Positions 1 to 52,768 of a stretch of DNA of 52,768 bases are shown here, piece after piece. The first letter of the stretch is position 1. Each line of letters opens with the position of its first letter. The stretch comes from a virus (taxonomy: Duplodnaviria; Caudoviricetes). The stretch is from IMG/VR virus record IMGVR_UViG_3300030104_004723, positions 1 through 52,768 of that record; one strand, 5' to 3'. The translations under genes were made by a program, and so were the position numbers. The notes beneath the pieces were generated by a model, which was not told the origin of the DNA, made no database searches, and saw only the letters and a program-made list of their open reading frames with translations.

Positions 1-1
1 T

Positions 2-400
2 GCAGTTGGTGTTTATTTTACACTAACAGGAGCAGTAGAAGATAACACTAAAGAAATTAACAATATCAAATCTATGGGTGATTTAAAAATTATATCTTAT
101 AAGCTAGATGAATATGACGAAACTTTCAAAGATTTAAAAGCATTATCTACAAGCTTAACACCTTTAGCAGCTGATTTAAGTTATATTAAAGAAGAAATCC
201 AAAAACTTAATTCAGAATTAATTAAAGTAAATAAAGAATTAAATAAATTAAAAAACAAAAAAATAGATATACCTGATATTGATTTATCAGGCATTGATGA
301 TTGTAAAGATAAGTTAGATGATTTAAATATAAAGATTGGTAAATTTGAAGAAAGAGTAAAAAAATTAGAAAAACGTAACTCAGGAGGGGGTAGGTTTTAA
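2..400 (+). CDS. Membrane-anchored coiled-coil protein, 5'-truncated by the window edge
   Basis: The frame is open from base 2 (AVGVYFTLTGAVEDNTKE...), upstream of the listed ATG at 74; a hydrophobic segment is followed by heptad-rich helices; TAATG overlap with the next gene. Confidence 0.6.
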   Translation, partial: AVGVYFTLTGAVEDNTKEINNIKSMGDLKIISYKLDEYDETFKDLKALSTSLTPLAADLSYIKEEIQKLNSELIKVNKELNKLKNKKIDIPDIDLSGIDDCKDKLDDLNIKIGKFEERVKKLEKRNSGGGRF

Positions 401-1602
401 TGTGGGATGATGAAGATAAAGTAGGTCTTGTTAGTCAAATACAAAATATAGAAAAAGATTTAGATGAATGGATGAAGGGTTTACCAAGTAAAGGCAGAAC
501 AGATTTTTCATCTGGTATGTATGGTCTTAGTGCAGCTCCATGGAGTACTGCTCAAAACTATAATCAACTTAAAGAAATTAAAAAAAAGGCAAGTGATTTT
601 AAAAGTTTAATAATGGCAGGTACAATACTTGATGATGAAGGAGAAGATAAATATGGTAATATTATAAGTAGGAACGATTTAACTCCGTATGGAGGTAAAT
701 TTTTAAGTAAGTATAAGAAACAATTACTTTTTGATAATAATGAACGTAGTGAAGAACCTCTTTTAGATGTAAAAGATATAGTTAAAAATATTAAAGGCTC
801 ACAAGAAGGTAGAGGTGTTCGTGATTTTCAAGATACAGGTTGGGCTTTAGCAGGTTCTGACTTAAATAGCAGAAGTAACTCAAAGCTTAAATCTGCAATA
901 CAAGAAAGACTTTGGCTTGATTTAAATCCAGCAGAAAGAATGGATAGATTAAAAAATGATAAACATTTAGGGGTAGCGACATATTATGACGGTCATAATA
1001 TACCTTATGAAGTGGACCATGCAGAAGAAATGCGTATTCAAGATGAAAATGAAAATTTCATGATAGAGAGATTTGCTGAAAAATTCCCTAATGAATATTT
1101 AGATTTTATTACAAACGAAAGAGAATCAATGCAGCAATATATAAATGAAACTGACCCAATGGGAGAAGGGATTGGAAGCTGGAATGAAAGAGGGCAGGCA
1201 ACAACTGGATTTCACGAACCTAGTGTTGTTTCAGGTCATTTAGTATCAGGATATGGAAAAGGTAAATATGGGGAAGATGACAGGATAGGCAAATCTTTTT
1301 ATGTGCCAGGTCCTACTGAAATAAATGAGGAAACGGGTGAAGAAAAACCTACTCGAACTATTGAAACTGAACGTGCTAATTATCATCAAGATTTATATAA
1401 AAAATGGAAAAAAAACAAACCTGTAAATACAAGTGATTCTACTGAATCTAAATCTAATTATGATGTTGAAAAAGCTGCAATGGTTTTAAGTCCTGATATG
1501 AAACAAACTTTACATACTAGCCTTGATGAATTAGGGAGAAGGAGAGAAGAAATTTTGTCAGGAATACAATATACATTAAGTAACTTAGAAGGGTTTATGT
1601 AA
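400..1602 (+). CDS. Hypothetical protein (400 aa, acidic)
   Basis: Long ORF with TAATG coupling at both ends; no recognised motif. Confidence 0.6.
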   Translation: MWDDEDKVGLVSQIQNIEKDLDEWMKGLPSKGRTDFSSGMYGLSAAPWSTAQNYNQLKEIKKKASDFKSLIMAGTILDDEGEDKYGNIISRNDLTPYGGKFLSKYKKQLLFDNNERSEEPLLDVKDIVKNIKGSQEGRGVRDFQDTGWALAGSDLNSRSNSKLKSAIQERLWLDLNPAERMDRLKNDKHLGVATYYDGHNIPYEVDHAEEMRIQDENENFMIERFAEKFPNEYLDFITNERESMQQYINETDPMGEGIGSWNERGQATTGFHEPSVVSGHLVSGYGKGKYGEDDRIGKSFYVPGPTEINEETGEEKPTRTIETERANYHQDLYKKWKKNKPVNTSDSTESKSNYDVEKAAMVLSPDMKQTLHTSLDELGRRREEILSGIQYTLSNLEGFM

Positions 1603-2657
1603 TGAGATATGAAAGAATTATATGTAATTTGGTTGCGTATGTTGGTTTACTTTTTGGTGGGCTATTTGATAACTCGACTTTATATGTGTCTGGCACAATG
1701 GGTACACCCTATGTAAAAGGTAATGTAGAATTTGAAGATGATTATAAATACAATATAGGATTAAGAAAAATAGCTTTATTCCCATATCAATCTTCAAAAA
1801 GATTTTATAAAGGTGATGAAAAAGCATTAAGTGATAATGCTATATTTGGAGCAGTAAAAGGATTAGAGTATTCTGTTTCTGCCTCACTAATAAGAAATAG
1901 AGGACATGAATTTGTTGATGAAGATTATTGGGTAAAATGGTCTAATAAAAGTTTTATAACAAAGTTAAAGTATTTAAATAAAGAAAGTAGAGATTTGCAA
2001 TTTGCATCTTATGATGCTAGATATAAATTAGAATTAGGACCTGCAATATTTTCTTTAGGTGGTAATATTATGGGACATCCTGTATATGGGCATCCAGCTT
2101 ATGAAGATTATGAAGACCCTTGGTGGTATCTAGCTTATGATTATGGGTACACAGATTACTTAGTCCCTTTGCATGATTTAAATGGAAACGAAGAAATTGA
2201 TAGTTATTATATATGGATTGAAACTGACCCTGTTACTGAAGAAGGTTATTGGGAAATGTTTTATGAAGAAGCTAGTTATTATTGGGAGAACTCTGACTCC
2301 GTTGCAGTTGCATACTCTGATTCAGAGTTTTATGAATATTATATGCCCGATATAATAAGACAGTATAACGAAGATAATAAAATTAAAGAATGGCAAGCAG
2401 AAGCTAGCATAGTAGTAGGGTTAGATTTTTATATAGGGAATAACAATTATTATTCTCATATTTGGGTTAATTCATTTTTATCACCTGTTGGTTTGACAGA
2501 CAAGTCTTACGATAAAGATGAAGAGCAATATGACATTGGAGCTCTGGTTGGAGCAAATTTAAATGAACATATTGGGGTATTTTTAGAGGGTAATAAATTA
2601 AAATATTATGGTAGAGAAGAATTTTCAGCTACCATAGGAATGAATTGGAGATTCTAA
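1602..2657 (+). CDS. Putative outer-membrane beta-barrel protein
   Basis: N-terminal signal-like hydrophobic stretch, amphipathic beta-strands, C-terminal beta-signal FSATIGMNWRF ending in Phe. Confidence 0.6.
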   Translation: MRYERIICNLVAYVGLLFGGLFDNSTLYVSGTMGTPYVKGNVEFEDDYKYNIGLRKIALFPYQSSKRFYKGDEKALSDNAIFGAVKGLEYSVSASLIRNRGHEFVDEDYWVKWSNKSFITKLKYLNKESRDLQFASYDARYKLELGPAIFSLGGNIMGHPVYGHPAYEDYEDPWWYLAYDYGYTDYLVPLHDLNGNEEIDSYYIWIETDPVTEEGYWEMFYEEASYYWENSDSVAVAYSDSEFYEYYMPDIIRQYNEDNKIKEWQAEASIVVGLDFYIGNNNYYSHIWVNSFLSPVGLTDKSYDKDEEQYDIGALVGANLNEHIGVFLEGNKLKYYGREEFSATIGMNWRF

Positions 2658-4931
2658 ATGAATAAAAAAGCACAAGTGGTTCATGATATATATAATTATT
2701 CTAAAATTGATGATAGAATACAATGGGAATATATAAATCAAAAAGGATGTGACTTTGCTAATGACAACCAACTTACATCAGAAGAAAAAGTAGCTTTAGA
2801 AGAACAAGGTATGCCTACGTTTACTATTAATAGAATTATACCTGTAGTTGAGATGTTAAATTTTTATGCTACTGCTAAAACGCCTAGATGGCAAGCTATT
2901 GGAAATGAAGGTTCTGATTCAGATGTAGCTTCTGTGTTTTCAGACATAGCAGATTATATATGGCATAAATCAGAAGGAGATACTTTATTTTCAAATGCTA
3001 TTAATGATGCAGTTACTAAGTCTTTAGGGTTTTTATTAGTAACGGTAGACCATGATGCAGATAGAGGAATGGGTGAAGTGGTTATACAACAGCCAGACCC
3101 GTTTGATATTTATATTGACCCTAAAGCTAGAGATATTTTATTTAGAGATGCTGCTTATATTTTAATCCGCAAAATACTTCCCAAAGGACACCTAGTTCAA
3201 TTGTACCCTGACAGCAAACGTAAAATAATGGCAGCATCTTCTAATGAAACTGAATATGAAAATTATACTGAAAAAGCTCAAGACCATGACCAACATGATT
3301 TTGGCTATAAAGATGTTAGTGGTCAGAATAGTATATACTCAGATAAAGAAAAAGAATTATTAGAGTTTTTTGAATTATATGAAAAAGAAAAAATAGCATT
3401 TTATAATGTGTTTTATAAAGTACCTCCATCTAGGGAAGTTATAGCTCAAATAAAAGAACAAGCTCAAATAGAAGTTCAAAAAATGCAACAAGAAATGGCA
3501 GTAAAAATGAAAGAACTTCAAATAGAATTAAATGAAGCTGTTCAAGGTGGTAATATGTTGCCTGAAAGAATGCAACTAGAATTACAAAAAGAGCAAGAAA
3601 TGATGGACGCTCAATTAAAATCTTACGCTGCTGAAGTAGAGCATAAATTACAAGAAGAAGCATCTAAAGTAGAAAATAGTGTCATGTCTGAAGCAGAATA
3701 TAATGTTATAGCTAAAGACGAATCATTACTTAAAAATGTTGTAGATGCTGTTAAATTTCATGAAAACAGAATTAAATTATGTTGTGTTGTAGGTGATAAA
3801 TTATTATATGAAAAATATCTTCCTATAACAGAATATCCATTAGTACCGTTTCATTACAAGTGGACAGGAACCCCATTTCCTATGAGTGCTGTATCACCAT
3901 TAATTGGTAAACAAAAGGAAATGAATAAGGCACATCAACTTATGATTCATAATGCATCTTTAGGAAGTTCTTTAAGGTGGATGTATGAAGAAGGTTCTAT
4001 AGATACAGACTATTGGGAGCAGTACTCGTCTTCTCCAGGAGCTTTACTACCTATGAGACAAGGATATACACCTCCTACGCCTGTCCAACCATTTCAGTTA
4101 AACAATGCATTTTTTAGTTTAACTCAAACAGGAAAACAAGATATGGAATACTTAGCTGGTATATTTGCATCTCAAATGGGAGATACAGGTGCTACACAAG
4201 ATATGCCTTATAAAGGTATGCTAGCTATGGATGAATACGGAACAAGAAGAATTAAATATTGGTTAAAACATTGTATAGAGCCAGGGCTAAGACAAGTAGG
4301 AGAAGTTGTTAAAGAATATTCTCAAGCTACATATAAAGCTCATAAAGTATTTAGAATTGTACAACCCAATAATATTAAACAAGATAAAAGTGTTGAAATT
4401 AACGTTCCATTATATAATAACTTTGGAGAAGCTATAGGCAAATGGAGAGATTATGAAACTGCAGCATTTGATGTAAAAATAGTAGCAGGTTCTACTTTAC
4501 CAGTTAATAGATGGGCTTACTTAGAAGAGTTAAAACAATTAATGAATCTTGGAGTTGTTGACGATATTGCTGTATTAGCAGAAACCGATATTAAGAATAA
4601 AGAACAAATTGTTAAAAGGAAAAGTTTATATTCTCAATTACAAAGTCAAATATCTTCACAAGATGAAAAAATAAAAGACCAATCAGGAACTATTGAAACA
4701 TTACAAAGACAATTAGTACAAGCTGGTATTAAAAACCAAGTAATGAAAGGTTCTGTTGAGGTTAATAAAAAAGTTCAAGATTCTAAATCTGCTGTTTATA
4801 AAGATGAGTTAGACTCTAGAGCAATGCAGAAGGTTTTAAGAGAAGCTGAAAAGCAAGATAGTAAAAATAGATTAAAAAATAATCAAGAAAAACAAAAACA
4901 ATTTGAAAAGAATTTGGAAATGAACAACTAA
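2658..4931 (+). CDS. Portal protein (P22-like)
   Basis: 757 aa; PTFTINRI, DPFDIYIDP, YPLVPF and KQKEMNK segments and a C-terminal coiled coil typical of podovirus portals; precedes scaffold and capsid genes. Confidence 0.9.
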   Translation: MNKKAQVVHDIYNYSKIDDRIQWEYINQKGCDFANDNQLTSEEKVALEEQGMPTFTINRIIPVVEMLNFYATAKTPRWQAIGNEGSDSDVASVFSDIADYIWHKSEGDTLFSNAINDAVTKSLGFLLVTVDHDADRGMGEVVIQQPDPFDIYIDPKARDILFRDAAYILIRKILPKGHLVQLYPDSKRKIMAASSNETEYENYTEKAQDHDQHDFGYKDVSGQNSIYSDKEKELLEFFELYEKEKIAFYNVFYKVPPSREVIAQIKEQAQIEVQKMQQEMAVKMKELQIELNEAVQGGNMLPERMQLELQKEQEMMDAQLKSYAAEVEHKLQEEASKVENSVMSEAEYNVIAKDESLLKNVVDAVKFHENRIKLCCVVGDKLLYEKYLPITEYPLVPFHYKWTGTPFPMSAVSPLIGKQKEMNKAHQLMIHNASLGSSLRWMYEEGSIDTDYWEQYSSSPGALLPMRQGYTPPTPVQPFQLNNAFFSLTQTGKQDMEYLAGIFASQMGDTGATQDMPYKGMLAMDEYGTRRIKYWLKHCIEPGLRQVGEVVKEYSQATYKAHKVFRIVQPNNIKQDKSVEINVPLYNNFGEAIGKWRDYETAAFDVKIVAGSTLPVNRWAYLEELKQLMNLGVVDDIAVLAETDIKNKEQIVKRKSLYSQLQSQISSQDEKIKDQSGTIETLQRQLVQAGIKNQVMKGSVEVNKKVQDSKSAVYKDELDSRAMQKVLREAEKQDSKNRLKNNQEKQKQFEKNLEMNN

Positions 4932-4942
4932 TAATTTATATT
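4914..4942 (+). promoter_or_regulatory. sigma70-like promoter TTGGAA-17-TATATT
   Basis: 17-nt spacing upstream of the scaffold gene; near-identical element at 20593-20621. Confidence 0.55.
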
Positions 4943-4967
4943 ATGACTAAATATAAGGAGAAATAAT

Positions 4968-5858
4968 ATGAAAGACGACACACAAGGTAACCCAAAGGCT
5001 GTAAATGATGCAGTTCTTGGCTCCGATAGTGACGATTTCTTTGCTTCACTAGAGGATAGCGTAAATAGCTTAGCTAGTGAAGGAGATTCGCCAGTAGAAA
5101 CAAAAGCAGCAACCCCTGCAGAACAGGGCCCTGCTCCAAGTAATACTCAGGCACAAAGCGGTACACTAGATTCTGAAATTAATAATCTTAAAAAAAGATA
5201 TAGTGATTCCAGTCGTGAGGCACAAAATTTGAGAGCCCAACTTAATGAGTTGAAACCTTTCGTTCCTGTGTTAAACGCGATGAAAAAAGATGGTGGCTTA
5301 GTAAATCATGTTAGAGAATACTTTAATAATGGTGGGGAAGTTAATCAAGACATAAAAACTCAACTTAAATTAAACGAAGACTTCGTTTTTGATAATGATG
5401 AAATGATGAATGATGCTAGTTCTGATTCAAGAAAAGTTTTTAATGCTATGGTTGACAAAGTAGTTCAACAAAGAATTGGTGAAACTACTAGAGCCCAACA
5501 AGAAGAAGCAAATCATAGAGCATGGTCTAATAATTTAGACCAACAAGCTCAAGTGTTTATGCAGAAAAATAGTTTGACTCCTGAAGAATTTCAGAGTTTT
5601 GTTTCAGAAGCTCAACATAAATTTCAAACTGAAGGTATGAGTTTTGATGATATGTGGCTTATAGTTAACAAAAATAGAGCTCAACAAAATGTAGCTGCAT
5701 CTACTAAAAAAGATATGCTTAATCAAATGAAAAGTGTTCGTAATATACCTACTAGCCAGAGTGCAACAAATAATGCAGGAGTTGCGACCTCGCAGAATGA
5801 TAATGTTTTTGATGCACTATTAAATTCAGATGGAAACATCGAAGACTTGTTAGGTTAG
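4968..5858 (+). CDS. Capsid scaffolding protein
   Basis: Between portal and MCP; acidic disordered N-terminus, KRYSDSSREAQ coiled-coil motif; SD AAGGAG at 4955-4960. Confidence 0.75.
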   Translation: MKDDTQGNPKAVNDAVLGSDSDDFFASLEDSVNSLASEGDSPVETKAATPAEQGPAPSNTQAQSGTLDSEINNLKKRYSDSSREAQNLRAQLNELKPFVPVLNAMKKDGGLVNHVREYFNNGGEVNQDIKTQLKLNEDFVFDNDEMMNDASSDSRKVFNAMVDKVVQQRIGETTRAQQEEANHRAWSNNLDQQAQVFMQKNSLTPEEFQSFVSEAQHKFQTEGMSFDDMWLIVNKNRAQQNVAASTKKDMLNQMKSVRNIPTSQSATNNAGVATSQNDNVFDALLNSDGNIEDLLG

Positions 5859-5874
5859 ACACGAGTTTAGCCTG
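5851..5874 (+). promoter_or_regulatory. RNA hairpin upstream of the MCP gene (possible processing/stabilising stem)
   Basis: TAGGTTAGAC-ACGA-GTTTAGCCTG; 10-bp stem whose G-U pairs work only on the + strand. Confidence 0.4.
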
Positions 5875-5906
5875 ACTAAAATCAATTAATTAATTAAGGA
5901 GACAAT

Positions 5907-7427
5907 ATGTCAACGTTTAATGGCGACATTGTAAACTTAACGAATTTAGGTGTTACTGATGTAGCAGGCAACGGCCCTGGTGCTGGTACTGGTTTAGATA
6001 CTGGCGATTTAAGGCGAAAGTATAACTTTGGCGACAGAGTTTCAGAGCTTGCTATAGCACAAGACCCATTTTTTCGTTTCGTAAGCAAAGTAAGCAAAAA
6101 ACCAACGGATGACCCTCAATTCAAATTTACTGAAAAAAGGGATTCATACCACAAAAGATACGCGTACGTAGGTGCAGTATATGATGGGTCAGCATTTGAT
6201 GATGATTCAGATATGGCTGCAGCAAAAAGTGCAGGTGATACTGTAAAAGTACGTATGATAACTGATTATAAAAATTCAGGTAATATTCAAAATATCTTCG
6301 GAAATACTTCCCAAGAAATTAAAATAGGTGCTTCTGGCACAATGCCTAAATTTTTCTTACCAGGTCAAATAGTAAAAATACCAACAAATTCAAGTGCAGC
6401 AGGTAGTGCACCTGATGATTATATGTTGGCTAAAGTAAACGTAGTAACTGAATATGCAGGTGCAGGTTCATATAATGACGCTACTACAACAACATCAAAT
6501 AATCCTGACATGGTGCAATTAGATTGTACTGTTGTTAAAGGCGGTGGAAGATATTTATCAGCTACTGCAAGTATTGATGATGCAAGTACTGTAACACCAT
6601 CTGATGATGTTATTCATAGTGCTTTAGAACCAATGAGAAGTTACGTGGTAGGTTCTGCTCATGAAGAAGGAAGTGGATATCCTGAAACATGGAAAGACCA
6701 ACCATATGCAACTAACTATGGAAGAACTCAAATCTGGAAAACTTCAATGGCTATGTCAAACACAGCTCGTGCAACTTCATTAAAATATGAAGGTAACGAA
6801 TGGGCAAGAGTTTGGAAATCAAAGCTAGTTGAACATAAATGGGATATGGAATCTTCATTGTTATTTGGTTCTCAAAGTGATGACTACTATACTACTCAAG
6901 GTGCTGTAGATTATATATTAACATACGGTAACCAGTTTAGCTTAGATACAGCTACTAAAACTGCTGATGATTTCTTGGATGATATGTCTAATTTCTTAGA
7001 CCCAAGATATAACAACGGTGGTGCAACAGTATATTTCTGCGATACAGCAACATATAACTGGATGCATAAACTTGGTGGCTACTTTAAGAATAATCTAGAA
7101 ATATCTTCAAACTTTAGAGCTGATTTTGCTATGACTGGCAAGAAAAAAGTTCTTGGTGTAGATATTACTACATTCTCAACACCTTATGGTGATATGAATG
7201 TGGCTAGAAATATTCACTTAGATGGTACTAATGTTAAATTACTTGGTATAAACATGAAGAATTGTGCTTACAGACCGTTAGTTGGTAATGGTTTAAATAG
7301 GGACACTTCAGTCTACGTTGGTGTGCAAACACTTGAAAACTCTGGGGTCGACAGAAGAGTAGATTTAATCTTAACAGAAGCTGGGATGGAATGGTCAATG
7401 CCTGAATCTCATGCGGTCTGGAAATAG
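5907..7427 (+). CDS. Major capsid protein (HK97 fold, DUF5309/SU10-like)
   Basis: NYGRTQIWKTS, EHKWDMESSLLFG, TPYG and DLILTEAGME segments; follows scaffold; SD AAGGAG at 5896-5901. Confidence 0.88.
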   Translation: MSTFNGDIVNLTNLGVTDVAGNGPGAGTGLDTGDLRRKYNFGDRVSELAIAQDPFFRFVSKVSKKPTDDPQFKFTEKRDSYHKRYAYVGAVYDGSAFDDDSDMAAAKSAGDTVKVRMITDYKNSGNIQNIFGNTSQEIKIGASGTMPKFFLPGQIVKIPTNSSAAGSAPDDYMLAKVNVVTEYAGAGSYNDATTTTSNNPDMVQLDCTVVKGGGRYLSATASIDDASTVTPSDDVIHSALEPMRSYVVGSAHEEGSGYPETWKDQPYATNYGRTQIWKTSMAMSNTARATSLKYEGNEWARVWKSKLVEHKWDMESSLLFGSQSDDYYTTQGAVDYILTYGNQFSLDTATKTADDFLDDMSNFLDPRYNNGGATVYFCDTATYNWMHKLGGYFKNNLEISSNFRADFAMTGKKKVLGVDITTFSTPYGDMNVARNIHLDGTNVKLLGINMKNCAYRPLVGNGLNRDTSVYVGVQTLENSGVDRRVDLILTEAGMEWSMPESHAVWK

Positions 7428-7437
7428 GGGGTAAATT

Positions 7438-8040
7438 ATGGCGAATCCAATGTATGGTCAAAATAAATTTGACTCTCAATTAAGCCAAGGATATTTAGAC
7501 TTTGTGTCTGGATATCAAGGTAACTTAACTGCTACAGGGATAGACATTACTCAAGCTGAATGTGTTGCTGCTGTAAAAGGCGGTGATGAAACATTAGCCG
7601 AAGTTGATGCTGCGACTCTTATTGCAAATGCTGTAAATACACATGCTGGTACAGCTGCTGCTGCGGGTTCATGCTACCTTCCTCCTGCTACTCAAGGTAC
7701 TCATCTTGTGTTAGAAATTACAGGAGATATGGATGAAGCTAATGCTCAAACAATCCATTGTAACAATTCAGTTGGTACTGTAAAACCTGTTGGCAATGTT
7801 TTTGCTAAACAAATTATAGGCAGTTTAAATGGAGCGACAGCTCTACCGATTGAAACAGCTGGTGATAACATAACTCCAACTTCTCAGAACTTAATATATA
7901 CTGCTGCTGCAGCTAATACTAATGCTCTTGGAGCTGGAAGTGTTATCCACTTTTACTGTCCAGTTGATGGTCAATGGCTAGTTAAAATTAACTTTATTCC
8001 TGAAGGTACTGGTGCTACTGGTGCTTTCACAGTAAGTTAA
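7438..8040 (+). CDS. Capsid decoration/auxiliary protein
   Basis: Directly after MCP, Ala/Gly/Thr-rich; resembles the next ORF. Confidence 0.55.
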   Translation: MANPMYGQNKFDSQLSQGYLDFVSGYQGNLTATGIDITQAECVAAVKGGDETLAEVDAATLIANAVNTHAGTAAAAGSCYLPPATQGTHLVLEITGDMDEANAQTIHCNNSVGTVKPVGNVFAKQIIGSLNGATALPIETAGDNITPTSQNLIYTAAAANTNALGAGSVIHFYCPVDGQWLVKINFIPEGTGATGAFTVS

Positions 8041-8051
8041 GGAGGTACATT

Positions 8052-8477
8052 ATGGCTAAATTAGGCGGTCAAGCTGGATATGGTTTAGGTCACTTCGTTG
8101 AAAACGTAGCGGCTGCTAAAACACTTACTACTGGTGACAGTGGAAAGGTTTTTACTATAGACCAAGATGCTAGTTTTGCAATAACATTACCTAAAGCTGC
8201 AGATGCTGGCGTTGGCTGGCATGCGAAGTTTATTTTAACTGATGCTGGTACTAATTCAGTTACAATAATACCAGATAGTAGTGAAGATACTCTAATTGGA
8301 ATGGTTGTTTCAGCTGCAGGTTCTGAAGCTGGAGCACAATCATCTGAATCTGGAGTAGATGTAATTGACTTTATTAACGGTGCAGCTCCTGGTGACTGGG
8401 TTGAATTATTTTGTGATGGCAGTAACTTTTATGTTTCTGGCATGATTCATGATTCAGACCATGTTACTATAAGCTAG
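8052..8477 (+). CDS. Capsid decoration/auxiliary protein
   Basis: KTLTTGDSGKVF, ITLPKA and GDWVELFCDGSNFYV pattern of small beta-rich virion proteins; SD AAGGAGG. Confidence 0.6.
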   Translation: MAKLGGQAGYGLGHFVENVAAAKTLTTGDSGKVFTIDQDASFAITLPKAADAGVGWHAKFILTDAGTNSVTIIPDSSEDTLIGMVVSAAGSEAGAQSSESGVDVIDFINGAAPGDWVELFCDGSNFYVSGMIHDSDHVTIS

Positions 8478-8493
8478 TAAGCAAATAAATAAC

Positions 8494-8537
8494 GAGCCTG
8501 CCTGTTCTTGGTTGTTTCTCCAAAAACGGGTAGGCTC
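8494..8537 (+). terminator. Long intergenic stem-loop (terminator or processing site)
   Basis: GAGCCTGCCTGTT...AACGGGTAGGCTC closes the capsid gene block; no + strand U-tract follows. Confidence 0.5.
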
Positions 8538-8559
8538 AAAACTAAGGAGATTTTAATTA

Positions 8560-9480
8560 ATGGCAACATTAACAGTAACACACACCGAGAAACTAACTTT
8601 AAATGGTGCATCTCAAGGCGGAACTACTACTTCTACACACACAGGTATTAATGATGTTTACAAAAGAATATTAGAGGTTCCTTCAACAGAAATAACTTTA
8701 TATACAACAAGTGCATCTGCTGTTGGTGGTTCTCAGTTTGAAAGTGATTTAATGGAATACGTTAGAATAACTAATTTAGATTCAGCAAATGCCGTAACTA
8801 TTATTATGGATGCTGGAGATGAAATGGCTTATAAAATACCTGCTGGCGATTCATTTATAATTACTAACCATGAATCTAGTTGGGAAGGAACAGCTAGTGG
8901 TGCTGACGTATCAGTAACCGATGGTACGGCAGCTATATATAGATACACTATAACAGATGGAGATGCTGCTCATGGAATGACAGAAAAACAAGCTGTTACT
9001 ATTGTAGATTCTAAATCTTTATCAAAAAAATATGTTTTAACTTTTACTGATTCTGGAGGAGTAGCAACAGGAACTGTGTTAGCTTCTGATTCTGATACTG
9101 GTGCTGGAACAGCTGGTTCTAGTAATGTTGGAGGTATTGCTGTTGGAATAAATAGCAGTAGTGGTACTCAAGCTGATTATCTAACTCAACTTAAAGCGGC
9201 TATAGAGCATGCTAATGGACATGGAGGTTCTAGCTTTTCTGTTGGTTCTGTTTCTGGAACAGGTGATGGAGCACAAACTTTAGATGTAACTTCTGTATAT
9301 AAAGGAACTAGTGGGAATAATTTACCAACTGAAGATGTAGCTAATTTAGCAATAGCACAACAAACAGCTGGAGTAGATGCAGTAGTTGCAGGTTTGTCTA
9401 CAGTAACAACAATAAATGCTATTTCTGAAACATCATCTAGTGCTGGTTCAAAAGTAGAACTATTTATAGCGAGTAAATAA
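8560..9480 (+). CDS. Virion structural protein
   Basis: Ser/Thr/Gly/Ala-rich beta protein in the structural operon; SD AAGGAG. Confidence 0.6.
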   Translation: MATLTVTHTEKLTLNGASQGGTTTSTHTGINDVYKRILEVPSTEITLYTTSASAVGGSQFESDLMEYVRITNLDSANAVTIIMDAGDEMAYKIPAGDSFIITNHESSWEGTASGADVSVTDGTAAIYRYTITDGDAAHGMTEKQAVTIVDSKSLSKKYVLTFTDSGGVATGTVLASDSDTGAGTAGSSNVGGIAVGINSSSGTQADYLTQLKAAIEHANGHGGSSFSVGSVSGTGDGAQTLDVTSVYKGTSGNNLPTEDVANLAIAQQTAGVDAVVAGLSTVTTINAISETSSSAGSKVELFIASK

Positions 9481-10562
9481 TGGCAAGTTTTGAAGCAAGA
9501 ATAGAAGCAATGACTCAAATAACAATTGAAAGTAGTGGAACAGCTCCAGACCATGGTGAGGTAACTGATTTTTTATTAGAAGGTATAAAAGATTTAACTA
9601 ATAAAATTATTAATTTAAGACCTGATGAAGCATTTAAATTTGCAGATGAAAGTACAGCAAGTGATGATAATGGCATAACAGTATCTGGTAAAATATTATC
9701 TGTAGTAAGAGAACATGACAGTACTTCTATATTAAGACCTTGTACTCCTATGTCTGCTGAATTAAGATATGAAGCTACAGATGTAAATAGTTTGCATTAT
9801 AAAAGTAAGTATAATCCAGGATTTTATATATTAAATAAAAAAGTATATGTAAGGCCTGCAGCGGCAGGAAGCGATAATGATATGAAAGTAAGCATGATTG
9901 ATTATCCAACTACAACATTTAATGCTAGTGCTATAACTGATTTTCCAGATGAATATGAGCATATGATAGTTATATATGGAGCAGCGCAATCTTGCTTAGC
10001 AGCAGCATCTGATATACATAATAATATGCCTACTAAACCTTCTGCTCCTACTATGCCTAATTTTACTCAAGTTGATTCTGAAATAGATTTACCAGAATTT
10101 CCTGTTTATAATCCTCCTAATTTTTCAGTTAATTTAAGTCAGCCAAGAAATTATATATTAAAAGAAGACTTTGAAACATCTGGTAAAATATTAGATGTAA
10201 TTAATAAAGAGTTTGATGCTTATGATAAAATAAATGAACAGCATAAAGAGATTTATAATAAAGAAGTTAAAATATTTGATGAAAAAATTAAAAACATATC
10301 AGGTAATAAAGATAGAGAATTTCAATTTTTAGCTGGAGATTATAGAAGTCAGATATATAAATATCAATATGATATAACACAATATCAATCTGAATTACAG
10401 GAAAAAATATCTTTATATAAATGGTATATGGAAAAATATATAAGTTTAACAAACGAATATAATAAGGGAATAGCTATGTCTATTACCCCTAAAGAAGCTC
10501 CAAAAAGAGAAGCTTCTTCGCAAGTAAAACCGCCAAAAGAAATTAAAGAAGAAAGAGGTTAA
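9480..10562 (+). CDS. Head-tail adaptor/ring protein
   Basis: KVYVRPA and DFPDEYEHMIVIYGAAQS pattern of podovirus adaptor (tail tubular A-like) proteins. Confidence 0.65.
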   Translation: MASFEARIEAMTQITIESSGTAPDHGEVTDFLLEGIKDLTNKIINLRPDEAFKFADESTASDDNGITVSGKILSVVREHDSTSILRPCTPMSAELRYEATDVNSLHYKSKYNPGFYILNKKVYVRPAAAGSDNDMKVSMIDYPTTTFNASAITDFPDEYEHMIVIYGAAQSCLAAASDIHNNMPTKPSAPTMPNFTQVDSEIDLPEFPVYNPPNFSVNLSQPRNYILKEDFETSGKILDVINKEFDAYDKINEQHKEIYNKEVKIFDEKIKNISGNKDREFQFLAGDYRSQIYKYQYDITQYQSELQEKISLYKWYMEKYISLTNEYNKGIAMSITPKEAPKREASSQVKPPKEIKEERG

Positions 10563-10565
10563 TAA

Positions 10566-11069
10566 ATGGCAAACAAAGGTTTAGGAAGCATGACAGCTTC
10601 TATATTACCAGATGAAGTTAAATCTACTTTAACAGGAGCTTGCAATTATACTCCCGTTACAGATGAAAAATGGGTGTATAAACAAGCTAGTATAACAACA
10701 TCAGCTGATACTGCTATATTTGCAACTACTGATGAATTTTTTGGTAATGCTGCTGCTAGTGATTCTGTCGCTACAGCAGATTTAGTAAAATGGATTGCTG
10801 TAAAACATACAGGAACAACTAATGGAGCTACATCTACAAACGAAGGTATTTTATTAACTCAAGCAAATGGAACTGTAGCTCATGATGCAACGGGAGCTAA
10901 TAGTGGCATATTGATAGAACCAAATGATTTATTTGTAGCTAAATTTGATGGTACTACAGTAGCAGATTTACAAGCAAGAACTGTTGCTTTAACGGGTCAA
11001 TCTCCAACGGCTAATGGCTCAAGTACTGTATTAATATATATAGCTGCTATAATAAATGACGTAGCATAA
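10566..11069 (+). CDS. Virion structural protein
   Basis: Thr/Ala-rich beta protein in the structural operon. Confidence 0.55.
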   Translation: MANKGLGSMTASILPDEVKSTLTGACNYTPVTDEKWVYKQASITTSADTAIFATTDEFFGNAAASDSVATADLVKWIAVKHTGTTNGATSTNEGILLTQANGTVAHDATGANSGILIEPNDLFVAKFDGTTVADLQARTVALTGQSPTANGSSTVLIYIAAIINDVA

Positions 11070-11078
11070 GGAGATAAC

Positions 11079-11360
11079 ATGACTGTAAAAGAAGTAATGG
11101 AAAGAACTGGTGTTAATCAAACAGGTAGAGCTGTAGCTTATATAAAAGATGCATTGGAAGAAATACAAATGCTTACTGAAGTACATACTAGACTAGAAAG
11201 ATTTGATATAACTAAAGACCAAAGGTTTTACACTCTACCTAATGAAATGGTAAAAATGATTGACATAAGGGTGAAAAATCATTTAAATTCTAAAGATGAA
11301 TACAGAAGTATTCCTAGGATGATACATAAACCAGCAATAAAAGATGGAGATAATGTATAA
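11079..11360 (+). CDS. Adaptor-like protein, N-terminal-half type
   Basis: MTVKEVMER...YIKDALEEI...QRFYTLPNEMVKMIDIRV matches the N-terminal half of ring/adaptor proteins. Confidence 0.55.
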   Translation: MTVKEVMERTGVNQTGRAVAYIKDALEEIQMLTEVHTRLERFDITKDQRFYTLPNEMVKMIDIRVKNHLNSKDEYRSIPRMIHKPAIKDGDNV

Positions 11361-12064
11361 TGGCTACAAGCAAACAATATGCATATTACTTAGAAGGTAA
11401 TCAAGTAGCAATAGTTGAAAAAGATGTTAATTTTAATAACAACGTAGATAGTAAAGAATATGGTCCTGGTGTTGCTAGACAACAATGGAAATCTCCATTA
11501 ACTGCTATAACAGATGGTTTAGAAGTTAAATATGTATATTCACCTACTTATAAAATTCAAACTACAAATGACGTAGATACAAATATAACTCAATATATGT
11601 CTACAGATGGTAAGTTAACTATAGCGGATAATACATCAGCATATATTAATTATGCAACTACATACGCTTTAGCTGCTGATAAATATATAGTATTAGAAAG
11701 TGCTGGAAGATTTAATGGTTTGCATAAAATAGAATCAATTGGCAATAATACAGGAACAAATAATAAAATTGTATTAACCACTAAGTATACTGGAAGCGAA
11801 AGTGCATGGACTGATTTTGAAGAAACTCCTAGTTTGTATTATGCTGTAGATGTTTTAGAAGATGAATCTTTTGAATTAGATTTACCTAACTATTTACAGA
11901 AAGCTTTAGTTTATTATGTAAAAGCTAAATTTGCTGAAGATAGCATGGATATAAAAAGTAAAGAATACTTTATGAGAGAATTTAAAAAGATGTTGGAGAA
12001 ATACGAAACTACAAGAATTAGTGGATTAAGAATGATGAGTTCTGGTCCACATGCAATACGATAA
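11360..12064 (+). CDS. Adaptor-like protein, C-terminal-half type with a beta insertion
   Basis: Ends in DLPNYLQKALVYYVKAKFAED...YFMREFKKML, the typical adaptor C-terminal helices. Confidence 0.55.
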   Translation: MATSKQYAYYLEGNQVAIVEKDVNFNNNVDSKEYGPGVARQQWKSPLTAITDGLEVKYVYSPTYKIQTTNDVDTNITQYMSTDGKLTIADNTSAYINYATTYALAADKYIVLESAGRFNGLHKIESIGNNTGTNNKIVLTTKYTGSESAWTDFEETPSLYYAVDVLEDESFELDLPNYLQKALVYYVKAKFAEDSMDIKSKEYFMREFKKMLEKYETTRISGLRMMSSGPHAIR

Positions 12065-12077
12065 CAATAAATAACAA

Positions 12078-12113
12078 GCCCATTCACGCACAGCCAGTGC
12101 TTAGGGCAGGAGG
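12078..12113 (+). promoter_or_regulatory. Structured leader abutting the Shine-Dalgarno site
   Basis: GCCC-attcac-GCAC-agcca-GTGC-tta-GGGC immediately followed by AGGAGG, ATG at 12119. Confidence 0.45.
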
Positions 12114-12118
12114 TAAAC

Positions 12119-12460
12119 ATGGCAGGATTACAAAAATTAACAGTACAAGAAGCACAAAATGCTGCATTAGGACAGGCAGGATGTGTATTTGTCGACACCA
12201 ATACAGCTGTAGTAGCACCTACAGGTAAAGCTTTTGTTGCAATAACATTTTTAACAGATGTTACACTAGATGCTAGCGGAGGCTTAATAGCTGAAGATTC
12301 TACTAGATGGGCTAATACTGAAGCAGCTGCATCAGCAGGAGGTTCTGGAGGAATACAAATAGATGCTAGCAATAGCTTTCCTAAGGGAGTTACTATTTAT
12401 GGTAGATGGACTGAAATAGATTTAGATAGTGCTGGAACACTTATAGCGTATATAGGTTAA
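12119..12460 (+). CDS. Small virion structural protein
   Basis: FPKGVTIYGRWTEIDLDSAGTLIAYIG beta-rich C-terminus; SD AGGAGG. Confidence 0.55.
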   Translation: MAGLQKLTVQEAQNAALGQAGCVFVDTNTAVVAPTGKAFVAITFLTDVTLDASGGLIAEDSTRWANTEAAASAGGSGGIQIDASNSFPKGVTIYGRWTEIDLDSAGTLIAYIG

Positions 12461-12464
12461 TATT

Positions 12465-12908
12465 ATGCCAATAATGGGATTAACAAACAATAATTCAAAA
12501 ACTTATGCTAGAGTAACTACAATATGCATTGACAATGATTTCGATGATGATTTACATACATTTACAGGAACAAATACTTCAGCATGTGGTATAGTTGGAG
12601 GAGAGTTACATATAACTGCTTCATCAAGTAATGGATACGGAAGTAGAAGTTTTATCACACATCCAGGAACTAAATATAATTATTCTATAGATTTTGTAAG
12701 CCCGTCTTTTGCAAGTGTTATAAAAATTGGAACATCAGCTGGAGATGGAACTCACGTTTCAAGAGCTGTTAACAATTCTGACCCAGGATATGGCACGATA
12801 ACAGGTTCATTTACTGCAACTACAAAAGCTACTTATATTAGCTTATCTGTAAACGCATCTACAAGAACTGGTCGTTGGGATAATTTAATTATATCGGAAA
12901 ACAACTAA
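12465..12908 (+). CDS. Putative carbohydrate-binding jelly-roll virion protein
   Basis: PGTKYNYSIDF, GSFTATTKATYISL and WDNLIISE resemble CBM-like beta-sandwiches. Confidence 0.5.
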   Translation: MPIMGLTNNNSKTYARVTTICIDNDFDDDLHTFTGTNTSACGIVGGELHITASSSNGYGSRSFITHPGTKYNYSIDFVSPSFASVIKIGTSAGDGTHVSRAVNNSDPGYGTITGSFTATTKATYISLSVNASTRTGRWDNLIISENN

Positions 12909-12927
12909 TAAAACAGGAGAAACAAAA

Positions 12928-13323
12928 ATGCCTAAGTTTGGTAAAAGAAGTAAACTAAATCTTCTTTCATGCGATTATAGACTTCAAGAAATATTTAATG
13001 AAGTTATAAAGAAAGTTGATTGTAGTGTCTTGGAAGGACACAGAAGTGAAGAAAGACAAAATAAATTATTCAAAGAGGGAAAGACTAAAGTTACTTACCC
13101 AAAAGGTAGGCATAATGCTAAGCCTTCTCGCGCTGTTGATGTTGTGCCTTACCCTGTGGACTGGGAAGATAGAGAACGTTTCCATTTATTTGCTGGGTAT
13201 GTCCTTGGGGTGGCTAGTGGGATGGGTTATACTCTTCGCTGGGGAGGAGACTGGAATATGAACTTTGAGGTAGATGATAACAAGTTCGATGATTTCCCAC
13301 ACTTTGAGATTACAGATGCTTAG
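12928..13323 (+). CDS. Endolysin, M15-family L-Ala-D-Glu peptidase (T5-like)
   Basis: EGHRSEERQ, RHN..PSRAVDVVP, LRWGGDW and DFPHFE zinc-peptidase motifs. Confidence 0.92.
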   Translation: MPKFGKRSKLNLLSCDYRLQEIFNEVIKKVDCSVLEGHRSEERQNKLFKEGKTKVTYPKGRHNAKPSRAVDVVPYPVDWEDRERFHLFAGYVLGVASGMGYTLRWGGDWNMNFEVDDNKFDDFPHFEITDA

Positions 13324-14083
13324 AAAAAGAGCAATAGTAACTCCAGATAAACACTTTCCATATGCAGATATCCCAGCTATCAATGCAGTATGCAAAGCAA
13401 TAGAATTAGTAAAACCTGATATTTATGTTGACTTAGGAGATACAGGAGAATGGCATGAATTTTCTAGGCATAAATGGAGAGGTAAAGCTAAACCTGCATT
13501 AGAGTATTTAATTAGTGGCTATGATAGAGACGTTAAAAACGTTAATGCAGGAATGGATATTATTGATGAAGCATTAGATAAAGCTAATTGCAAAGAAAAG
13601 TATTTTTGCGAAGGTAATCATGAAAATTGGTTAGAGCTTACAGTAGATGAACATCCATACTTACCTCAATATCGCGTTAAAACAGCTCTAAAACTTGATG
13701 AAAGAGGTTATGAGTACTATCCTATGGGTGAGTATTTAAAGATTGGTAAAATGAATTTTTATCACGGACATCATTATGGAGGTCAATATCATACAGCTAA
13801 CCATCTTAGAAAATTAGGTGGTAATATAATGTATGGACATTGGCATGATTTACAACATATGACTGCTACACATATTGATGGTCCAAAAGGTGCATGGTCA
13901 ATAGGCTGTTTAAAAGATATGTCTGACGAAGCTAACGAATGGCTTGGTCATAGAAAAATAAATTGGGCTCATGCTTTTGCTATAATTGAATTCTACGATG
14001 AAGGTAATTTTACAGTAGATGTAGTGCAAATAATAAATGGTAAAGCAACAGTATGGGGTCAGCTAATAGATGGAAATAAATAG
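13316..14083 (+). CDS. Calcineurin-like metallophosphoesterase
   Basis: PDKHFP, DLGD, EGNHE, FYHGH and YGHWH motifs; likely start ATG 13316 overlapping the endolysin end. Confidence 0.9.
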   Translation: MLRKRAIVTPDKHFPYADIPAINAVCKAIELVKPDIYVDLGDTGEWHEFSRHKWRGKAKPALEYLISGYDRDVKNVNAGMDIIDEALDKANCKEKYFCEGNHENWLELTVDEHPYLPQYRVKTALKLDERGYEYYPMGEYLKIGKMNFYHGHHYGGQYHTANHLRKLGGNIMYGHWHDLQHMTATHIDGPKGAWSIGCLKDMSDEANEWLGHRKINWAHAFAIIEFYDEGNFTVDVVQIINGKATVWGQLIDGNK

Positions 14084-14091
14084 GAGAGATA

Positions 14092-14370
14092 ATGTTACAA
14101 GCAATTTTAATGAAAAAAGTTATTGGCATTGTTATGGAAAAAATAGCCGAAAAACATAAGATTAAAAAATTACAAGATTATGTTGAAAAAGATAACGAAC
14201 TTGATATTCAAGTAAAACAACAACAAAAAACAATTAGTAAACAAGGTAAATATATTGAGGAATTAGAAAAAAAAGTTGCTATCTTAGAAAAGAATGCACA
14301 TCCCCCAATATTTACAACTAAAGATTACAAGAGTATTCTTAAGAGAATAAAGAAACTAGAAAACAAATAA
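14092..14370 (+). CDS. Small coiled-coil protein
   Basis: SD AGGAG; heptad pattern; lies in the lysis cluster. Confidence 0.55.
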   Translation: MLQAILMKKVIGIVMEKIAEKHKIKKLQDYVEKDNELDIQVKQQQKTISKQGKYIEELEKKVAILEKNAHPPIFTTKDYKSILKRIKKLENK

Positions 14371-14379
14371 GGAGATAGT

Positions 14380-14526
14380 ATGTTATCATTTATTACATCA
14401 AATTGGGAATGGTTTTTGCTTGGATTATACGTTTTAGAAAAAGGTATAAAATTAAGCCCTTCTAAAAAAGATGATTTGGTTTGGGATATGGTATTAAAAC
14501 CAATAGTTGATAAAATAAAAAAGTAA
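14380..14526 (+). CDS. Holin-like small membrane protein (48 aa, not in the ORF track)
   Basis: MLSFITSNWEWFLLGLYVLEKGIKLSPSKKDDLVWDMVLKPIVDKIKK; SD AAGGAG; hydrophobic helix, PSKKDD turn, basic tail; near the endolysin. Confidence 0.6.
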   Translation: MLSFITSNWEWFLLGLYVLEKGIKLSPSKKDDLVWDMVLKPIVDKIKK

Positions 14527-14532
14527 GTTACG

Positions 14533-17500
14533 ATGGCTGATAATAGAGAAATATGGAAAATAGATAAATTTGATGGAGGCTTAAATGACGCTACTGATGC
14601 AAAAGATTTAAAATCAAATGAATTTGCAGAATTAGTAGATGTAAATATAGAAGAAAAAGGCTCTATATCTAGTATGGGACATAGCGAAGATTCTTCTATA
14701 GCTAGTCAAACTGTTGTACCAATAGGGATACATGCTGGAAAAGGTTTGCATTCATTTTTTAGTGACAAATCTATGTTTGTAGATACTTCAATAAATTCTT
14801 GGCTTCCTGTTGTTACTTTAGCAAATGCTAGTCAAGGTAGTTATGCAAGCATGACCTTTTCTTTATCTTCTCTATTATGGCTCTTTCCACCTACTGATGG
14901 CGATAATACTTCTACAATTGGAAATGACGCAGATAGGCCTTATAAAGGTGACTTAAAAATGCAACTAGGATTGTGGGTAGACAATCAATTTACACCTGTA
15001 GGAGGAAATGGTGAATTTGAATTTATGGCTATACATGGAGATGGAGGAGACAATAGTAATGTTTTAACTGTTTTATCTGACAGTACTACTTGGGAAGGGG
15101 TTAAAGGCGATGTGTCTACTAATTTATTTGATACCCCTACTTATTATAAGTATACAGATATTAATGAATATGGAATACCATCATCTGCAGCAGGCCTTAT
15201 GTATTATCCTGGAATTTATACGCAATTATGGCCTTCTATTGAATTATGGAAAAACAATGAAAATAGAATAGCTGGAAGATATTGGAATCAAAAAAGCGGA
15301 AGTATAGATTCTTCTATAGCAGACATATATGATTTTGGAAATAATTATTTAATTAACAATGCTCCTAATTCTCCGTTTGCTCGTCATCTTATTAATTCAG
15401 AAGGTCCTGATATAGGTTCTTTATATGCAGATTTTTTCTGGGATGATATTTATAATTGGAATGATGGAACTCAAGTTCAAGAAAATGATATTGATAAATG
15501 GAGAGCAACAACTTACTGGGATAACAGGAATATATTTAGCACTCCTGTCCCTGGGAGAAAAGCTAATTATGGAGTAGGATATTGTCTATCTAAAGGAGTT
15601 TTTGATAACAATATTCCTAATGCAAATAACATTAAAAAACATCTTCCATATGCATACGGGAATTCAGACATTCCTATTGAAGAATACGACTATACCCAAA
15701 CTGGTACAATTGCAGGATATTTTAAAGGAAATAGAATTTTAGGAAAAGAATACGTTTGCTTTCCTCATCCTGATACTGGAAATTTATTATCAATGTCTCA
15801 ACCCCAAGCTATGCATTATTATGGATGGGCAGGATGGAATTCTATAGCTCATCATTTAATAAATGCTATTAACAATTATAGCGGCACAAATTCTTCTAAT
15901 AATTTTAATGCTAAGTTTACTCACTATCAATATTTAAAAAATCCTACATCTGATATAACTAGTGATGATAATAGAAATTTATTAGGAAAAGTTAATTCAG
16001 TTAAAAGTTATACTAATAGAATAGATGACACAATTACAATTACTTCAAATGTTAGAGGAAGCCATTTAAATGGAGTAAAATTAGCTGTTAATTTAACTTC
16101 TGCTAATGTTACTGATGTTGGAGGTACAGCTCTTACGCAAGTCCCTCAAAGAACTTTACATGCTTTATATCAATCAGACCCATTGAGAGGAACAATTACT
16201 TCAAATATAACGTCTACTGCTGAAACTTTTACTACAAATAAAGAAACAGCAAAATATTTAAAACTTAACGATGTTATAAAAGTAGAAAATGCTTCTGATG
16301 CAACTGAATATGAATTTATGTTTATAAAAGGAATAGTAGGAAGTTCAGGGCCATTATTTACTGTAAACGTTGATAGAGCTTTCAGAGGACCTTTTCAAGG
16401 AACTATAGACACAGATACATTAGGTATAGCTAGGTCTTTTTCATCTGGAGCTAAAATATCTAAATTTGAAATACACCCTATGGGATATGAATCAGCTTCT
16501 AATGCTCAATGGGGACTAACTTCTGGCCTTGACAATGAAGAAGGTCATGCAAGAGATTGGGGAGCTGGAACATATATAGTAGGGGAAAAAGAATTGCATG
16601 GAGGAAGTGAAGTAGATGTAGCTCATAAAGTTAGAATATATTTTGGAGGAAATCAAAATGAAGGAGACATTGCTACTTTTGAAATTGTTAACAGCATTAA
16701 TTTAGATGGGGAAAATAGATGGAGTCAAGTTTTAGATTCTGGTCCTGAAATAAATGCTGCAAATTTTGCTGCTCATATAGACGCCAACACACAAATATTA
16801 GGAGTTCATCAAGAAGGATATGGACAAGATTTAACATCTGAAGATAATTATTATGGTATGTGGTATGTAGATGTTGAATCTAATGTATTAGGAGTAAGTA
16901 ATGTTTTTGATTTAAGAACTTTTATATTTCCTAATGCAATATGGAACGATAAAATATTAACCAATACTGATGAAGAATATACTGTAATAATGCATAAAAT
17001 GAAAGAATGGGGACATGACTTTGGTTTAGCCCTTGATGACGTTGGCCAGACCAAATTAGTAGGAATGTCTATTTTTTCTAAAGCACAAAATTCATGGATA
17101 ACTCCTACTACTCCTGTGTCTGGTGACAATGAAGCAACTTGGGCACATCAATTAGGATGGTATGAAAAATTTGAAGTAGGAGATGGTGATGACCCTTTTA
17201 ACATAGGAACATATCCAGAACCATCAAAACCTTATTTTTGGAGTGATTCTAGTGAATTGAGAATAATAGAAACTAATTTTAATTTAGACAATCTTAATAA
17301 AGTACTTAAATTTATTGACGTAAGACATTGGTTTTCAAATATATTAAAAGATTTAGGTGATGCTTATACTGACAATAATACCGTATATGATATTATGGAT
17401 GAAATTGGAGAAGCAGGAAATTTACAATTTTGGGGATTTAGTCTTTCTGATGTAGATAGAAGTTGGAAATATTCAGCTTTAGATACATCAAGTGAAAAAT

Positions 17501-18900
17501 TTCCAGGATTAAAATTTGACGGAATTGGAAATACTACTTTTGGAGCTTCAGGATTTGCATATGAAATCTCTGAAAACAATGACAGTCTTCCTGGAGCTAT
17601 GGCTGACTTTGAACAAGTAAGTAGTGGTGGAGTTGACTGGACAGGAACTTGCAAGTTTTATGCATCTGCTATATTTAGTGATGGTTCTGAAACCTTACCA
17701 ATACATAATTTTCATACAGATAATACTAGCAGAATTCCAATGAGTATTAATTTTACTCCTTCTAGTGATGAAGACCCTATGGATGATTCTTTAAAGTTTA
17801 GATTTGCAGTAAGGCCTTTTGCGAACGGTGAATATGTTTTAGATAATTTAAATGTAATAGGTTATCATTTTTATTACACTAATTCTGAAGAAAATTTTGA
17901 TACATTTTGGAGTTTAGGTAAAGTTACTTGGGGAGAAGGTTTTACTCCATCAAATCAAATATCTTCTACAGATACAGTAGAACAATCTTCTAGTATTCCG
18001 TTTTCAAGATATATAAATGATGCAACTGGTATTAATAATAATACTTTTGTTTTAGATAATGGAGGAAGTCAGTATTATATATTTTCATCAATGCCTAAAT
18101 TACATACATTTGAAACATTGCATGGATATTCACCATATAATGTTACTTTAAATGCAAGATATAAAGCACATTGTATAGCAGGAAGAAGAAGTTTTATAGG
18201 CAATGTTGGTATTAAAGATAAATTAGGAAGTGATATGAATTATTATAATGACAAAATGATAATAAGCCCTGTTAATCAACTTGACACTTTCCCTTATCCG
18301 TATAATGAAATAACAGTTGATTCTAGTGATGGAGATGAAATAGTTGAATTAGAATCTGTTGGAGATAGAGTTTTGCAATTTAAAAAGAACATTTTATATA
18401 TATTGAATATAGCAGCAGCGGTACCTTCAGAATATTATTTAGAAGATAAATTTAAGTTTAGAGGAGCTCAAAGTAAAGAGCATATTGTTAAAACTGCTGA
18501 TGGAATATTTTGGGTTAATATTCACGGAGCTTTTTATTATGACGGAGAAACAATAACAGATTTAACATTAAGTGGAGATGAAGAAGATAATAAACTTAGA
18601 ATAGATAAAGGGGCATGGAAAGATTTTGTAAATTCAGATACTTTAGTAGGATATGAACCTTTTACTGGAGAATGCTTTGTAATTAAAAAACATACTCAAA
18701 CAGTAGAAGCTGATGGAGATTGTTACGTATATAATTCTAAGTTAGACAATTGGAGTTATGGTAAGGGTAGATTTTATACAGGAGGAACAACAGATAGCCC
18801 TAGACATATGTCAAATATAATTAATATGGGAAATAATAATCAAATGGTATATGTAGTAGATTTTGAAGCAGGTGATGTTGAATCAAGGATTCCTGTATAA
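14533..18900 (+). CDS. Tail nozzle/stabilisation protein (tail tubular B-like) with large insertions
   Basis: N-terminal FDGGLN...DL..NE..ELVDV motif and C-terminal beta-propeller-like blades (GIFWVNIHGAFYYDG). Confidence 0.7.
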   Translation: MADNREIWKIDKFDGGLNDATDAKDLKSNEFAELVDVNIEEKGSISSMGHSEDSSIASQTVVPIGIHAGKGLHSFFSDKSMFVDTSINSWLPVVTLANASQGSYASMTFSLSSLLWLFPPTDGDNTSTIGNDADRPYKGDLKMQLGLWVDNQFTPVGGNGEFEFMAIHGDGGDNSNVLTVLSDSTTWEGVKGDVSTNLFDTPTYYKYTDINEYGIPSSAAGLMYYPGIYTQLWPSIELWKNNENRIAGRYWNQKSGSIDSSIADIYDFGNNYLINNAPNSPFARHLINSEGPDIGSLYADFFWDDIYNWNDGTQVQENDIDKWRATTYWDNRNIFSTPVPGRKANYGVGYCLSKGVFDNNIPNANNIKKHLPYAYGNSDIPIEEYDYTQTGTIAGYFKGNRILGKEYVCFPHPDTGNLLSMSQPQAMHYYGWAGWNSIAHHLINAINNYSGTNSSNNFNAKFTHYQYLKNPTSDITSDDNRNLLGKVNSVKSYTNRIDDTITITSNVRGSHLNGVKLAVNLTSANVTDVGGTALTQVPQRTLHALYQSDPLRGTITSNITSTAETFTTNKETAKYLKLNDVIKVENASDATEYEFMFIKGIVGSSGPLFTVNVDRAFRGPFQGTIDTDTLGIARSFSSGAKISKFEIHPMGYESASNAQWGLTSGLDNEEGHARDWGAGTYIVGEKELHGGSEVDVAHKVRIYFGGNQNEGDIATFEIVNSINLDGENRWSQVLDSGPEINAANFAAHIDANTQILGVHQEGYGQDLTSEDNYYGMWYVDVESNVLGVSNVFDLRTFIFPNAIWNDKILTNTDEEYTVIMHKMKEWGHDFGLALDDVGQTKLVGMSIFSKAQNSWITPTTPVSGDNEATWAHQLGWYEKFEVGDGDDPFNIGTYPEPSKPYFWSDSSELRIIETNFNLDNLNKVLKFIDVRHWFSNILKDLGDAYTDNNTVYDIMDEIGEAGNLQFWGFSLSDVDRSWKYSALDTSSEKFPGLKFDGIGNTTFGASGFAYEISENNDSLPGAMADFEQVSSGGVDWTGTCKFYASAIFSDGSETLPIHNFHTDNTSRIPMSINFTPSSDEDPMDDSLKFRFAVRPFANGEYVLDNLNVIGYHFYYTNSEENFDTFWSLGKVTWGEGFTPSNQISSTDTVEQSSSIPFSRYINDATGINNNTFVLDNGGSQYYIFSSMPKLHTFETLHGYSPYNVTLNARYKAHCIAGRRSFIGNVGIKDKLGSDMNYYNDKMIISPVNQLDTFPYPYNEITVDSSDGDEIVELESVGDRVLQFKKNILYILNIAAAVPSEYYLEDKFKFRGAQSKEHIVKTADGIFWVNIHGAFYYDGETITDLTLSGDEEDNKLRIDKGAWKDFVNSDTLVGYEPFTGECFVIKKHTQTVEADGDCYVYNSKLDNWSYGKGRFYTGGTTDSPRHMSNIINMGNNNQMVYVVDFEAGDVESRIPV

Positions 18901-19316
18901 TGAAAGTAATTAGTTTTAAAAAATGGAATTCAAATCCTCAAAATAGTTATAATTTTAAATTAGTAACTAAGTTAACTGACCTTGGTTCTCCTGACGGATG
19001 GAAAACTATTTTAGGTTTTTATCTTAATATAAATAAAAACAGCCATTATACAGCTGAAAGCCCCGCTAATTTATTTTTAACTTTTTCTTACAGGACATCT
19101 ACTGGAGAAGAATGGAAAGATATAACTTCTGTTACTCAAGTAAATCCTAGAGGAACAACTTTAATAGAAGAATTATTTCAAATCCCTATAAAAAAAATAA
19201 AACATATACAATTAAAAATTGAAGGAGGGCATGTTAAAGGTAATATAACTATAAATGATTTAGGTTTGTTTTATAGAAAATACAGAGGAAGTGGAGCTTC
19301 GACATTAGATGAATAA
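18900..19316 (+). CDS. Tail protein (resembles the C-terminal domain of tail tubular B)
   Basis: TKLTDLGSPDGWK...IQLKIEG...INDLGLFYR pattern; TAATG coupling. Confidence 0.55.
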   Translation: MKVISFKKWNSNPQNSYNFKLVTKLTDLGSPDGWKTILGFYLNINKNSHYTAESPANLFLTFSYRTSTGEEWKDITSVTQVNPRGTTLIEELFQIPIKKIKHIQLKIEGGHVKGNITINDLGLFYRKYRGSGASTLDE

Positions 19317-20574
19317 AAAAATTGCATCAAAAATAAATACAAAACAAAAGAAAATATCTACAGGAAATACCGCTCCTACTAGATTTGAAGGTTTTGACGG
19401 AGAACTTACTATAAGACATATATTAGGTCAAGGTATTTTTCTTTTTTATAAATGGGGAGGGAAGTGGTATTCTGCTAGATTTTCACAATACACAAGAAGC
19501 ACTCATGAAAGAAATGAACCTGTATACTTACCTAAAGGAAAAAAGCCAAAATCCATAGGAGAAATTACTATGGATAATGATAATAAAATTAAAATTAAAA
19601 AATCATCTGCAGTTACTCAGGTTGTTTCTATGGACAAGGATAAGAAACTTGATGTAAGTGAAATACAAACATCAAGAACATCTACAACAAGCATGACGAC
19701 AGATAATGCAGGTAATCCTGACTTACTTCTTGTAAATACATCAGGACATGTTAATTTGCATTTACAAACAAGAAATTCAGACTATGACCCTTTTATAATA
19801 TATTCTCATTTAAATGCTGGGGAAACAACTACATTAAGGCAATGGGTTATAGGCATGGATAATAACGATGGAGATGTATTTAATTATTGCTATAAAAATT
19901 CAGGAACTACTCCTTTAACTCCTTCTACAACAACTTCATCTGAAGTAAAAATGGCTTTAACTACTGGAGGAGCTTTAACTACAACAGGAACAATTACAGG
20001 TCTTAAATTAGCAGCAACTAATACAGCAGCTGCAACTAGCGATACAGATAAGTTTCTTGTTGTAGGAGAATCAGGAGCTACTAGCGAGGTAAGATATAGA
20101 ACAGGAGCTCAAGTTAGAAGTGATATAGGAGCAGGCACAGCAGACTATTACTACGAAACAAAAGTAGTCAATTGGGTTAATAGTGGTACATCCCAAATAT
20201 ATTTACCGATAGCAGGATATATTTTTGAACAAACAGGGACAGGTAGTAGAAACGAATATGTTGGTATGGTTGCACCTTATAATGGGACAGTAGAAAAATT
20301 TATGTTTAGATGTGAAGAAGCGCAAGATGGTACATTAGAATTTGATATTTTAGAAGCTAGTGATGGAACAGAAAATCCTGGCACTACAATAGGTGTTAAA
20401 GATACAGTAATAGATATAGCAGATGATACTAGTGTAGAGGTTACTTTTAGTAGTATGACAAGTGGAACAAATGCATTAGTTAAAGGAAGAATATATGCAT
20501 TTAGAGTAGATACACCATCTGCTCCTAATGATGCAAATGGAACATTAGTTTTTAAATGGGATATAACAAGTTAA
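19309..20574 (+). CDS. Tail fibre/spike protein
   Basis: Thr-rich beta segments, RTGAQVRSDIGA fibre motif, C-terminal beta-sandwich. Confidence 0.65.
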   Translation: MNKKIASKINTKQKKISTGNTAPTRFEGFDGELTIRHILGQGIFLFYKWGGKWYSARFSQYTRSTHERNEPVYLPKGKKPKSIGEITMDNDNKIKIKKSSAVTQVVSMDKDKKLDVSEIQTSRTSTTSMTTDNAGNPDLLLVNTSGHVNLHLQTRNSDYDPFIIYSHLNAGETTTLRQWVIGMDNNDGDVFNYCYKNSGTTPLTPSTTTSSEVKMALTTGGALTTTGTITGLKLAATNTAAATSDTDKFLVVGESGATSEVRYRTGAQVRSDIGAGTADYYYETKVVNWVNSGTSQIYLPIAGYIFEQTGTGSRNEYVGMVAPYNGTVEKFMFRCEEAQDGTLEFDILEASDGTENPGTTIGVKDTVIDIADDTSVEVTFSSMTSGTNALVKGRIYAFRVDTPSAPNDANGTLVFKWDITS

Positions 20575-20592
20575 AAATAATGAAATTAATAA

Positions 20593-20621
20593 TTGGATTA
20601 ATAGTCAGTAACGATTATATT
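20593..20621 (+). promoter_or_regulatory. sigma70-like promoter TTGGAT-17-TATATT
   Basis: Intergenic, upstream of the ejection-protein block; matches 4914-4942. Confidence 0.55.
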
Positions 20622-20656
20622 TAAATGGCGTGTAATATAAAAATAAAGGATTTATA

Positions 20657-22375
20657 ATGGCATTTGGCATACAAGGAAGGCAACAAAGAGTAGGCAGTCC
20701 AGGAGTTAGCGAAACTCCTAAACCAACTCCAGAAACGCCTCAACCAACAGCTATCGATTATCTTTCAACTGGAGTCGGAGCAGCTAAAACTGCAGATGAC
20801 GTTATAACTAGAGTTAAATCTAGCAGGATACAAGATTTAAAAAATAGAAATTTATTTGGAGATACTCTTCATCCAGACTTAATGGTAGATGCTGGAGGCG
20901 GAGAAGCTGCGTCTATTTTTTCTACAACTCCTAGTAAAGGATATTTTGGCGATATGTCAAAACAAGGAGTAGGAGATGTCAATAGTTTATTGCAATTAAA
21001 TGATAGTTATATTCTATCAGAAAATGCATCTTATGATGATTTAAGTAAAAGATTAAACAAAGTTGGAACTTTGACTCCTACTGAAAAATCTGCTATATTA
21101 GACCAATATCATTGGAAAACAGAAGGTCCTAAATTAACAGAAGCTTTAGGAGACGAACTTTACAATCTTGAACAAGAATTTCGAGATGGTCCATTAGACA
21201 TAGAAAATAATTTATTTGATGATACTATTTTAAGAGGACCAGAAAGTGCTGGCATTCCTGACGCTCAAGCTATTGGTGATGTAAATACACATATATATAA
21301 AAGCCTTCAAGATAAAGGTATTATTACTGAGGGAATGGATTTTAATGAGTCTATGGAGTTAGTTAAACAACACAGACCTCATATGTTTCCTCCAAACCAA
21401 TTTACTGAAATGGTAGACAATCAACCTATATTAATGCCAAAACAAAATATTGGAAGCCCTATGCCTTATGATTTAGATAAGGGAATGAAAGATATAGTAA
21501 GAGATTCAGGTCCTGCATTTCATGCAGATTATAGTATGAGCGGAGAGCCTGTATATGAAAGTTCTATAGGTTCTTTAGTTGACAAAATTGACCCTGCAGC
21601 TTATGCTGAGTATAGAAAAAACAATCCTGTGATAGCAGATAGTTCAGGTTTCAATAGACCTGCTTATGCACCGCCTAAAGAAAGATTTGGAAGTAAGTTT
21701 GGGACAGGTGAAGGTTTAATATCTCAAATAGGAAAAGGTGGAAGCAGATGGGGTGGTAAATTTGCTACAGGAGAAGGAGCTATAGCTAGTGGTGTTAAAG
21801 GTAAAGTAACAGATATAAAAAGCACTATACAAGGGGTTAAACAAGGCTTTCAACATTTAGGCAATATAGGTCAAGGAGGATTAAAAGAAATAGGCAAACA
21901 AATAGGTTCTAAGATAGCTTCTAAATTAGGAATTAAAGCAGCTACTGGAGCAGCTACAACAGCAGCTACAGGGGCGGCAACTGCAGCAGCGACTGCAGGA
22001 ACTACAGCGGCTACAACTGCCGCAGCTTCCGCTGGTGCTAGTGCTGCATCAACAGGTGTTATGGCTGCTATGGGACCTGCTGGATGGGCTATGTTAGCAT
22101 TAGGTTTTTTAGGAGATAAGTTGTTTAAAAAACATACTTTTCTTGGTAAGTTATTTAGTGATGAAAGATTAAAGAAAAATATTAAATATGTAGGTAAATC
22201 AAATTCAGGTATTCCTATTGTTGATTTTGAATATAGAGATGAAATGAATATACCAGGAAGATTTAGAGGCGTTTTATCTAAAGATGTTCCACAAGCTAGA
22301 GAAGTTCATCCTTCGTATGGATTTGATGTAGTAGACTATAGTAAAATTGACGTAGAATTTAAAAGAATTAACTAG
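20657..22375 (+). CDS. Ejection/internal virion protein with C-terminal peptidase S74-type chaperone domain
   Basis: Ala/Thr/Gly tract and hydrophobic AAMGPAGWAMLALGFLG, then SDERLKKNI...VDYSKI auto-processing domain. Confidence 0.7.
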   Translation: MAFGIQGRQQRVGSPGVSETPKPTPETPQPTAIDYLSTGVGAAKTADDVITRVKSSRIQDLKNRNLFGDTLHPDLMVDAGGGEAASIFSTTPSKGYFGDMSKQGVGDVNSLLQLNDSYILSENASYDDLSKRLNKVGTLTPTEKSAILDQYHWKTEGPKLTEALGDELYNLEQEFRDGPLDIENNLFDDTILRGPESAGIPDAQAIGDVNTHIYKSLQDKGIITEGMDFNESMELVKQHRPHMFPPNQFTEMVDNQPILMPKQNIGSPMPYDLDKGMKDIVRDSGPAFHADYSMSGEPVYESSIGSLVDKIDPAAYAEYRKNNPVIADSSGFNRPAYAPPKERFGSKFGTGEGLISQIGKGGSRWGGKFATGEGAIASGVKGKVTDIKSTIQGVKQGFQHLGNIGQGGLKEIGKQIGSKIASKLGIKAATGAATTAATGAATAAATAGTTAATTAAASAGASAASTGVMAAMGPAGWAMLALGFLGDKLFKKHTFLGKLFSDERLKKNIKYVGKSNSGIPIVDFEYRDEMNIPGRFRGVLSKDVPQAREVHPSYGFDVVDYSKIDVEFKRIN

Positions 22376-22389
22376 AAAGAGAGTAAATT

Positions 22390-23979
22390 ATGGCATCGCC
22401 AAAAATGAGATTATTAGGAATCGAAGGACAACCAGGCTTACAGGCATGGGGGCTTCACCCAGGACCACAATCAGCTAGACCTGGAGAAAATCCATGGGGG
22501 AGAGGAACATTAGCTGTCCATCCTAATGTAGTTCCAGATGCGATTTTTTCAGAAGTTGGAATGCCAGGAGGTACAGGAGTTGCTGCTATAGGAGGAAGGC
22601 CTATCGTTAATGCAAATATACAGCCATTTAGCTATGATAGAGCTGTAAGTCATGGATTAAGTGGAGGTCATAGTGGATTTATTGGAATAGGTTCTAAGGC
22701 AGGTACTTATAGAGAAGGCATTCAAAAAGAAGCTGACAGGTATAGTGGGCAATTTAGACAACATTGGTATGACCCTTATATTCATGCTGCTATAGACTCA
22801 CCTATAAAAGATGTTCTACAAGCTACAACTGCTCCTGCTGCAAATATACTTCCTCAAAATGTAGTTCAAGGGTATACAGGTCCTAGAGGAAGCTTTGCAC
22901 ATGGCGCAAAAGTTTTAGCTCCTGTTGCTTCTAATGCAGCAGTTGATGTAGGGGGTCTTGCTCAAGATTTAGAATGGGCTGAAAAAGATTATACTCAAAG
23001 TTTAGCAAATTTAGATACTCAAAGAGGATTTACAGCTGATAAAGAAGCTTTTATTGAAACAAGAAGACAAGAATATGATGAGGACATTCAAGATGTAGAA
23101 GCTGAAAAAGGAAGAAGAAGTGCAGATTTTGAAAAATCAAAAATAGCTGCGCATAAAACTAGAATGGAAGCATTAAGAGGTGGGGCTACAGCTAGAAGTG
23201 CTTTATTACTAGGTAATTTAGCTGGATATGAAAAAGCTCAAGCACCTATAGCTAGGTCTGGATTTGCTAGCTCAGGTCCTGCTCAAGCTGCATTTGAAGC
23301 ATCTCAAGCTCCATTGCAAGAAAGATTAAGAGCATCTACAACAGGACAAAGAGATGTTGAAACAAAATTCCAAGATAAAATTGGAGGCTTAGAAGATAGA
23401 TGGTCAGAGCAACAAGTTGGTTTTCAACAAAGAGTACAAGATATTGAAAGAATGAAAGATGATTTAGCAACAGAAGAGCTTGATATTCAACAAGAATATG
23501 CAGCGCATGACCTTGAAGAACAAAAATTAGGTAGAGGATGGAGAGATAGTAAAAGAGGATATATCAAGGGAGTGATGGACCTTTCTAAAGCAGTTGGAGA
23601 AGATATTTCTTCAGTATCTGATTGGATTGGAAGTATCACAGGAGCTCATAAAAAATTCGGAACAGCTTTAGATGAAAGTATGGTTTGGCCAGGCACAGAC
23701 CAAGGTTATCGTTTTAGAATAAGAAATGAACATAAAGCCAATATAGCTGGTCAGCAAACTTTTGGCGCTCCTACAGGCGGATGGTTTAGAGAAACTGGAG
23801 GCTTGCAAGGAGTTACAGCAGGTGAAAAAGATGTTCAAGCTGCTCAAATGTTTGGAGATTATTTAGGAAGATTAACAGAAGCAGATTTTGCTAAAACAGC
23901 ATTAGGTGATGATTGGCAAGATTTAGGAGTTGGTGATATTGATTATGGTGAGCTAGAAGAAGGTGGCGGTAAGCCGTAA
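22390..23979 (+). CDS. Ejection/internal virion protein
   Basis: Helical coiled-coil core with ARSGFASSG motif; position before the giant protein. Confidence 0.55.
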   Translation: MASPKMRLLGIEGQPGLQAWGLHPGPQSARPGENPWGRGTLAVHPNVVPDAIFSEVGMPGGTGVAAIGGRPIVNANIQPFSYDRAVSHGLSGGHSGFIGIGSKAGTYREGIQKEADRYSGQFRQHWYDPYIHAAIDSPIKDVLQATTAPAANILPQNVVQGYTGPRGSFAHGAKVLAPVASNAAVDVGGLAQDLEWAEKDYTQSLANLDTQRGFTADKEAFIETRRQEYDEDIQDVEAEKGRRSADFEKSKIAAHKTRMEALRGGATARSALLLGNLAGYEKAQAPIARSGFASSGPAQAAFEASQAPLQERLRASTTGQRDVETKFQDKIGGLEDRWSEQQVGFQQRVQDIERMKDDLATEELDIQQEYAAHDLEEQKLGRGWRDSKRGYIKGVMDLSKAVGEDISSVSDWIGSITGAHKKFGTALDESMVWPGTDQGYRFRIRNEHKANIAGQQTFGAPTGGWFRETGGLQGVTAGEKDVQAAQMFGDYLGRLTEADFAKTALGDDWQDLGVGDIDYGELEEGGGKP

Positions 23980-26162
23980 TGAGCGTAGATAGTTTAAAAG
24001 CAACGTTAGGTTTATTAGACATAATAAATAAAACATATGCTAGTGTTAATGAGAATAAAAGAATTAATGCTGAATATCAAAATTATGATGCTAAACTTAA
24101 TAGCCTTGCTGGCCGTAAAGCAATAGAACAAGAAAACAAAACTATGGCAGAACTAACAGCTGCTAAAGCTTCTAATGACTTAAAAGTATCTAAAACAAAT
24201 ATTAAAGACAGAGTAGATGATTTAAGGCAATGGAATATTAGTTTAGATAATATAGATACTGGATTAAAGTCTCATTTAAAGACACAAGGCTTTGAAGATT
24301 TTGCCAATTTTAGTATTAATGATTTAGATGAAAATCTTACATTTGATTATCAAATAGCTAATGATTCAAAAACAACTTATGAAAATATGACTAATGCAGC
24401 AAACGCTAACGCTCAAGTTATTTCAGCTCTCGATGGTATGATGATGCAAGTTGAAGGTTTAAAAAGTGAAGTAGCTAATGTAGGATTTAATGCTGGTATT
24501 CAAGAAATACAAGATTATGCAGATTTTGAAACATATGTAAATAGCCCTGATAATGCAGCTTTATTTAAACTACCAAAATTAGACGCTAATGGTAATCCAC
24601 TATATATAACTCATGATGATGGTAGTACTTCTATAGATTATAGTGAAAATAATAACTATTTAGGGGATGCATTCTTAAGAGAACAAACTGAAGTTGATAA
24701 AAATCCTATAGGTTATGTTCCTACTCAAACTGATATTAATGCTGCCATACTACAACGTGGAACTGAAGAAAAGAAACCTGAATTTACACAAGAGCAATTA
24801 GATGATATGTCTTTAATGGAAGTTAATCAAAGCTTAATAGATAATTCATTTAACCTTATAACTTCTGCAGACTTTACTAACCTACCTGATGATATGAAAA
24901 AATCAATGACAGATTTAAGTGGATTAAATATATCAACTAATTATTTATCAAAGGATGCTGGTTATAATAAAGAAGAAATATATAGTAGAGGTAAAGAACT
25001 TTACAATTTAACTGCTAAAAATATAGACACAATATTTTCTTATTTAGCTAATGATATAGACCCTGCAGGTTTTAATGTTAGAGATTGGGTTGGCAGAGGA
25101 GTTGAAAGTAATTATCCAGAAATATATAAAGCTTACGAAATGGGATTATTTGAAGGTAATTATAGACCAGGTGAAAGCGAAGCTCATATGATTGGAGGAT
25201 TTGATAGTGAAGGCAGACAAACTTATCAAGGATATATTGGAGGTAAAGGTCAAGACGGATTGTTTGTATATAAAAACGATTTAGGTAATTGGACTTTTGA
25301 TGAAGATAAATACAGAGCAGTAGCAGGAAAAATAGGGGATGATTCAAGTGAAGAAGTCATTAAATACTTAAGCCAAAATATATTAATGGCTAAAAAATTA
25401 CAAGATGCTTCTCCATTAGATATAGGATATTTGCATTCAATGGATAGTGATGCATTTCAAAAAGCTTTAGAATATGATTTAAAACTTAAAAATGGTGAGA
25501 TAGAACAGTATGAAGCTGATGCTTATTACCAAGGTATAATGAACAATAACAACAATCAAGATGTAGGTGCTATAAATGAATCGTTAAATAATATGAGCAA
25601 TAATAGTAAGCTTGTTGGAAGTGAAAATATAAACATGGAAAATTCAGCTGCTATAGATTATAGCAATGTGTTAGAACCTAAAGATTATTTAACTACAACA
25701 CCAGAAGAAGCATTGTTAGATTCTTTAAACTTTATTCAAAGCCAAATACCTGTACAAAATAATTTATTTACAGAAGAGCATGGAGCTTCTACGAAAGTTA
25801 ATGAAAATTTAACATCAGGGCAAGCTTGGAAGCAAAAATATATGGAAGATAGAAAAAAGCCTGTTGGTAATCAGGAACAGATGAATAGGCAAGCTCAAGA
25901 CCGTTATATACAAGAAAACTATCCAAATATGAAAGCATTTACTAGTGAAGATATATATAAAAAATTAGCTAATGACCCTAGATTTCAAAAATTAGATAGT
26001 TCTAAAAGAGTAGATTTAAGGTCAAATATAATAAGTGATGTTATTGATATGTATGGTAATATGCCAGAAGAAGATATACACAATTTAGATAATCTTGCTA
26101 AAATAGATAATATTATAGAAAAATTTTTGAGTGAATCTGATGCATCTAAGTATAAAAATTAA
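23979..26162 (+). CDS. Ejection/internal virion protein
   Basis: 727 aa acidic helical protein; position in the block. Confidence 0.5.
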   Translation: MSVDSLKATLGLLDIINKTYASVNENKRINAEYQNYDAKLNSLAGRKAIEQENKTMAELTAAKASNDLKVSKTNIKDRVDDLRQWNISLDNIDTGLKSHLKTQGFEDFANFSINDLDENLTFDYQIANDSKTTYENMTNAANANAQVISALDGMMMQVEGLKSEVANVGFNAGIQEIQDYADFETYVNSPDNAALFKLPKLDANGNPLYITHDDGSTSIDYSENNNYLGDAFLREQTEVDKNPIGYVPTQTDINAAILQRGTEEKKPEFTQEQLDDMSLMEVNQSLIDNSFNLITSADFTNLPDDMKKSMTDLSGLNISTNYLSKDAGYNKEEIYSRGKELYNLTAKNIDTIFSYLANDIDPAGFNVRDWVGRGVESNYPEIYKAYEMGLFEGNYRPGESEAHMIGGFDSEGRQTYQGYIGGKGQDGLFVYKNDLGNWTFDEDKYRAVAGKIGDDSSEEVIKYLSQNILMAKKLQDASPLDIGYLHSMDSDAFQKALEYDLKLKNGEIEQYEADAYYQGIMNNNNNQDVGAINESLNNMSNNSKLVGSENINMENSAAIDYSNVLEPKDYLTTTPEEALLDSLNFIQSQIPVQNNLFTEEHGASTKVNENLTSGQAWKQKYMEDRKKPVGNQEQMNRQAQDRYIQENYPNMKAFTSEDIYKKLANDPRFQKLDSSKRVDLRSNIISDVIDMYGNMPEEDIHNLDNLAKIDNIIEKFLSESDASKYKN

Positions 26163-26180
26163 TTTATAAGGGTATAGTAT

Positions 26181-29100
26181 ATGGCTGATAATTTTATTGG
26201 CTACACTTACAAAGAGTTAGCCGAGCTTTTAAGAAAAGCAAATCCAGGGATGTACAACAATACAGAAGACGTAGAGTTGGTTAACAGCTTTAAAGAATCA
26301 CAACCTAATATGTTTGATTCTGTTGGTGGTTGGGATAAAGCTATTAACGAACCTGGTATATTCCCAAGAATGGGGTATAGGCTGAAAAATACATGGGACA
26401 ATCTTTCACTTTTTGGATTACCTGCAGTAAAAGAAACCGTTCTTAATGCAGTAAATGTTAAACCTGACGAAGAAACAGATAAATTAATTAACACTCCAGG
26501 AAGTATTTTTTCCCCAAAAGATGTTGACCCTAATCAATTTAGACATCTTAACTCAGAAGCATGGCAAAACTTAGGTCAAGAACATTATGTTCCTTCTAGC
26601 ATTCCTTACAGAGATGAAAATTTATCTGTAAAATATAAAACAAATGGCCCTCATTTTAGTATGCATAGTAATGAATTTAATACTTATGGATTAGATAATG
26701 TTGCATTAAACAATTACTGGGCAAATAAAGAAAATAATTACAACATGTCAGATGCATTAAATGGGCTAGAACAACAAAAAAATACAATAAGAAAAATGAA
26801 TGTTAATCCTGAAAGTCCTCAATTTAAATTATGGGCATCATCTGCTATGGCTTTAGAAGATATACATAAACAAACTGAATCTATAGATGAGCAAGGAAGA
26901 TATATTTCTAATGGATTAGGAGAACCTTTATTAGTTGAAGGTATGATAGAAACTAATGAAAGAAACTTTGCTAATTTAGTTTTAGGGCCTGATGCAAGTG
27001 TAGATGAAAAAGAAAATTATATTAATTCTTTATCTTATCATAGATGGTCTAATAAAAACAAAAAAGGAAGAAAAGACATTATAGATGAAGATGGTTTTGG
27101 ATTTGATAAAGCTTTAGAAGAGTTTGATAAAAAACTAGAAGATGATATGGCTTATAAAGCTTGGTATCAATATACTCAATCAAGTGGTAGTGTTTGGGAT
27201 AGAATGGAACACAACGGAATTAAAGAATTAGCCCCATCTTTTGTTGATGCTTTAAGCAGTATGCTTCCTGGTATTGCAACTGCAATAACTTTAGGAGGAA
27301 CAAATTTACTTGCTAGAAGAGCTGGATTGCCTGGAATTCCTTTACCTGTTATAACTGAAGCTACTATGCAAATGTTAACATTACAAGACCATATTGGGTC
27401 TTCTAAAGAAGCAATACAACATTTAACTAAATCAAGCGTAATAACTCCAAATCAATATGAAAAAGAAATAGCTGAATATGAAAAAGAATTAAGAGATAAA
27501 AAGATAACAGGTATTGCATTAAACAATATATTAAGTGAATGGAAAAACAGAACCTATTCTCAAGATGAAAATGGCAATATTCTCAAACAAGGTATTAGTA
27601 CTGAAGATGCATTATATACTACATATGCAAGTAGAGTTGGTTCAAGTATTTTTACATATGCAGTAGAAAAAAAATTAGGGTTTGGAAGACTTATGAAGCA
27701 GTATGGAAATCCTGGTAGAAAATATGTAGGTAAAACTTTTGGAGAGAATTTCCAGAATAATCTTAAAGATAGAATTCAAAAAATACCTGGAGCTAATAAT
27801 ATATTTAAGTCTAGCTCTGCTCATATATCAGTATTTAAACCTATTTTAAAAAATACAGCTGAACAATCTCTTGAAGAAGGTGTTCAAACTGTAGGACAAA
27901 CATGGTTTCAATCTTCTAGTTCACCTTTAGGATATAAAGAAGAAAGCTATACTGACTTAATTGATTGGAATGAAATATCTGAAGCTATGTTAGGAGGTGC
28001 TTTATTAGGAGGTGGATTAAGTACTGTTGGAAGTACTTTTAGTAATACAGAACTATCAGAAAGATTTGCTAACTGGAAAGTAAGTAAAATGCCTTATGAT
28101 TTCTTTCAAAATACTGTTCAAAAATTAGACAATGGTAATTATGGTATTTTTATTAAAAGCCCTACGTTTAAAACGGATGAGGGTGGAGCTGTAATATATG
28201 ATGATGATGGAAAAATTCAAATTGAAGGTGAAGACTCTAAACAAATACCTGGTGAAGATATGGAGTTTTCAACTTTTAGAGAAGCCTTTGCTGTTGCTGA
28301 AGCTCAAAACAATGACGTTAAAAGACAGTTTGGAAAGCTTGCTGCAAAAGAAGGCTTGTATAACGATTGGGCTAATGCTAAAACTAAAATTAAAAAGATA
28401 AGTGAAGATAGTTGGACTGTTGATGTGCTGTCAGAAACAGGAAATGTTTTAAAAACTGTAACTTTTAATAATAAAAATCAAGCTCAAAATTTTAAATCAA
28501 AACAAGAAAGCTTTATCGCAGATGTTGAGCTAGATATTGAAGAAGCTGAAACTACAAAAAAAGATAATGAAATTGTTGTTAACAATATCGTAACTGAAGA
28601 TGACCAAGGTAATGTTATTTCAGTAAATGATGACTTGTTATTTTTAGCTGGAAACTTTGGAGGAAGGCTTACAGGTAAAGCAAGAGATGCATGGGAAGAA
28701 TATCTGTCTGTGAATGAAGTTCAAAACGAAAAGGATGTATCTAATCCTGACAAGGTTCTTGATATAATTAAAAGACATGGTTGGGATGCTTTAAATGCAT
28801 TAAAGATGGATAAGCCTACGTTCATGGAGAACTTAACAGATTGGGAATATGATGAGCTTTTTCCAGAAGCTTACAATGAAATAGATAATATACTTACTGT
28901 CCCTACTGAACAAGAAACAACTTTAGATGAAGATACAGAAGTAAGAGATGATGACAGCGCTGGAATAGGAAGAGAAGATAGAGACATTATTGATTTAGAA
29001 GATGATGTAGTAGCTATTGATGATGATATCGAAATTACCCCTGAAGAAGAAAGCAAATATGACTTAGAAGTAGATGAAAGCTTTTCTGATTTAACTGATG

Positions 29101-32100
29101 AAGACTTAAGAGAAGAGTATCTAAAATCTAAAGTAAAAGGAGATGTTGAATCTGCATTAAAAACTACTAATCTTAGAACAGAATTAAAAGCTAGAGGATT
29201 GTCTGTTCCTAGAGTTACTAAAAAGGTAAAAGAAAGATTAGAAACTGAAGCTGTTGATACAAGAAGGCCAGAAGAAGTTTTTGATGCATTTGAAACTGAT
29301 GAACAAAAAGCAGGGAAAAAATTTGCTCAAGAATTTTTAAACAATAACAAAGGCAGTGCATTAGGTTTAATGCAAGATTTAGATTCAAAATTAACTAATG
29401 AATTAAAAAGAGATAAAATTTCTAAAGAATTTTTTGATGCTGCTAAAAAAGAAATGAAAAGACTTGCTGAAAAAGAAAAGCAAGATGAGAAAGCTGGATT
29501 GAAATTACGCATTAAGGTTAATGCAAGTAAACAAGAAGAATTATTTGAAAAAGAACCAACTGGATATGAAAATCTTAAAGATGACGAACTAATTGCTAAG
29601 TTAAAAGAATTTAGAAAAAAAGTTGATGTTACATCTGCGGTAGAATCTACTCAAGTTTTAATAGAATTAAAAAGAAGGGGCATACCTGTTCCTAAAAAAG
29701 ATGCTAAGCAAATAATAGATGAACAAGCACAAAGAGATAGGGAAGATGTCTTAGATTCAAAAGAAAGAAAAAGAGAAGAAAGAGAAAAGTTTGTAGATGA
29801 TACTGTTGATTTCTTAAAAGAAAAGTTTATAGGACCTGATGGAAAGCCTTTATTTAATATCGTTAAATTAAATGAGACTGAACAAGACTTACCTGAAAAT
29901 AAATGGAAAGGAAGATGGGAAGAAGAAACTAATACTATGTATCTTAACCCTAAGTATTTTGATAGAGATACTGCATTGCATGAATTTGCTCATCCTTTTA
30001 TAAGAGCTATAGCTAACTCAAAAGGTGGGGTTGATATAATAAACAGTATATATGATGAAGTAGTTAAGGCTGATAAAGACGGTGAATTATATGACATAGT
30101 TATGAAAGGTTATGTAGAGACAGGAGATTTTGAAGAAGGTAGTTATGAATTTAAAGAAGAGCTAATAGCATGGGCTTTAGGTAGAGCAGCAAAAAATATT
30201 AAGGTTCAATCTCAAGAAGCACAATCTAAGAATAAACTAATTATTGCACTTAAAAAGTTTTGGAAAGCTTTAAAAGAAATTGTATTTGGAAAAGATGCAC
30301 CTTTATATCATGAGCTATACAACTTTGTTAAAGATGGTGTTACTTTTGATGATATGGTAAGTTTTCTTGCTGATTCTCCTGACAAAATATCTATTCAAGA
30401 CTTAAGTGTATTGTCTCTTGAAAAAGCAAATTCTCGTAAAGGTTTTGAGTTAATTGAATCAAATCCTATAGAAGATAATGTAGCAAGAGATTTTAATCAA
30501 AATTATCTATTACCAGCTGTGCAAAATGAAGTTTTACCTGCTGTTATTTCTATCTCAAAGACTACTAATAAATCTAAAAGAAAATTAAAAATAAGCAAAT
30601 TTCGTAGTTCAGTAATAGAAAATTTACGTAAAAAATTTAATATCCCTAAAAATTTAAATCTTGATGAATATGAAAAAGAATCTGTAGCAAGAACTTATTC
30701 ATTTGATGGTGCACAAGGTGAATCAAATGCTTTAGGTATTTCTAAAGCAATAACTAATTGGGTTACTGATTTGCAAGTTGAGCCTCTTACTGATTTTAAT
30801 ATTATTACAGACATGGAACTTGCAAGTATGTCAAAAGAATTAGCTGAAGAAATTAATAAAATAGGTATGTATGTTTTAAATCAAGTTAGATTTAAATATC
30901 AATTTGTAAATATTTTAGGTAGTGTAGAAAATTGGAGCAAAGAATCTATAAATAAAAAATTAAATGCTAAAAAAACAATGCTACCTGCAGCAGAAAAAAG
31001 AGCCATAAAACAATGGATGAAACAAAATATAGATTTAAAAGATAACAATATTGTGCTTGCTCAAAGCTTAATAGAGAGCTATAAAGCTTTTGTAAATAAA
31101 AAATACCCTATATACACAGGTATACAAATAAAACAAGATAGTCCTAATGATTATATACATATAGATAGTTCTTTAAGAGGAGACCTTGACACAAGAGCCA
31201 TATCAGCTTCAGCTGAAGAAGATGTGTTGATGGACCCAGAATTTGCTCCGTATGTTGGAGTTCCTTCAGAAAGAATTATGTTCTTTACATCTCCACATAG
31301 CACAGTTCAAACTCATAGGCCTCATTATGCTGATTTTCCAGGAACTGATAAATCTGTAGGAGCAACTGGCTGGTATAGAGTATCTTCTGTTCCAGGATAT
31401 GATGATATATTTGCATCTATGGAATACCAAAGCGACTATTTTAAAAATATCTACAGAAATCACGGAGATGTAATTAGCTTTATAAAAGACCCTGAAAAAT
31501 TTATAGAATCTAAAATGATAAAACTAGAAGATACAAATCAATATATTTATAGCAGAATGGCTTTTAATGAAATGTTTTCAAATGTATGGAATGGTGTTTA
31601 TAATAATATATATAAAGATAAAGAATCAGATATGTTACTTAACCTTCCAGATAATATGAAGAAATTTAAAGTTAAATATAAAGGTAAATTTCTTAAAATG
31701 TTGTATGATAATGTTTATAAAACTAATACTGATTATAATGAATTTTTAAAAATGGTTAATAAAGAGACTCAAGATGTTCTTTTGCATAGTTTATTTAGTG
31801 AAGACATTTCTAGAGCTTTTTCAGTAGAATTTATAAAGCTTATTGAAAAAGGAAAGTCTGTAGAATCTGCTTGGAATATTATTTCTAATATAATTGAAAA
31901 TGAAATGATTGAAAGTGTAGAGACAACACATACTCTTGTAGAGAATGACAAATCTCTTATAAAAACATATTTTACAAATGCACTTAGCCCAGATATAGAC
32001 AATCCTATGCTTACCAGTAAAGAAGAACGTCAAGCACTATTTAATGAAGGTATAAAAACTGCTGATTATTTAATAAAACTTTTTGAAACTGGAGTTATAA

Positions 32101-35100
32101 ATGACCAATTAGAATATCATTATAAAAGTTTTTTATCTCAACTTATTAGAAAAAGTGTAGCGCAAAATAGTTATGCATATAGTAAAATTAAAAATAAAAA
32201 TAAAATTGCCTCTACATTAAAAGAAAATTATGAAAAAGGCTTAGTGACAACTGAAGATATGTTAAATAAAGTTTTATCTATAATTGATTCTAATGAACCA
32301 GGAATGCTTGATGTTATTGTTCAGATGCATTCTGTAGAAAAGTCTTTCCATAAAATAAGAGTATTGCATTCAATACAAAATATGGTAGCAAGACAAAAAC
32401 CTAATTCAACAAGCCCTGTTTACATATCTTTAGGTGCAGCAAATGCATTGCAACAAACACCAGGCTTTGCTAGTGATGTTACACACCCCTCGTATAGTTT
32501 TTATGCAACTAAAAATGAAAATGCATGGAACAATATATTAAATTTATTAGATGAACAAAACAAAGAAGATGGTAATATAGTAAAAGAATCTATTAATCTT
32601 ATAATTCAAAAATTAGGAGATTTATGGAATAATAAAGATGGAATATCTAACGAAGAATTTATGAACTTTTTTAGTAGAGCTGTTAATCAAGGTAATATGT
32701 GGTATGGTAAGTCTTCTGATATGGTTGCTATGCAAGATTTTATCATTAAAGAAATGGTTGTAGAAGATAAGAAATTAAAAGGAAGAGATTCAAGTTTCTT
32801 TAAAGAATCTAGAAAGGTTTTAAATGAACTACAAAATGCAGGTTTAATTTCTTGGAAAGTAGTTACTCCTGAATGGGGTCGAGCTTCTTTTATAGAAATA
32901 ACTCCCTTAAATAGACCAAAGCTGTTAGGTTACAAAGGTTCAAGATTTCAAAAGGTATTAGATTCTGAATCTATAGATTTAACAAAACCTAATGAAGAAG
33001 GAGGCGTTTATGACAAGGTTAATAAAAGAATTAGCTATCAAAAAATAGATGACCCTAGGTTGGCTAGAAATGCTGCAATAAATCATATATTTAAAGAAGC
33101 ATGGATAGATATTAATAGAGTTGAAAAACAAGCTAGAGGATTTAACACTATTATAAATCCTGATAGTTTTAGAATTGCTATGCTTGAAACATTACCTACG
33201 CAAGAATTAAAAGACAGGTTTGTTAAATGGTACCAAGTTAATATAATAGGTAAATATACTGGACTAAAATATACACAAGAATCTATAGGTAAAGATGTTA
33301 AGGATTTACTACCTCCAGATAATACTCAAGATGCTATAGTTGATTTCTTTAATGACCCTGACATAAGAGAAGGTATGCATGAAATAGCAGAAAAAAATGA
33401 ATCAGATGAAAGAGAAATAAATGCCAATGAATATTCTTATGATAGAGAGTTTGGTAAGCATGTAGAAAAAGATGATGCTGTTGATTTTAACAATAAAGCA
33501 TATGAAATTATGAAAGACCCTAATATTCCTGTTGATAAATGGCTTCAAACTTGGGTTAGTTATGTTTCTAAAAAAATTAGTAAACGTTCTTATACTATTG
33601 ACCAACAATTAAATCAAATGAAAAAATTCAATAGACTGTACAGCAATATAGCTGTTAATACAGAAAATGGTAATTATAATGAAAGAAATCAATTTTATGC
33701 TGTAATAAAACAAACAGACGAAGATGGTAATATAGTAGAAATAGACATACAATTAAAAGGACCTGATAATATAACAGCTAATGGTAGTACTAATTCTAAT
33801 AAATCAAAAATAACTCCATTTGAAATGAACAATAAAAAAGGTGTTTTTTCATGGATTGATGGTAGTGATTTCTTAACTTCTCAAAATGTTAAAGATAACT
33901 TAGGTAGATTTGTAGAAGAAACATACGAAGATAGAAGTGGAATCATACAAACAAAAAGAAAGAAAGAATTAAAACCAAGATATGAATTTTTTAATGCTCA
34001 AGAATTAGAAGTCTTAGAAACTGCATTAAATAAAATGGGCTTTACAATAGCTTTATCAAGAGGCGATTCTTCTAAGTTAGGCATTGTAAGTATAGACACA
34101 TCTCATTTAAAAGAAGCTAGTAGTGCACAAGCAGCTTTAAATTATTTTAGAAAAGAAATAGAAAATGGTTCTATTCCTATGGGAGAATGGTCTGTGGATG
34201 ATGGTATAATGAAGAATCCACATGTAGCTAATATGATGAAAGGCAATGTAGCTGCTAACATAGCTGTGCATGAAGCATTTAAAAAAGTATTTCCTAATTA
34301 CTTAAGTATAAACGCTGCAACATTTGCTAAAAGAATCAAATTACCTTTTACTCCAATGACTATAAGCCCAACTATGCCTAACGTTACTATGTATATAGCT
34401 AATAAAGAAAATTTAGTATTTAAATATAGAGATAAAGAAATACCAGGCTTTCAAACTGTACAAGGAGTAGACAATCTTTATATAGGAGATGGCGGAAGTA
34501 TTACTGCTAAACAATTATTTGAAAAATTTGAAAACCATCATGGTTTAATTAAAGGTCAAGCTAAAGCTAAAACTGTTATATATAGAAATCAAAACGATGA
34601 AGGTATTGCAGTAAAACATCAGCATTATCAACCAGAATCTTTTATAGAAATATGGGAGGGAGATACTTTATTAGCAAAGGTAGATAAAAAGGGTAATTTT
34701 ACTGAAGGAAAAGCAGCTGGTTTAGATATGATAATCACAGACGATGAAGCTAAATGGATGTATGGAGCTGACATTAATGTAGGTAATGTGGTAGAAGTAA
34801 GTGGTCAAGATATAGGTTTTACTAAGTATTCTGATAAGAAAAAACCTCAAAAATCAAATCATTTAATGCAATGGTATAGTTTTGTTTATGAGCCAGAAAT
34901 GATACAAGCATTTAAAGATTATATGCTGCAAGATGTTAAAAATAAATTTAAAGAAGCTTACAGACCTTTTGCTGAGCCTACTAAAAAAAGTTCTCAAAAA
35001 GCTATAAAAGATATTATAAGTAAAATTGATTCTAATGATGCAGAAGGATTTAGAAATACCTTAGTAGAATTAAATAACTTAGGAGTTATATGGCAAATAG

Positions 35101-36938
35101 AACCTATGTTAAATGTATTATACCAAAATAAAGTTTTAAATCCTAAATTAAGAATGAAAGAACAGCCAGGAACTAAAGCTGATTTAGCTCCTAATTTAAG
35201 AGGAGATTTAAATCCTGGAGAAGCAGCTTTATCTAAGGAAAATGCAGATGAAGTTTATTTAAAGTATGCTGCAGTAAAAGATTTAACATTAGCACAAGCT
35301 AAAACAACAAAATTAAGTGTAATTAACGATTGGTTAAAAGAAACTCCTGTTAATATGTTTATTGCCAGAACCCCTGTTCCTCACGTTGGTGGCACTATGT
35401 TAATAAGAATTAAAAGATTACATGACAGAAAAGGCTTAGTAGAGCTTCATCCGTATGATGTATTTGCTAGATTAGAAGGTGACTATGATGGTGACTGGAT
35501 TACTATGGAATCATTACCTTGGTTTTATGAAAACGGTCAATTCATATCTCCTATGGAAAATTCTATTGCAAGATTTTTTGAAGGTAAAGATGTAAAAGGT
35601 ATTAATTTAGGTGAATTTGATAATTCTATGGGCGAATTACAAATGTCAAATAGATTTGATAGATACGAATTAATAGAAGCTATGACTTATAATAAACAAG
35701 GAGAAGTAGCAAATATAATTAATGTATATGGAACGTTAGTAAATACTGTAAATAGTATAGAGATTAGTGGAAGAAAAATACTTATTAAACCACCTAATGA
35801 AAAAAGAAGATGGGGAGCTAAAGTTAAAAGAAAACCAGTAGTAAAAAGTATGGGAGAAATATTAAGATACTACATGCAAGCTTCAGTAGATAATGCTAAA
35901 TATATGTTGCTTTCAGAATGGGGTTACACTCAAGACATGGTAACAAGAGCTTTATTTAAATATGAAAATGGACAAACTATATCTGAAGATGATTATGAAT
36001 CTTTAAAACCTCTTATTAAGTTTTTAAAATCAGCTACTAATATTATGAGAGGACAAGATTTTACATTAGGGAAATATAATACAGCTAAAACTATTGCATT
36101 AAGTGGTGAGTATTATGCATTTACTCAAAATAAAAATAGTTACGTTAAAGAAAATATAGGAGAAATAAATTATGATACAGGAGAGCTTATTCCTTCAATG
36201 AGTCATGTTAATATTGATTTTAAGAATACAATTTCTCCAGTTGAAGAAATAGCTATACTTCCATATGTTGAATTTGAAATATGGCAAAATAAATTTGATA
36301 TTATAGGTGCTCACGAATGGCCAGGAGGTATTCATTACAACGTTCATAGAAATGCACATATAGATGGTTTAAATTTTATTAATGATAAACCTATGTTTGA
36401 TGAATTTTTTCAAAATGCTATATCAAAAGATAGAAAAGAAAATATTGTAGGGCAAATAGAAGTTAATAAAAAATGGGGAAATATTGAATTTAAAAGTGAA
36501 AGCGATTGGGCTCTTAGACAATGGAAATTTGGAGAAGCTTACACAGATTTAATGGCTTTTAAATGGTACAATCTTATGAATTATGCTGAATTAAATGGTA
36601 AGCCTAATTTCATGGAACAAAATCAGAAAGCTTTAGAGTTTAAAACAGAATTTAACAAAAGATATAAAAAACTTTCTAGTGTTTCTAAAATGGCAGCAAC
36701 TTACTCTTTTCTTAATGGTGCAGTTTTAACTATGCAGGAACAACATTCTAAAGCTCCTAAATGGTTTCCTCCATCAAGTGATAAAGCAGTAGAATTTCAA
36801 TTGCTTGAAGAAAATATTTTAAGTAATTTTGTAGATGTTTATAATGATAATGTTGGTAAAAATAGAAATATGAACAGTCGATTTGATAATGTTATAGATT
36901 TAATGTATAAACAATATATAAAGGAAAGCTGTGGCTAA
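26181..36938 (+). CDS. Giant virion-associated two-barrel DNA-dependent RNA polymerase with zincin-like domain
   Basis: IARTPVP (RTP 35367-35375) followed by LEGDYDGD (DYDGD 35481-35495); IGDGGS (34482-34499) and downstream Lys residues of the second barrel; HEFAH at 29979-29993. Confidence 0.85.
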   Translation: MADNFIGYTYKELAELLRKANPGMYNNTEDVELVNSFKESQPNMFDSVGGWDKAINEPGIFPRMGYRLKNTWDNLSLFGLPAVKETVLNAVNVKPDEETDKLINTPGSIFSPKDVDPNQFRHLNSEAWQNLGQEHYVPSSIPYRDENLSVKYKTNGPHFSMHSNEFNTYGLDNVALNNYWANKENNYNMSDALNGLEQQKNTIRKMNVNPESPQFKLWASSAMALEDIHKQTESIDEQGRYISNGLGEPLLVEGMIETNERNFANLVLGPDASVDEKENYINSLSYHRWSNKNKKGRKDIIDEDGFGFDKALEEFDKKLEDDMAYKAWYQYTQSSGSVWDRMEHNGIKELAPSFVDALSSMLPGIATAITLGGTNLLARRAGLPGIPLPVITEATMQMLTLQDHIGSSKEAIQHLTKSSVITPNQYEKEIAEYEKELRDKKITGIALNNILSEWKNRTYSQDENGNILKQGISTEDALYTTYASRVGSSIFTYAVEKKLGFGRLMKQYGNPGRKYVGKTFGENFQNNLKDRIQKIPGANNIFKSSSAHISVFKPILKNTAEQSLEEGVQTVGQTWFQSSSSPLGYKEESYTDLIDWNEISEAMLGGALLGGGLSTVGSTFSNTELSERFANWKVSKMPYDFFQNTVQKLDNGNYGIFIKSPTFKTDEGGAVIYDDDGKIQIEGEDSKQIPGEDMEFSTFREAFAVAEAQNNDVKRQFGKLAAKEGLYNDWANAKTKIKKISEDSWTVDVLSETGNVLKTVTFNNKNQAQNFKSKQESFIADVELDIEEAETTKKDNEIVVNNIVTEDDQGNVISVNDDLLFLAGNFGGRLTGKARDAWEEYLSVNEVQNEKDVSNPDKVLDIIKRHGWDALNALKMDKPTFMENLTDWEYDELFPEAYNEIDNILTVPTEQETTLDEDTEVRDDDSAGIGREDRDIIDLEDDVVAIDDDIEITPEEESKYDLEVDESFSDLTDEDLREEYLKSKVKGDVESALKTTNLRTELKARGLSVPRVTKKVKERLETEAVDTRRPEEVFDAFETDEQKAGKKFAQEFLNNNKGSALGLMQDLDSKLTNELKRDKISKEFFDAAKKEMKRLAEKEKQDEKAGLKLRIKVNASKQEELFEKEPTGYENLKDDELIAKLKEFRKKVDVTSAVESTQVLIELKRRGIPVPKKDAKQIIDEQAQRDREDVLDSKERKREEREKFVDDTVDFLKEKFIGPDGKPLFNIVKLNETEQDLPENKWKGRWEEETNTMYLNPKYFDRDTALHEFAHPFIRAIANSKGGVDIINSIYDEVVKADKDGELYDIVMKGYVETGDFEEGSYEFKEELIAWALGRAAKNIKVQSQEAQSKNKLIIALKKFWKALKEIVFGKDAPLYHELYNFVKDGVTFDDMVSFLADSPDKISIQDLSVLSLEKANSRKGFELIESNPIEDNVARDFNQNYLLPAVQNEVLPAVISISKTTNKSKRKLKISKFRSSVIENLRKKFNIPKNLNLDEYEKESVARTYSFDGAQGESNALGISKAITNWVTDLQVEPLTDFNIITDMELASMSKELAEEINKIGMYVLNQVRFKYQFVNILGSVENWSKESINKKLNAKKTMLPAAEKRAIKQWMKQNIDLKDNNIVLAQSLIESYKAFVNKKYPIYTGIQIKQDSPNDYIHIDSSLRGDLDTRAISASAEEDVLMDPEFAPYVGVPSERIMFFTSPHSTVQTHRPHYADFPGTDKSVGATGWYRVSSVPGYDDIFASMEYQSDYFKNIYRNHGDVISFIKDPEKFIESKMIKLEDTNQYIYSRMAFNEMFSNVWNGVYNNIYKDKESDMLLNLPDNMKKFKVKYKGKFLKMLYDNVYKTNTDYNEFLKMVNKETQDVLLHSLFSEDISRAFSVEFIKLIEKGKSVESAWNIISNIIENEMIESVETTHTLVENDKSLIKTYFTNALSPDIDNPMLTSKEERQALFNEGIKTADYLIKLFETGVINDQLEYHYKSFLSQLIRKSVAQNSYAYSKIKNKNKIASTLKENYEKGLVTTEDMLNKVLSIIDSNEPGMLDVIVQMHSVEKSFHKIRVLHSIQNMVARQKPNSTSPVYISLGAANALQQTPGFASDVTHPSYSFYATKNENAWNNILNLLDEQNKEDGNIVKESINLIIQKLGDLWNNKDGISNEEFMNFFSRAVNQGNMWYGKSSDMVAMQDFIIKEMVVEDKKLKGRDSSFFKESRKVLNELQNAGLISWKVVTPEWGRASFIEITPLNRPKLLGYKGSRFQKVLDSESIDLTKPNEEGGVYDKVNKRISYQKIDDPRLARNAAINHIFKEAWIDINRVEKQARGFNTIINPDSFRIAMLETLPTQELKDRFVKWYQVNIIGKYTGLKYTQESIGKDVKDLLPPDNTQDAIVDFFNDPDIREGMHEIAEKNESDEREINANEYSYDREFGKHVEKDDAVDFNNKAYEIMKDPNIPVDKWLQTWVSYVSKKISKRSYTIDQQLNQMKKFNRLYSNIAVNTENGNYNERNQFYAVIKQTDEDGNIVEIDIQLKGPDNITANGSTNSNKSKITPFEMNNKKGVFSWIDGSDFLTSQNVKDNLGRFVEETYEDRSGIIQTKRKKELKPRYEFFNAQELEVLETALNKMGFTIALSRGDSSKLGIVSIDTSHLKEASSAQAALNYFRKEIENGSIPMGEWSVDDGIMKNPHVANMMKGNVAANIAVHEAFKKVFPNYLSINAATFAKRIKLPFTPMTISPTMPNVTMYIANKENLVFKYRDKEIPGFQTVQGVDNLYIGDGGSITAKQLFEKFENHHGLIKGQAKAKTVIYRNQNDEGIAVKHQHYQPESFIEIWEGDTLLAKVDKKGNFTEGKAAGLDMIITDDEAKWMYGADINVGNVVEVSGQDIGFTKYSDKKKPQKSNHLMQWYSFVYEPEMIQAFKDYMLQDVKNKFKEAYRPFAEPTKKSSQKAIKDIISKIDSNDAEGFRNTLVELNNLGVIWQIEPMLNVLYQNKVLNPKLRMKEQPGTKADLAPNLRGDLNPGEAALSKENADEVYLKYAAVKDLTLAQAKTTKLSVINDWLKETPVNMFIARTPVPHVGGTMLIRIKRLHDRKGLVELHPYDVFARLEGDYDGDWITMESLPWFYENGQFISPMENSIARFFEGKDVKGINLGEFDNSMGELQMSNRFDRYELIEAMTYNKQGEVANIINVYGTLVNTVNSIEISGRKILIKPPNEKRRWGAKVKRKPVVKSMGEILRYYMQASVDNAKYMLLSEWGYTQDMVTRALFKYENGQTISEDDYESLKPLIKFLKSATNIMRGQDFTLGKYNTAKTIALSGEYYAFTQNKNSYVKENIGEINYDTGELIPSMSHVNIDFKNTISPVEEIAILPYVEFEIWQNKFDIIGAHEWPGGIHYNVHRNAHIDGLNFINDKPMFDEFFQNAISKDRKENIVGQIEVNKKWGNIEFKSESDWALRQWKFGEAYTDLMAFKWYNLMNYAELNGKPNFMEQNQKALEFKTEFNKRYKKLSSVSKMAATYSFLNGAVLTMQEQHSKAPKWFPPSSDKAVEFQLLEENILSNFVDVYNDNVGKNRNMNSRFDNVIDLMYKQYIKESCG

Positions 36939-39900
36939 TACAAAATGTAGTATATTAAGAGAAGGGGCTGAAATAAATAAACAGCTTGACGATGCTGTAT
37001 TAGAAGCTCAGATTGATGAGGCTAATTTATTAGGCGTTGAGGAAATAAATCAACTTATACAAGATAACTTATTAGAAAAAGCAATAAAAGTAGGAAAAGA
37101 AAAAGGTATTGATGTAGGAGAAGATACTGAAGAAATAGAAGAAGCTGTAAGGTATTTAGTAGGAGAGTTAGTTCCAGAAGAAAAGATAGACAAAGTAGTA
37201 AAAAAGAATTATGGAGAAGCTGGAGATAGGTATTTATTAGCTACTAAAATAAATGCTTTAGTTAATGGAAATCCTATTATAGGTCAAATGGTTCATGAAA
37301 TGATTTTACAATTTATGCCTTCTGGTAATATTTCATCATCAACATCTCAATGGGTTAAAGGGGAGCAAATAAATGTTCCAAATTTTGCAGGCATTAATAA
37401 AAACCTTACCCCTGAACAACAATTATTAAGAACTTTAAAAGTTCAAGAAATAGGTACATTAAAAGTTATATATAACGAAGCATTAAACATGGCTACTGCA
37501 GGAACTGGAGAAAGCTGGGCAAAAGGAGTTATAGGTAAAATAGTATCTAAATTCTATAATCCTAAAGAAAAAGGTAAAACAGAACGTAGTGGTGCATGGA
37601 TGAAATTTACAAGTCATGCAACTCGTTATTTTAATAATATAGAAAAAAATATAGAATACTTTCTTAAAGATAGAAAAGTAAAACAGCCAGATGGTTCTCA
37701 AAAAACATTTAAAGGAATGGACAATGTTTTAAGAGATGTTAATACATTATCTGAAAAAGTAAATATCAAGGTTCATAAAAACGATTTAAGAACAAAAGGT
37801 GAATTATTTACTGAGTTTTTTGTAATGAATATGACTGGAGAAATTTATTTTGATAAAAAAACCAATAAATTTATGATACATCAAGATTATGGCCCGTTAA
37901 GAGATGCAGATAATAAGGTTAGATTATGGCCTGATGAAACTATAATGCATGGTTTTTCAAATCCTATAGAACTTTCAAAATATAGAAATGGATTATATTC
38001 TGTAAAATTTAAAACTAAATCTCAATTCAATTCTTTTACCAAATTAAAAAATGATGCTACAAAAGTTAATGAAAGAGTATTTAAAGAGACTAGAAAGAAC
38101 TATGAAAATTCAGTAAAACTATTAAAAAAAGCAATAAAAAAACATTTTGTTGGCTTACCTGATGCTCAAATAGAGTTGTTGTTTTTTGAAGACTGGAAAG
38201 TAAAACAACATAAAGAGCTTTTAAATGAACTAAAAGATTTAGATAAAAAAACAGGCACTAAATATATTAATACATATAATCTTTTTAAAGATACTTTCGG
38301 AAATATAGCAAGTGTTAATCTTTATTTAAATAGAGTTAATGAATCTCAAGGCAAGGGACAAAGAAAACATTACTGGCCTACTATATATCCTATACAAACT
38401 ATGACTATAATGTGGGATTCTTATATTGTAGACATGCAAAGAGAACTTAAAATAGCAAAAGATAATTTAGAAAACTTTAGAAAAGGCGAATACGATAAAT
38501 TAATAGCTAAGAAAAAATTAAACCGTAAAGAGTTTAAAAAAGACTTAAAAAAAGAAGTAGCTAAATATAATTCAATAGTTGATAGAGCTATAGAAATAAA
38601 AGACAATAGAGAAAATAAATATAAAGAAGATACTTTATCTGCTAGAGAGATACCTTTTGCTAGAGACCACAGACATTTAAAATCTATAACAAATGCTTTT
38701 GATATTAGATTAGGCAGAAAAGACGGGGCAGTATATAGAGATTATTTAATGCAAATAATGAGTTCTATAGAAAGAAATCTTTTTACAGTATCATTGTTAG
38801 ATAGTATAAATATTGCTCAATCTGATGTTGTTGTTCGAGCATTGGTAAATTATTATAAGGTTCCTTTTGCTGACCCTAGTGTGGAGGGTGGAATAATAAC
38901 TTCAAGTGATGAATCTGTGTCAGCTATGTTAAATAAAGTTGGTATCAAAATATCACCTGAAATTTTAAATAGATTTAACAGAAGAATTAATAAATGGTTA
39001 ACAGCTTCTAAATTAGGCGGAATAAGTACATCAATATTAAATAGAAGTGCTATTGTACACAATATATTAGATAGAAATAGGCAGGAAACTTCTAGAGCTA
39101 AACAAGTTCTTTCAAATAACAGAGAAGAAGTTGAAGAATTTTTAACAAAAATTAATATAGCTGCATTCCAAGATTTTTTTAGTTCAAATTTAATTAATGG
39201 TAAAGCAGGAATTGAATTAGATAATGCTACTATAGGCAAAATATATATGATTATGCTTAATTATCCAGAATCAAAACAAAGATTTAAAAACATGGGTATT
39301 TCTAAGCTAAAAGATTTTCTAATTAAAAACAAAGTTTCTGAAACTAAAATAAAAGCATGGGCTAAAGATAAAAAAGCATTAAATATATTGTCAGAAAAAG
39401 CTTCTGCTATACAAATGCAAAAAGAATTTTCTAAAGTTCTTGAATTGTCTCCTATGTATAATTTAAAAATAAAAAGTATTATGAGTCAAAATGCTTCTAA
39501 AGAAAGATTAAAAATTATAGCTCAATCTAAAAAAGATACAATGCTAAATAAGTTTGTAGGCTTTGCTATTACTCAAGAATACGAATTAAATAGATATGCA
39601 AATATGTTCAATTGGCAATGGACTTTACCTTCTAAAATATATAAATCTACAGGAGATTGGTTTAGCTTTTTAGGAAGTGTTAGGAAATCAGTGAAAATGA
39701 CAATGAGCGATAGTGAAGCTTATATTAGAAGTATATCTGCAATATCTGGAATATTAAAAGCTCAAGAATTAGGCTTTCTAAGAAATGATATAAACTTTTG
39801 GGAGTTTCAAGGTAAGGATTTAGAAGCTGCATCTGAAATAGGAAACTTATTAGCAGACTTTACTAATATGGGATTATCTACTACAGATATGGCTCAAATA

Positions 39901-40602
39901 GGATGGGGTGGATTTGGTAGTATACAGCAAAAATTTAATATATGGGCTCATCAAAGAAGAGGCAGAGAAGCTAATATTGCAAAGTATGCATATATAGCTG
40001 CTCAGGAATTAAAAGATTTAGGTCAAACTAAGTTTTTTGATGGTAAAGCATTATCTAAAATGATTTTACAAGCAGTTAAAGGAAACTTACCTTTTGTTGG
40101 TGAAAGATTAAATACGATGAATGCAACACAAAAACACCAGGCTCATTTAATGAAATTTATATATACGGGAGTTATGCCTGCAGTATTACTTGACCTTGTT
40201 ATATGGGGACCACTAGGAAATATAGCAGGGTTTGCTCTTTTAAACAGGGTAGTTAGAGTAGCAGGATTTGAACAAGTGTTAAAAGGATTACCTTCAGCTA
40301 ACGCTAGATTGCTATCTCTTCCTATAGGATTAGCAATAAAATTTGCTTTAGGAATGTTAGATGGAGATGACGAAGAAGAAGAATTAGGTAACTTCTTTCG
40401 TTATTATTTAAGAGAATTACCAGGAACAGGTTTTGGTATAAGCTGGTCCTTTGACCAAATATTATTACTTTATCATATTTTCTCTGAAAACAACGTAGAA
40501 GCTGTTAAAGTTGGTGTTGATGCTGTTATAGGCCCTATTTCTCCATTACCTACAGTAACTAAAACAATAAGAGGGGCAGCTATTCAAGCTATAGATGATT
40601 AA
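36931..40602 (+). CDS. Large ejection/internal virion protein with hydrophobic C-terminus
   Basis: GTG start after AAGGA; 1223 aa, helical, C-terminal hydrophobic helices; last gene of the + arm. Confidence 0.6.
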   Translation: MANTKCSILREGAEINKQLDDAVLEAQIDEANLLGVEEINQLIQDNLLEKAIKVGKEKGIDVGEDTEEIEEAVRYLVGELVPEEKIDKVVKKNYGEAGDRYLLATKINALVNGNPIIGQMVHEMILQFMPSGNISSSTSQWVKGEQINVPNFAGINKNLTPEQQLLRTLKVQEIGTLKVIYNEALNMATAGTGESWAKGVIGKIVSKFYNPKEKGKTERSGAWMKFTSHATRYFNNIEKNIEYFLKDRKVKQPDGSQKTFKGMDNVLRDVNTLSEKVNIKVHKNDLRTKGELFTEFFVMNMTGEIYFDKKTNKFMIHQDYGPLRDADNKVRLWPDETIMHGFSNPIELSKYRNGLYSVKFKTKSQFNSFTKLKNDATKVNERVFKETRKNYENSVKLLKKAIKKHFVGLPDAQIELLFFEDWKVKQHKELLNELKDLDKKTGTKYINTYNLFKDTFGNIASVNLYLNRVNESQGKGQRKHYWPTIYPIQTMTIMWDSYIVDMQRELKIAKDNLENFRKGEYDKLIAKKKLNRKEFKKDLKKEVAKYNSIVDRAIEIKDNRENKYKEDTLSAREIPFARDHRHLKSITNAFDIRLGRKDGAVYRDYLMQIMSSIERNLFTVSLLDSINIAQSDVVVRALVNYYKVPFADPSVEGGIITSSDESVSAMLNKVGIKISPEILNRFNRRINKWLTASKLGGISTSILNRSAIVHNILDRNRQETSRAKQVLSNNREEVEEFLTKINIAAFQDFFSSNLINGKAGIELDNATIGKIYMIMLNYPESKQRFKNMGISKLKDFLIKNKVSETKIKAWAKDKKALNILSEKASAIQMQKEFSKVLELSPMYNLKIKSIMSQNASKERLKIIAQSKKDTMLNKFVGFAITQEYELNRYANMFNWQWTLPSKIYKSTGDWFSFLGSVRKSVKMTMSDSEAYIRSISAISGILKAQELGFLRNDINFWEFQGKDLEAASEIGNLLADFTNMGLSTTDMAQIGWGGFGSIQQKFNIWAHQRRGREANIAKYAYIAAQELKDLGQTKFFDGKALSKMILQAVKGNLPFVGERLNTMNATQKHQAHLMKFIYTGVMPAVLLDLVIWGPLGNIAGFALLNRVVRVAGFEQVLKGLPSANARLLSLPIGLAIKFALGMLDGDDEEEELGNFFRYYLRELPGTGFGISWSFDQILLLYHIFSENNVEAVKVGVDAVIGPISPLPTVTKTIRGAAIQAIDD

Positions 40603-40757
40603 CAAATTACCTTATTAGAAAAATAAAACTTCTTACACATTAACTTGCATATAGACGTTTTATTAAAATAATTTAAATCTTCGTATGTATCATCTCCTAA
40701 TATTTCTTCAATTAAAAAATCAACAACGTTATTATTTATAGTATCTTTAAGACTCAT
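40599..40757 (-). CDS. Hypothetical protein (52 aa, not in the ORF track)
   Basis: MSLKDTINNNVVDFLIEEILGDD...; SD AGGAG; its stop overlaps the stop of the convergent + gene. Confidence 0.5.
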   Translation of the reverse strand: MSLKDTINNNVVDFLIEEILGDDTYEDLNYFNKTSICKLMCKKFYFSNKVIC

Positions 40758-41094
40758 TTGTTTCTCCTATAATCTTTAAAAATTCTTCTAGCTCTAAAGC
40801 TATATATGTTTTGGTTCTATTTCTTTTAAATACAACAGCAGGTGTATAATTACCACAATTATCTTCAGCTTGAGACAGCGATTCCCATATATTTAACCTC
40901 TCTTGATTTTTACATTCAAAGCTAAACGGTATTAAATCTCTGGCTGCAGGAGAGAGAATGATGTCTTCACCAGACTCTCCCATTACAGCAGTCTTTACAT
41001 CACCTTCCCTTAAACTAGGAAAGTAATCATGAATCTTGTCTCTTAGAAAATTCTGTAGGCGTCTTCCCTTGCCCTTCCTTGACGATGGTTTCAT
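40747..41094 (-). CDS. Holliday junction resolvase-like PD-(D/E)xK nuclease
   Basis: SRKGKGRRLQ, GEDIIL, FECKNQE and PAVVFKRNR motifs. Confidence 0.85.
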   Translation of the reverse strand: MKPSSRKGKGRRLQNFLRDKIHDYFPSLREGDVKTAVMGESGEDIILSPAARDLIPFSFECKNQERLNIWESLSQAEDNCGNYTPAVVFKRNRTKTYIALELEEFLKIIGETNES

Positions 41095-41266
41095 AAAGTC
41101 CTCTATTTTTTATTAGTTTTAGAACTGTTTCTAACGATTTAGTTCTTTGTTCCCTAATAAAATTTACTAACTCTTTTACCACATTGTCAAGCTCTTCTTG
41201 TTTAGAATGTCTAGCATATTCTATAAGATGAGCAGCTTTTTCTTCAAGACTATCATTACTAAGCAT
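41027..41266 (-). CDS. Hypothetical protein
   Basis: ORF in the operon, helical; its tail overlaps the resolvase start. Confidence 0.5.
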   Translation of the reverse strand: MLSNDSLEEKAAHLIEYARHSKQEELDNVVKELVNFIREQRTKSLETVLKLIKNRGLYETIVKEGQGKTPTEFSKRQDS

Positions 41267-41477
41267 CGAAGTCTCCTATTATGATTGGAACTTTTTCTTT
41301 TGTTAAGCGTTTAAAGCCTAAATCTTTTGTATTCATAGCATATTTATGAACATCGCTTTTTATAGCCTCACATACATGGTCTAATGCAGCTTCGTTCATT
41401 TGTATACCGTACTTTAAAAAAGTTTTTCTAATATACTTCTTTGATAACAACATATCTTCCTCTATTATTATTTTCAT
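41259..41477 (-). CDS. Putative histone-fold protein (bacterial short-alpha3 type)
   Basis: LLSKKYIRKTFLKYG-IQMNEAALDHVCEAIKSDVHKYAMNTKDLGFKRLTKEKV has histone-fold helix lengths and an L2-like GFKRL loop. Confidence 0.65.
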   Translation of the reverse strand: MKIIIEEDMLLSKKYIRKTFLKYGIQMNEAALDHVCEAIKSDVHKYAMNTKDLGFKRLTKEKVPIIIGDFDA

Positions 41478-41650
41478 TATAGACCTATCCTTGTTCTAAT
41501 TCTTTTAAACAAAGATTCCATTTCAGACATTCTTTGGTTAAGGTCTAGTATTATATCTTTTAAATCATGAGCAAGTTTAATAAACTCTTCATTTTTTTCT
41601 TGCTTTTTTACTTCTTTTTTGGTTGTTTTTTTCTGGGATACCATATCCAT
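41477..41650 (-). CDS. Small basic/coiled-coil protein (57 aa, or 55 aa from ATG 41644; not in the ORF track)
   Basis: MDMVSQKKTTKKEVKK...RIRTRIGL; SD AAGGAG; TAATG coupling to the histone-like gene. Confidence 0.55.
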   Translation of the reverse strand: MDMVSQKKTTKKEVKKQEKNEEFIKLAHDLKDIILDLNQRMSEMESLFKRIRTRIGL

Positions 41651-41762
41651 ACTCCTTCATTTGTTTTACTGATACACGTTTTATAGTTTCATTCATTAAA
41701 GCTTCAAAGCTTACTGGCTCTATAGCTTTTTCTTTATAGCCACATTTAGGACATTTTTTCAT
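41589..41762 (-). CDS. Small protein with CPKC motif (57 aa, not in the ORF track)
   Basis: MKKCPKCGYKEK...; GGAG upstream. Confidence 0.4.
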   Translation of the reverse strand: MKKCPKCGYKEKAIEPVSFEALMNETIKRVSVKQMKEYGYGIPEKNNQKRSKKARKK

Positions 41763-41779
41763 TATTACTCCATTTAAGT

Positions 41780-42061
41780 TTATACTGTAGCATCTTTTTC
41801 TTTCCGAACTTTTTTAGTTGATGCTCCATCATTCTTATCCAAATGTCCTTCTTTTCGTGCATTTTCTTCCTCCTCGCTTAATTTATGAAGATTTTTTTGT
41901 TTTTCTAAATAATTTTTAAAATCTGACTCATCACCTTTATATTTTATATAACTAGATAAAGCCACTCCTACGCTATCTAACATTCTCATTGTAAAATTAA
42001 GTTGAGAAGTTAGTATTTTTTGAGTTTCGTTTAACTCTTTTATTGTTGGTTTTTTTGCCAT
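41780..42061 (-). CDS. Hypothetical protein
   Basis: SD AAGGAG; 93 aa. Confidence 0.6.
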   Translation of the reverse strand: MAKKPTIKELNETQKILTSQLNFTMRMLDSVGVALSSYIKYKGDESDFKNYLEKQKNLHKLSEEEENARKEGHLDKNDGASTKKVRKEKDATV

Positions 42062-42081
42062 TCTATTCTCCTTATTGTTAT

Positions 42082-42115
42082 GAAAGCCTGCCCCCTAGAA
42101 AGGGAAGGGACAGGC
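42082..42115 (-). terminator. Intrinsic terminator-like hairpin
   Basis: Minus strand GCCTGTCCCT...GGGGGCAGGC followed by TTTC; G-U pairs valid on the - strand. Confidence 0.55.
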
Positions 42116-42140
42116 CTTCGCTTCGGCGTTCCTCCGTTAA

Positions 42141-42941
42141 TTAAGACGCTGCATTCAAGAATGTATCAGTTATACGCTGATTATGCTCGAATGACGCCAT
42201 AGTTGGTTTCTCATCATGCCATAGAACGTTAGTGCATGAATTGTAGAAATCCCATACTCTTGCTTCGTTATCATGAATTGCTTCTAGATTACTATGTAAG
42301 AAATTAGAACTAATTTTACCCCATAATGTTACAGGAATGTCATTTAATTCATGGTTTCTTATATTAGCTAGAGTGTTTAAATTGCATGGTGTTTCTACCA
42401 TTTTTCTCATTTTACTAACAACTGTTTCAATGTCTGGTCCACAATTGTCTACTACTTTTGCAGCTTTAATAATCTGCTCCTCATAATCTTCTGATGTTTT
42501 ATCGTGCTTAAACTTCATTAGATTCATGTAATCTTTTGTTATCATACCATTGGTACATAATAATCTTACGAGGAACGTTCTAAACTGCAGGGATGTAGAG
42601 CCATCATAGCTATTCCAAAAACCCATACCTAATGCAATATCATCACCTTCTGTTACTGCTACTTTATCTGATTTACATTGCATGAAATAACCGAATCTTC
42701 TACCATCAAAGAACTCTCTAGAGAATTCCCATTCCATGTTAGATTCTGTAGCTATTTGTTGAGCTAAGTCTCTTACATCAGCATTAGGAACAAGCAAGTA
42801 ATTACTTCCCACAACACCTGCTTCTTTCCATAGCTGTCTACCTTTATTATCTTCATGCTTTCTTTGCACTGCAAAAGCAGAAGACTGGATGCCTTCAAAA
42901 TCTAAAGGCACTTTTCTGATTTCTCCATAAGGATGTATCAT
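42141..42941 (-). CDS. DUF932-family protein
   Basis: GVVGSNYLLVPN, WNSYDGS, RLLCTNGM and WDFYNSCT motifs. Confidence 0.8.
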   Translation of the reverse strand: MIHPYGEIRKVPLDFEGIQSSAFAVQRKHEDNKGRQLWKEAGVVGSNYLLVPNADVRDLAQQIATESNMEWEFSREFFDGRRFGYFMQCKSDKVAVTEGDDIALGMGFWNSYDGSTSLQFRTFLVRLLCTNGMITKDYMNLMKFKHDKTSEDYEEQIIKAAKVVDNCGPDIETVVSKMRKMVETPCNLNTLANIRNHELNDIPVTLWGKISSNFLHSNLEAIHDNEARVWDFYNSCTNVLWHDEKPTMASFEHNQRITDTFLNAAS

Positions 42942-43426
42942 TTTAACCCCCTGACGTGTTTATTTTTCTTTAGTCTTACTCCTGGAATCTCTTTACCTTC
43001 TTTAAGTTCATCCAGCAGCCTTCTTTTATCCAGCCTGGTTTCAATCTTTTCAACATAATATTCTTGAGGTATTTTAGTTTCATCAATAATTTCAACTTTA
43101 CCCATTTCCATTATTTTAATTGGATTGAATTCATCATGTGCTGGAAGCTGTCCACTTACTTTATAAGATTCGATAACAAGACTCTTTAACTTTTCTTGAG
43201 TATATTTAAGCTTTTTCATTACTCCATCAGCTTTGTTTTTATACTCTTTAGCTAAAGCAATCTTGCTATCAATATTTTTATAAAACCAGTAAACACCATT
43301 TTCCTTCTCATGTAATTCAGTATGTAATGCATCTAGTTGTTCATCTATTTCTTGTTCAGAAAGTTCAAAACTATTTTGCACTAACATAATATCATTACTT
43401 ATTTGATTTAATGTTCTTTTAGACAT
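42938..43426 (-). CDS. Siphovirus Gp157-like protein
   Basis: Coiled coil followed by VEIIDETKIPQEY...LDKRRLLDELKEGKEIPGVRL. Confidence 0.8.
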   Translation of the reverse strand: MSKRTLNQISNDIMLVQNSFELSEQEIDEQLDALHTELHEKENGVYWFYKNIDSKIALAKEYKNKADGVMKKLKYTQEKLKSLVIESYKVSGQLPAHDEFNPIKIMEMGKVEIIDETKIPQEYYVEKIETRLDKRRLLDELKEGKEIPGVRLKKNKHVRGLK

Positions 43427-45170
43427 TCTTTTCTCCTGGTAATTCGATGTTTAAACCATTTACTTTAAGAAGAACATCAAGATGCCCTCTTTCTCTATTA
43501 GCTTCAGTCTTGATAATCATAGTACTTACGTTACCTTCATCGTCTTTAGCTGTTGTTAAAGAAAGAATCTTGCTTGCATTATATGCTATTCTAAATGAAC
43601 CTCTAACAGATGATATATTCATACCTTCTGTCATAGCTTGTTTAGTAATTTCACATATTGCAATAACTACAACGTTGTTTTTAATTGCTGCTTCTGTTAA
43701 AGCACCTGATATTTCTTCCATCTTTAGATTTAAGTCTCTATGTTTGGAAAGTAATAAACCCATATGGTCTACTACTACTATCTCTGGCTTATTAGGAAGA
43801 ATACTTAATTTCTTCTCTAATTCAACAGCAAAGCATGGCTGATAGTCCATACTCAACCACTTAAACTTATTAGCTAGTCTATAGTTATTACTAGCATAAT
43901 GTTGTTTTAGTTGTTCTTCAGTCCACTTCTCTTCAATTTGTATGAAACGTTGATATATTTGTCTTGGGCTCATTTCCATTTCTAAGAAATAAGTATTCTT
44001 TTTTAATGAATTAACCCAATTTTGTATCAACATAGTCTTCATAGATTTAGGTGGTGCTTGAATTACTACTAATTCTCCAGGATATACAGGAAAGTCCTTG
44101 CCATATAAGGCACCTAAATTAATAGGCTTCTGGTCTCCTTTAAGCCAGCTGATTAGATTGTCTTCCATATCATCTGCACTCATTATACCTTGAGATTTCT
44201 TAGCTTTAAATAATGTACAAGTTGAATTACAATGTTTGTCCATTACTTTATCATTACAACCATATCTATAACCTTGACCGTTATGTCCTTTATAACAATC
44301 ACTTATTAGTCTATGCATTTCATCTTCTTTAAAGGGATTCTCTAAAGTAGTTACTCTTTTTCTCCAATCTTCCATTATAATCCTTACTACGTGTTCAGGA
44401 TATCTCCATCTTAACCACGCACCCAGTCGCAATGCCGTTGCATGTCTTCCACCGTAGGAAGAGCCTTTAAGCATAGTCTGGATGCATGGATAAAGCATTG
44501 GGTCAGGTTCGCTACCTACAGTATCTTTATACTTATAAGTTTGCTTTTTAACCTCACGTTCTGTTACGTCAAATGCAGGCTCACATTGTAAGATTGGTAT
44601 TTTTTCTTGCCTTGGTTTGTTAGCTAGTGTCTGTATTCCTAAAGCACTAAGATTTTGTAACTCTTCATGTGTTATATACACTTTCCATAGCCTAGACTTG
44701 GAATTAAGAGTATTATTTAATCTTATTATTCTAGTTTTGTCAGTTACAGACACATCAGCATATTTATATATACCTTTTTTATCAAGCTCATCTTTAACAT
44801 TTAAATGTAAATTAACACTTGGTTTCCATTTAAAAGCTGTATCTGGTATACCTATGTGAAATCCTCTTCCGCTAAAATATATATTAGTAGGTACTTTAAG
44901 ACTTTCTAATACATTAACTAATTTAATAGTTTTATCTTGAGCTTCTTCAACTTCACTACCATCTACATCTAAGATGAATTCTCTTGGCATATATATTACT
45001 CCGTTAAAACCTGACAAAGTTTTATTCTTATCGAAGTATTTAATTACTGAATCATCGTAACCATATAAAGAGAGAAATGTATCCTTAGCAACATTTTCCC
45101 ATTTAACAGAATTGTCAGATGGAAAGAAATGATGCCTGTTTGATAGTCCGAATGCAAATTCTCTTATCAT
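43419..45170 (-). CDS. AEP primase(-polymerase) fused to a PriL-like domain and an SF4/DnaB-like helicase
   Basis: ILDVD, FSGRGFH and TRIIRL AEP motifs; YPC...YGC...HCNSTC cysteines; APPKSMKT, LEMEM, VVVDH and RGS helicase motifs. Confidence 0.85.
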   Translation of the reverse strand: MIREFAFGLSNRHHFFPSDNSVKWENVAKDTFLSLYGYDDSVIKYFDKNKTLSGFNGVIYMPREFILDVDGSEVEEAQDKTIKLVNVLESLKVPTNIYFSGRGFHIGIPDTAFKWKPSVNLHLNVKDELDKKGIYKYADVSVTDKTRIIRLNNTLNSKSRLWKVYITHEELQNLSALGIQTLANKPRQEKIPILQCEPAFDVTEREVKKQTYKYKDTVGSEPDPMLYPCIQTMLKGSSYGGRHATALRLGAWLRWRYPEHVVRIIMEDWRKRVTTLENPFKEDEMHRLISDCYKGHNGQGYRYGCNDKVMDKHCNSTCTLFKAKKSQGIMSADDMEDNLISWLKGDQKPINLGALYGKDFPVYPGELVVIQAPPKSMKTMLIQNWVNSLKKNTYFLEMEMSPRQIYQRFIQIEEKWTEEQLKQHYASNNYRLANKFKWLSMDYQPCFAVELEKKLSILPNKPEIVVVDHMGLLLSKHRDLNLKMEEISGALTEAAIKNNVVVIAICEITKQAMTEGMNISSVRGSFRIAYNASKILSLTTAKDDEGNVSTMIIKTEANRERGHLDVLLKVNGLNIELPGEKNV

Positions 45171-45190
45171 ATTTTCTCCTTATAAGTTAT

Positions 45191-45712
45191 TTACCAAGGT
45201 TGCTCTTCAGCACCTTCAGTTGTTGATGTTTCATTAGCTATACCATTAGCTTGATTACGACTAGTTTGATATTTTTCAGCAGACTCTTTAATTCTATTTA
45301 TTCTATTAGCATCAAAGTTATCTATGATATTTTCAAAAGGTGTAGCAGGTGCTACTTTTTGAGATATCTCTGAATAACCATTAGCTTTTTTATAGAATAA
45401 TACTTGAAGAGTTTTACCTTTTAATCCACTAGGAGAATCATCAAGTTTAGCAGCTACAGTACCATCATTATCCATTTCTTCTAAGATTTCTGGATTACAA
45501 TATCTTACCATATTAGATACACTAAACTCTTCACCTTCTCCGTTACGTGCTTCCCATACTCTGCATTTTAATGATTCAGAATAGTTTTCAAAGAATAAAT
45601 CAATATACTTACTTCCACTCCAATCACCTCTTTCAGCTTTAGCTATAGTTACAGTTTTCCAACCTTCTCCATATCCTCCACCACCTTCTTTTTTAGTTAC
45701 TACTATAGACAT
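45191..45712 (-). CDS. Single-stranded DNA-binding protein (phage OB-fold type)
   Basis: EGWKTVTIAKAE and LKGKTLQV strands; acidic tail ending EEQPW; lies between recombinase and primase. Confidence 0.7.
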   Translation of the reverse strand: MSIVVTKKEGGGGYGEGWKTVTIAKAERGDWSGSKYIDLFFENYSESLKCRVWEARNGEGEEFSVSNMVRYCNPEILEEMDNDGTVAAKLDDSPSGLKGKTLQVLFYKKANGYSEISQKVAPATPFENIIDNFDANRINRIKESAEKYQTSRNQANGIANETSTTEGAEEQPW

Positions 45713-45723
45713 ATTATGCCTCC

Positions 45724-46479
45724 TTATTTACTTGTATTTACTTTAGTTAAAGTCTTCAAACTCAGTGTTTTACCACTACCTGGCTCTCCTATTACTAGAA
45801 CCTTTGCTGATTCCCAACCTCTTTTATTTACAGCATCAAATACTATACTATAATCTTGGTCTATTTCAGCTTCTAATAATTGTGTTCTATCTTTAGCATG
45901 ACAGAAATGTTCGTCTCTTGCAGTTACCCACATATACTTACGAGTTCCATCTTTTGCTTTTCTTACTTTAGTATAAAACACAAAGTCAAACCATTTCCCT
46001 ACATCTACTTTAGTAGAACCTTCAATGTAAGGCATTACTCTTATTACACCATTTTCGTTGTCTTCTTGCATTTTAGAATGACAATTAACAACAAGACTAG
46101 CAGGTATAGCATTAGTAAATGAAAAGAAGTTATCTAGAGTTTCTTTAAGCTTACCCCATTGTTTTAACTGAAGCTGTTCTGCTTTACCTTTAAGTTCTCT
46201 AGCATATTTCTTAGCCATTTCACTAGCTGTATCTATAACCATACAATCTATTTCAACACCTTCTTTAGCTGTTATTTCAAAAGATGATTGTGTTACTGAT
46301 ACTCCACCTACTTTTATTTGTCTTTCGACTTTTTTACGTGACCAGAGTTGGCCTATAAAATTTCTAAAGGAAGTAAAGTCATTAAAGTTAAGTAAGGGTA
46401 ATCCAAACTTTTCTTCAATAGTAGCTTTACCTCCTATAGATTTATAGCCATTCTCAAGGTCGATTAACAATGTTTTCAT
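45724..46479 (-). CDS. Sak4-like/AAA_24 ssDNA-annealing ATPase, circularly permuted
   Basis: LLIDLENG, MVIDT (Walker B), NCH, WFDFVFY and AKDRT motifs; Walker A GEPGSGKT at the C-terminus (45766-45789). Confidence 0.85.
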   Translation of the reverse strand: MKTLLIDLENGYKSIGGKATIEEKFGLPLLNFNDFTSFRNFIGQLWSRKKVERQIKVGGVSVTQSSFEITAKEGVEIDCMVIDTASEMAKKYARELKGKAEQLQLKQWGKLKETLDNFFSFTNAIPASLVVNCHSKMQEDNENGVIRVMPYIEGSTKVDVGKWFDFVFYTKVRKAKDGTRKYMWVTARDEHFCHAKDRTQLLEAEIDQDYSIVFDAVNKRGWESAKVLVIGEPGSGKTLSLKTLTKVNTSK

Positions 46480-46508
46480 TATTATTCTCCTTAATTTGAC
46501 AGCATTGT

Positions 46509-46537
46509 AATTTACGATTTCTCAAACAATTATCAAA
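46509..46537 (-). promoter_or_regulatory. sigma70-like promoter TTTGAT-17-TAAATT for the replication operon
   Basis: Intergenic; similar to the two + strand promoters. Confidence 0.4.
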
Positions 46538-46552
46538 GATATAAAGCTAACT

Positions 46553-46795
46553 TTATTTATTAATTGAGTTATTATAGTCTTCGTACACACCTTCTTTAAG
46601 TGTATATCTTGCATAACCTGCCTTACCTTCTTTCTTTGATTCTATATTATAGTAAGGTTCATTATGCCTTAAGTTATGTATTATAGCACCAAGCCGCATA
46701 GATTGAAATAATTCATAAGCGTCCATTGGCGTTATGCTGCCATAAGTCTGGAGATACATTAATACCTTTTCTTGCTTACTCATTTTCTTAGCCAT
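46553..46795 (-). CDS. Winged helix-turn-helix DNA-binding protein (HTH_39-like)
   Basis: QEKVLMYLQTYGSITPMDAYELFQSMRLGAIIHNLR pattern. Confidence 0.8.
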   Translation of the reverse strand: MAKKMSKQEKVLMYLQTYGSITPMDAYELFQSMRLGAIIHNLRHNEPYYNIESKKEGKAGYARYTLKEGVYEDYNNSINK

Positions 46796-47304
46796 TACTT
46801 ACCTCCTAACAAAGGAACATTAGTACCCTTAAAGATTTTATTAAGAGCTTGAACAAGAGGTTCAGTTTCAGTCATACCCATAACAGTATCGATTGCAGCT
46901 GTTCTTTTATCTTCTAGCTGCTTTAATCTTTTACCTTTAGGTGTATTAATGAAATTATCTCTTGCTAGTGAATTACATATCTCTCTTAAAAACTTTTCAA
47001 CACCTTTACTATCATATGGTGGGCTCCAATAATTATTCTTACCTGGATATTCAGTCTTTTCATGTAATGCTTTACATATATTCTGCATTCTATCTCTTAC
47101 TTTATTCCATTTCTCTTCTGCAGATTCATAATCTTTGAATATTTTACCTAAGCCAGTCTCTTTTAAATAAGACTTGTATTGCTTGTTAGCTACTGTTTCT
47201 ATACCAGCAGCATGTACTTGTTCTAATATTGCAATTTCTTTATTGATTTCACCTTTAATCCTATCAATAAAATAATCACGTTGTTGTTTTGATAATGATT
47301 TCAT
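46795..47304 (-). CDS. Hypothetical helical protein
   Basis: SD AAGGAG; TAATG coupling. Confidence 0.6.
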   Translation of the reverse strand: MKSLSKQQRDYFIDRIKGEINKEIAILEQVHAAGIETVANKQYKSYLKETGLGKIFKDYESAEEKWNKVRDRMQNICKALHEKTEYPGKNNYWSPPYDSKGVEKFLREICNSLARDNFINTPKGKRLKQLEDKRTAAIDTVMGMTETEPLVQALNKIFKGTNVPLLGGK

Positions 47305-47606
47305 TATTCTGTCTCCTTAACTTTAGTTAACAATGATGGGCTACATCTCCATTTTACCCATGGTCTTCCTTCTTCTTTTACTCCTACGCTTTTACGATTA
47401 ACTTTTTCAATAATACCTGTGTAAGTTTCTTTACTTAAACCTACACCTTTAACCCAAGATACTTTTTCTCCTATTCTAAAGCCTTCTAAATCTTTAGCTT
47501 GCAAGTAATTTCTTCTATCTTGTATTGCATGTACTAATTCAGTTAATTGTTCTTGACTCATTCCTTTTACATCTTCTAATAAATCTAGAAAGTTATCTAC
47601 TCCCAT
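47304..47606 (-). CDS. Hypothetical protein with SH3-like C-terminal barrel
   Basis: FRIGEKVSW...GIIEKVNRKSVGV...WRCSPSLL; likely start 47606 after GGAGG. Confidence 0.6.
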   Translation of the reverse strand: MGVDNFLDLLEDVKGMSQEQLTELVHAIQDRRNYLQAKDLEGFRIGEKVSWVKGVGLSKETYTGIIEKVNRKSVGVKEEGRPWVKWRCSPSLLTKVKETE

Positions 47607-47760
47607 ACTTATCCTCCAATTCATCGTAGTCTTTTATTATTTTAATAAATTTATCTTTACTTAAACCTGTTGCTGCTCTTGCTCTAGGGTCAAACATGTT
47701 AAAAGCTCCTGATGTTTGAATAGTTACAAAAGCATTAAAGTCTTCTTTACTTATTTCCAT
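47593..47760 (-). CDS. Small protein (DUF5049-like SGAFNMFD motif)
   Basis: IQTSGAFNMFD; likely start 47760 after GGAGG. Confidence 0.55.
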   Translation of the reverse strand: MEISKEDFNAFVTIQTSGAFNMFDPRARAATGLSKDKFIKIIKDYDELEDKYGSR

Positions 47761-47924
47761 TATTCTTCCTCCCACATTAAGTTTACGTTATAAATTTCAG
47801 CTACTTTTTTTAATAATATAGTTGTATAATGTTTTTTATCTGAAGTCATTTCATCTACAAATCCATTTACAAATAAATAATCAATAGCCTCCATACAGTC
47901 TGATTTAGTTACTTTATTGTTCAT
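47760..47924 (-). CDS. Hypothetical protein (54 aa, not in the ORF track)
   Basis: MNNKVTKSDCMEAIDYLF...; SD AGGAG; TAATG coupling. Confidence 0.55.
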   Translation of the reverse strand: MNNKVTKSDCMEAIDYLFVNGFVDEMTSDKKHYTTILLKKVAEIYNVNLMWEEE

Positions 47925-48060
47925 CTTTTCTCCTGATTAATTTCCATTTACCTAATCTACATACGTTTGAATACATTTTAAAGATTACTGCTTGAGTGTC
48001 TAATTCGCCATCTTCCCACAAATCTTCTTCTGGTATTTCTTCCCAATTTTTAAGATTCAT
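47914..48060 (-). CDS. Hypothetical protein (48 aa, not in the ORF track)
   Basis: MNLKNWEEIPEEDLWEDGELD...; SD AAGGAG. Confidence 0.5.
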   Translation of the reverse strand: MNLKNWEEIPEEDLWEDGELDTQAVIFKMYSNVCRLGKWKLIRRKDEQ

Positions 48061-48083
48061 TTAATCTCCTTAATTAAAATTTA

Positions 48084-49101
48084 TGGGAGTGTCAATAGTG
48101 ATGCTAAACAAAGGGCGAAAGGAGACAGACCATGAAAGTCCATCAAAAACCCATAATACACCACGTCTGACCTCACGGTATCAGCTCTCCACTCCCAATT
48201 ATATACAAGCTTTTTTTTCGTTTAATAGTAGTGCCTCAAGGCTTTATCACTCCTAACAACGATTTAACGTTGCGGACTCGCTTTCGCTTCTTTTAGAGGT
48301 TCCTGGAATAAACTTAGTGTAACTTCTCAGGACTGCTACTAAACTAGTTACATACTTGTAATTATTATGAGAGAGACCACGCTTGAGGGTGATTAATCAG
48401 ATTACTGTAATTAACCTCTTAACGAATGGTGGTTTTTGCCGTAACTCTCTCAATTTTATATAAACCTACACTTTTTCCTCGATAGCTTCTGCTTACGGCG
48501 TAAACCGCCTATATCCACTATCTCCCTCCATCTCCTCGGTTTATATCTCATCCGACAAGTTATCACAGACTTATTTGTTTGCTTACCTTGTTTTATTACA
48601 GGGTCCATGGTTCATTACGGCAACAACCTGTAAATTTATGAGAGCCTCACATATTCCTTTGCCTTAGGAGGGCCTCTTAGCTATTTCCTAAGGACTTACA
48701 GGACCAGTTATTGGCTCTCAATTGTTTGCCTAACATCTGTGGACCTTGGTTAGGCGTTTTATAAATTAGCTACTATGTAGCATTGCATGTCCACCTGCTT
48801 TTATAATTATTCTAAATCTAAGGGACAGAACACTTATATGATGTCGAGTGTTATGTAGAAAGTAGGTGAGTAATCCTGTCCCTTTAAGTATATAATCATG
48901 TTCACAGCCAGTCTAGAAGGAATCAACTGTGAAGTTTGCCGTAATTAACGACATTAAAGACTGCTTAATAAGTACCGCCTTAATTGGCTAGTTTTATTAA
49001 GTTCTTCCTGTTTATAGTGTTGTGGCAGTTACTGAGAGGCATCCCTTGTATCCTAGGAGTACAATTCGTTCGCATCGCGGGTGCTTTGTCCAACTATAAA
49101 C
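48084..49101 (-). ncRNA. Tandem array of about 11 stem-closed structured RNA modules
   Basis: No ORF of 60 aa or more; consecutive 6-9 bp closing inverted repeats separated by AT-rich linkers; strand inferred from flanking genes. Confidence 0.6.
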
Positions 49102-49119
49102 TATTTTATGTGACGCTAA

Positions 49120-49263
49120 TCACACCGAATCTTGTTTTCTTTTTTCAGTAAAAGCAAGAATTATACTAGCAACGAGATGTCTTTCTTCCATAGTTAAAAA
49201 CCTATTATTAGTTTTCATTATATCAAAGAACTCCTTCTCGCCCATTATATCTGTGTCTACCAT
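49120..49263 (-). CDS. Hypothetical protein (47 aa, not in the ORF track)
   Basis: MVDTDIMGEKEFFDIMK...; SD GGAGG; overlaps the upstream stop. Confidence 0.45.
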   Translation of the reverse strand: MVDTDIMGEKEFFDIMKTNNRFLTMEERHLVASIILAFTEKRKQDSV

Positions 49264-49745
49264 ATTTCAAATCCTCCACTTTGTATACAGAAATCAGCGA
49301 AAGCTTTTACATTCTCTACATCAAATGGATATTTGTATTCTTTATCTTCTTGGTCTAACTCTACTTCTTTCTGATGTGCTGCAACTGTGCCATCTTCTAT
49401 TAATGATAAAAGTTGAACACCTAGTTTAGCTGCACTATCTGCATTTAATCCTTTACCATCATTATAATGACCTCCATTATGAATATCATCACTTATTAAA
49501 TCAGGACAATGGTAAGCACAGAAATCCCATAAGGGTCTCCACCACCAACAATTATTACGAAAGTATATACCTGGATTAGCTTTATTCCATTCATTATCTT
49601 CTTTCCAGTATTGTTCTTTCTCTTTATCCCAATTCTTGTCCTCTTCTCTTTCAGGCCAAGTCTTATCTTCCCATTTAGTTAGCATTGGAAAATCTTTCCT
49701 TGATTTATTTATTGTAGGGTCTAAACCCGATACATCCATTCCCAT
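49257..49745 (-). CDS. Hypothetical phage protein
   Basis: YFRNNCWWWRPLW and SGGFEIW motifs; SD AGGAG. Confidence 0.7.
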   Translation of the reverse strand: MGMDVSGLDPTINKSRKDFPMLTKWEDKTWPEREEDKNWDKEKEQYWKEDNEWNKANPGIYFRNNCWWWRPLWDFCAYHCPDLISDDIHNGGHYNDGKGLNADSAAKLGVQLLSLIEDGTVAAHQKEVELDQEDKEYKYPFDVENVKAFADFCIQSGGFEIW

Positions 49746-49747
49746 AA

Positions 49748-49993
49748 TTACTCTCCTATGTTATTTATCTTTAAGAAATCCATATGTTCAAAGCCTTTTT
49801 CATCTTTAAACCATACTACATCAAAATCTTTACCTTCTTCAGCTATGCCCATACCATCACATATATGACATAATTGAAAATGTACATTACCACCTCTTGC
49901 ATTAGTAAAATCAACAAAGTCAACACCTTCTCCATCACAAGCTGGGCATTTATCTCCTGTTATATTGCCATGTTTGTCTATTTTTGTATACAT
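49748..49993 (-). CDS. DnaJ-type zinc-finger protein
   Basis: CPACDGEG and CHICDGMG (two CxxCxGxG repeats). Confidence 0.7.
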   Translation of the reverse strand: MYTKIDKHGNITGDKCPACDGEGVDFVDFTNARGGNVHFQLCHICDGMGIAEEGKDFDVVWFKDEKGFEHMDFLKINNIGE

Positions 49994-50195
49994 TATTCTC
50001 CTTTTAATGTTTAATTATAGAAGTGAGCTCTACAAACATATCTCTCTTTAATTTATAGAGCCACTCCGCCTCGAGCCATTCCACTTACAAGCGAAGCAAG
50101 AATGGTATGAGAGACACAATATATCATCATCCCTTTTTTCACTTTCGGCGACTATTATATCCTATTGCTAAATATAATAACGGCTTCGCTTATTG

Positions 50196-50271
50196 TTGCG
50201 GAGGTTGGAATCGAACCGACAATAACTCCTAATATATAAATTAGGTTAGCCTACCAAGGCTTGTCTCCGCA
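50196..50271 (-). tRNA. Degenerate tRNA/tRNA-like RNA (8-nt anticodon loop UUUAUAUA; identity undetermined)
   Basis: TGCGGAG/CTCCGCA acceptor stem, AGCC-TTGGTA-GGCT D arm, CCTAA/TTAGG anticodon stem, GTCGG-TTCGATT-CCAAC T arm; no encoded CCA. Confidence 0.7.
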
Positions 50272-50279
50272 CAGATTAG

Positions 50280-50756
50280 TTAAAAGTTACCATCAGCAAC
50301 TTGGAAACATGTGAGTCCTAATCCATTACGCCACATATCTACGACTTGATTCCTATCGTCAAAGACACAAAGGACATTATACCTTTCCATTATCTCTTTG
50401 CCTATTTCAAACTTGACAAAAGCATCTTTACGGTAATCACCTTCATTACGAAAGACAAATTGGTTAAATTCAGATTCACCTACATACTGATTAACCCAAG
50501 CTTTAGTTAGTTCTGCAACATTTTTAAACTGATGCTCTTCAAATGTTACATTCTCTCTAGCTGATGTAAACACTACATAAATAGGTTCATCATGTATTTT
50601 AGCATAATATCTAACAGTAGCTAATAATACATCTATTACAGGAACATTTGGTTCATCATTGTAAGCTTTATGATACTCGAAAGGTGTTCTTTTACCCTTC
50701 ATTAGTGCGACAGTACCATCAATATCGCATATTATACATTTACTCTTCATCATCAC
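50280..50756 (-). CDS. HAD-family phosphatase related to the 3'-phosphatase domain of T4 polynucleotide kinase
   Basis: CDIDGTVA, FTSAR, RKDAFVK and FDDRNQVVDMWR motifs; no kinase domain. Confidence 0.88.
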   Translation of the reverse strand: MMMKSKCIICDIDGTVALMKGKRTPFEYHKAYNDEPNVPVIDVLLATVRYYAKIHDEPIYVVFTSARENVTFEEHQFKNVAELTKAWVNQYVGESEFNQFVFRNEGDYRKDAFVKFEIGKEIMERYNVLCVFDDRNQVVDMWRNGLGLTCFQVADGNF

Positions 50757-50815
50757 CTCTTTTTAAATTAAACTTTTGTCCCAACCTTAATTATACTAGC
50801 TGGGACATATTATAT

Positions 50816-50998
50816 TTAGCAACTTATGTACTGTAACCACTTAATTACGTACCATATAAACCATATCATACATATATTTATTAGTATGGCTATGTAATAT
50901 GTCATCATTTCAAGTGGGTCTGTTTTGATAATAGATATAATACCTTTTATTAATTTATCTATTCTTAATGTTGCTATTATGGCTCTCAAATAAGACAT
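50816..50998 (-). CDS. Small membrane protein
   Basis: One hydrophobic helix YYIAILINICMIWFIWYVI; SD AAGGAG. Confidence 0.55.
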   Translation of the reverse strand: MSYLRAIIATLRIDKLIKGIISIIKTDPLEMMTYYIAILINICMIWFIWYVIKWLQYISC

Positions 50999-51019
50999 TA
51001 TAGTCTCCTTTTATAAATA

Positions 51020-51789
51020 AATTCTAATAAAGAGTTGAGATTATACTCTTTACGCTAGCTCTTTTGGACTACATTCCATGTTCGCAGGTTTTGTCCGTAT
51101 CCACTTAGTTTGCACTAAGTACACTAGCAGGCTCAGTAGTTATAGACTACCACTCTTAACGATTAAGTTATCTCAGCAACTACTTACATCTAGATAAACG
51201 TGCCCGCCTACCTAGTGCTTTCATTACAAAACATAATATGCCTTGTGAGCATAAAATGCACCTCATTCAGGTTCACTGTGAGGTATTAGAGCCCTTTGCT
51301 CTTAATCGCTGTAGCTGTTTTACATTATGTTATCATTATGTTTAGTTTGACAACGGCATTTATATTGAGTCGCTTACAGAGAAGCTTGCTACCCTATTAA
51401 GGTAGTAAATACTTCGCTCAATACTTCAATAGACACCTGGTGAGTGAATATTAACATGTTTCTGGTGTCGCCCTTTATCACTAAAGGATTAACCATAACA
51501 TTGGAGTACAGCCTTACTACCACAGCTTAGCTTATTACTCCTACGCCTTATCTTATTGTATGTTACCATACTCAACACCATTACCATTTGGTGTATAGCT
51601 CTTCTGTTGCACACAGAGTTACTACATAGACGCTTGTATCTTTGGGCTCAATGAGTGCAATAACATTGTCTTGTTATCACTTTGGGCATATTAACTATGC
51701 TTATCCTAACGACATGATACTGCCGTTTCTTACGAAATCTTTGCATACTTGGGTAACAAGGAGTATGCAATCCCCGTGGCTATAACCTG
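51020..51789 (-). ncRNA. Large (~770 nt) structured non-coding RNA, GOLLD/ROOL-like candidate
   Basis: No ORF of 60 aa or more; about 20 hairpins, long-range helices, GNRA loops on the - strand, 3' terminal pseudoknot. Confidence 0.6.
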
Positions 51790-51939
51790 TTAAAGATTAT
51801 ATTTATGACCATTATCACATGTCCATATGCCATTAACTAATTTCAAGTGTTTAGTCTTATTGTTGACTATTACTTGAACAGTAGTGTTATTACTACCATA
51901 GCTAATGATTTTATGAACATTGAATGTTTTCTTGCTCAT
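51790..51939 (-). CDS. Hypothetical protein (49 aa, not in the ORF track)
   Basis: MSKKTFNVHKIISYGSNN...; AAAGGA upstream. Confidence 0.5.
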   Translation of the reverse strand: MSKKTFNVHKIISYGSNNTTVQVIVNNKTKHLKLVNGIWTCDNGHKYNL

Positions 51940-52007
51940 ATCAATCCTTTTGTTAGTTTTATTTGATTGATTATAGCCTATTAATATATAAATTTTATGT
52001 TTTTAAA

Positions 52008-52036
52008 TAAAGATAAGGGGGAACTATTGTCCCCCC
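52008..52036 (-). terminator. Intrinsic terminator
   Basis: Minus strand GGGGGGA-caatagt-TCCCCCT followed by TATCTTT, just after ORF 52049-52429. Confidence 0.65.
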
Positions 52037-52048
52037 AATCAGTTGTTT

Positions 52049-52429
52049 CTAGAATCCTGCACTTTGAACTGATGCTGATTCTTGCTTGCTTTTAGTTGGA
52101 AACAATTCAACGTAGTGAGCATTGGTAACAATGTCATTCGTTGGTTCATGTGCCCAAGCAACGTTGCCGTGCTCTTCAATGAAAGCCTCTGCCATTTCAT
52201 CAGTCATCTTGTCGAACCAAGCAAAGATTGCAGGGTCGTTAGATGCTTGTGACTTGTCGGCATTGTTGTTGCGAAGAAATGAGATACTATAAGAGTGACC
52301 ACCAATGTTACCATTTGACCTTGGTATCCTGTTGGTAAAGCACCAATCTTCGCCTTTCGTGCCGTCTTTCTTTTGCCAAGTCTTCTTGACTAGTTCTACT
52401 CTGTAATAATCTGTTATAAGTTGTGACAT
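52049..52429 (-). CDS. Hypothetical protein, first gene of the - arm in this window
   Basis: 126-aa ORF with its own terminator; more GC-rich than the bulk of the genome. Confidence 0.65.
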   Translation of the reverse strand: MSQLITDYYRVELVKKTWQKKDGTKGEDWCFTNRIPRSNGNIGGHSYSISFLRNNNADKSQASNDPAIFAWFDKMTDEMAEAFIEEHGNVAWAHEPTNDIVTNAHYVELFPTKSKQESASVQSAGF

Positions 52430-52768
52430 GTCGTGTCCCTTTCTATGTTAAGAGTGTAGGTGCTGTTTATTTATAACAACACGCACACTTGTATGAATAA
52501 AGCTGTGGCTCTGCTATGCTATCGCTGTTTGGATGTAACCGTATTTATATCTGTAACCAAGCATAAGCAAAGCCTATTAAATGTTATTAGATGGTAGTCT
52601 CAACGAGCAAACCAAGCGTCTTTGCACCTATGCTCTATTACAGAGGAACGGCTCTAACATCTAATTGAATTGAATTATAACTAAAACGCATATAAGAAAA
52701 ATGTTTTTAGGGTGGCGTATAAGGATAAATAAGACCTCCACTAAAATCCCCCAATTTTTGAAACCTTT

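What the first reader, a model, noticed from the sequence alone, without database searches (positions are those of the whole stretch)
48061..52048. Candidate system: RNA-dominated early region (giant RNA, 3'-phosphatase, tRNA mimic, sRNA array) served by an injected RNA polymerase
Seen: in transcription order, large structured RNA, small membrane protein, stand-alone PNK-type phosphatase, tRNA-like RNA 8 nt downstream of it, three small ORFs, then the module array; about half of this 4 kb is structured non-coding sequence in an otherwise tightly packed genome. Established: the T4 Pnk phosphatase heals 2',3'-cyclic and 3'-phosphate RNA ends. Inference: the phage deploys functional RNAs immediately after entry, with the phosphatase maturing or repairing their ends, as an RNA-based takeover or anti-defence programme. 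The functional linkage is hypothetical.
Basis: inference. Interest (0 to 1): 0.8.

Follow-up and report, generated by a model that had tools for sequence, protein, structure and literature searches.

The report
Phage GOLLD cassette and RNA array
The start of one operon of an uncultured marine phage holds a known giant cage-forming RNA (GOLLD) that travels with an RNA-end phosphatase gene and a tRNA gene, followed by several small folded RNAs of no described family; the pairing offers one lineage-specific lead to what GOLLD does.

Summary
The described layout is real. All five ORF-free gaps of 150 nt or more in the 52.8-kb record lie in 48061-52768.

**What the parts are**
- The "giant RNA" is a GOLLD RNA (Rfam RF02032, 171 bits, cut-off 150).
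- The phosphatase is a stand-alone T4-Pnk-type HAD domain.
- The "tRNA mimic" is a diverged CAU-type tRNA with a rebuilt anticodon arm.
- The "array" holds at least three conserved structured RNAs (M1, M2, M5) with covariation and no Rfam match.

**Linkage splits the proposed system in two**
- GOLLD, phosphatase and tRNA travel together. All 13 closest phosphatase relatives have GOLLD 23-570 nt upstream.
- Among 50 related records, only one has GOLLD, and it is the only one with the phosphatase.
- The RNA array and the small ORFs also occur in relatives without the cassette.
- Outside this clade the link fails: 0 of 49 confirmed GOLLD records have the phosphatase over the cut-off.

**Expression and limits**
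- Marine metatranscriptome contigs identical to the window cover GOLLD, M1, M2/M3 and the stretch after the tRNA.
- Early timing, use of a virion RNA polymerase, and phosphatase action on these RNAs are untested.
- A first-stage note of this scan (e1-6278974) described the same kind of operon on other DNA.

The parts
52017..52036 (-). Terminator-like hairpin (8 pairs, 6 G-C, T-run) just after the 126-aa ORF. It separates that ORF from the unit that holds GOLLD.
   Evidence: sequence
51790..51939 (-). 49-aa ORF upstream of GOLLD. It has a 65%-identical homologue in L005.
51028..51789 (-). GOLLD RNA. The conserved 3' domain is 51423-51032. The 5' domain runs up to about 51742-51789. The best -10/-35-like site of the region (11 of 12) ends at 51796.
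   Evidence: RNA contigs 51275-51734
50816..50998 (-). 60-aa ORF with a hydrophobic C-terminal half and no family match. A similar ORF persists in L082, which lacks both GOLLD and the phosphatase.
50280..50756 (-). Stand-alone T4-Pnk-type HAD 3'-phosphatase domain (158 aa) with the DIDGT motif.
50195..50271 (-). Diverged tRNA. The acceptor and D arms are near-identical to a CAU-anticodon tRNA in L026. The anticodon stem is fully re-paired (CCTAA/TTAGG) and the loop is 8 nt, all A/U, containing TAT. The T stem has one C-A mismatch.
49994..50194 (-). Structured 201-nt stretch between the tRNA and the next ORF (z -3.27). It is not conserved in relatives and is present in an RNA contig.
49748..49993 (-). 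81-aa CxxC zinc-finger-like ORF
49257..49745 (-). 162-aa Trp-rich ORF of a clade-wide family with no Pfam or PHROG match (67 loci)
49120..49263 (-). 47-aa ORF
48885..49119 (-). Module M1, a structured RNA of about 235 nt. 13 of 21 predicted pairs show compensatory changes in 18 sequences.
   Evidence: RNA contig 48897-49045
48593..48727 (-). Modules M2 and M3. M2 is an RNA of about 100 nt. It has a closing stem GAGAGCC/GGCTCTC, an invariant core and a variable apical hairpin.
   Evidence: RNA contigs 48528-48705
48453..48545 (-). Module M4, conserved in 6 loci; structure not analysed
48295..48375 (-). Module M5, a motif of about 60 nt. Helix P1 (TGTAAC/GTTACA) is proven by covariation. A proposed crossing helix (CCTG...CAGG) never varies. 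A -10-like box lies about 7 nt upstream.
48061..48240 (-). Modules M6-M8 and the leader of the next ORF. M6 always follows M5 in relatives. The fold is not distinguishable from shuffles (z -1.08).

Best explanation
The 4 kb is the promoter-proximal part of the leftward operon of a marine crAss-type phage. It is a composite of two independent things.

**(1) A portable three-part cassette**
- Parts: a GOLLD RNA, a stand-alone T4-Pnk-type 3'-phosphatase and a CAU-type tRNA. In this record the tRNA's anticodon arm has been rebuilt.
- Shown: the three are always found together in this phage group. They are gained or lost as a unit, and GOLLD is present in RNA libraries.
- Inferred mechanism: GOLLD and the tRNA are made from one transcript and released by tRNA-end processing. 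The tRNA supplies decoding capacity, probably for AUA. ATA makes up 461 of 789 Ile codons in the long plus-strand ORFs. The phosphatase strips 3'-phosphate or 2',3'-cyclic-phosphate ends from cut tRNA or tRNA-like ends, so that host enzymes can restore them. Candidates are the CCA-adding enzyme or a host ligase. The cassette would then be a tRNA-centred translation-support or anti-tRNase module.

**(2) An array of independent small structured RNAs**
- M1, M2 and M5, with M5 followed by M6, are common to the whole phage group whether or not the cassette is present.
- Their jobs are unknown.
- M5 sits just behind a -10-like box, so it may begin its own transcript.

The confidence of 0.55 is for the whole statement. 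The composition and linkage alone I would put near 0.9, and the inferred mechanism near 0.3.
For: **Identity of the parts**
- GOLLD: 171 bits against a cut-off of 150.
- Phosphatase: PF25109, E 8.6e-40. It matches solved Pnkp1 (4xrp) and the T4 Pnk phosphatase domain (5uj0, 1ltq) at E about 3e-18. D11, D13, G14, T15, R23, R67, D133 and D134 are invariant in 16 sequences.

**Linkage of the cassette**
- Of the 50 phosphatase-bearing records searched, out of the 80 kept, 13 have GOLLD. Those 13 are exactly the 13 best phosphatase matches (47-68% identity). The other 37 have none.
- GOLLD lies on the same strand, 23-570 nt upstream of the phosphatase.
- Of 50 records holding the 162-aa ORF family, 1 has GOLLD and 1 has the phosphatase. 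It is the same record, G095.
- All 14 GOLLD-bearing relatives have a tRNA. The ten that ARAGORN calls all have a CAT anticodon; Rfam alone found those in L010 and L014.

**Patchy distribution**
- By Sak4 identity the nearest relative (95%) lacks the cassette and the next (89%) has it.
- Relatives at 83-89% lack it, one at 85% has it, and relatives at 44-45% have it.
- L082 keeps the membrane ORF but lacks both GOLLD upstream and the phosphatase downstream.
- In L009 the phosphatase type and the GOLLD type are re-assorted, yet the two stay together.

**tRNA**
- L026 has the same acceptor and D arms with a normal CTCATAA loop.

**Expression**
- Contigs with no differences from the window, in RNA libraries X8, X10 and X13 (at most two samples, one study), cover 51275-51734 at depth 16-45. 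Contigs also cover 48528-48705, 48897-49045 and 50044-50193. Only two ORF contigs were laid, of about 160 nt each.
- The RNA contig 50044-50193 begins 2 nt after the tRNA's last base.

**Array**
- The modules occur in near-complete records without GOLLD: G055, G070, G090 and G094.
- Covariation is shown. G-U intermediates are valid only on the minus strand.
Against: **The link is not general**
- 0 of 49 confirmed GOLLD records from other phages have PF25109 over the cut-off.
- In 30 more pattern-matched records 1 has it, 41 kb away.
- One clade-type phosphatase (L022, 49% identity) has neither GOLLD nor a tRNA in its 22-kb contig.
- An AI note of this scan (e1-5770267, untested) reports another GOLLD-phosphatase pair in a large freshwater phage, so my sample may miss cases.

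**Tight linkage alone could explain co-inheritance**
- The parts lie within about 0.6 kb of each other.
- Pairwise identities of phosphatase and GOLLD are uncorrelated overall (Spearman 0.08, p 0.53). That can be read either way.

**No repair partners**
- No kinase (PF13671), Rnl2-type ligase (PF09414) or RtcB (PF01139) is in the record, which is 94% complete.
- The PF09511 search is uninformative because its control rang nowhere.

**Weak points in the tRNA and RNA evidence**
- The tRNA here fails Rfam's tRNA threshold. Its best clan hit is 25.9 bits to tRNA-Sec. With an 8-nt loop it may not decode at all.
- Whether the CAU tRNAs are Met or Ile2 could not be decided.
- RNA evidence comes from assembled contigs. 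These show neither strand, ends nor level, and DNA carry-over cannot be excluded.
- T4-Pnk-type phosphatases also act on DNA 3' ends and 3'-nucleotides (recalled), so an RNA substrate is not shown.
Confidence: 0.55

Rival explanations
1. Hitch-hiking. The phosphatase is an unrelated accessory gene, for example for DNA 3'-end or nucleotide metabolism. It once landed between GOLLD and its neighbouring tRNA in one phage lineage. It is co-inherited and co-transferred only because the three lie within about 1 kb.
For: - GOLLD elsewhere lacks it: 0 of 49 and 1 of 30, at 41 kb.
- In many other phages a tRNA sits 12-22 nt after GOLLD. The arrangement here looks like that layout with an ORF inserted.
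- L022 carries the phosphatase without GOLLD.
- No kinase or ligase partner is encoded.
Against: - Co-occurrence is perfect across 50 related records and in the 13 closest homologues. This holds despite a patchy distribution relative to core genes.
- L082 lost or lacks both flanks while keeping the ORF between them.
- L009 combines a phosphatase of one type with a GOLLD of another.
- In L026 and L042/L043 more distant phosphatases again follow a CAU tRNA plus an ORF-free stretch of 0.8-0.9 kb with no GOLLD match. The L026 stretch folds with z -4.64.
- 19 of 67 more distant phosphatase loci have a tRNA within the 6-kb flanks.
Confidence: 0.3
2. All elements form one RNA-based early take-over or anti-defence programme: GOLLD, membrane protein, phosphatase, tRNA mimic, small ORFs and array. 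It is transcribed by the injected polymerase, and the phosphatase matures or repairs all the RNAs.
For: - All parts lie in one same-strand block at the start of the operon.
- In the cultured crAss-like phage phi14:2, two long intergenic regions are transcribed from the earliest time point, abundantly and stably, with unknown function. Its early genes are transcribed by the virion polymerase (passages read).
- The RNAs here are present in RNA libraries.
Against: - The array and the small ORFs occur without GOLLD and the phosphatase in near-complete relatives.
- Module order is permuted between relatives.
- The membrane ORF has no tblastn match in the 15 cassette-bearing or closest loci compared. 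Only L082, which lacks the cassette, keeps a similar ORF.
- -10-like boxes precede GOLLD and M5, whereas phi14:2 early transcripts showed no common upstream motif.
- The polymerase assignment rests on one motif.
Confidence: 0.1
3. The array modules are cis-acting leader elements rather than free small RNAs. They could be promoter-proximal RNA structures that modify the polymerase, in the manner of antitermination signals, or that control the downstream genes.
For: - M5 starts about 7 nt after a -10-like box in the distinct copies listed.
- It is always followed by M6.
- In the window it leads into the next ORF block through a long leader.
- The modules keep one orientation relative to the genes in all hits.
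- No terminator-like site closes M1 or M5.
Against: - Modules change order and neighbours between relatives, and L123 has two M2 copies. That fits independent genes better.
- RNA contigs cover M1 and M2/M3 as separate short pieces, though contigs cannot show ends.
Confidence: 0.3
4. The ORF-free stretches are DNA-level signals, such as a replication origin, packaging site or recombination hot spot, and not RNA genes.
For: - They lie beside the replication module and near the end of the record.
- Module shuffling suggests frequent recombination.
Against: - Compensatory changes keep helices in M1, M2 and M5.
- Intermediate G-U pairs are valid on one strand only.
- GOLLD is a curated RNA family.
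- Identical contigs occur in RNA libraries.
Confidence: 0.04

Closest known systems
GOLLD RNA (Rfam RF02032), including the marine env-38 GOLLD whose 14-mer cage was solved (Kretsch et al. 2025, PMC12286853; passages read)
   Same: - It scores over the family cut-off.
- It has a conserved 3' domain and a variable 5' domain, about 710-760 nt in all.
- It is phage-borne and beside a CAU tRNA. The paper says env-38 lies downstream of a Met-tRNA, and 8 cassette relatives have that order.
- Its function is unknown.
   Different: - In this clade it is always followed by a Pnk-type phosphatase gene. The word phosphatase does not occur in that paper. None was found with the other GOLLDs I sampled.
- Cage formation was not tested here.
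Phosphatase domain of T4 polynucleotide kinase/phosphatase and of bacterial Pnkp1 (PDB 5uj0, 1ltq, 4xrp)
   Same: - HAD fold family PF25109, with the DxDGT motif and the other invariant acidic and basic residues.
- It is phage-encoded and lies near a tRNA.
   Different: - It stands alone, with no kinase domain.
- No RNA ligase is found in the record.
- The classical heal-and-seal pathway against anticodon nucleases (recalled; cited in PMC10264068) therefore cannot be completed by phage genes alone.
Early long non-coding RNAs of the crAss-like Cellulophaga phage phi14:2 (Drobysheva et al., bioRxiv 10.1101/2020.03.07.982082; passages read)
   Same: - A marine crAss-type phage.
- Long ORF-free regions near the start of an operon.
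- Abundant RNA of unknown function.
   Different: - There is no sequence similarity to the window's RNAs.
- The phi14:2 region gives only a near-threshold tmRNA-like match: 46 bits against a cut-off of 47, at L417 4031-4502. It has no GOLLD.
- Timing is known for phi14:2 and unknown here.
Phage tRNA genes proposed to replace or evade host tRNAs cut by defence nucleases (van den Berg et al. 2023, PMC10264068, passages read; Azam et al. 2024, PMC11555353, search listing only)
   Same: A phage-borne tRNA with an altered anticodon loop next to an RNA-end repair enzyme.
   Different: - Here there is a single tRNA.
- Its loop has 8 nt rather than point changes.
- It fails the Rfam tRNA threshold.
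- No host nuclease is known.

Membership tests
GOLLD RNA (RF02032) | Score at or above the curated covariance-model cut-off (150 bits) over the full 416-position model | tested here: met
   171 bits, model positions 1-416, E 2.3e-46
GOLLD RNA (RF02032) | Large size, with a conserved 3' domain and a less conserved 5' domain | tested here: met
   The 3' domain is 51423-51032. The 5' part aligns to relatives up to 51742 and folds with z -3.2. The domain description comes from PMC12286853.
GOLLD RNA (RF02032) | Phage context, next to tRNA genes | tested here: met
   Virus record. tRNA-like gene about 750 nt downstream. tRNAs flank GOLLD in relatives and in other phages.
GOLLD RNA (RF02032) | Assembly into a closed homo-oligomeric cage | not testable with these tools
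   Needs cryo-EM or native gels
T4 Pnk-type HAD polynucleotide 3'-phosphatase (PF25109) | Pfam model over its cut-off (27.6 bits) | tested here: met
   136.6 bits, E 8.6e-40; phrog_505 at 2.2e-38
T4 Pnk-type HAD polynucleotide 3'-phosphatase (PF25109) | DxDxT nucleophile motif and the other conserved catalytic residues | tested here: met
   D11, D13, G14, T15, R23, R67, D133 and D134 are invariant in 16 aligned sequences. The roles of these residues are recalled, not tested.
Bifunctional polynucleotide kinase/phosphatase (T4 Pnk) | N-terminal P-loop 5'-kinase domain fused to the phosphatase | tested here: not met
   The protein has 158 aa and aligns only to the phosphatase half of 1ltq and 4xrp. 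No AAA_33 match anywhere in the record.
T4-type tRNA heal-and-seal repair pathway | A phage RNA ligase alongside the end-healing enzyme | tested here: not met
   No PF09414 or PF01139 match in the 94%-complete record. PF09511 is uninformative because its control was silent.
Canonical tRNA (RF00005) | Score over the Rfam cut-off (29 bits) | tested here: not met
   The best clan hit is 25.9 bits to tRNA-Sec (cut-off 47). There is no RF00005 row at gathering level.
Canonical tRNA (RF00005) | Cloverleaf with a 7-bp acceptor stem, T loop and 7-nt anticodon loop | tested here: inconclusive
   ARAGORN draws a cloverleaf with a perfect acceptor stem and a TTCGATT T loop. The anticodon loop has 8 nt and the T stem has one mismatch. 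Its L026 orthologue has a 7-nt CTCATAA loop.
crAss-type virion RNA polymerase (phi14:2 gp66-like) | DxDxD catalytic motif in a giant virion protein | tested here: inconclusive
   DYDGD at residue 3101 of the 3585-aa ORF. No PHROG match and no solved-chain match at E 0.01 or better. Virion packaging is not testable.

The most novel reading that the evidence does not exclude
In this phage group a giant RNA, a CAU tRNA and a 3'-phosphatase form one working unit. The giant RNA is usually GOLLD. In L026 and L042/L043 it may be an unrelated 0.8-0.9-kb RNA in the same slot. The cage-forming RNA would hold or present tRNA-like ends, and the phosphatase would clear their 3'-phosphate or cyclic-phosphate ends. 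This would give the phage a protected, self-repairing tRNA supply against host tRNA-cutting defences. If so, it would be the first protein partner and the first biochemical activity tied to GOLLD.
Probability: 0.12. Interest if true: 0.85.

Novelty: new variant of a known kind. Interest (0 to 1): 0.6.

Why it matters
GOLLD has had no known function since its description (2009, recalled), and its cage structures solved in 2025 sharpened the question. A gene that co-occurs with GOLLD without exception across a diverse phage clade, and that has a defined chemistry (removal of 3'-phosphates from nucleic-acid ends), gives a concrete experiment. The test is whether the enzyme acts on GOLLD, on its linked tRNA, or on cut host tRNAs. 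The lead is lineage-specific, so it may reveal one use of GOLLD rather than its general role.

Separately, the region yields at least three structured RNA families (M1, M2, M5) that match no Rfam family. They have covariation support, and M1 and M2/M3 also occur in marine RNA libraries. They extend to a second marine crAss-type lineage the unexplained observation that phi14:2 makes abundant non-coding RNAs from its early region.

Tried and rejected
- **Alternative genetic codes for the 1-kb ORF-free stretch.** No convincing frame appeared, so protein coding was rejected.
- **Rfam at permissive thresholds on the region.** Nothing beyond GOLLD and chance-level hits. ROOL, tmRNA, known ribozymes and riboswitches gave no hit at E 5 or better for the modules.
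- **DNA search of cultured phages.** Only a 106-nt match to a Pnk gene, so there are no cultured close relatives.
- **Protein search of cultured phages.** Best hits are 43% identical or less, in Streptomyces and T4-like phages. I did not examine their surroundings.
- **Scan of bacterial genomes with the phosphatase alignment.** Only chromosomal homologues at 40-47% identity, in Actinoplanes, Streptomyces, Spirosoma and similar. This did not help with GOLLD and was not followed.
- **A general GOLLD link to RNA repair.** RNA ligase PF09414 is over its cut-off in 3 of 50 GOLLD records, none near GOLLD. Rejected.
- **Cas12a3 tRNA-tail cleavage (PMC12851939, passages read).** Considered as a source of ends needing a phosphatase. 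The paper mentions neither cyclic phosphate nor phosphatase, so I dropped it.
- **Upstream-gap census of all phosphatase loci.** Too noisy, because spurious ORFs inside RNAs break the gaps. Not used.
- **M1 pattern scan of viral contigs.** Only 11 contigs, mostly already held. I widened the set with an HMM over held loci instead.
- **M6-M8 fold.** Not distinguishable from shuffles.
- **Met or Ile2 identity of the CAU tRNAs.** No tool on hand could decide this.
- **ArfA-like peptide lead (scan note e1-5987605).** The small ORFs here gave no such Pfam match. I did not test relatives.
- **Parts without RNA-contig cover.** No laid contig covers the phosphatase gene or most other ORFs. This proves nothing.
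- **Papers.** Supplements were not opened. The supplementary tables of the phi14:2 and GOLLD structure papers may list neighbours or coordinates that bear on novelty. The original GOLLD paper (Weinberg 2009) and Morgado 2020 were not held, so I cannot exclude that they mention a phosphatase. My searches for one were made, plus the in-paper searches.

Full report
**What the window is.** It is a whole IMG/VR virus record of 52,768 bases, estimated 94% complete. Genes run rightward to about 40.6 kb and leftward from the right end. A 3585-aa ORF carries a DYDGD motif at residue 3101 and an HEFAH motif at residue 1267. It matches no PHROG family and no solved chain at E 0.01 or better. "Virion RNA polymerase" is therefore a plausible label by size and motif, and is not verified. 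The DNA occurs in runs labelled as marine metagenomes.

**Checking the observation.** On the minus strand the order is:
- a 126-aa ORF (52429-52049);
- a strong terminator-like hairpin (52036-52017);
- a 49-aa ORF;
- a long ORF-free stretch (51789-50999);
- a 60-aa ORF with a hydrophobic tail;
- a 158-aa ORF;
- a tRNA-like gene 8 nt after its stop;
- 201 ORF-free bases;
- ORFs of 81, 162 and 47 aa;
- 1059 ORF-free bases (49119-48061).

Using a permissive ORF measure (45 aa or more on the coding strand), 46% of 48061-52048 is covered against 98% of the rest of the record. All five uncovered gaps of 150 nt or more in the whole record lie in 48061-52768. No alternative code opens a credible frame in the 1-kb stretch.

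**The giant RNA is GOLLD.** Rfam's GOLLD model matches 51423-51032 end to end at 171 bits (cut-off 150). The model covers only the conserved 3' domain. The upstream 5' part is conserved in relatives up to 51742 and folds better than all 100 shuffles (z -3.2). The best promoter-like site of the region (11 of 12 positions) ends at 51796, which would place the start near 51789. Such sites are no more frequent here than in shuffled sequence, 18 found against 21 expected. GOLLD is a known family of phage and prophage RNAs, often beside tRNAs, of unknown function. It assembles into 12- to 14-mer cages. The marine env-38 member was found downstream of a Met-tRNA (PMC12286853, passages; PMC12990946, passages; PMC5737381, passages).

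**The phosphatase.** The 158-aa protein matches Pfam HAD_PNKP at E 8.6e-40 and PHROG 505, "polynucleotide kinase", over the phosphatase half only. It also matches the solved phosphatase domains of Pnkp1 and T4 Pnk at E about 3e-18. The DxDGT motif and other conserved acidic and basic residues are invariant in an alignment of 16 relatives. It has no kinase domain. The record has no AAA_33 kinase, no Rnl2-type ligase and no RtcB. The Rnl1 search is uninformative because its control was silent.

**The tRNA-like gene.**
- ARAGORN draws a cloverleaf with a perfect 7-bp acceptor stem, a D loop with GG and a TTCGATT T loop. The anticodon loop is 8 nt, all A/U, and the T stem has one mismatch.
- It falls below Rfam's tRNA thresholds.
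- Every GOLLD-bearing relative has a tRNA gene. The ten that ARAGORN calls all have a CAT anticodon; Rfam alone found those in L010 and L014.
- L026 holds an orthologue with the same acceptor and D arms and a normal CTCATAA loop.
- The window's copy is therefore a CAU-type tRNA whose anticodon arm was rebuilt. Every stem position changed and all five pairs were kept, which argues for continued selection on the fold.
- The new loop contains TAT. ATA makes up 461 of 789 Ile codons in the long plus-strand ORFs.
- The CAU tRNAs could be AUA decoders (Ile2 type) and this copy a UAU variant. That is inference. I could not tell Met from Ile2, and an 8-nt loop may not decode.

The phosphatase has 118 relatives in viral contigs, of which the best 80 were kept. 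I searched the whole records of the first 50 for GOLLD.
- 13 have it: 7 over the cut-off and 6 at 119-148 bits with E 1e-34 or better. These are exactly the 13 best phosphatase matches (47-68% identity). None of the other 37 has it.
- In all 13, and in G095, GOLLD lies on the same strand 23-570 nt upstream of the phosphatase.
- The 162-aa ORF marks the wider phage group (67 loci). Of 50 such records, 1 has GOLLD and 1 has the phosphatase, and it is the same record, G095. Among the 12 that are at least 90% complete, the count is 1 of 12 for each.
- The tRNA sits just after the phosphatase (L002-L005 and the window), just before GOLLD (L006-L010, L012-L014), or after the 162-aa ORF (L126).

One exception exists. 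L022 has a 49%-identical phosphatase with neither GOLLD nor a tRNA in its 22-kb contig.

**Is this only shared descent?**
- Ranking loci by Sak4 identity to the window gives a patchy picture. L082 (95%) lacks the cassette and L002 (89%) has it. L125, L127, L124, L086, L092 and L101 (83-89%) lack it. L126 (85%) has it with a phosphatase only 41-46% identical. L009, L012 and L014 (44-45%) have it. The cassette has therefore been gained or lost several times as a unit.
- L082 keeps an ORF like the window's membrane ORF but lacks GOLLD on one side and the phosphatase and tRNA on the other.
- L009 pairs a phosphatase closest to the L006 group (66-70%) with a GOLLD closest to the window group (73-75%, against 51-55% to the L006 group).
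- Over all pairs the two identities are uncorrelated (Spearman 0.08, p 0.53).

These points favour selection for keeping the parts together, but they do not prove it.

- Of the first 50 records, 49 have GOLLD over the cut-off. None of the 50 has PF25109 over its cut-off. One 22-bit hit lies 50 kb away from the GOLLD.
- Of the next 30, which I did not confirm with the model, one has a stand-alone phosphatase. It lies 41 kb from the GOLLD pattern. Another has an 18-bit fragment 14 kb away.
- RNA ligase is over its cut-off in 3 of the 50 records, never near GOLLD.
- tRNAs are common next to these GOLLDs. They occur 12-22 nt after the 3' end, embedded about 395 nt before it, and as a CAT tRNA just before the 5' end. 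The GOLLD-tRNA link is general and known.
- The phosphatase link is specific to this clade within my sample. A note from this scan (e1-5770267) reports another GOLLD-phosphatase neighbourhood in a large freshwater phage. I did not test it.

**The array.** The 1059-nt stretch is a mosaic of modules conserved in relatives, always in the gene orientation and in varying order.
- M1 (49119-48885, about 235 nt) has 19 distinct full-length or near-full-length homologues among the held loci, plus partial ones. In 18 aligned sequences, 13 of 21 predicted pairs show compensatory changes. In the first 11 sequences the count was 26 of 46.
- M2 (48727-48630) has a closing stem, two invariant internal segments and a variable apical hairpin. 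10 of 20 pairs show compensatory changes in 17 sequences.
- The M5 core occurs in 46 viral contigs, as 42 distinct versions. Over 28 distinct aligned sequences, helix P1 is paired in every sequence, and 3 of its 6 pairs changed on both sides. No shuffle or slid control matched this. Intermediates with G-U pairs are valid only on the minus strand. The crossing helix that would make a pseudoknot never varies. Part of that is because my search pattern fixed it, so the pseudoknot remains a proposal.
- None of the modules matches an Rfam family.
- The modules occur in near-complete records without GOLLD or the phosphatase: G055, G070, G090 and G094. They are therefore independent of the cassette.

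**Expression.** Four marine metatranscriptome runs, from at most three samples and two studies, were laid on 47000-52768.
- Contigs with no differences from the window cover GOLLD (51275-51734, depth 16-45 in three runs).
- Others cover M2/M3 (48528-48705, depth 4-11; two runs of one sample), M1 (48897-49045) and the stretch right after the tRNA (50044-50193).
- Only two ORF contigs were laid, of about 160 nt each.
- A fourth run holds a related GOLLD with 22 differences and a replaced 151-nt segment.
- Contigs cannot show strand, ends or levels, and DNA carry-over is possible. This counts as presence in RNA libraries, not as measured expression.

**Early timing and the injected polymerase.** Neither can be tested here. 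The block is the first part of the leftward operon. In L082 the divergent genes begin just upstream of the homologous block. In phi14:2, two long intergenic regions are transcribed from the earliest time point, abundantly and stably, with unknown function. Its early genes are made by the virion polymerase and share no upstream motif, while its middle promoters look like host -35/-10 promoters. Here -10-like boxes precede GOLLD and M5. This fits a host polymerase at least as well. The phi14:2 region shares no sequence with this one and gives only a near-threshold tmRNA-like hit.

**Verdict.** The single-system reading is only partly supported, because the block holds two independent things. The first is a GOLLD/phosphatase/tRNA cassette that is new as a combination but confined to one phage clade. 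The second is an array of at least three undescribed structured RNA families. The mechanism I favour for the cassette is tRNA supply plus 3'-end healing, with GOLLD in an unknown supporting role. This is inference from the known chemistry of the enzyme family and from the linkage. The main rival is simple hitch-hiking of an unrelated accessory gene.

Noticed in passing
L026:4867-6555; L042:5144-6531 (L043 is 99% identical in the gap): Two GOLLD-negative arrangements repeat the order CAU tRNA, then an ORF-free stretch of 0.8-0.9 kb, then a Pnk-type phosphatase (37% identity). The L026 stretch folds with z -4.64 (20 shuffles). No GOLLD or other Rfam hit at E 1 or better, and no homologue among the held loci. 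This may be another giant RNA in the same slot.
   Followed up: partly
L006:5651-5726; L010 about 5845 onward; L012 about 5430 onward; L417 (phi14:2):4031-4502: tmRNA-like elements sit next to these RNAs. L006 has a 76-nt tRNA-like-domain hit (55.7 bits) between GOLLD and the phosphatase. In L010 and L012, tmRNA-style 5' ends appear just after GOLLD. The abundant early non-coding region of phi14:2 gives a 46-bit tmRNA hit (cut-off 47).
   Followed up: partly
window 48885-49119, 48630-48727, 48295-48375 (minus strand): M1, M2 and M5 each look like an undescribed structured RNA family restricted to this marine phage group. M1 contains an invariant palindrome TCCTAGGA. L123 carries two M2 copies.
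   Followed up: partly
window 49257-49745 (minus strand): The 162-aa Trp-rich ORF (FRNNCWWWRPLWDFC motif) belongs to a family found in 67 viral loci, with no Pfam or PHROG match.
   Followed up: no
L243-L322: Around other phages' GOLLDs, tRNAs take three recurrent positions. These are 12-22 nt after the 3' end, embedded about 395 nt before it, and a CAT tRNA about 0.9-1.25 kb before it, which is at the 5' end. Some of these tRNAs have odd anticodons (4-base, TTA, CTA).
   Followed up: no
window 1-40600 (plus-strand ORFs over 600 nt): ATA is the main Ile codon (461 of 789) and is more frequent than ATG (310).
   Followed up: no
L015-L081: More distant stand-alone Pnk-type phosphatases in larger phages often sit within 6 kb of tRNA arrays (19 of 67 loci). 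In L027 and L028 a tmRNA gene lies upstream.
   Followed up: no
window 52430-52768: The 339 nt upstream of the 126-aa ORF are also ORF-free. Short segments are conserved in relatives (L003-L005, L010, L082, L086, L125). This is probably the divergent promoter region at the operon start.
   Followed up: no

Follow-up and report, generated by a model that had tools for sequence, protein, structure and literature searches.

The REP/BIME, ERIC and Correia/NEMIS repeats are intergenic elements that occur in many copies within a genome, in both orientations, and the put RNAs of phage HK022, putL and putR, are cis-acting antitermination RNAs that act on RNA polymerase so that terminators further downstream are suppressed. 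Phages also carry clustered RNA genes: the tRNA region of T4 co-encodes the stable RNAs RNAC and RNAD, for which no role is described (PMC3014915). The large RNA GOLLD has a variable 5′ half and sometimes tRNAs in a linker (10.1101/2024.12.08.627333 / PMC12286853). In the PeSL cassettes of T4-type phages, a strong sigma-70-like promoter and a terminator hairpin flank protein genes (Arbiol et al. 2010, PMC2839356).

Here we describe positions 48061-49127 of a 52,768-nt stretch of DNA (the window: the whole stretch analysed) from an uncultured marine phage, which are a gene-free row of separately folded RNA units. Like phage tRNA islands (PMC3014915), this array is a cluster of putative small stable-RNA genes on one strand, presumably within a transcription unit and variable among relatives; unlike them, its units are not tRNAs but families of 85-233 nt that are pseudoknotted or multi-branched and have a freely variable distal hairpin, with no indication of processing by RNase P or RNase Z. 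With GOLLD and ROOL the units share being structured phage RNAs of unassigned function, marine and near tRNA genes, with conserved cores and a variable periphery, but at 38-233 nt they are far from the 600-800 nt of those RNAs (PMC12286853), and they match neither in sequence or structure. As with PeSL, modules are shuffled in a plastic early-gene region, with gain, loss and reordering at short AT-rich joints by stem-loops; in contrast to PeSL (PMC2839356), promoter-like sites are not enriched here, terminator tails are absent and the stem-loops themselves, complex conserved RNAs, are the cargo. The units resemble REP/BIME, ERIC and Correia/NEMIS elements in being intergenic, hairpin-forming, presumably transcribed and variably present among relatives, but differ in that each family is single-copy per genome and in sense orientation only, with invariant unpaired cores and covarying stems. 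One unit, M3, compares in position and copy number with the put RNAs, being a small, structured, conserved sense RNA present once or twice upstream of long operons; it has a single stem, a large internal loop and a variable arm, in place of the two stem-loops of put.

A gene-free array of nine stem-closed units

The array comprises nine stem-closed folding units on the − strand, which we grouped as modules M1-M7; M2 consists of M2a and M2b, M4 of M4a and M4b, and every other module is one unit. A sequence-only reading of this DNA had listed 11 perfect inverted repeats as the ends of discrete modules, three of which it described on the − strand, and all 11 are present at the positions it gave. 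Such repeats are in excess over chance: perfect inverted repeats of at least 7 bp within 130 nt number 20, compared with 7.5 ± 2.7 in 200 dinucleotide-type shuffles, none of which reached 20 (an excess of ~2.7-fold), and those of at least 8 bp number 8 against 1.9 ± 1.4. The strand assignment stood as well. The equation of each stem with its own module did so only in part, since stems 9-11 are three helices of the single 233-nt M1, and the array edge drawn at 49101 moves outwards because M1 starts at 49125.

The claim that the array holds no ORF of 60 aa or more proved correct; the longest ORF on the − strand has 50 aa. Each of the six frames contains at least 18 stops, with all three stop codons present, so that no single stop reassignment opens any frame, and neither an open frame (table 11 or a single stop reassignment) nor an ORF conserved in homologues was found. 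The units are, as had been proposed, discrete, mutually different, non-coding and not CRISPR. Tandem Repeats Finder returned only a weak 13-nt × 1.9 match (score 36), and a CRISPR or type III toxin-antitoxin (ToxI-like) repeat array could be rejected because each unit profile matches the window once.

A frame, AAUU-G(A/G)GAG...CUC(U/C)C-AUAA, had been noted in three units and likened to a tRNA acceptor. The frame is real; the acceptor-like reading was not supported. The M3 stem is not acceptor-like because it extends to ~12 bp and pairs the supposed ‘discriminator’ residue (column 5-171, paired in 79 of 79 sequences); ARAGORN found no tRNA in 48061-49127, and there was no tRNA-clan match at E ≤ 10.

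Folding energies alone separate the strands poorly: over the full length the minimum free energy is −273 kcal/mol on the minus and −267 kcal/mol on the plus strand, and fold z-scores hardly distinguish the two strands for M3 and M4b. The lowest z-scores are those of M3 (−4.05), M4b (−3.56) and M6 (−3.35); those of M1 (−1.42), M2b (−1.37) and M4a (−1.21) are modest, those of M2a and M5 are −2.94 and −2.80, and M7 has −2.44 for the minus and −1.08 for the plus strand. Compensatory base changes support M1, M3, M6 and M7 as structured, non-coding RNA families; such changes are seen at 2 of 11 pairs in the nearly invariant M4b and at 0 of 10 in the sparsely sampled M5, and M2 likewise has few homologues. 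For M3 and M6 the strand is fixed by G-U pairs.

Structures of the individual families

The families share a common design, in which a closing stem adjoins a near-invariant junction or internal loop and the distal hairpin or hairpins vary in length and sequence. M3 (48634..48724, −; stem 6, TGAGAGCC/GGCTCTCA at 48639-48720, lies within it) has one copy in the window and is described by a covariance model, R1. Beyond its closing stem P1 (~12 bp) lies an internal loop that hardly varies, AAYAACUGGUCCURUAAGU / CAAAGGAAUAUGUGA; the distal hairpin, P2, is hypervariable. We collected 78 distinct instances, 63-157 nt long. Across 79 aligned rows P1 is 92% paired with five covarying outer pairs, and all seven base pairs of P2 covary; the covariation score of 0.332 compares with 0.133 in shuffles (0 of 500 reached it) and at most 0.095 when slid. 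In inner P1, all 11 of the one-sided changes yield G-U. About 30 unpaired bases are invariant, although the invariance of the 3′ strand and of parts of the 5′ core is partly due to the collection of instances by a 20-mer scan and regular expression; the set free of this bias is the 18 distinct instances first aligned from protein-fetched loci.

M6 (48204..48360, −) is a 157-nt pseudoknotted RNA closed by UACAAG/CUUGUA (stem 2, TACAAG/CTTGTA, 48204-48360); one of its hairpins is variable, and its tail, GAAAAAAAAGC, is conserved. A 19-mer from its core was located in 50 IMG/VR stretches, which yielded 39 distinct instances. Among 36 aligned sequences, 34 pairs in five helices are 97.5% paired. 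The covariation score is 0.407; shuffles gave 0.141, none of 500 reaching the observed value, and sliding gave no more than 0.081. Every sequence pairs the crossing helix 18-23/47-52 in full, and three of its pairs have changed on both sides. Wobble pairs include U-G in 36 of 36 sequences at one pair and an even split of G-U (18) and A-U (18) at another.

M1 (48893..49125, −) is a 233-nt multi-helix RNA with one copy in the window, where it overlaps the stop codon of ORF 49120-49263. A 5′ hairpin (GUGUGAU-UAGC-GUCACAU) is followed by a long-range stem (stem 11, GTTTATAGT/ACTATAAAC, 49010-49101), a hairpin with the palindromic loop UCCUAGG, a variable hairpin (stem 10, CTTAATAA/TTATTAAG, 48964-49001) and a 3′ hairpin (stem 9, TTCACAG/CTGTGAA, 48901-48933). 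A profile search of the loci then collected found 12 distinct matching stretches, and RNAalifold on 12 sequences, with the row from the window trimmed and its first hairpin left out, predicted 35 pairs, 23 of which keep pairing despite changes on both sides. In the 11 sequences examined, the long-range stem is kept in all 11, in at least six sequence variants, the UCCUAGG loop is invariant and every forward frame has at least four stops. The self-complementary loop could pair two copies of the RNA, a hint, from its sequence, of oligomers.

M7 (48084..48197, −) is closed by UGGGAGUG/CACUCCCA (stem 1, TGGGAGTG/CACTCCCA, 48084-48197) and has a conserved GAGAG and a GUGA-capped hairpin on its 5′ side and UUUGA on its 3′ side; 20 nt separate its end from the Shine-Dalgarno sequence of ORF 47914-48060. 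In 14 aligned sequences, nine of 15 predicted pairs keep pairing despite two-sided changes. An AAYA/UGA loop adjoins P1 in both M3 and M7; it was compared by hand with the K-turn consensus, and we claim no K-turn from it.

M4b (48458..48546, −) has the closing stem UAUAAACC/GGUUUAUA (stem 4 of the sequence-only reading, ATATAAACC/GGTTTATAT, 48458-48546), invariant purine-rich strands (GAGGAGAUGGAGGGAGAUA ... CGAGGAAAAAGUGUAGG) and a variable central hairpin; its few pairs with compensatory change (12 aligned sequences) reflect a core that is almost invariant. M5 (48368..48452, −), closed by UGAGAGAG/CUCUCUCA (stem 3, TGAGAGAG/CTCTCTCA, 48368-48452), keeps its 5′ core UUGAGAGAGUUACGGCUAAAACCACCAUUCGUUAA in four of four sequences, and one relative (L119) bears a full M5 unit with a different central hairpin; four sequences are too few for covariation among its 10 predicted pairs to appear.

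The remaining units are simpler. M4a (48596..48633, −) is a small hairpin, UUACAGG...CCUGUAA (stem 5, TTACAGG/CCTGTAA, 48596-48633), whose motif follows M3 or M6 in L006, L011, L012, L021 and L051. By eye, a look-alike of M4a is seen inside the P2 arm of the M3 copy of L146. Visual inspection also showed the loop of M4a, UUGCCGUAA, to be complementary to UUACGGCAA, which the window has in both M1 and M5; we rejected pairing between these units, as about two 9-nt chance pairs are expected per 1 kb and the complementarity is not kept in M1 and M4a of relatives. M2a (48820..48883, −) is a long hairpin, AGGGACAGG...CUGUCCCUU (stem 8, AAGGGACAG/CTGTCCCTT, 48820-48883), confined to the nearest relatives, where it lies inside long matches on three contigs (L046/L070/L092, L075/L187, L002/L069). 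M2b (48727..48819, −), the weakest unit, has homologues in near relatives only; it contains small hairpins including GCCUAAC...GUUAGGC (stem 7, GCCTAAC/GTTAGGC, 48728-48755), and its loop GUCCAC, complementary by eye to an upstream GUGGAC, makes a pseudoknot possible.

Relation to catalogued RNAs

None of the 4,227 families of Rfam 15 matched in the array when the whole window was searched at gathering score. At E ≤ 10, a cmscan of 48040-49140 returned a single plus-strand hit, at chance level (13.5 bits), to an r-protein leader, and 47500-52768 gave nothing for the array; at E ≤ 1, 12 other loci (32.8 kb) gave one tRNA only. ARAGORN found no tRNA coinciding with a unit in 20 loci. GOLLD, ROOL and other Rfam families, as well as known self-cleaving ribozymes and riboswitches, were thus discarded as identities of the units, there being no covariance-model match in the array. 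Comparison of the array, M3 and M6 with 50,697 GenBank phage records by blastn gave no match or chance-level matches of 22-32 nt (E = 7). A literature search, supplementary lists lying outside its scope, found no description of these RNAs. A CsrA-type sponge was dropped as well: GGA occurs 22 times compared with 16.4 ± 2.7 in shuffles (11 of 300 reach this), and AGGA and GGAG are not significant.

Two further RNAs lie nearby. The 3′ conserved half of a GOLLD RNA (51032..51423, −; Rfam RF02032, 171 bits against a gathering score of 150, E = 2.3e-46) lies 2 kb from the array, outside the array proper and in the same leftward RNA-rich arm. The idea that the units are cargo or partners of the GOLLD cage was abandoned because GOLLD is present in only four of 34 related records with modules, two of these above the cut-off. 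One kilobase upstream of the array, at 50195..50271 (−), is a tRNA-shaped RNA with an 8-nt anticodon loop (ARAGORN tRNA-???, anticodon ‘tata’), with a sub-threshold Rfam tRNA-Sec match of 25.9 bits against a gathering score of 47.

Relatives exchange whole units

To place the array among its relatives, 74 loci were fetched via two flanking proteins. An nhmmer search of these with a 1,059-nt stretch gave 59 matches, 59 of 59 on the gene strand, whose blocks are the stem-closed units. M1, M3, M4b, M6 and M7 recur in many uncultured marine phage contigs of ~50 kb and are always gene-oriented, and their internal unpaired strands stay invariant even though the flanking proteins of these phages share 30-50% identity. 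The portal-region protein had distant matches only among cultured phages, and the phage therefore has no close cultured relative; the 162-aa flanking protein had no Pfam or PHROG family.

The sequence-only reading had spoken of a cassette, and relatives bear this out: the order of the units changes from phage to phage, for example M1-M6-M2/3-M7 (L002), M7...M1-M6-M3-M4 (L006), M3-M1 (L044) and M6-M1-M4 (L051), and in L015 the units are kilobases apart, between genes. A relative’s contig from run X12 skips exactly 48360-48451, that is, M5, leaving a 92-nt gap with AATT at both edges. As in phage tRNA islands, tRNA genes occur in or beside these arrays, directly upstream of M1 (L046) and of M3 (L142) and ~1.15 kb upstream of the array of L051, besides the tRNA-shaped RNA of the window.

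M3 is nearly universal in the phage group, with one or two copies per genome. BLAST found it in 27 of 30 near-complete records, and model R1 matches 29 of 35 records with one or two copies each, including nine of the 15 ascertained by protein alone; the M3 20-mer is in at least 118 IMG/VR stretches. M1, M4b, M5 and M6 are accessory: among the same 30 records, M6 and M4b were each found in six, M1 in four and M5 in one. Across 185,579 bacterial species genomes, three stretches hold the 20-mer, two as bare 20-mers in unrelated sequence. A full M3 lies on L194, a contig of a Flavobacteriales MAG; one full copy in a bacterial MAG is too little to name the host.

Of 80 distinct contexts, 58 have a Shine-Dalgarno sequence and an ORF no more than 90 nt after M3, mostly 20-39 nt off. 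These ORFs fall into 31 clusters of varied or unassigned function, which include a primase-helicase (cluster of eight), Sak4-like (two) and Cas4-like exonuclease (one) genes and phrog_1221 (two). The stem ends ~10-25 nt before the Shine-Dalgarno sequence and overlaps neither it nor the start codon, and the sequence upstream of M3 showed no promoter at a constant spacing. A metabolite riboswitch is disfavoured for M3 by the diverse downstream clusters and the lack of overlap with the Shine-Dalgarno sequence, although M3 does have the conserved core that an aptamer would show. M4b, M6 and M7 often directly precede an ORF, in the window and several relatives; M1, M3 and M6 are followed there by another RNA unit, not a gene.

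Transcription of the array

Promoter-like sites are not enriched in 47500-52768 (18, against 21.2 ± 4.0 in shuffles), and the sole terminator-like site on the − strand of the array is a weak five-pair hairpin at 48781-48769; we therefore discarded a PeSL-type cassette of promoter and terminator. Promoters at the TATAAT-like linkers were also rejected, since a start ~7 nt on would fall within covarying closing stems. RNA-library contigs identical to the window, from two runs of one sample, cover 48528-48705 (M4b-M3), one of them bridging M4b, M4a and M3, and others cover the GOLLD region; among assembled contigs there is no cover over 49217-51097, a gap to which we attach no meaning. Shares of 0.14-0.22 in other sequencing runs were not counted as evidence. 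These runs were chosen for holding this stretch, and their assembled contigs, which lack RNA ends, strand and level and may stem from DNA carry-over, give a weak hint that M4b-M3 and GOLLD are transcribed.

Discussion

We conclude with high confidence that the array is made of nine stem-closed units representing at least five separate RNA families, which ~50-kb marine phages exchange as whole cassettes. Our favoured reading as a whole, which we consider probable, is that this is a cluster of autonomous structured-RNA cassettes on the − strand that act in trans, neither one repeat array nor decayed genes. The units are swapped among phages as whole cassettes at AU-rich joints. As the array has no promoter or terminator of its own, transcription presumably runs through it and through the small ORFs on either side, and it would be an untranslated part of an early or middle leftward transcript toward the Sak4 and primase-helicase genes, with each unit folding independently during transcription. 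Each would then act as RNA, its invariant junction surface binding a conserved host or phage partner; this binding role in trans is tentative, and we give it somewhat less than an even chance. The accessory units M1, M4b, M5, M6 and M7 would behave like phage tRNA or moron genes: they may be optional RNAs for host takeover or counter-defence, and the AU-rich linkers may be where they are released. M3, being near-universal, may serve a central function linked to how the replication module is expressed. The sequence-only reading had envisaged one transcript that would be cut at these linkers into small RNAs serving as putative decoys, sponges or anti-defence RNAs.

The strongest competitor, though an unlikely account of the array overall, is that the units are cis-acting leader or intercistronic elements, each acting only on its own transcript. 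M3 could be a put-like RNA that lets the polymerase resist termination along both the long untranslated array and the replication operon; M4b might offer ribosomes a standby site rich in purines, and all units could be 5′ or 3′ stabilizers of neighbouring mRNAs. Because M3, M4b, M6 and M7 lie ahead of ORFs, a cis-acting leader role fits them as well as one in trans. The Shine-Dalgarno sequence and ORF within 90 nt of M3 in 58 of 80 contexts, the primase-helicase, Sak4-like, Cas4-like exonuclease and phrog_1221 genes among those that follow, the presence of M3 once or twice in each genome, in the manner of putL and putR of HK022, the position of M4b, M6 and M7 directly before ORFs in the window and several relatives, and an array without its own promoter or terminator are all as expected of such elements. 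However, the stems stay clear of the Shine-Dalgarno sequence and start codon, the downstream families are diverse (31 clusters), in the window and several relatives the next element after M3, M6 and M1 is a further RNA unit and not a gene, and ~30 invariant unpaired bases would be superfluous for stabilizers.

Much less probable is that the units are selfish intergenic mobile elements of the MITE, REP, ERIC or Correia type, of no use to the phage, whose hairpin ends are terminal inverted repeats. Their intergenic position, inverted-repeat ends, shuffling and patchy presence among relatives, together with the AATT tetranucleotide that borders the M5 gap at either end, would suit such elements; yet every family is single-copy in the window, M3, at one or two copies per genome in 29 records, is not a proliferating repeat, the outer stem pairs covary rather than keep their sequence, all 59 of the matches are in sense orientation and the internal unpaired strands are invariant across phages with 30-50% identical flanking proteins. 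We think it highly improbable that the whole 1.07 kb is a single ornate RNA of the GOLLD/ROOL type with the units as its domains: the phage does already encode a GOLLD, GOLLD itself has a variable 5′ half and sometimes linker tRNAs (10.1101/2024.12.08.627333), and an RNA-library contig bridges three units, but relatives have single units, other orders and protein genes in between, no covarying helix links two units and the distribution differs from unit to unit (M3 in 27, M6 in six and M1 in four of 30 records). Least credible is a DNA-level signal, which would concern mainly M3 and in which hairpins in single-stranded DNA would act in replication, as an origin or priming site, in packaging, or as hairpin promoters of the virion RNA polymerase; M3 is near-universal in one or two copies, often beside primase-helicase or Sak4 genes, and DNA hairpins too tolerate G-T wobbles, but the covarying multi-helix and pseudoknotted folds of M1 and M6 are of a kind typical for RNA, most units have an accessory and shuffled distribution that does not suit an origin, the orientation always follows transcription and RNA-library contigs cover M3-M4b.

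An extension of the trans-acting cassette reading, which we regard as possible but doubtful, is a combinatorial ‘RNA toolbox’ of at least eight uncatalogued families, among them the pseudoknotted M6 and M1 with its self-complementary loop, in cassettes shuffled and nested in the manner of protein domains, that act in trans as host-takeover or counter-defence devices. Equally speculative is the accompanying notion that M3 is a universal scaffold with an arm into which different cargo hairpins can be exchanged, one relative having a tRNA-like domain there. By analogy with the neighbouring GOLLD, some units may assemble protein-free.

Strongly covarying structured RNAs without an assigned function are rare, and GOLLD, ROOL, OLE and raiA each began a line of research. 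Here, one kilobase holds four covariation-supported families that are absent from Rfam 15 and from cultured phages, and these can be converted directly into covariance models for the annotation of marine viromes. Near-universal presence and ~30 invariant unpaired bases indicate a specific conserved partner for M3, which is a good candidate for structural and biochemical work. The distribution of the units shows phages swapping folded RNA genes as cassettes, as they do tRNA and small protein genes. Should the accessory units prove to be counter-defence or takeover RNAs, phages would possess more RNA-only weapons than are now known, and if the toolbox reading is true, the units would constitute a new, purely RNA-based class of phage accessory gene.

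Independent units shuffled among phages

The sequence-only reading had proposed that this stretch is a cassette of small RNAs closed by 11 inverted repeats, all of which are present in the sequence where it placed them. Perfect inverted repeats of at least 7 bp number 20 in the array, against 7.5 ± 2.7 in shuffled sequences (0 of 200 reach 20). At 8 bp or more the array has 8, and three 1070-nt tiles in long ORFs (18191-19260, 19261-20330 and 37451-38520) equal or exceed it with 9, 9 and 12. Stop codons of all three kinds, at least 18 per frame, occur in each of the six frames, so that no recoding would open one; no tandem repeats were found in the array, and every unit is single-copy in the window.

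Relatives were fetched via two flanking proteins, giving 74 loci of uncultured phages: 67 IMG/VR loci with the 162-aa protein encoded just upstream of the array (49257-49745, minus strand), which has no Pfam or PHROG family, and 8 with a 169-aa protein, one locus (L047) belonging to both sets. All 59 nhmmer matches of a 1059-nt stretch to these loci lie on the gene strand, and the match blocks coincide with stem-closed units, which on the minus strand of the window are M1 (48893-49125), M2a/b (48727-48883), M3 (48634-48724), M4a (48596-48633), M4b (48458-48546), M5 (48368-48452), M6 (48204-48360) and M7 (48084-48197). The proposed division into separate units stands, save that the three stems nearest the upstream end (9-11) form one unit, M1.

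Block order varies among phages and in one locus, L015, genes part the blocks, indicating that the blocks are independent units. In a relative's contig from one public sequencing run (X12), position 48359 is joined straight to 48452, with exactly M5 missing and AATT on either side. With units reordered among relatives and M5 cleanly absent from one, the cassette idea was right in outline.

A small hairpin motif with a covarying stem, AGCCUCA-N-GGGCAAGUCCC-N-UGGACGA, recurs as an insert in variable arms of three families, M1, M6 and M3, among different phages (L015:3974, L051:3314, L098:9872 and at least eight other loci), though not in the window itself, and L146 carries an M4a-like hairpin within an M3 arm; the families are thus nested as well as shuffled. 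One M3 copy (L101:1672-1825, plus strand) has a variable arm with a T-arm-like GGGUUCGAAUCCC and further parts resembling a tRNA, where ARAGORN calls no tRNA. A divergent M3-like variant with closing stem UUGAGAAUC and loop AGUAAUUGGUCCUGUAAGUCC, which our M3 20-mer scan would miss, begins at L210:3076 and L219:3829, and at least one further unit, starting AAUGUAGUCAUGUCAGUCACGGA, recurs downstream of M6 in five loci (L119, L197, L209, L215 and L223), so the families outnumber the seven named modules.

Covariation supports four of the folds

The 78 distinct M3 instances are 63-157 nt long. Their closing stem has 12 bp, is 92% paired over 79 aligned rows and has five covarying outer pairs, one of which is AU in 49 rows, UA in 26, GC in 3, UG in 1 and unpaired in none. 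In the inner stem, each of the 11 one-sided changes leads to G-U, and all seven pairs at the base of the distal arm covary; M3 reaches a covariation score of 0.332, whereas shuffled alignments give 0.133 (0 of 500 as high) and slid partners no more than 0.095. About 30 unpaired, barely varying bases separate the two stems. Their invariance is partly imposed by the search, most instances having been collected with a 20-mer from the 3' core and a regular expression; the same core is present in the 18 distinct instances that were aligned first, from protein-fetched loci. The distal arm is free to vary.

M6 (36 distinct sequences) has 34 pairs in five helices, 97.5% paired and 16 changed on both sides, with a covariation score of 0.407 against 0.141 shuffled (0 of 500). 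A crossing helix is 100% paired, both sides having changed in three of its pairs, and forms a pseudoknot with an invariant hairpin. M1 has 23 compensatory pairs among the 35 predicted, a long-range stem of differing sequence is retained in 11 of 11, and an invariant loop, UCCUAGG, sits on a covarying stem; in M7, nine of 15 pairs are compensatory. The M4b alignment is nearly invariant, so uninformative on covariation, and relatives of M5 and M2 are too few for this analysis. Folded as single sequences, the units have minus-strand z-scores from -4.05 (M3) to -1.21 (M4a), which tell the strands apart for some units only; the strand is settled by the pattern of G-U pairs together with the uniform orientation of the matches.

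Genomic setting and transcription

The record, of 52,768 bases and an estimated 94% complete, has only minus-strand genes around the array. Its leftward arm runs from small ORFs through a GOLLD RNA (Rfam, 171 bits; 51032-51423, minus strand), a PNKP-type phosphatase (a phosphatase-only homologue; 50280-50756), a tRNA-shaped RNA and three ORFs to the array, with small ORFs, a Sak4-like gene and a primase-helicase downstream. The GOLLD RNA reaches on to about 51790; ahead of it lies a promoter-like site, TGGACA-18-TATAAT (11/12; 51825-51796), with a terminator-like hairpin (52036-52017) just upstream. The tRNA-shaped RNA (50195-50271, minus strand), directly downstream of the phosphatase gene, is called tRNA-??? 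with a four-base anticodon 'tata' by ARAGORN and matches Rfam tRNA-Sec only below threshold (25.9 bits).

Promoter-like sites are not enriched in the array, and the one terminator-like site on its minus strand is a weak hairpin of 5 pairs (48781-48769); the array is probably read through together with its neighbours. All or part of the stretch occurs in 20 public runs, all marine, three of them RNA libraries from one study. Two of these, from one sample, hold a contig that matches 48528-48705 (M4b to M3) exactly and others identical to the window over the GOLLD region (51275-51734), one of the two also having small contigs over two ORF regions; a third run holds a relative's contigs over M6, M4b-M3 and M1. 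Because the contigs are assembled and the runs were picked for holding this stretch, they are no more than a weak hint of the array's presence as RNA.

M3 is a core element

At least 118 IMG/VR stretches contain the M3 20-mer, and 50 contain an M6 19-mer. An M3 model matches 29 of 35 long records, with one or two copies each, and 9 of 15 records reached via protein alone (9 of the 12 at least 90% complete). By BLAST, 30 near-complete records contain M3 in 27, M6 in 6, M4b in 6, M1 in 4, M5 in 1 and M7 in none; M3 is therefore a core element of this phage group and the others are accessory, and the unit set of this window is unusually rich. GOLLD is present in 4 of 34 related records, and the units show no linkage to it.

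Among 185,579 prokaryote species genomes the 20-mer occurs in three stretches, only one of which has a full M3. This copy (L194, contig PCBP01000024.1 of a Flavobacteriales MAG, 26.7 kb; about 6175-6261, minus strand) is identical to the M3 of an IMG/VR phage contig, which either hints at the host or reflects a phage contig binned in error. That these phages have strong Shine-Dalgarno sequences speaks against a host in the Bacteroidota.

Discussion

The array is non-coding, structured, conserved and uncatalogued, and the finding is real. Rfam 15 gave no match in it at E ≤ 10 and nothing except a tRNA in 12 further loci, ARAGORN no tRNA within it, GenBank phages nothing similar, and the literature, supplementary files aside, no description of these RNAs. 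There is good support for reading it as clustered, autonomous cassettes of structured RNA, encoded on the minus strand and drawn from several uncatalogued families.

The main rival is a cis-acting role, in which each unit would work on the RNA of which it is part. A Shine-Dalgarno sequence and ORF follow M3 within 90 nt in 58 of 80 distinct contexts, mostly at 20-39 nt; these ORFs are diverse and include primase-helicase, Sak4-like, Cas4-like exonuclease and other replication-arm genes. M3 as a put-like antitermination RNA would be in keeping with its copy number and with its position before replication genes; in the window and several relatives, the next element after M3 is another RNA unit. 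Readings as one giant RNA, as selfish repeats or as DNA-level signals are weaker, given the units' independence, copy number, orientation and covariation.

In their accessory and shuffled occurrence the units resemble phage tRNA genes; in L046 and L142 units are directly preceded by tRNA genes, and in L051 tRNA genes precede the array by about 1.15 kb. T4 offers a precedent in RNAC and RNAD, described as stable RNAs of unknown role in the phage tRNA region (PMC3014915). The array is shuffled at AU-rich joints much as in the PeSL-mediated shuffling of T4-type phages (PMC2839356), but lacks promoter and terminator features. The units share a design of closing stem, invariant junction and free distal arm, from which the junction is the putative working surface, where a conserved partner would bind.

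What the first reader, a model, noticed from the sequence alone, without database searches (positions are those of the whole stretch)
51020..51789. ~770-nt densely paired RNA with long-range helices and a terminal pseudoknot: candidate GOLLD/ROOL-like giant RNA
Seen: about 20 hairpins; long-range helices AACGGCA (51352-51358)/TGCCGTT (51721-51727) and AAACATAAT (51229-51237)/ATTATGTTT (51335-51343) define domains; GNRA-capped stems on the - strand (GTATG-GTAA-CATAC, ACTTAGT-GCAA-ACTAAGT); the last hairpin (51028-51052) has loop AUAAUCUCA complementary to UGAGAU at 51170-51175. Established: GOLLD and ROOL are large phage-associated RNAs, often near tRNAs, that assemble into RNA-only cages. The 3' AUCUCA pseudoknot and CAAAAG segment match my recollection of their 3' domains (unverified). 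It could be a divergent member or a new class.
Basis: partly seen in the sequence, partly recalled or inferred. Interest (0 to 1): 0.8.

Follow-up and report, generated by a model that had tools for sequence, protein, structure and literature searches.

The report
Phage GOLLD RNA, compact marine subtype

Summary
The gene-free stretch is a real, large structured RNA on the minus strand, and it belongs to a known family. Rfam's GOLLD model (RF02032) matches window 51423..51032 end to end at 171 bits (cut-off 150, E 2e-46); ROOL gives no match at E<=1. The conserved RNA spans about 51740..51028 (~713 nt). It has a ~317-nt 5' domain, a 53-nt linker and the canonical 3' domain.

Seventeen full-length relatives from uncultured viral contigs support the fold. 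Of 148 consensus pairs, 104 show compensatory changes, and 0 of 500 shuffles reach this.

Its partner for the 3'-terminal loop shows no covariation.

This lineage has a single P21 hairpin, with no separate P21b. The same is reported for the solved 700-nt Streptococcus agalactiae GOLLD dodecamer.

In 8 of 21 related loci, as here, GOLLD is followed by a stand-alone PNKP-type 3'-phosphatase gene. A tRNA-Met lies in 8 of the 21; the window has a tRNA-Met-like gene instead.

Marine metatranscriptome contigs from three studies cover part of the RNA.

Verdict: new member of a known kind. This scan has met GOLLD on other DNA many times. Function is still unknown; cage formation is inferred.

The parts
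51028..51740 (-). Conserved GOLLD RNA (about 713 nt), from the first conserved hairpin to just after the 3'-terminal hairpin
   Evidence: Sequence conservation with relatives begins at query positions 46-89 and ends at 765-771 of the 776-nt query 51795..51020 in the full-length hits. Profile hits are, the Rfam match, and covariation.
51032..51423 (-). 3' domain: match to Rfam RF02032 (GOLLD)
   Evidence: 171 bits, cut-off 150, E 2.3e-46, model positions 1-416 of 416, not truncated.
51424..51740 (-). 5' domain (~317 nt), outside the Rfam model
   Evidence: Aligned in 17 full-length relatives. Consensus helices 2-12 lie here, 91.6-100% paired, each with compensatory changes.
51726..51737 (-). 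First conserved hairpin (my label P0): UUUC-GUAA-GAAA
   Evidence: In relatives the stem differs (AUUC/GAAU, UGUC/GACA, UUGUA/UACAA, UUGC/GCAA) under GUAA, UUCG, GCAA or UUAG loops. This was read from the rows. It was not counted with the pair tool because MAFFT puts the stems out of register. In L126 and L128 a tRNA gene ends directly upstream of it.
51710..51725 (-). Local hairpin CGGCA-GUAUCA-UGUCG; its loop GUAUC (51720..51716) pairs with GAUAC (51640..51636), forming a pseudoknot
   Evidence: stem 95.0% paired, 2 of 5 pairs with compensatory change. Loop pairing 96.3% paired, 2 of 5 pairs compensatory. Slid controls 14-46% paired.
51362..51424 (-). Long hairpin that opens the 3' domain (Rfam model 1-62; P13/P14 by my reading of the published numbering)
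   Evidence: alignment. Helices 13 and 14: 93.1% and 99.0% paired, 16 of 22 pairs compensatory.
51309..51361 (-). Variable linker (J13/15 in the papers' naming), 53 nt, with no tRNA inside
   Evidence: Linker lengths in relatives are 46-84 nt and not alignable. ARAGORN finds no tRNA here.
51160..51308 (-). Long-range helix CGAUUAAG/CUUAAUCG (51308..51301 with 51167..51160). It encloses hairpins P18 (51284..51260), P19/P20 (51258..51231, loop CACAA 51246..51242) and P21
   Evidence: Marked as a pseudoknot helix in the Rfam consensus. Helix 15: 96.1% paired, 6 of 8 pairs compensatory.
51176..51227 (-). P21 as one continuous hairpin (outer 51227..51223/51180..51176, inner 51218..51186) capped by loop GGCA (51204..51201). 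There is no second inner hairpin
   Evidence: 17-position gap at Rfam model 250-266. Helices 19 and 20. The GGCA loop is in 13 of 16 distinct rows under four different closing pairs; the other 3 rows have UCGC (2) or a GAUC-containing loop (1).
51135..51151 (-). P22 hairpin GGUAGU-CUAUA-ACUACU
   Evidence: Helix 21: 93.8% paired, 5 of 6 pairs compensatory.
51053..51129 (-). P23 (51129..51122/51060..51053). It encloses P24 (51121..51102, GCAA loop 51113..51110), the invariant GUGGAUA, P26 (51096..51066) and the CAAAAG segment (51066..51061)
   Evidence: helices 22-25. The L24 loop is GNRA in 16 of 16 distinct rows (plus rows L043 and L122 read).
51030..51050 (-). 3'-terminal hairpin P27, loop AUAAUCUCA (51044..51036)
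   Evidence: helix 26, 6 of 6 pairs compensatory. The loop is [A/G]UAAUCUCA in 14 of 16 distinct rows.
51741..51770 (-). Window-specific upstream hairpin UUGCAUACU-(12 nt)-AGUAUGCAA; possibly a 5' leader
   Evidence: Seen in the MFE fold. It has no counterpart in the 17 aligned relatives.
51796..51825 (-). Sigma-70-like promoter match TGGACA-18-TATAAT (11 of 12); weak evidence only
   Evidence: The scan found 8 such sites in the region against 9.2 +/- 2.9 in shuffles, so there is no enrichment. It lies inside the 3' end of the 49-aa ORF 51790-51939.
50280..50756 (-). Downstream gene: stand-alone PNKP-type HAD 3'-phosphatase (158 aa, DIDGT motif), with no kinase domain
   Evidence: Pfam PF25109 E 8.6e-40. 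PHROG 505 matches profile positions 159-295 of 295 only. Translation. Homologues lie directly downstream of GOLLD in 8 of 21 related loci.
50195..50271 (-). tRNA-like gene 8 nt after the phosphatase gene, with an 8-nt A/U anticodon loop
   Evidence: ARAGORN 'tRNA-???'. Below the Rfam tRNA cut-off. Aligns with the tRNA-Met(CAU) of relative L131 except in the anticodon arm.

Best explanation
Window ~51740..51028, minus strand, is the gene for a GOLLD RNA (Rfam RF02032) of an uncultured marine phage.

Shown:
- It matches the family model over its whole length.
- It has a separately folding 5' domain, a short unstructured linker and the canonical 3' domain.
- The fold is kept by compensatory changes in 16 distinct related sequences.
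- Sequence identical to it occurs in contigs of marine RNA libraries.

Inferred from solved GOLLD structures (Kretsch et al. 2025, PMC12286853; review PMC12990946): the transcript folds on its own and assembles with copies of itself into a closed two-half-shell RNA cage, with the linker facing inward. The elements those papers name as holding the two halves together are present and under selection here:
- a P21 loop with a palindromic core (GGCA here; UCGC in two relatives);
- a GNRA loop on P24.

This RNA has one P21 hairpin and is ~713 nt. The 700-nt Streptococcus agalactiae GOLLD dodecamer lacks P21b, while the 833-nt env-38 14-mer has P21a and P21b. A 12-mer-like assembly is therefore my guess; the copy number is not shown.

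What the cage does is unknown for the whole family. My odds: GOLLD member 0.97; forms a homo-oligomeric cage 0.65; dodecamer rather than another number 0.35.
For: - Rfam: 171 bits vs cut-off 150, full model.
- Folding: z-score -5.6.
- Relatives: 17 full-length relatives aligned.
- Covariation: 148 consensus pairs, 94.9% of 2362 cells paired vs 78.9% in shuffles. 104 pairs have compensatory change vs 52.3 +/- 4.0 in shuffles, with 0 of 500 shuffles as high on all five measures. Slid controls are 33-42% paired.
- Strand: several invariant G-U pairs (columns 169-285, 490-517, 715-768, 827-848) would be A-C on the other strand, which fixes the strand and the RNA level.
- P21: single hairpin shown by the model gap at 250-266. 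A Streptococcus GOLLD (L176, 276.8 bits) also aligns with only one inner P21 hairpin. This fits the review's statement that Sag GOLLD lacks P21b.
- Loops: L21 is GGCA in 13 of 16 distinct rows under four closing pairs, and L24 is GNRA in 16 of 16. Kretsch et al. report an L21a GC/CG switch and self-kissing bridges between half-shells. The review reports L21-L21'' and L24-P21'' contacts in Sag.
- Phage setting: the record is a 94%-complete virus contig with portal, major head, primase-helicase and Sak4 genes.
- tRNA link: tRNA-Met lies near GOLLD on the same strand in 8 of 21 related loci, abutting its 5' end in L126.
- RNA libraries: contigs cover 51275-51723 with 0 differences (X7, depth 29.6) and 51275-51713 (X9). 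Relatives' contigs cover 51093-51192 plus 51347-51725 (X12) and 51403-51710 (X16). These come from three studies.
Against: - No experiment or structure exists for this sequence.
- Oligomerisation is carried over from two solved relatives that are not alignable to it by sequence in the 5' domain. MAFFT and the subgroup profile do not pick up L176.
- 6 of 14 related loci fall below the Rfam cut-off, so the lineage sits at the edge of the model.
- The RNA libraries may contain DNA, as the tool itself warns. Contigs give no strand or ends.
- Transcript ends are not mapped, and the promoter-like site is no better than chance.
- The partner of loop L20 in the linker, a bridge in both solved structures, could not be identified consistently here. 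The best complement is only 2-5 nt across 14 distinct rows.
Confidence: 0.88

Rival explanations
1. It is a GOLLD-family RNA, but in this phage lineage its role is tied to RNA end-healing and tRNA. GOLLD, the stand-alone 3'-phosphatase and the tRNA-Met(-like) gene would form one functional cassette. Possible forms: the RNA holds or shields the phage tRNA or a tRNA decoy, or it is itself processed from a common transcript whose ends the phosphatase trims. A cage may or may not be needed.
For: - The order GOLLD -> PNKP-type phosphatase is kept in 8 of 21 related loci, while the phosphatase has diverged to 41-68% identity.
- In L121, L127 and L129 tRNA-Met follows within about 20 nt of the phosphatase gene, as the tRNA-like gene does in the window.
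- tRNA genes abut the GOLLD 5' end in L126 and L128.
- A Pistol self-cleaving ribozyme lies ~440 nt upstream of GOLLD in L124.
- Kretsch et al. discuss tRNAs as possible cage cargo.
Against: - The phosphatase neighbour occurs only inside this one phage lineage: 8 of 258 loci searched, all in the subgroup. Inherited gene order explains it as well.
- 13 of 21 related loci show no phosphatase in the DNA held.
- No kinase or RNA ligase was found among the neighbours scanned.
- No biochemical link is known. A search for 'GOLLD RNA' with 'polynucleotide kinase' found 0 papers.
Confidence: 0.1
2. It is a new class of giant RNA, or a ROOL relative, that only resembles GOLLD.
For: - The 5' ~317 nt lie outside the Rfam model.
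- The score is only 21 bits above the cut-off.
- 6 of 14 relatives fall below the cut-off.
Against: - The full-length model match has E 2e-46.
- All 3'-domain helices except one inner hairpin are present and covarying.
- ROOL and every other family give nothing at E<=1 in 47500-52768, apart from two weak unrelated hits.
- The 5' region of GOLLD is described as variable.
- More distant viral GOLLDs that have both P21 hairpins share 5'-domain motifs with it.
Confidence: 0.02
3. It is a DNA-level element (origin, packaging site) or a group I/II intron, not a stand-alone RNA.
For: It lies near one end of the linear record, in the region between the divergent structural and replication gene blocks.
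Against: - Compensatory changes with strand-specific G-U pairs point to RNA.
- No intron family matched.
- There are no flanking exon halves.
- RNA-library contigs cover it.
Confidence: 0.01

Closest known systems
GOLLD RNA family (Rfam RF02032; Weinberg et al. 2009, recalled and cited through PMC12286853, since the paper itself is not held)
   Same: - Full-length match to the family model above its cut-off.
- Conserved 3' domain with CUAAU, GUGGAUA, CAAAAG and the UAAUCUCA terminal loop.
- Variable 5' domain and variable linker.
- Phage-borne, with tRNA genes nearby.
   Different: - One inner hairpin of P21 is absent.
- The linker is short (53 nt) and holds no tRNA.
- The score is modest (171 bits, against 276.8 for a Streptococcus member).
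Streptococcus agalactiae GOLLD, 700 nt, PDB 9L0R, dodecamer (as described in review PMC12990946; passages read)
   Same: - Similar length (~713 vs 700 nt).
- Lacks a separate P21b, so it has a single P21 loop. In Sag that loop self-kisses between the two planes.
- GNRA loop on P24.
   Different: - The 5' domains are not alignable by sequence to a Streptococcus GOLLD (L176).
- Whether P9 and P11a-c are also missing here could not be mapped without the published figure.
- The host and phage type are unrelated.
env-38 GOLLD, 833 nt, PDB 9MEE, D7 tetradecamer (Kretsch et al. 2025, PMC12286853; section 7 and passages read)
   Same: - Marine metagenomic origin.
- tRNA-Met neighbourhood, seen here in the relatives.
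- Two-domain plan with an inward-facing linker.
- Palindromic GC/CG core in the P21a-type loop.
   Different: - env-38 is 120 nt longer.
- It has both P21a and P21b, and so two self-kissing bridges, plus a larger 5' domain (420 nt vs ~317).
ROOL RNA (the other cage-forming phage RNA)
   Same: Large, ornate, phage-borne, near tRNAs.
   Different: No match to any Rfam family other than GOLLD at E<=1 in 47500-52768 apart from two weak unrelated hits. The papers describe ROOL's sequence and fold as distinct.

Membership tests
GOLLD RNA (Rfam RF02032) | Scores at or above the curated gathering cut-off of the family covariance model | tested here: met
   171 bits vs 150, E 2.3e-46, model 1-416 of 416, no truncation.
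GOLLD RNA (Rfam RF02032) | Conserved 3'-domain helices, including the long-range (pseudoknot-marked) helix, P22-P27 and the conserved single-stranded motifs | tested here: met
   Helices 13-26 are 80.6-100% paired. All have compensatory changes except the weak 3-pair helix 16. GUGGAUA and UAAUCUCA are near-invariant. One inner P21 hairpin is absent, as reported for Sag GOLLD.
GOLLD RNA (Rfam RF02032) | A structured but less conserved 5' domain of several hundred nt, giving a total of about 700-830 nt or more | tested here: met
   ~317-nt 5' domain with covarying helices 2-12 and the P1 pseudoknot. The total is ~713 nt.
GOLLD RNA (Rfam RF02032) | Variable linker between the first 3'-domain hairpin and the rest | tested here: met
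   53 nt here and 46-84 nt in relatives, not alignable.
GOLLD RNA (Rfam RF02032) | Encoded in phages or prophages, often beside tRNA genes | tested here: met
   Virus record with portal and head genes. A tRNA-like gene lies 757 nt downstream. tRNA-Met is present in 8 of 21 related loci.
GOLLD RNA (Rfam RF02032) | Made as a stable RNA, with levels rising in lytic growth | tested here: inconclusive
   Contigs from RNA libraries of three studies cover 51275-51725 and parts of 51093-51192. Contigs show neither strand, ends nor level, and DNA carry-over is possible.
GOLLD RNA (Rfam RF02032) | Self-assembly into a dihedral RNA-only cage | not testable with these tools
   Only indirect evidence: the L21 palindromic loop and the L24 GNRA loop are conserved.
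Compact 'Sag-type' GOLLD (lacks P9, P11a-c, P21b; dodecamer) | No separate P21b hairpin | tested here: met
   Gap at model 250-266. There is a single continuous P21 hairpin in 18 of 18 aligned rows. L176 (Streptococcus) also has one inner hairpin.
Compact 'Sag-type' GOLLD (lacks P9, P11a-c, P21b; dodecamer) | 5' domain of the Sag architecture (P2-P8, P10-P13) | tested here: inconclusive
   The 5' domain of a Streptococcus GOLLD has a similar length (~316 nt between the tRNA and the 3' domain in L176). There is no usable sequence alignment. The published helix map, a figure, could not be seen.
ROOL RNA | Match to the Rfam ROOL model | tested here: not met
   No ROOL hit at the gathering cut-off over the whole window, nor at E<=1 in 47500-52768.

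The most novel reading that the evidence does not exclude
In this uncultured marine phage lineage, GOLLD heads a conserved cassette: GOLLD, then a stand-alone RNA 3'-phosphatase, then a tRNA-Met or a tRNA-Met-derived mimic. The boldest reading not excluded is that the cage works with RNA end-healing on tRNAs. For example, it could shelter or present the phage tRNA or decoy during attack by host anticodon nucleases, while the phosphatase repairs cut ends. That would give the function-less GOLLD class its first protein partner and a testable job.
Probability: 0.08. Interest if true: 0.75.

Novelty: new member of a known kind. Interest (0 to 1): 0.27.

Why it matters
GOLLD is one of very few natural RNAs known to build protein-free cages, and its function is unknown. 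This member adds little in kind.

It does supply a set of 16 distinct, well-covarying sequences of a compact, single-P21-hairpin form from marine phages. Part of that set falls below the Rfam cut-off. That could help relate helix content to cage size (12 vs 14 copies).

It also supplies a conserved phosphatase and tRNA neighbourhood that can be tested for a functional link.

Tried and rejected
1. blastn (distant mode) of the 811-nt region against 50,697 phage records found no match. tblastn of the portal gave only 4 weak hits at <27% identity. No cultured relative or host could be named.

2. The subgroup 5'-domain pattern found 0 stretches in genome contigs. The general 3' pattern found at least 120 stretches. 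I estimate that about as many are expected by chance in 596 Gb. Of the 4 loci I tested with Rfam, only 1 (L176) is GOLLD. None of the 120 matched the subgroup profile. I therefore draw no host range.

3. PHROGs on the 3585-aa, 1223-aa and 727-aa proteins gave 0 families.

4. I looked for a kissing partner of loop L20 in the linker. The best complements are 2-5 nt, with no consistent register. A GUGA/UGGA/UGU motif just before the AAAAC run fits some rows only; this is my reading of the rows.

5. An alternative pairing, GUUGUC (51357..51352) with GAUAAC (51172..51167), is 81% paired, with 2 of 6 pairs compensatory. Between 14 and 246 of 500 shuffles reach the observed values. It is left open.

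6. RNAalifold paired columns 46-48 with 816-818. I rejected this in favour of the local hairpin.

7. Read laying: no contig of the four RNA runs lay on 50234-51037 or 51775-52100. The upstream ends of the RNA contigs (51723, 51713, 51725, 51710) are only a weak hint of a 5' end near 51725. I laid no DNA run beside them.

8. The promoter and terminator scan found 8 promoter-like sites against 9.2 expected, so it is not informative. The terminator-like hairpin at 52036..52017 lies upstream of the 49-aa ORF, not after the RNA.

9. Papers PMC7549688 (Morgado 2020) and PMC4140389 (Weinberg 2009) are not held. What I say of them comes from other papers' text or from recall. The supplements of Kretsch et al. 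(alignments, covariation tables) were not opened, and they may already list single-P21-hairpin variants.

10. The search for 'GOLLD' with 'phosphatase' returned only an author-name artefact.
Full report
**What is there.** Window 51020-51789 contains no ORF longer than 47 aa. It is richer in G+C (0.384) than four coding stretches of equal length that I folded as local controls (0.289-0.327). The minus-strand RNA 51795..51020 folds to -218.7 kcal/mol, against -188.9 +/- 5.3 for 20 dinucleotide shuffles (z -5.6). The plus strand folds less well (-189.6).

A scan of the whole window against all 4227 Rfam families at curated cut-offs returns one hit. It is GOLLD (RF02032) on the minus strand, 51423..51032, at 171 bits (cut-off 150) and E 2.3e-46. 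It covers model positions 1-416 of 416 without truncation (repeated). A permissive scan of 47500-52768 (E<=1) adds only two weak unrelated hits. It finds no ROOL and no intron. The Rfam model covers only the conserved 3' half of GOLLD, so the remaining ~370 nt of the finding needed their own evidence.

**Relatives.**
- The window is a whole IMG/VR virus record of 52,768 bp, rated 94% complete.
- blastn against cultured-phage records found nothing.
Two subgroup motifs gave 11 and 18 stretches.
- nhmmer with the window's RNA found 28 loci at E<=1e-3 among 138.
- I aligned the window with the 17 close relatives that are full length (alignment A1, 18 rows, 16 distinct). I left out 4 truncated loci (L125, L128, L130, L132) and 7 distant ones (L041, L049, L072, L092, L094, L110, L113).
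- Conservation starts around window 51740 and ends around 51028.
- Eight of 14 of these loci pass the Rfam GOLLD cut-off (163.5-192.7 bits) and six do not. The lineage therefore sits at the edge of the model.
- A profile built from A1 hit no locus among the 120 fetched from bacterial and archaeal genomes.

**Fold.** RNAalifold on A1 predicts 148 pairs, of which 105 have at least one compensatory change. Counted independently:
- 94.9% of 2362 cells are standard pairs, against 78.9% in shuffles.
- 104 pairs have changes on both sides, against 52.3 +/- 4.0 in shuffles.
- 0 of 500 shuffles reach the observed value on any of the five measures.
- Sliding the partners by 1-3 columns drops pairing to 33-42%.

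The tool warns that related sequences can beat shuffles without structure; the slid control and the number of pair types argue against that here. Support holds in the 5' domain (helices 2-12) as well as the 3' domain (helices 13-26). Invariant G-U pairs fix the strand.

At the 5' end a small hairpin (51737..51726) changes its stem under GUAA, UUCG or GCAA loops (rows, read by eye). It is followed by hairpin CGGCA/UGUCG. The loop of that hairpin, GUAUC, pairs with GAUAC 76 nt downstream, forming a pseudoknot. Both parts are about 95% paired with compensatory changes.

All the complementary segments exist at the stated coordinates, but the relatives do not keep them.
- AACGGCA/UGCCGUU is 43% and 74% paired in its two parts. 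AAACAUAAU/AUUAUGUUU is 52% paired. Each uses a strand that belongs to a better-supported local helix.
- The terminal-loop pairing AUCUCA/UGAGAU is 87.5% paired. It has no compensatory change, and a central G-to-A breaks it in 7 of 16 rows.
- In the solved env-38 structure the terminal loop L27 is said to pair with P23 and J24/26, not with this segment. I could not check that in 3D.
- The two GNRA-capped stems and the terminal hairpin are confirmed.

**Which kind of GOLLD.** Relative to the Rfam consensus, the window lacks 17 positions (model 250-266), one of the two inner hairpins of P21. All 18 aligned rows have a single continuous P21 hairpin. Seven more distant viral GOLLDs have both hairpins.

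The review PMC12990946 (passages) states two things. The 700-nt Streptococcus agalactiae GOLLD lacks P9, P11a-c and P21b and forms a dodecamer. The 833-nt env-38 RNA has them and forms a 14-mer. A Streptococcus porcorum GOLLD that I fetched (L176, 276.8 bits) also aligns with one inner P21 hairpin. It has about 316 nt between an upstream tRNA and the 3' domain.

The window's RNA (~713 nt, 5' domain ~317 nt) therefore resembles the compact form in size and in P21. Its 5' domain cannot be aligned to L176 by sequence. My assignment of helix numbers P13-P27 is inferred from the papers' text and the Rfam structure line, not from their figures.

**Contacts.**
- The single P21 loop is GGCA in 13 of 16 distinct rows under four different closing pairs. 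It is UCGC in two rows and GAUC-containing in one. This mirrors the GC/CG switch that Kretsch et al. report for the self-kissing L21a bridge between half-shells.
- The P24 loop is GNRA in all 16 rows. In Sag GOLLD, L24 docks on P21 of the other plane.
- These features are the basis for inferring cage assembly. The copy number is a guess.
- I could not find a consistent linker partner for L20.

**Setting.** On the minus strand the order is as follows:
- a 126-aa ORF;
- a terminator-like hairpin (52036..52017);
- a 49-aa ORF (homologue in L135);
- GOLLD;
- a 60-aa hydrophobic ORF;
- a 158-aa PNKP-type HAD phosphatase with DIDGT and no kinase domain;
- 8 nt later, a tRNA-like gene with an 8-nt A/U anticodon loop;
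- further on, Sak4, primase-helicase and other replication genes.

The tRNA-like gene aligns with the tRNA-Met(CAU) of relative L131 except in the anticodon arm. The related loci belong to the same phage lineage, sharing portal, primase-helicase and Sak4.

A phosphatase homologue (41-68% identity) lies directly downstream of GOLLD in 8 of 21 related loci. It occurs in no other of the 258 loci held. tRNA-Met lies on the same strand near GOLLD in 8 of 21 loci. It directly abuts the GOLLD 5' end in L126, and a tRNA with anticodon UUA does so in L128. This fits the known tRNA association of GOLLD. The phosphatase link is lineage-specific and may be inherited order only.

**Expression.** The one run search found 8 RNA-library rows holding part of the 2-kb stretch. 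I laid four of them, from three studies.
- Two contigs are identical to the window over 51275-51723 (depth 29.6) and 51275-51713 (depth 16).
- Two contigs of relatives cover 51093-51192 plus 51347-51725, and 51403-51710.
- Contigs cannot show strand, ends or level, and DNA may be present in such libraries. This counts as presence in RNA libraries, not proof of a discrete transcript.
- The common upstream ends near 51710-51725 are a weak hint of a 5' end.
- The sigma-70-like match at 51825..51796 is no better than chance.

**Verdict.** The scan has met GOLLD often on other DNA. 11,892 notes in at least 2,874 genomes hold the word, among them follow-ups on GOLLD RNAs of other phages. The modest points of interest are the compact single-P21-hairpin form in marine phages, the partial miss by the Rfam cut-off, and the GOLLD-phosphatase-tRNA cassette.

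Noticed in passing
window 50195-50271 (-): A tRNA-shaped gene with an 8-nt all-A/U anticodon loop. ARAGORN cannot name it, and it falls below the Rfam tRNA cut-off. It aligns closely with the tRNA-Met(CAU) of a related phage (L131) except in the anticodon arm, so it looks like a remodelled tRNA-Met.
   Followed up: partly
window 50280-50756 (-): Stand-alone PNKP-type HAD 3'-phosphatase (DIDGT motif) without a kinase domain. It lies between GOLLD and the tRNA-like gene. The same order is seen in 8 of 21 related loci.
   Followed up: partly
L124 4845-4907 (-): Pistol self-cleaving ribozyme hit (RF02679, 49 bits, cut-off 34.5) about 440 nt upstream of that phage's GOLLD.
   Followed up: no
L128 648-737 (-): tRNA with anticodon UUA (would read the stop codon UAA) directly upstream of that phage's GOLLD, with a tRNA-Met further upstream.
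   Followed up: no
L136, L135, L122 (alignment A1 columns 294-352): A shared ~60-nt insertion in the GOLLD 5' domain of three relatives, absent from the window.
   Followed up: no
window 51322-51343 (-): The linker holds a direct repeat, CAUAAUG twice. It is complementary to the 3' strand of the conserved P19 hairpin.
   Followed up: partly
window 52440-52768: About 330 nt with only one 45-aa ORF at the right end of the record, between the divergent gene blocks. Not examined beyond the Rfam scans, which found nothing there.
   Followed up: no
L133 656-735 (-): An 80-nt hit to the tmRNA model spanning model positions 1-374 (49.6 bits, cut-off 47). It is probably a tRNA-like element rather than a tmRNA.
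   Followed up: no
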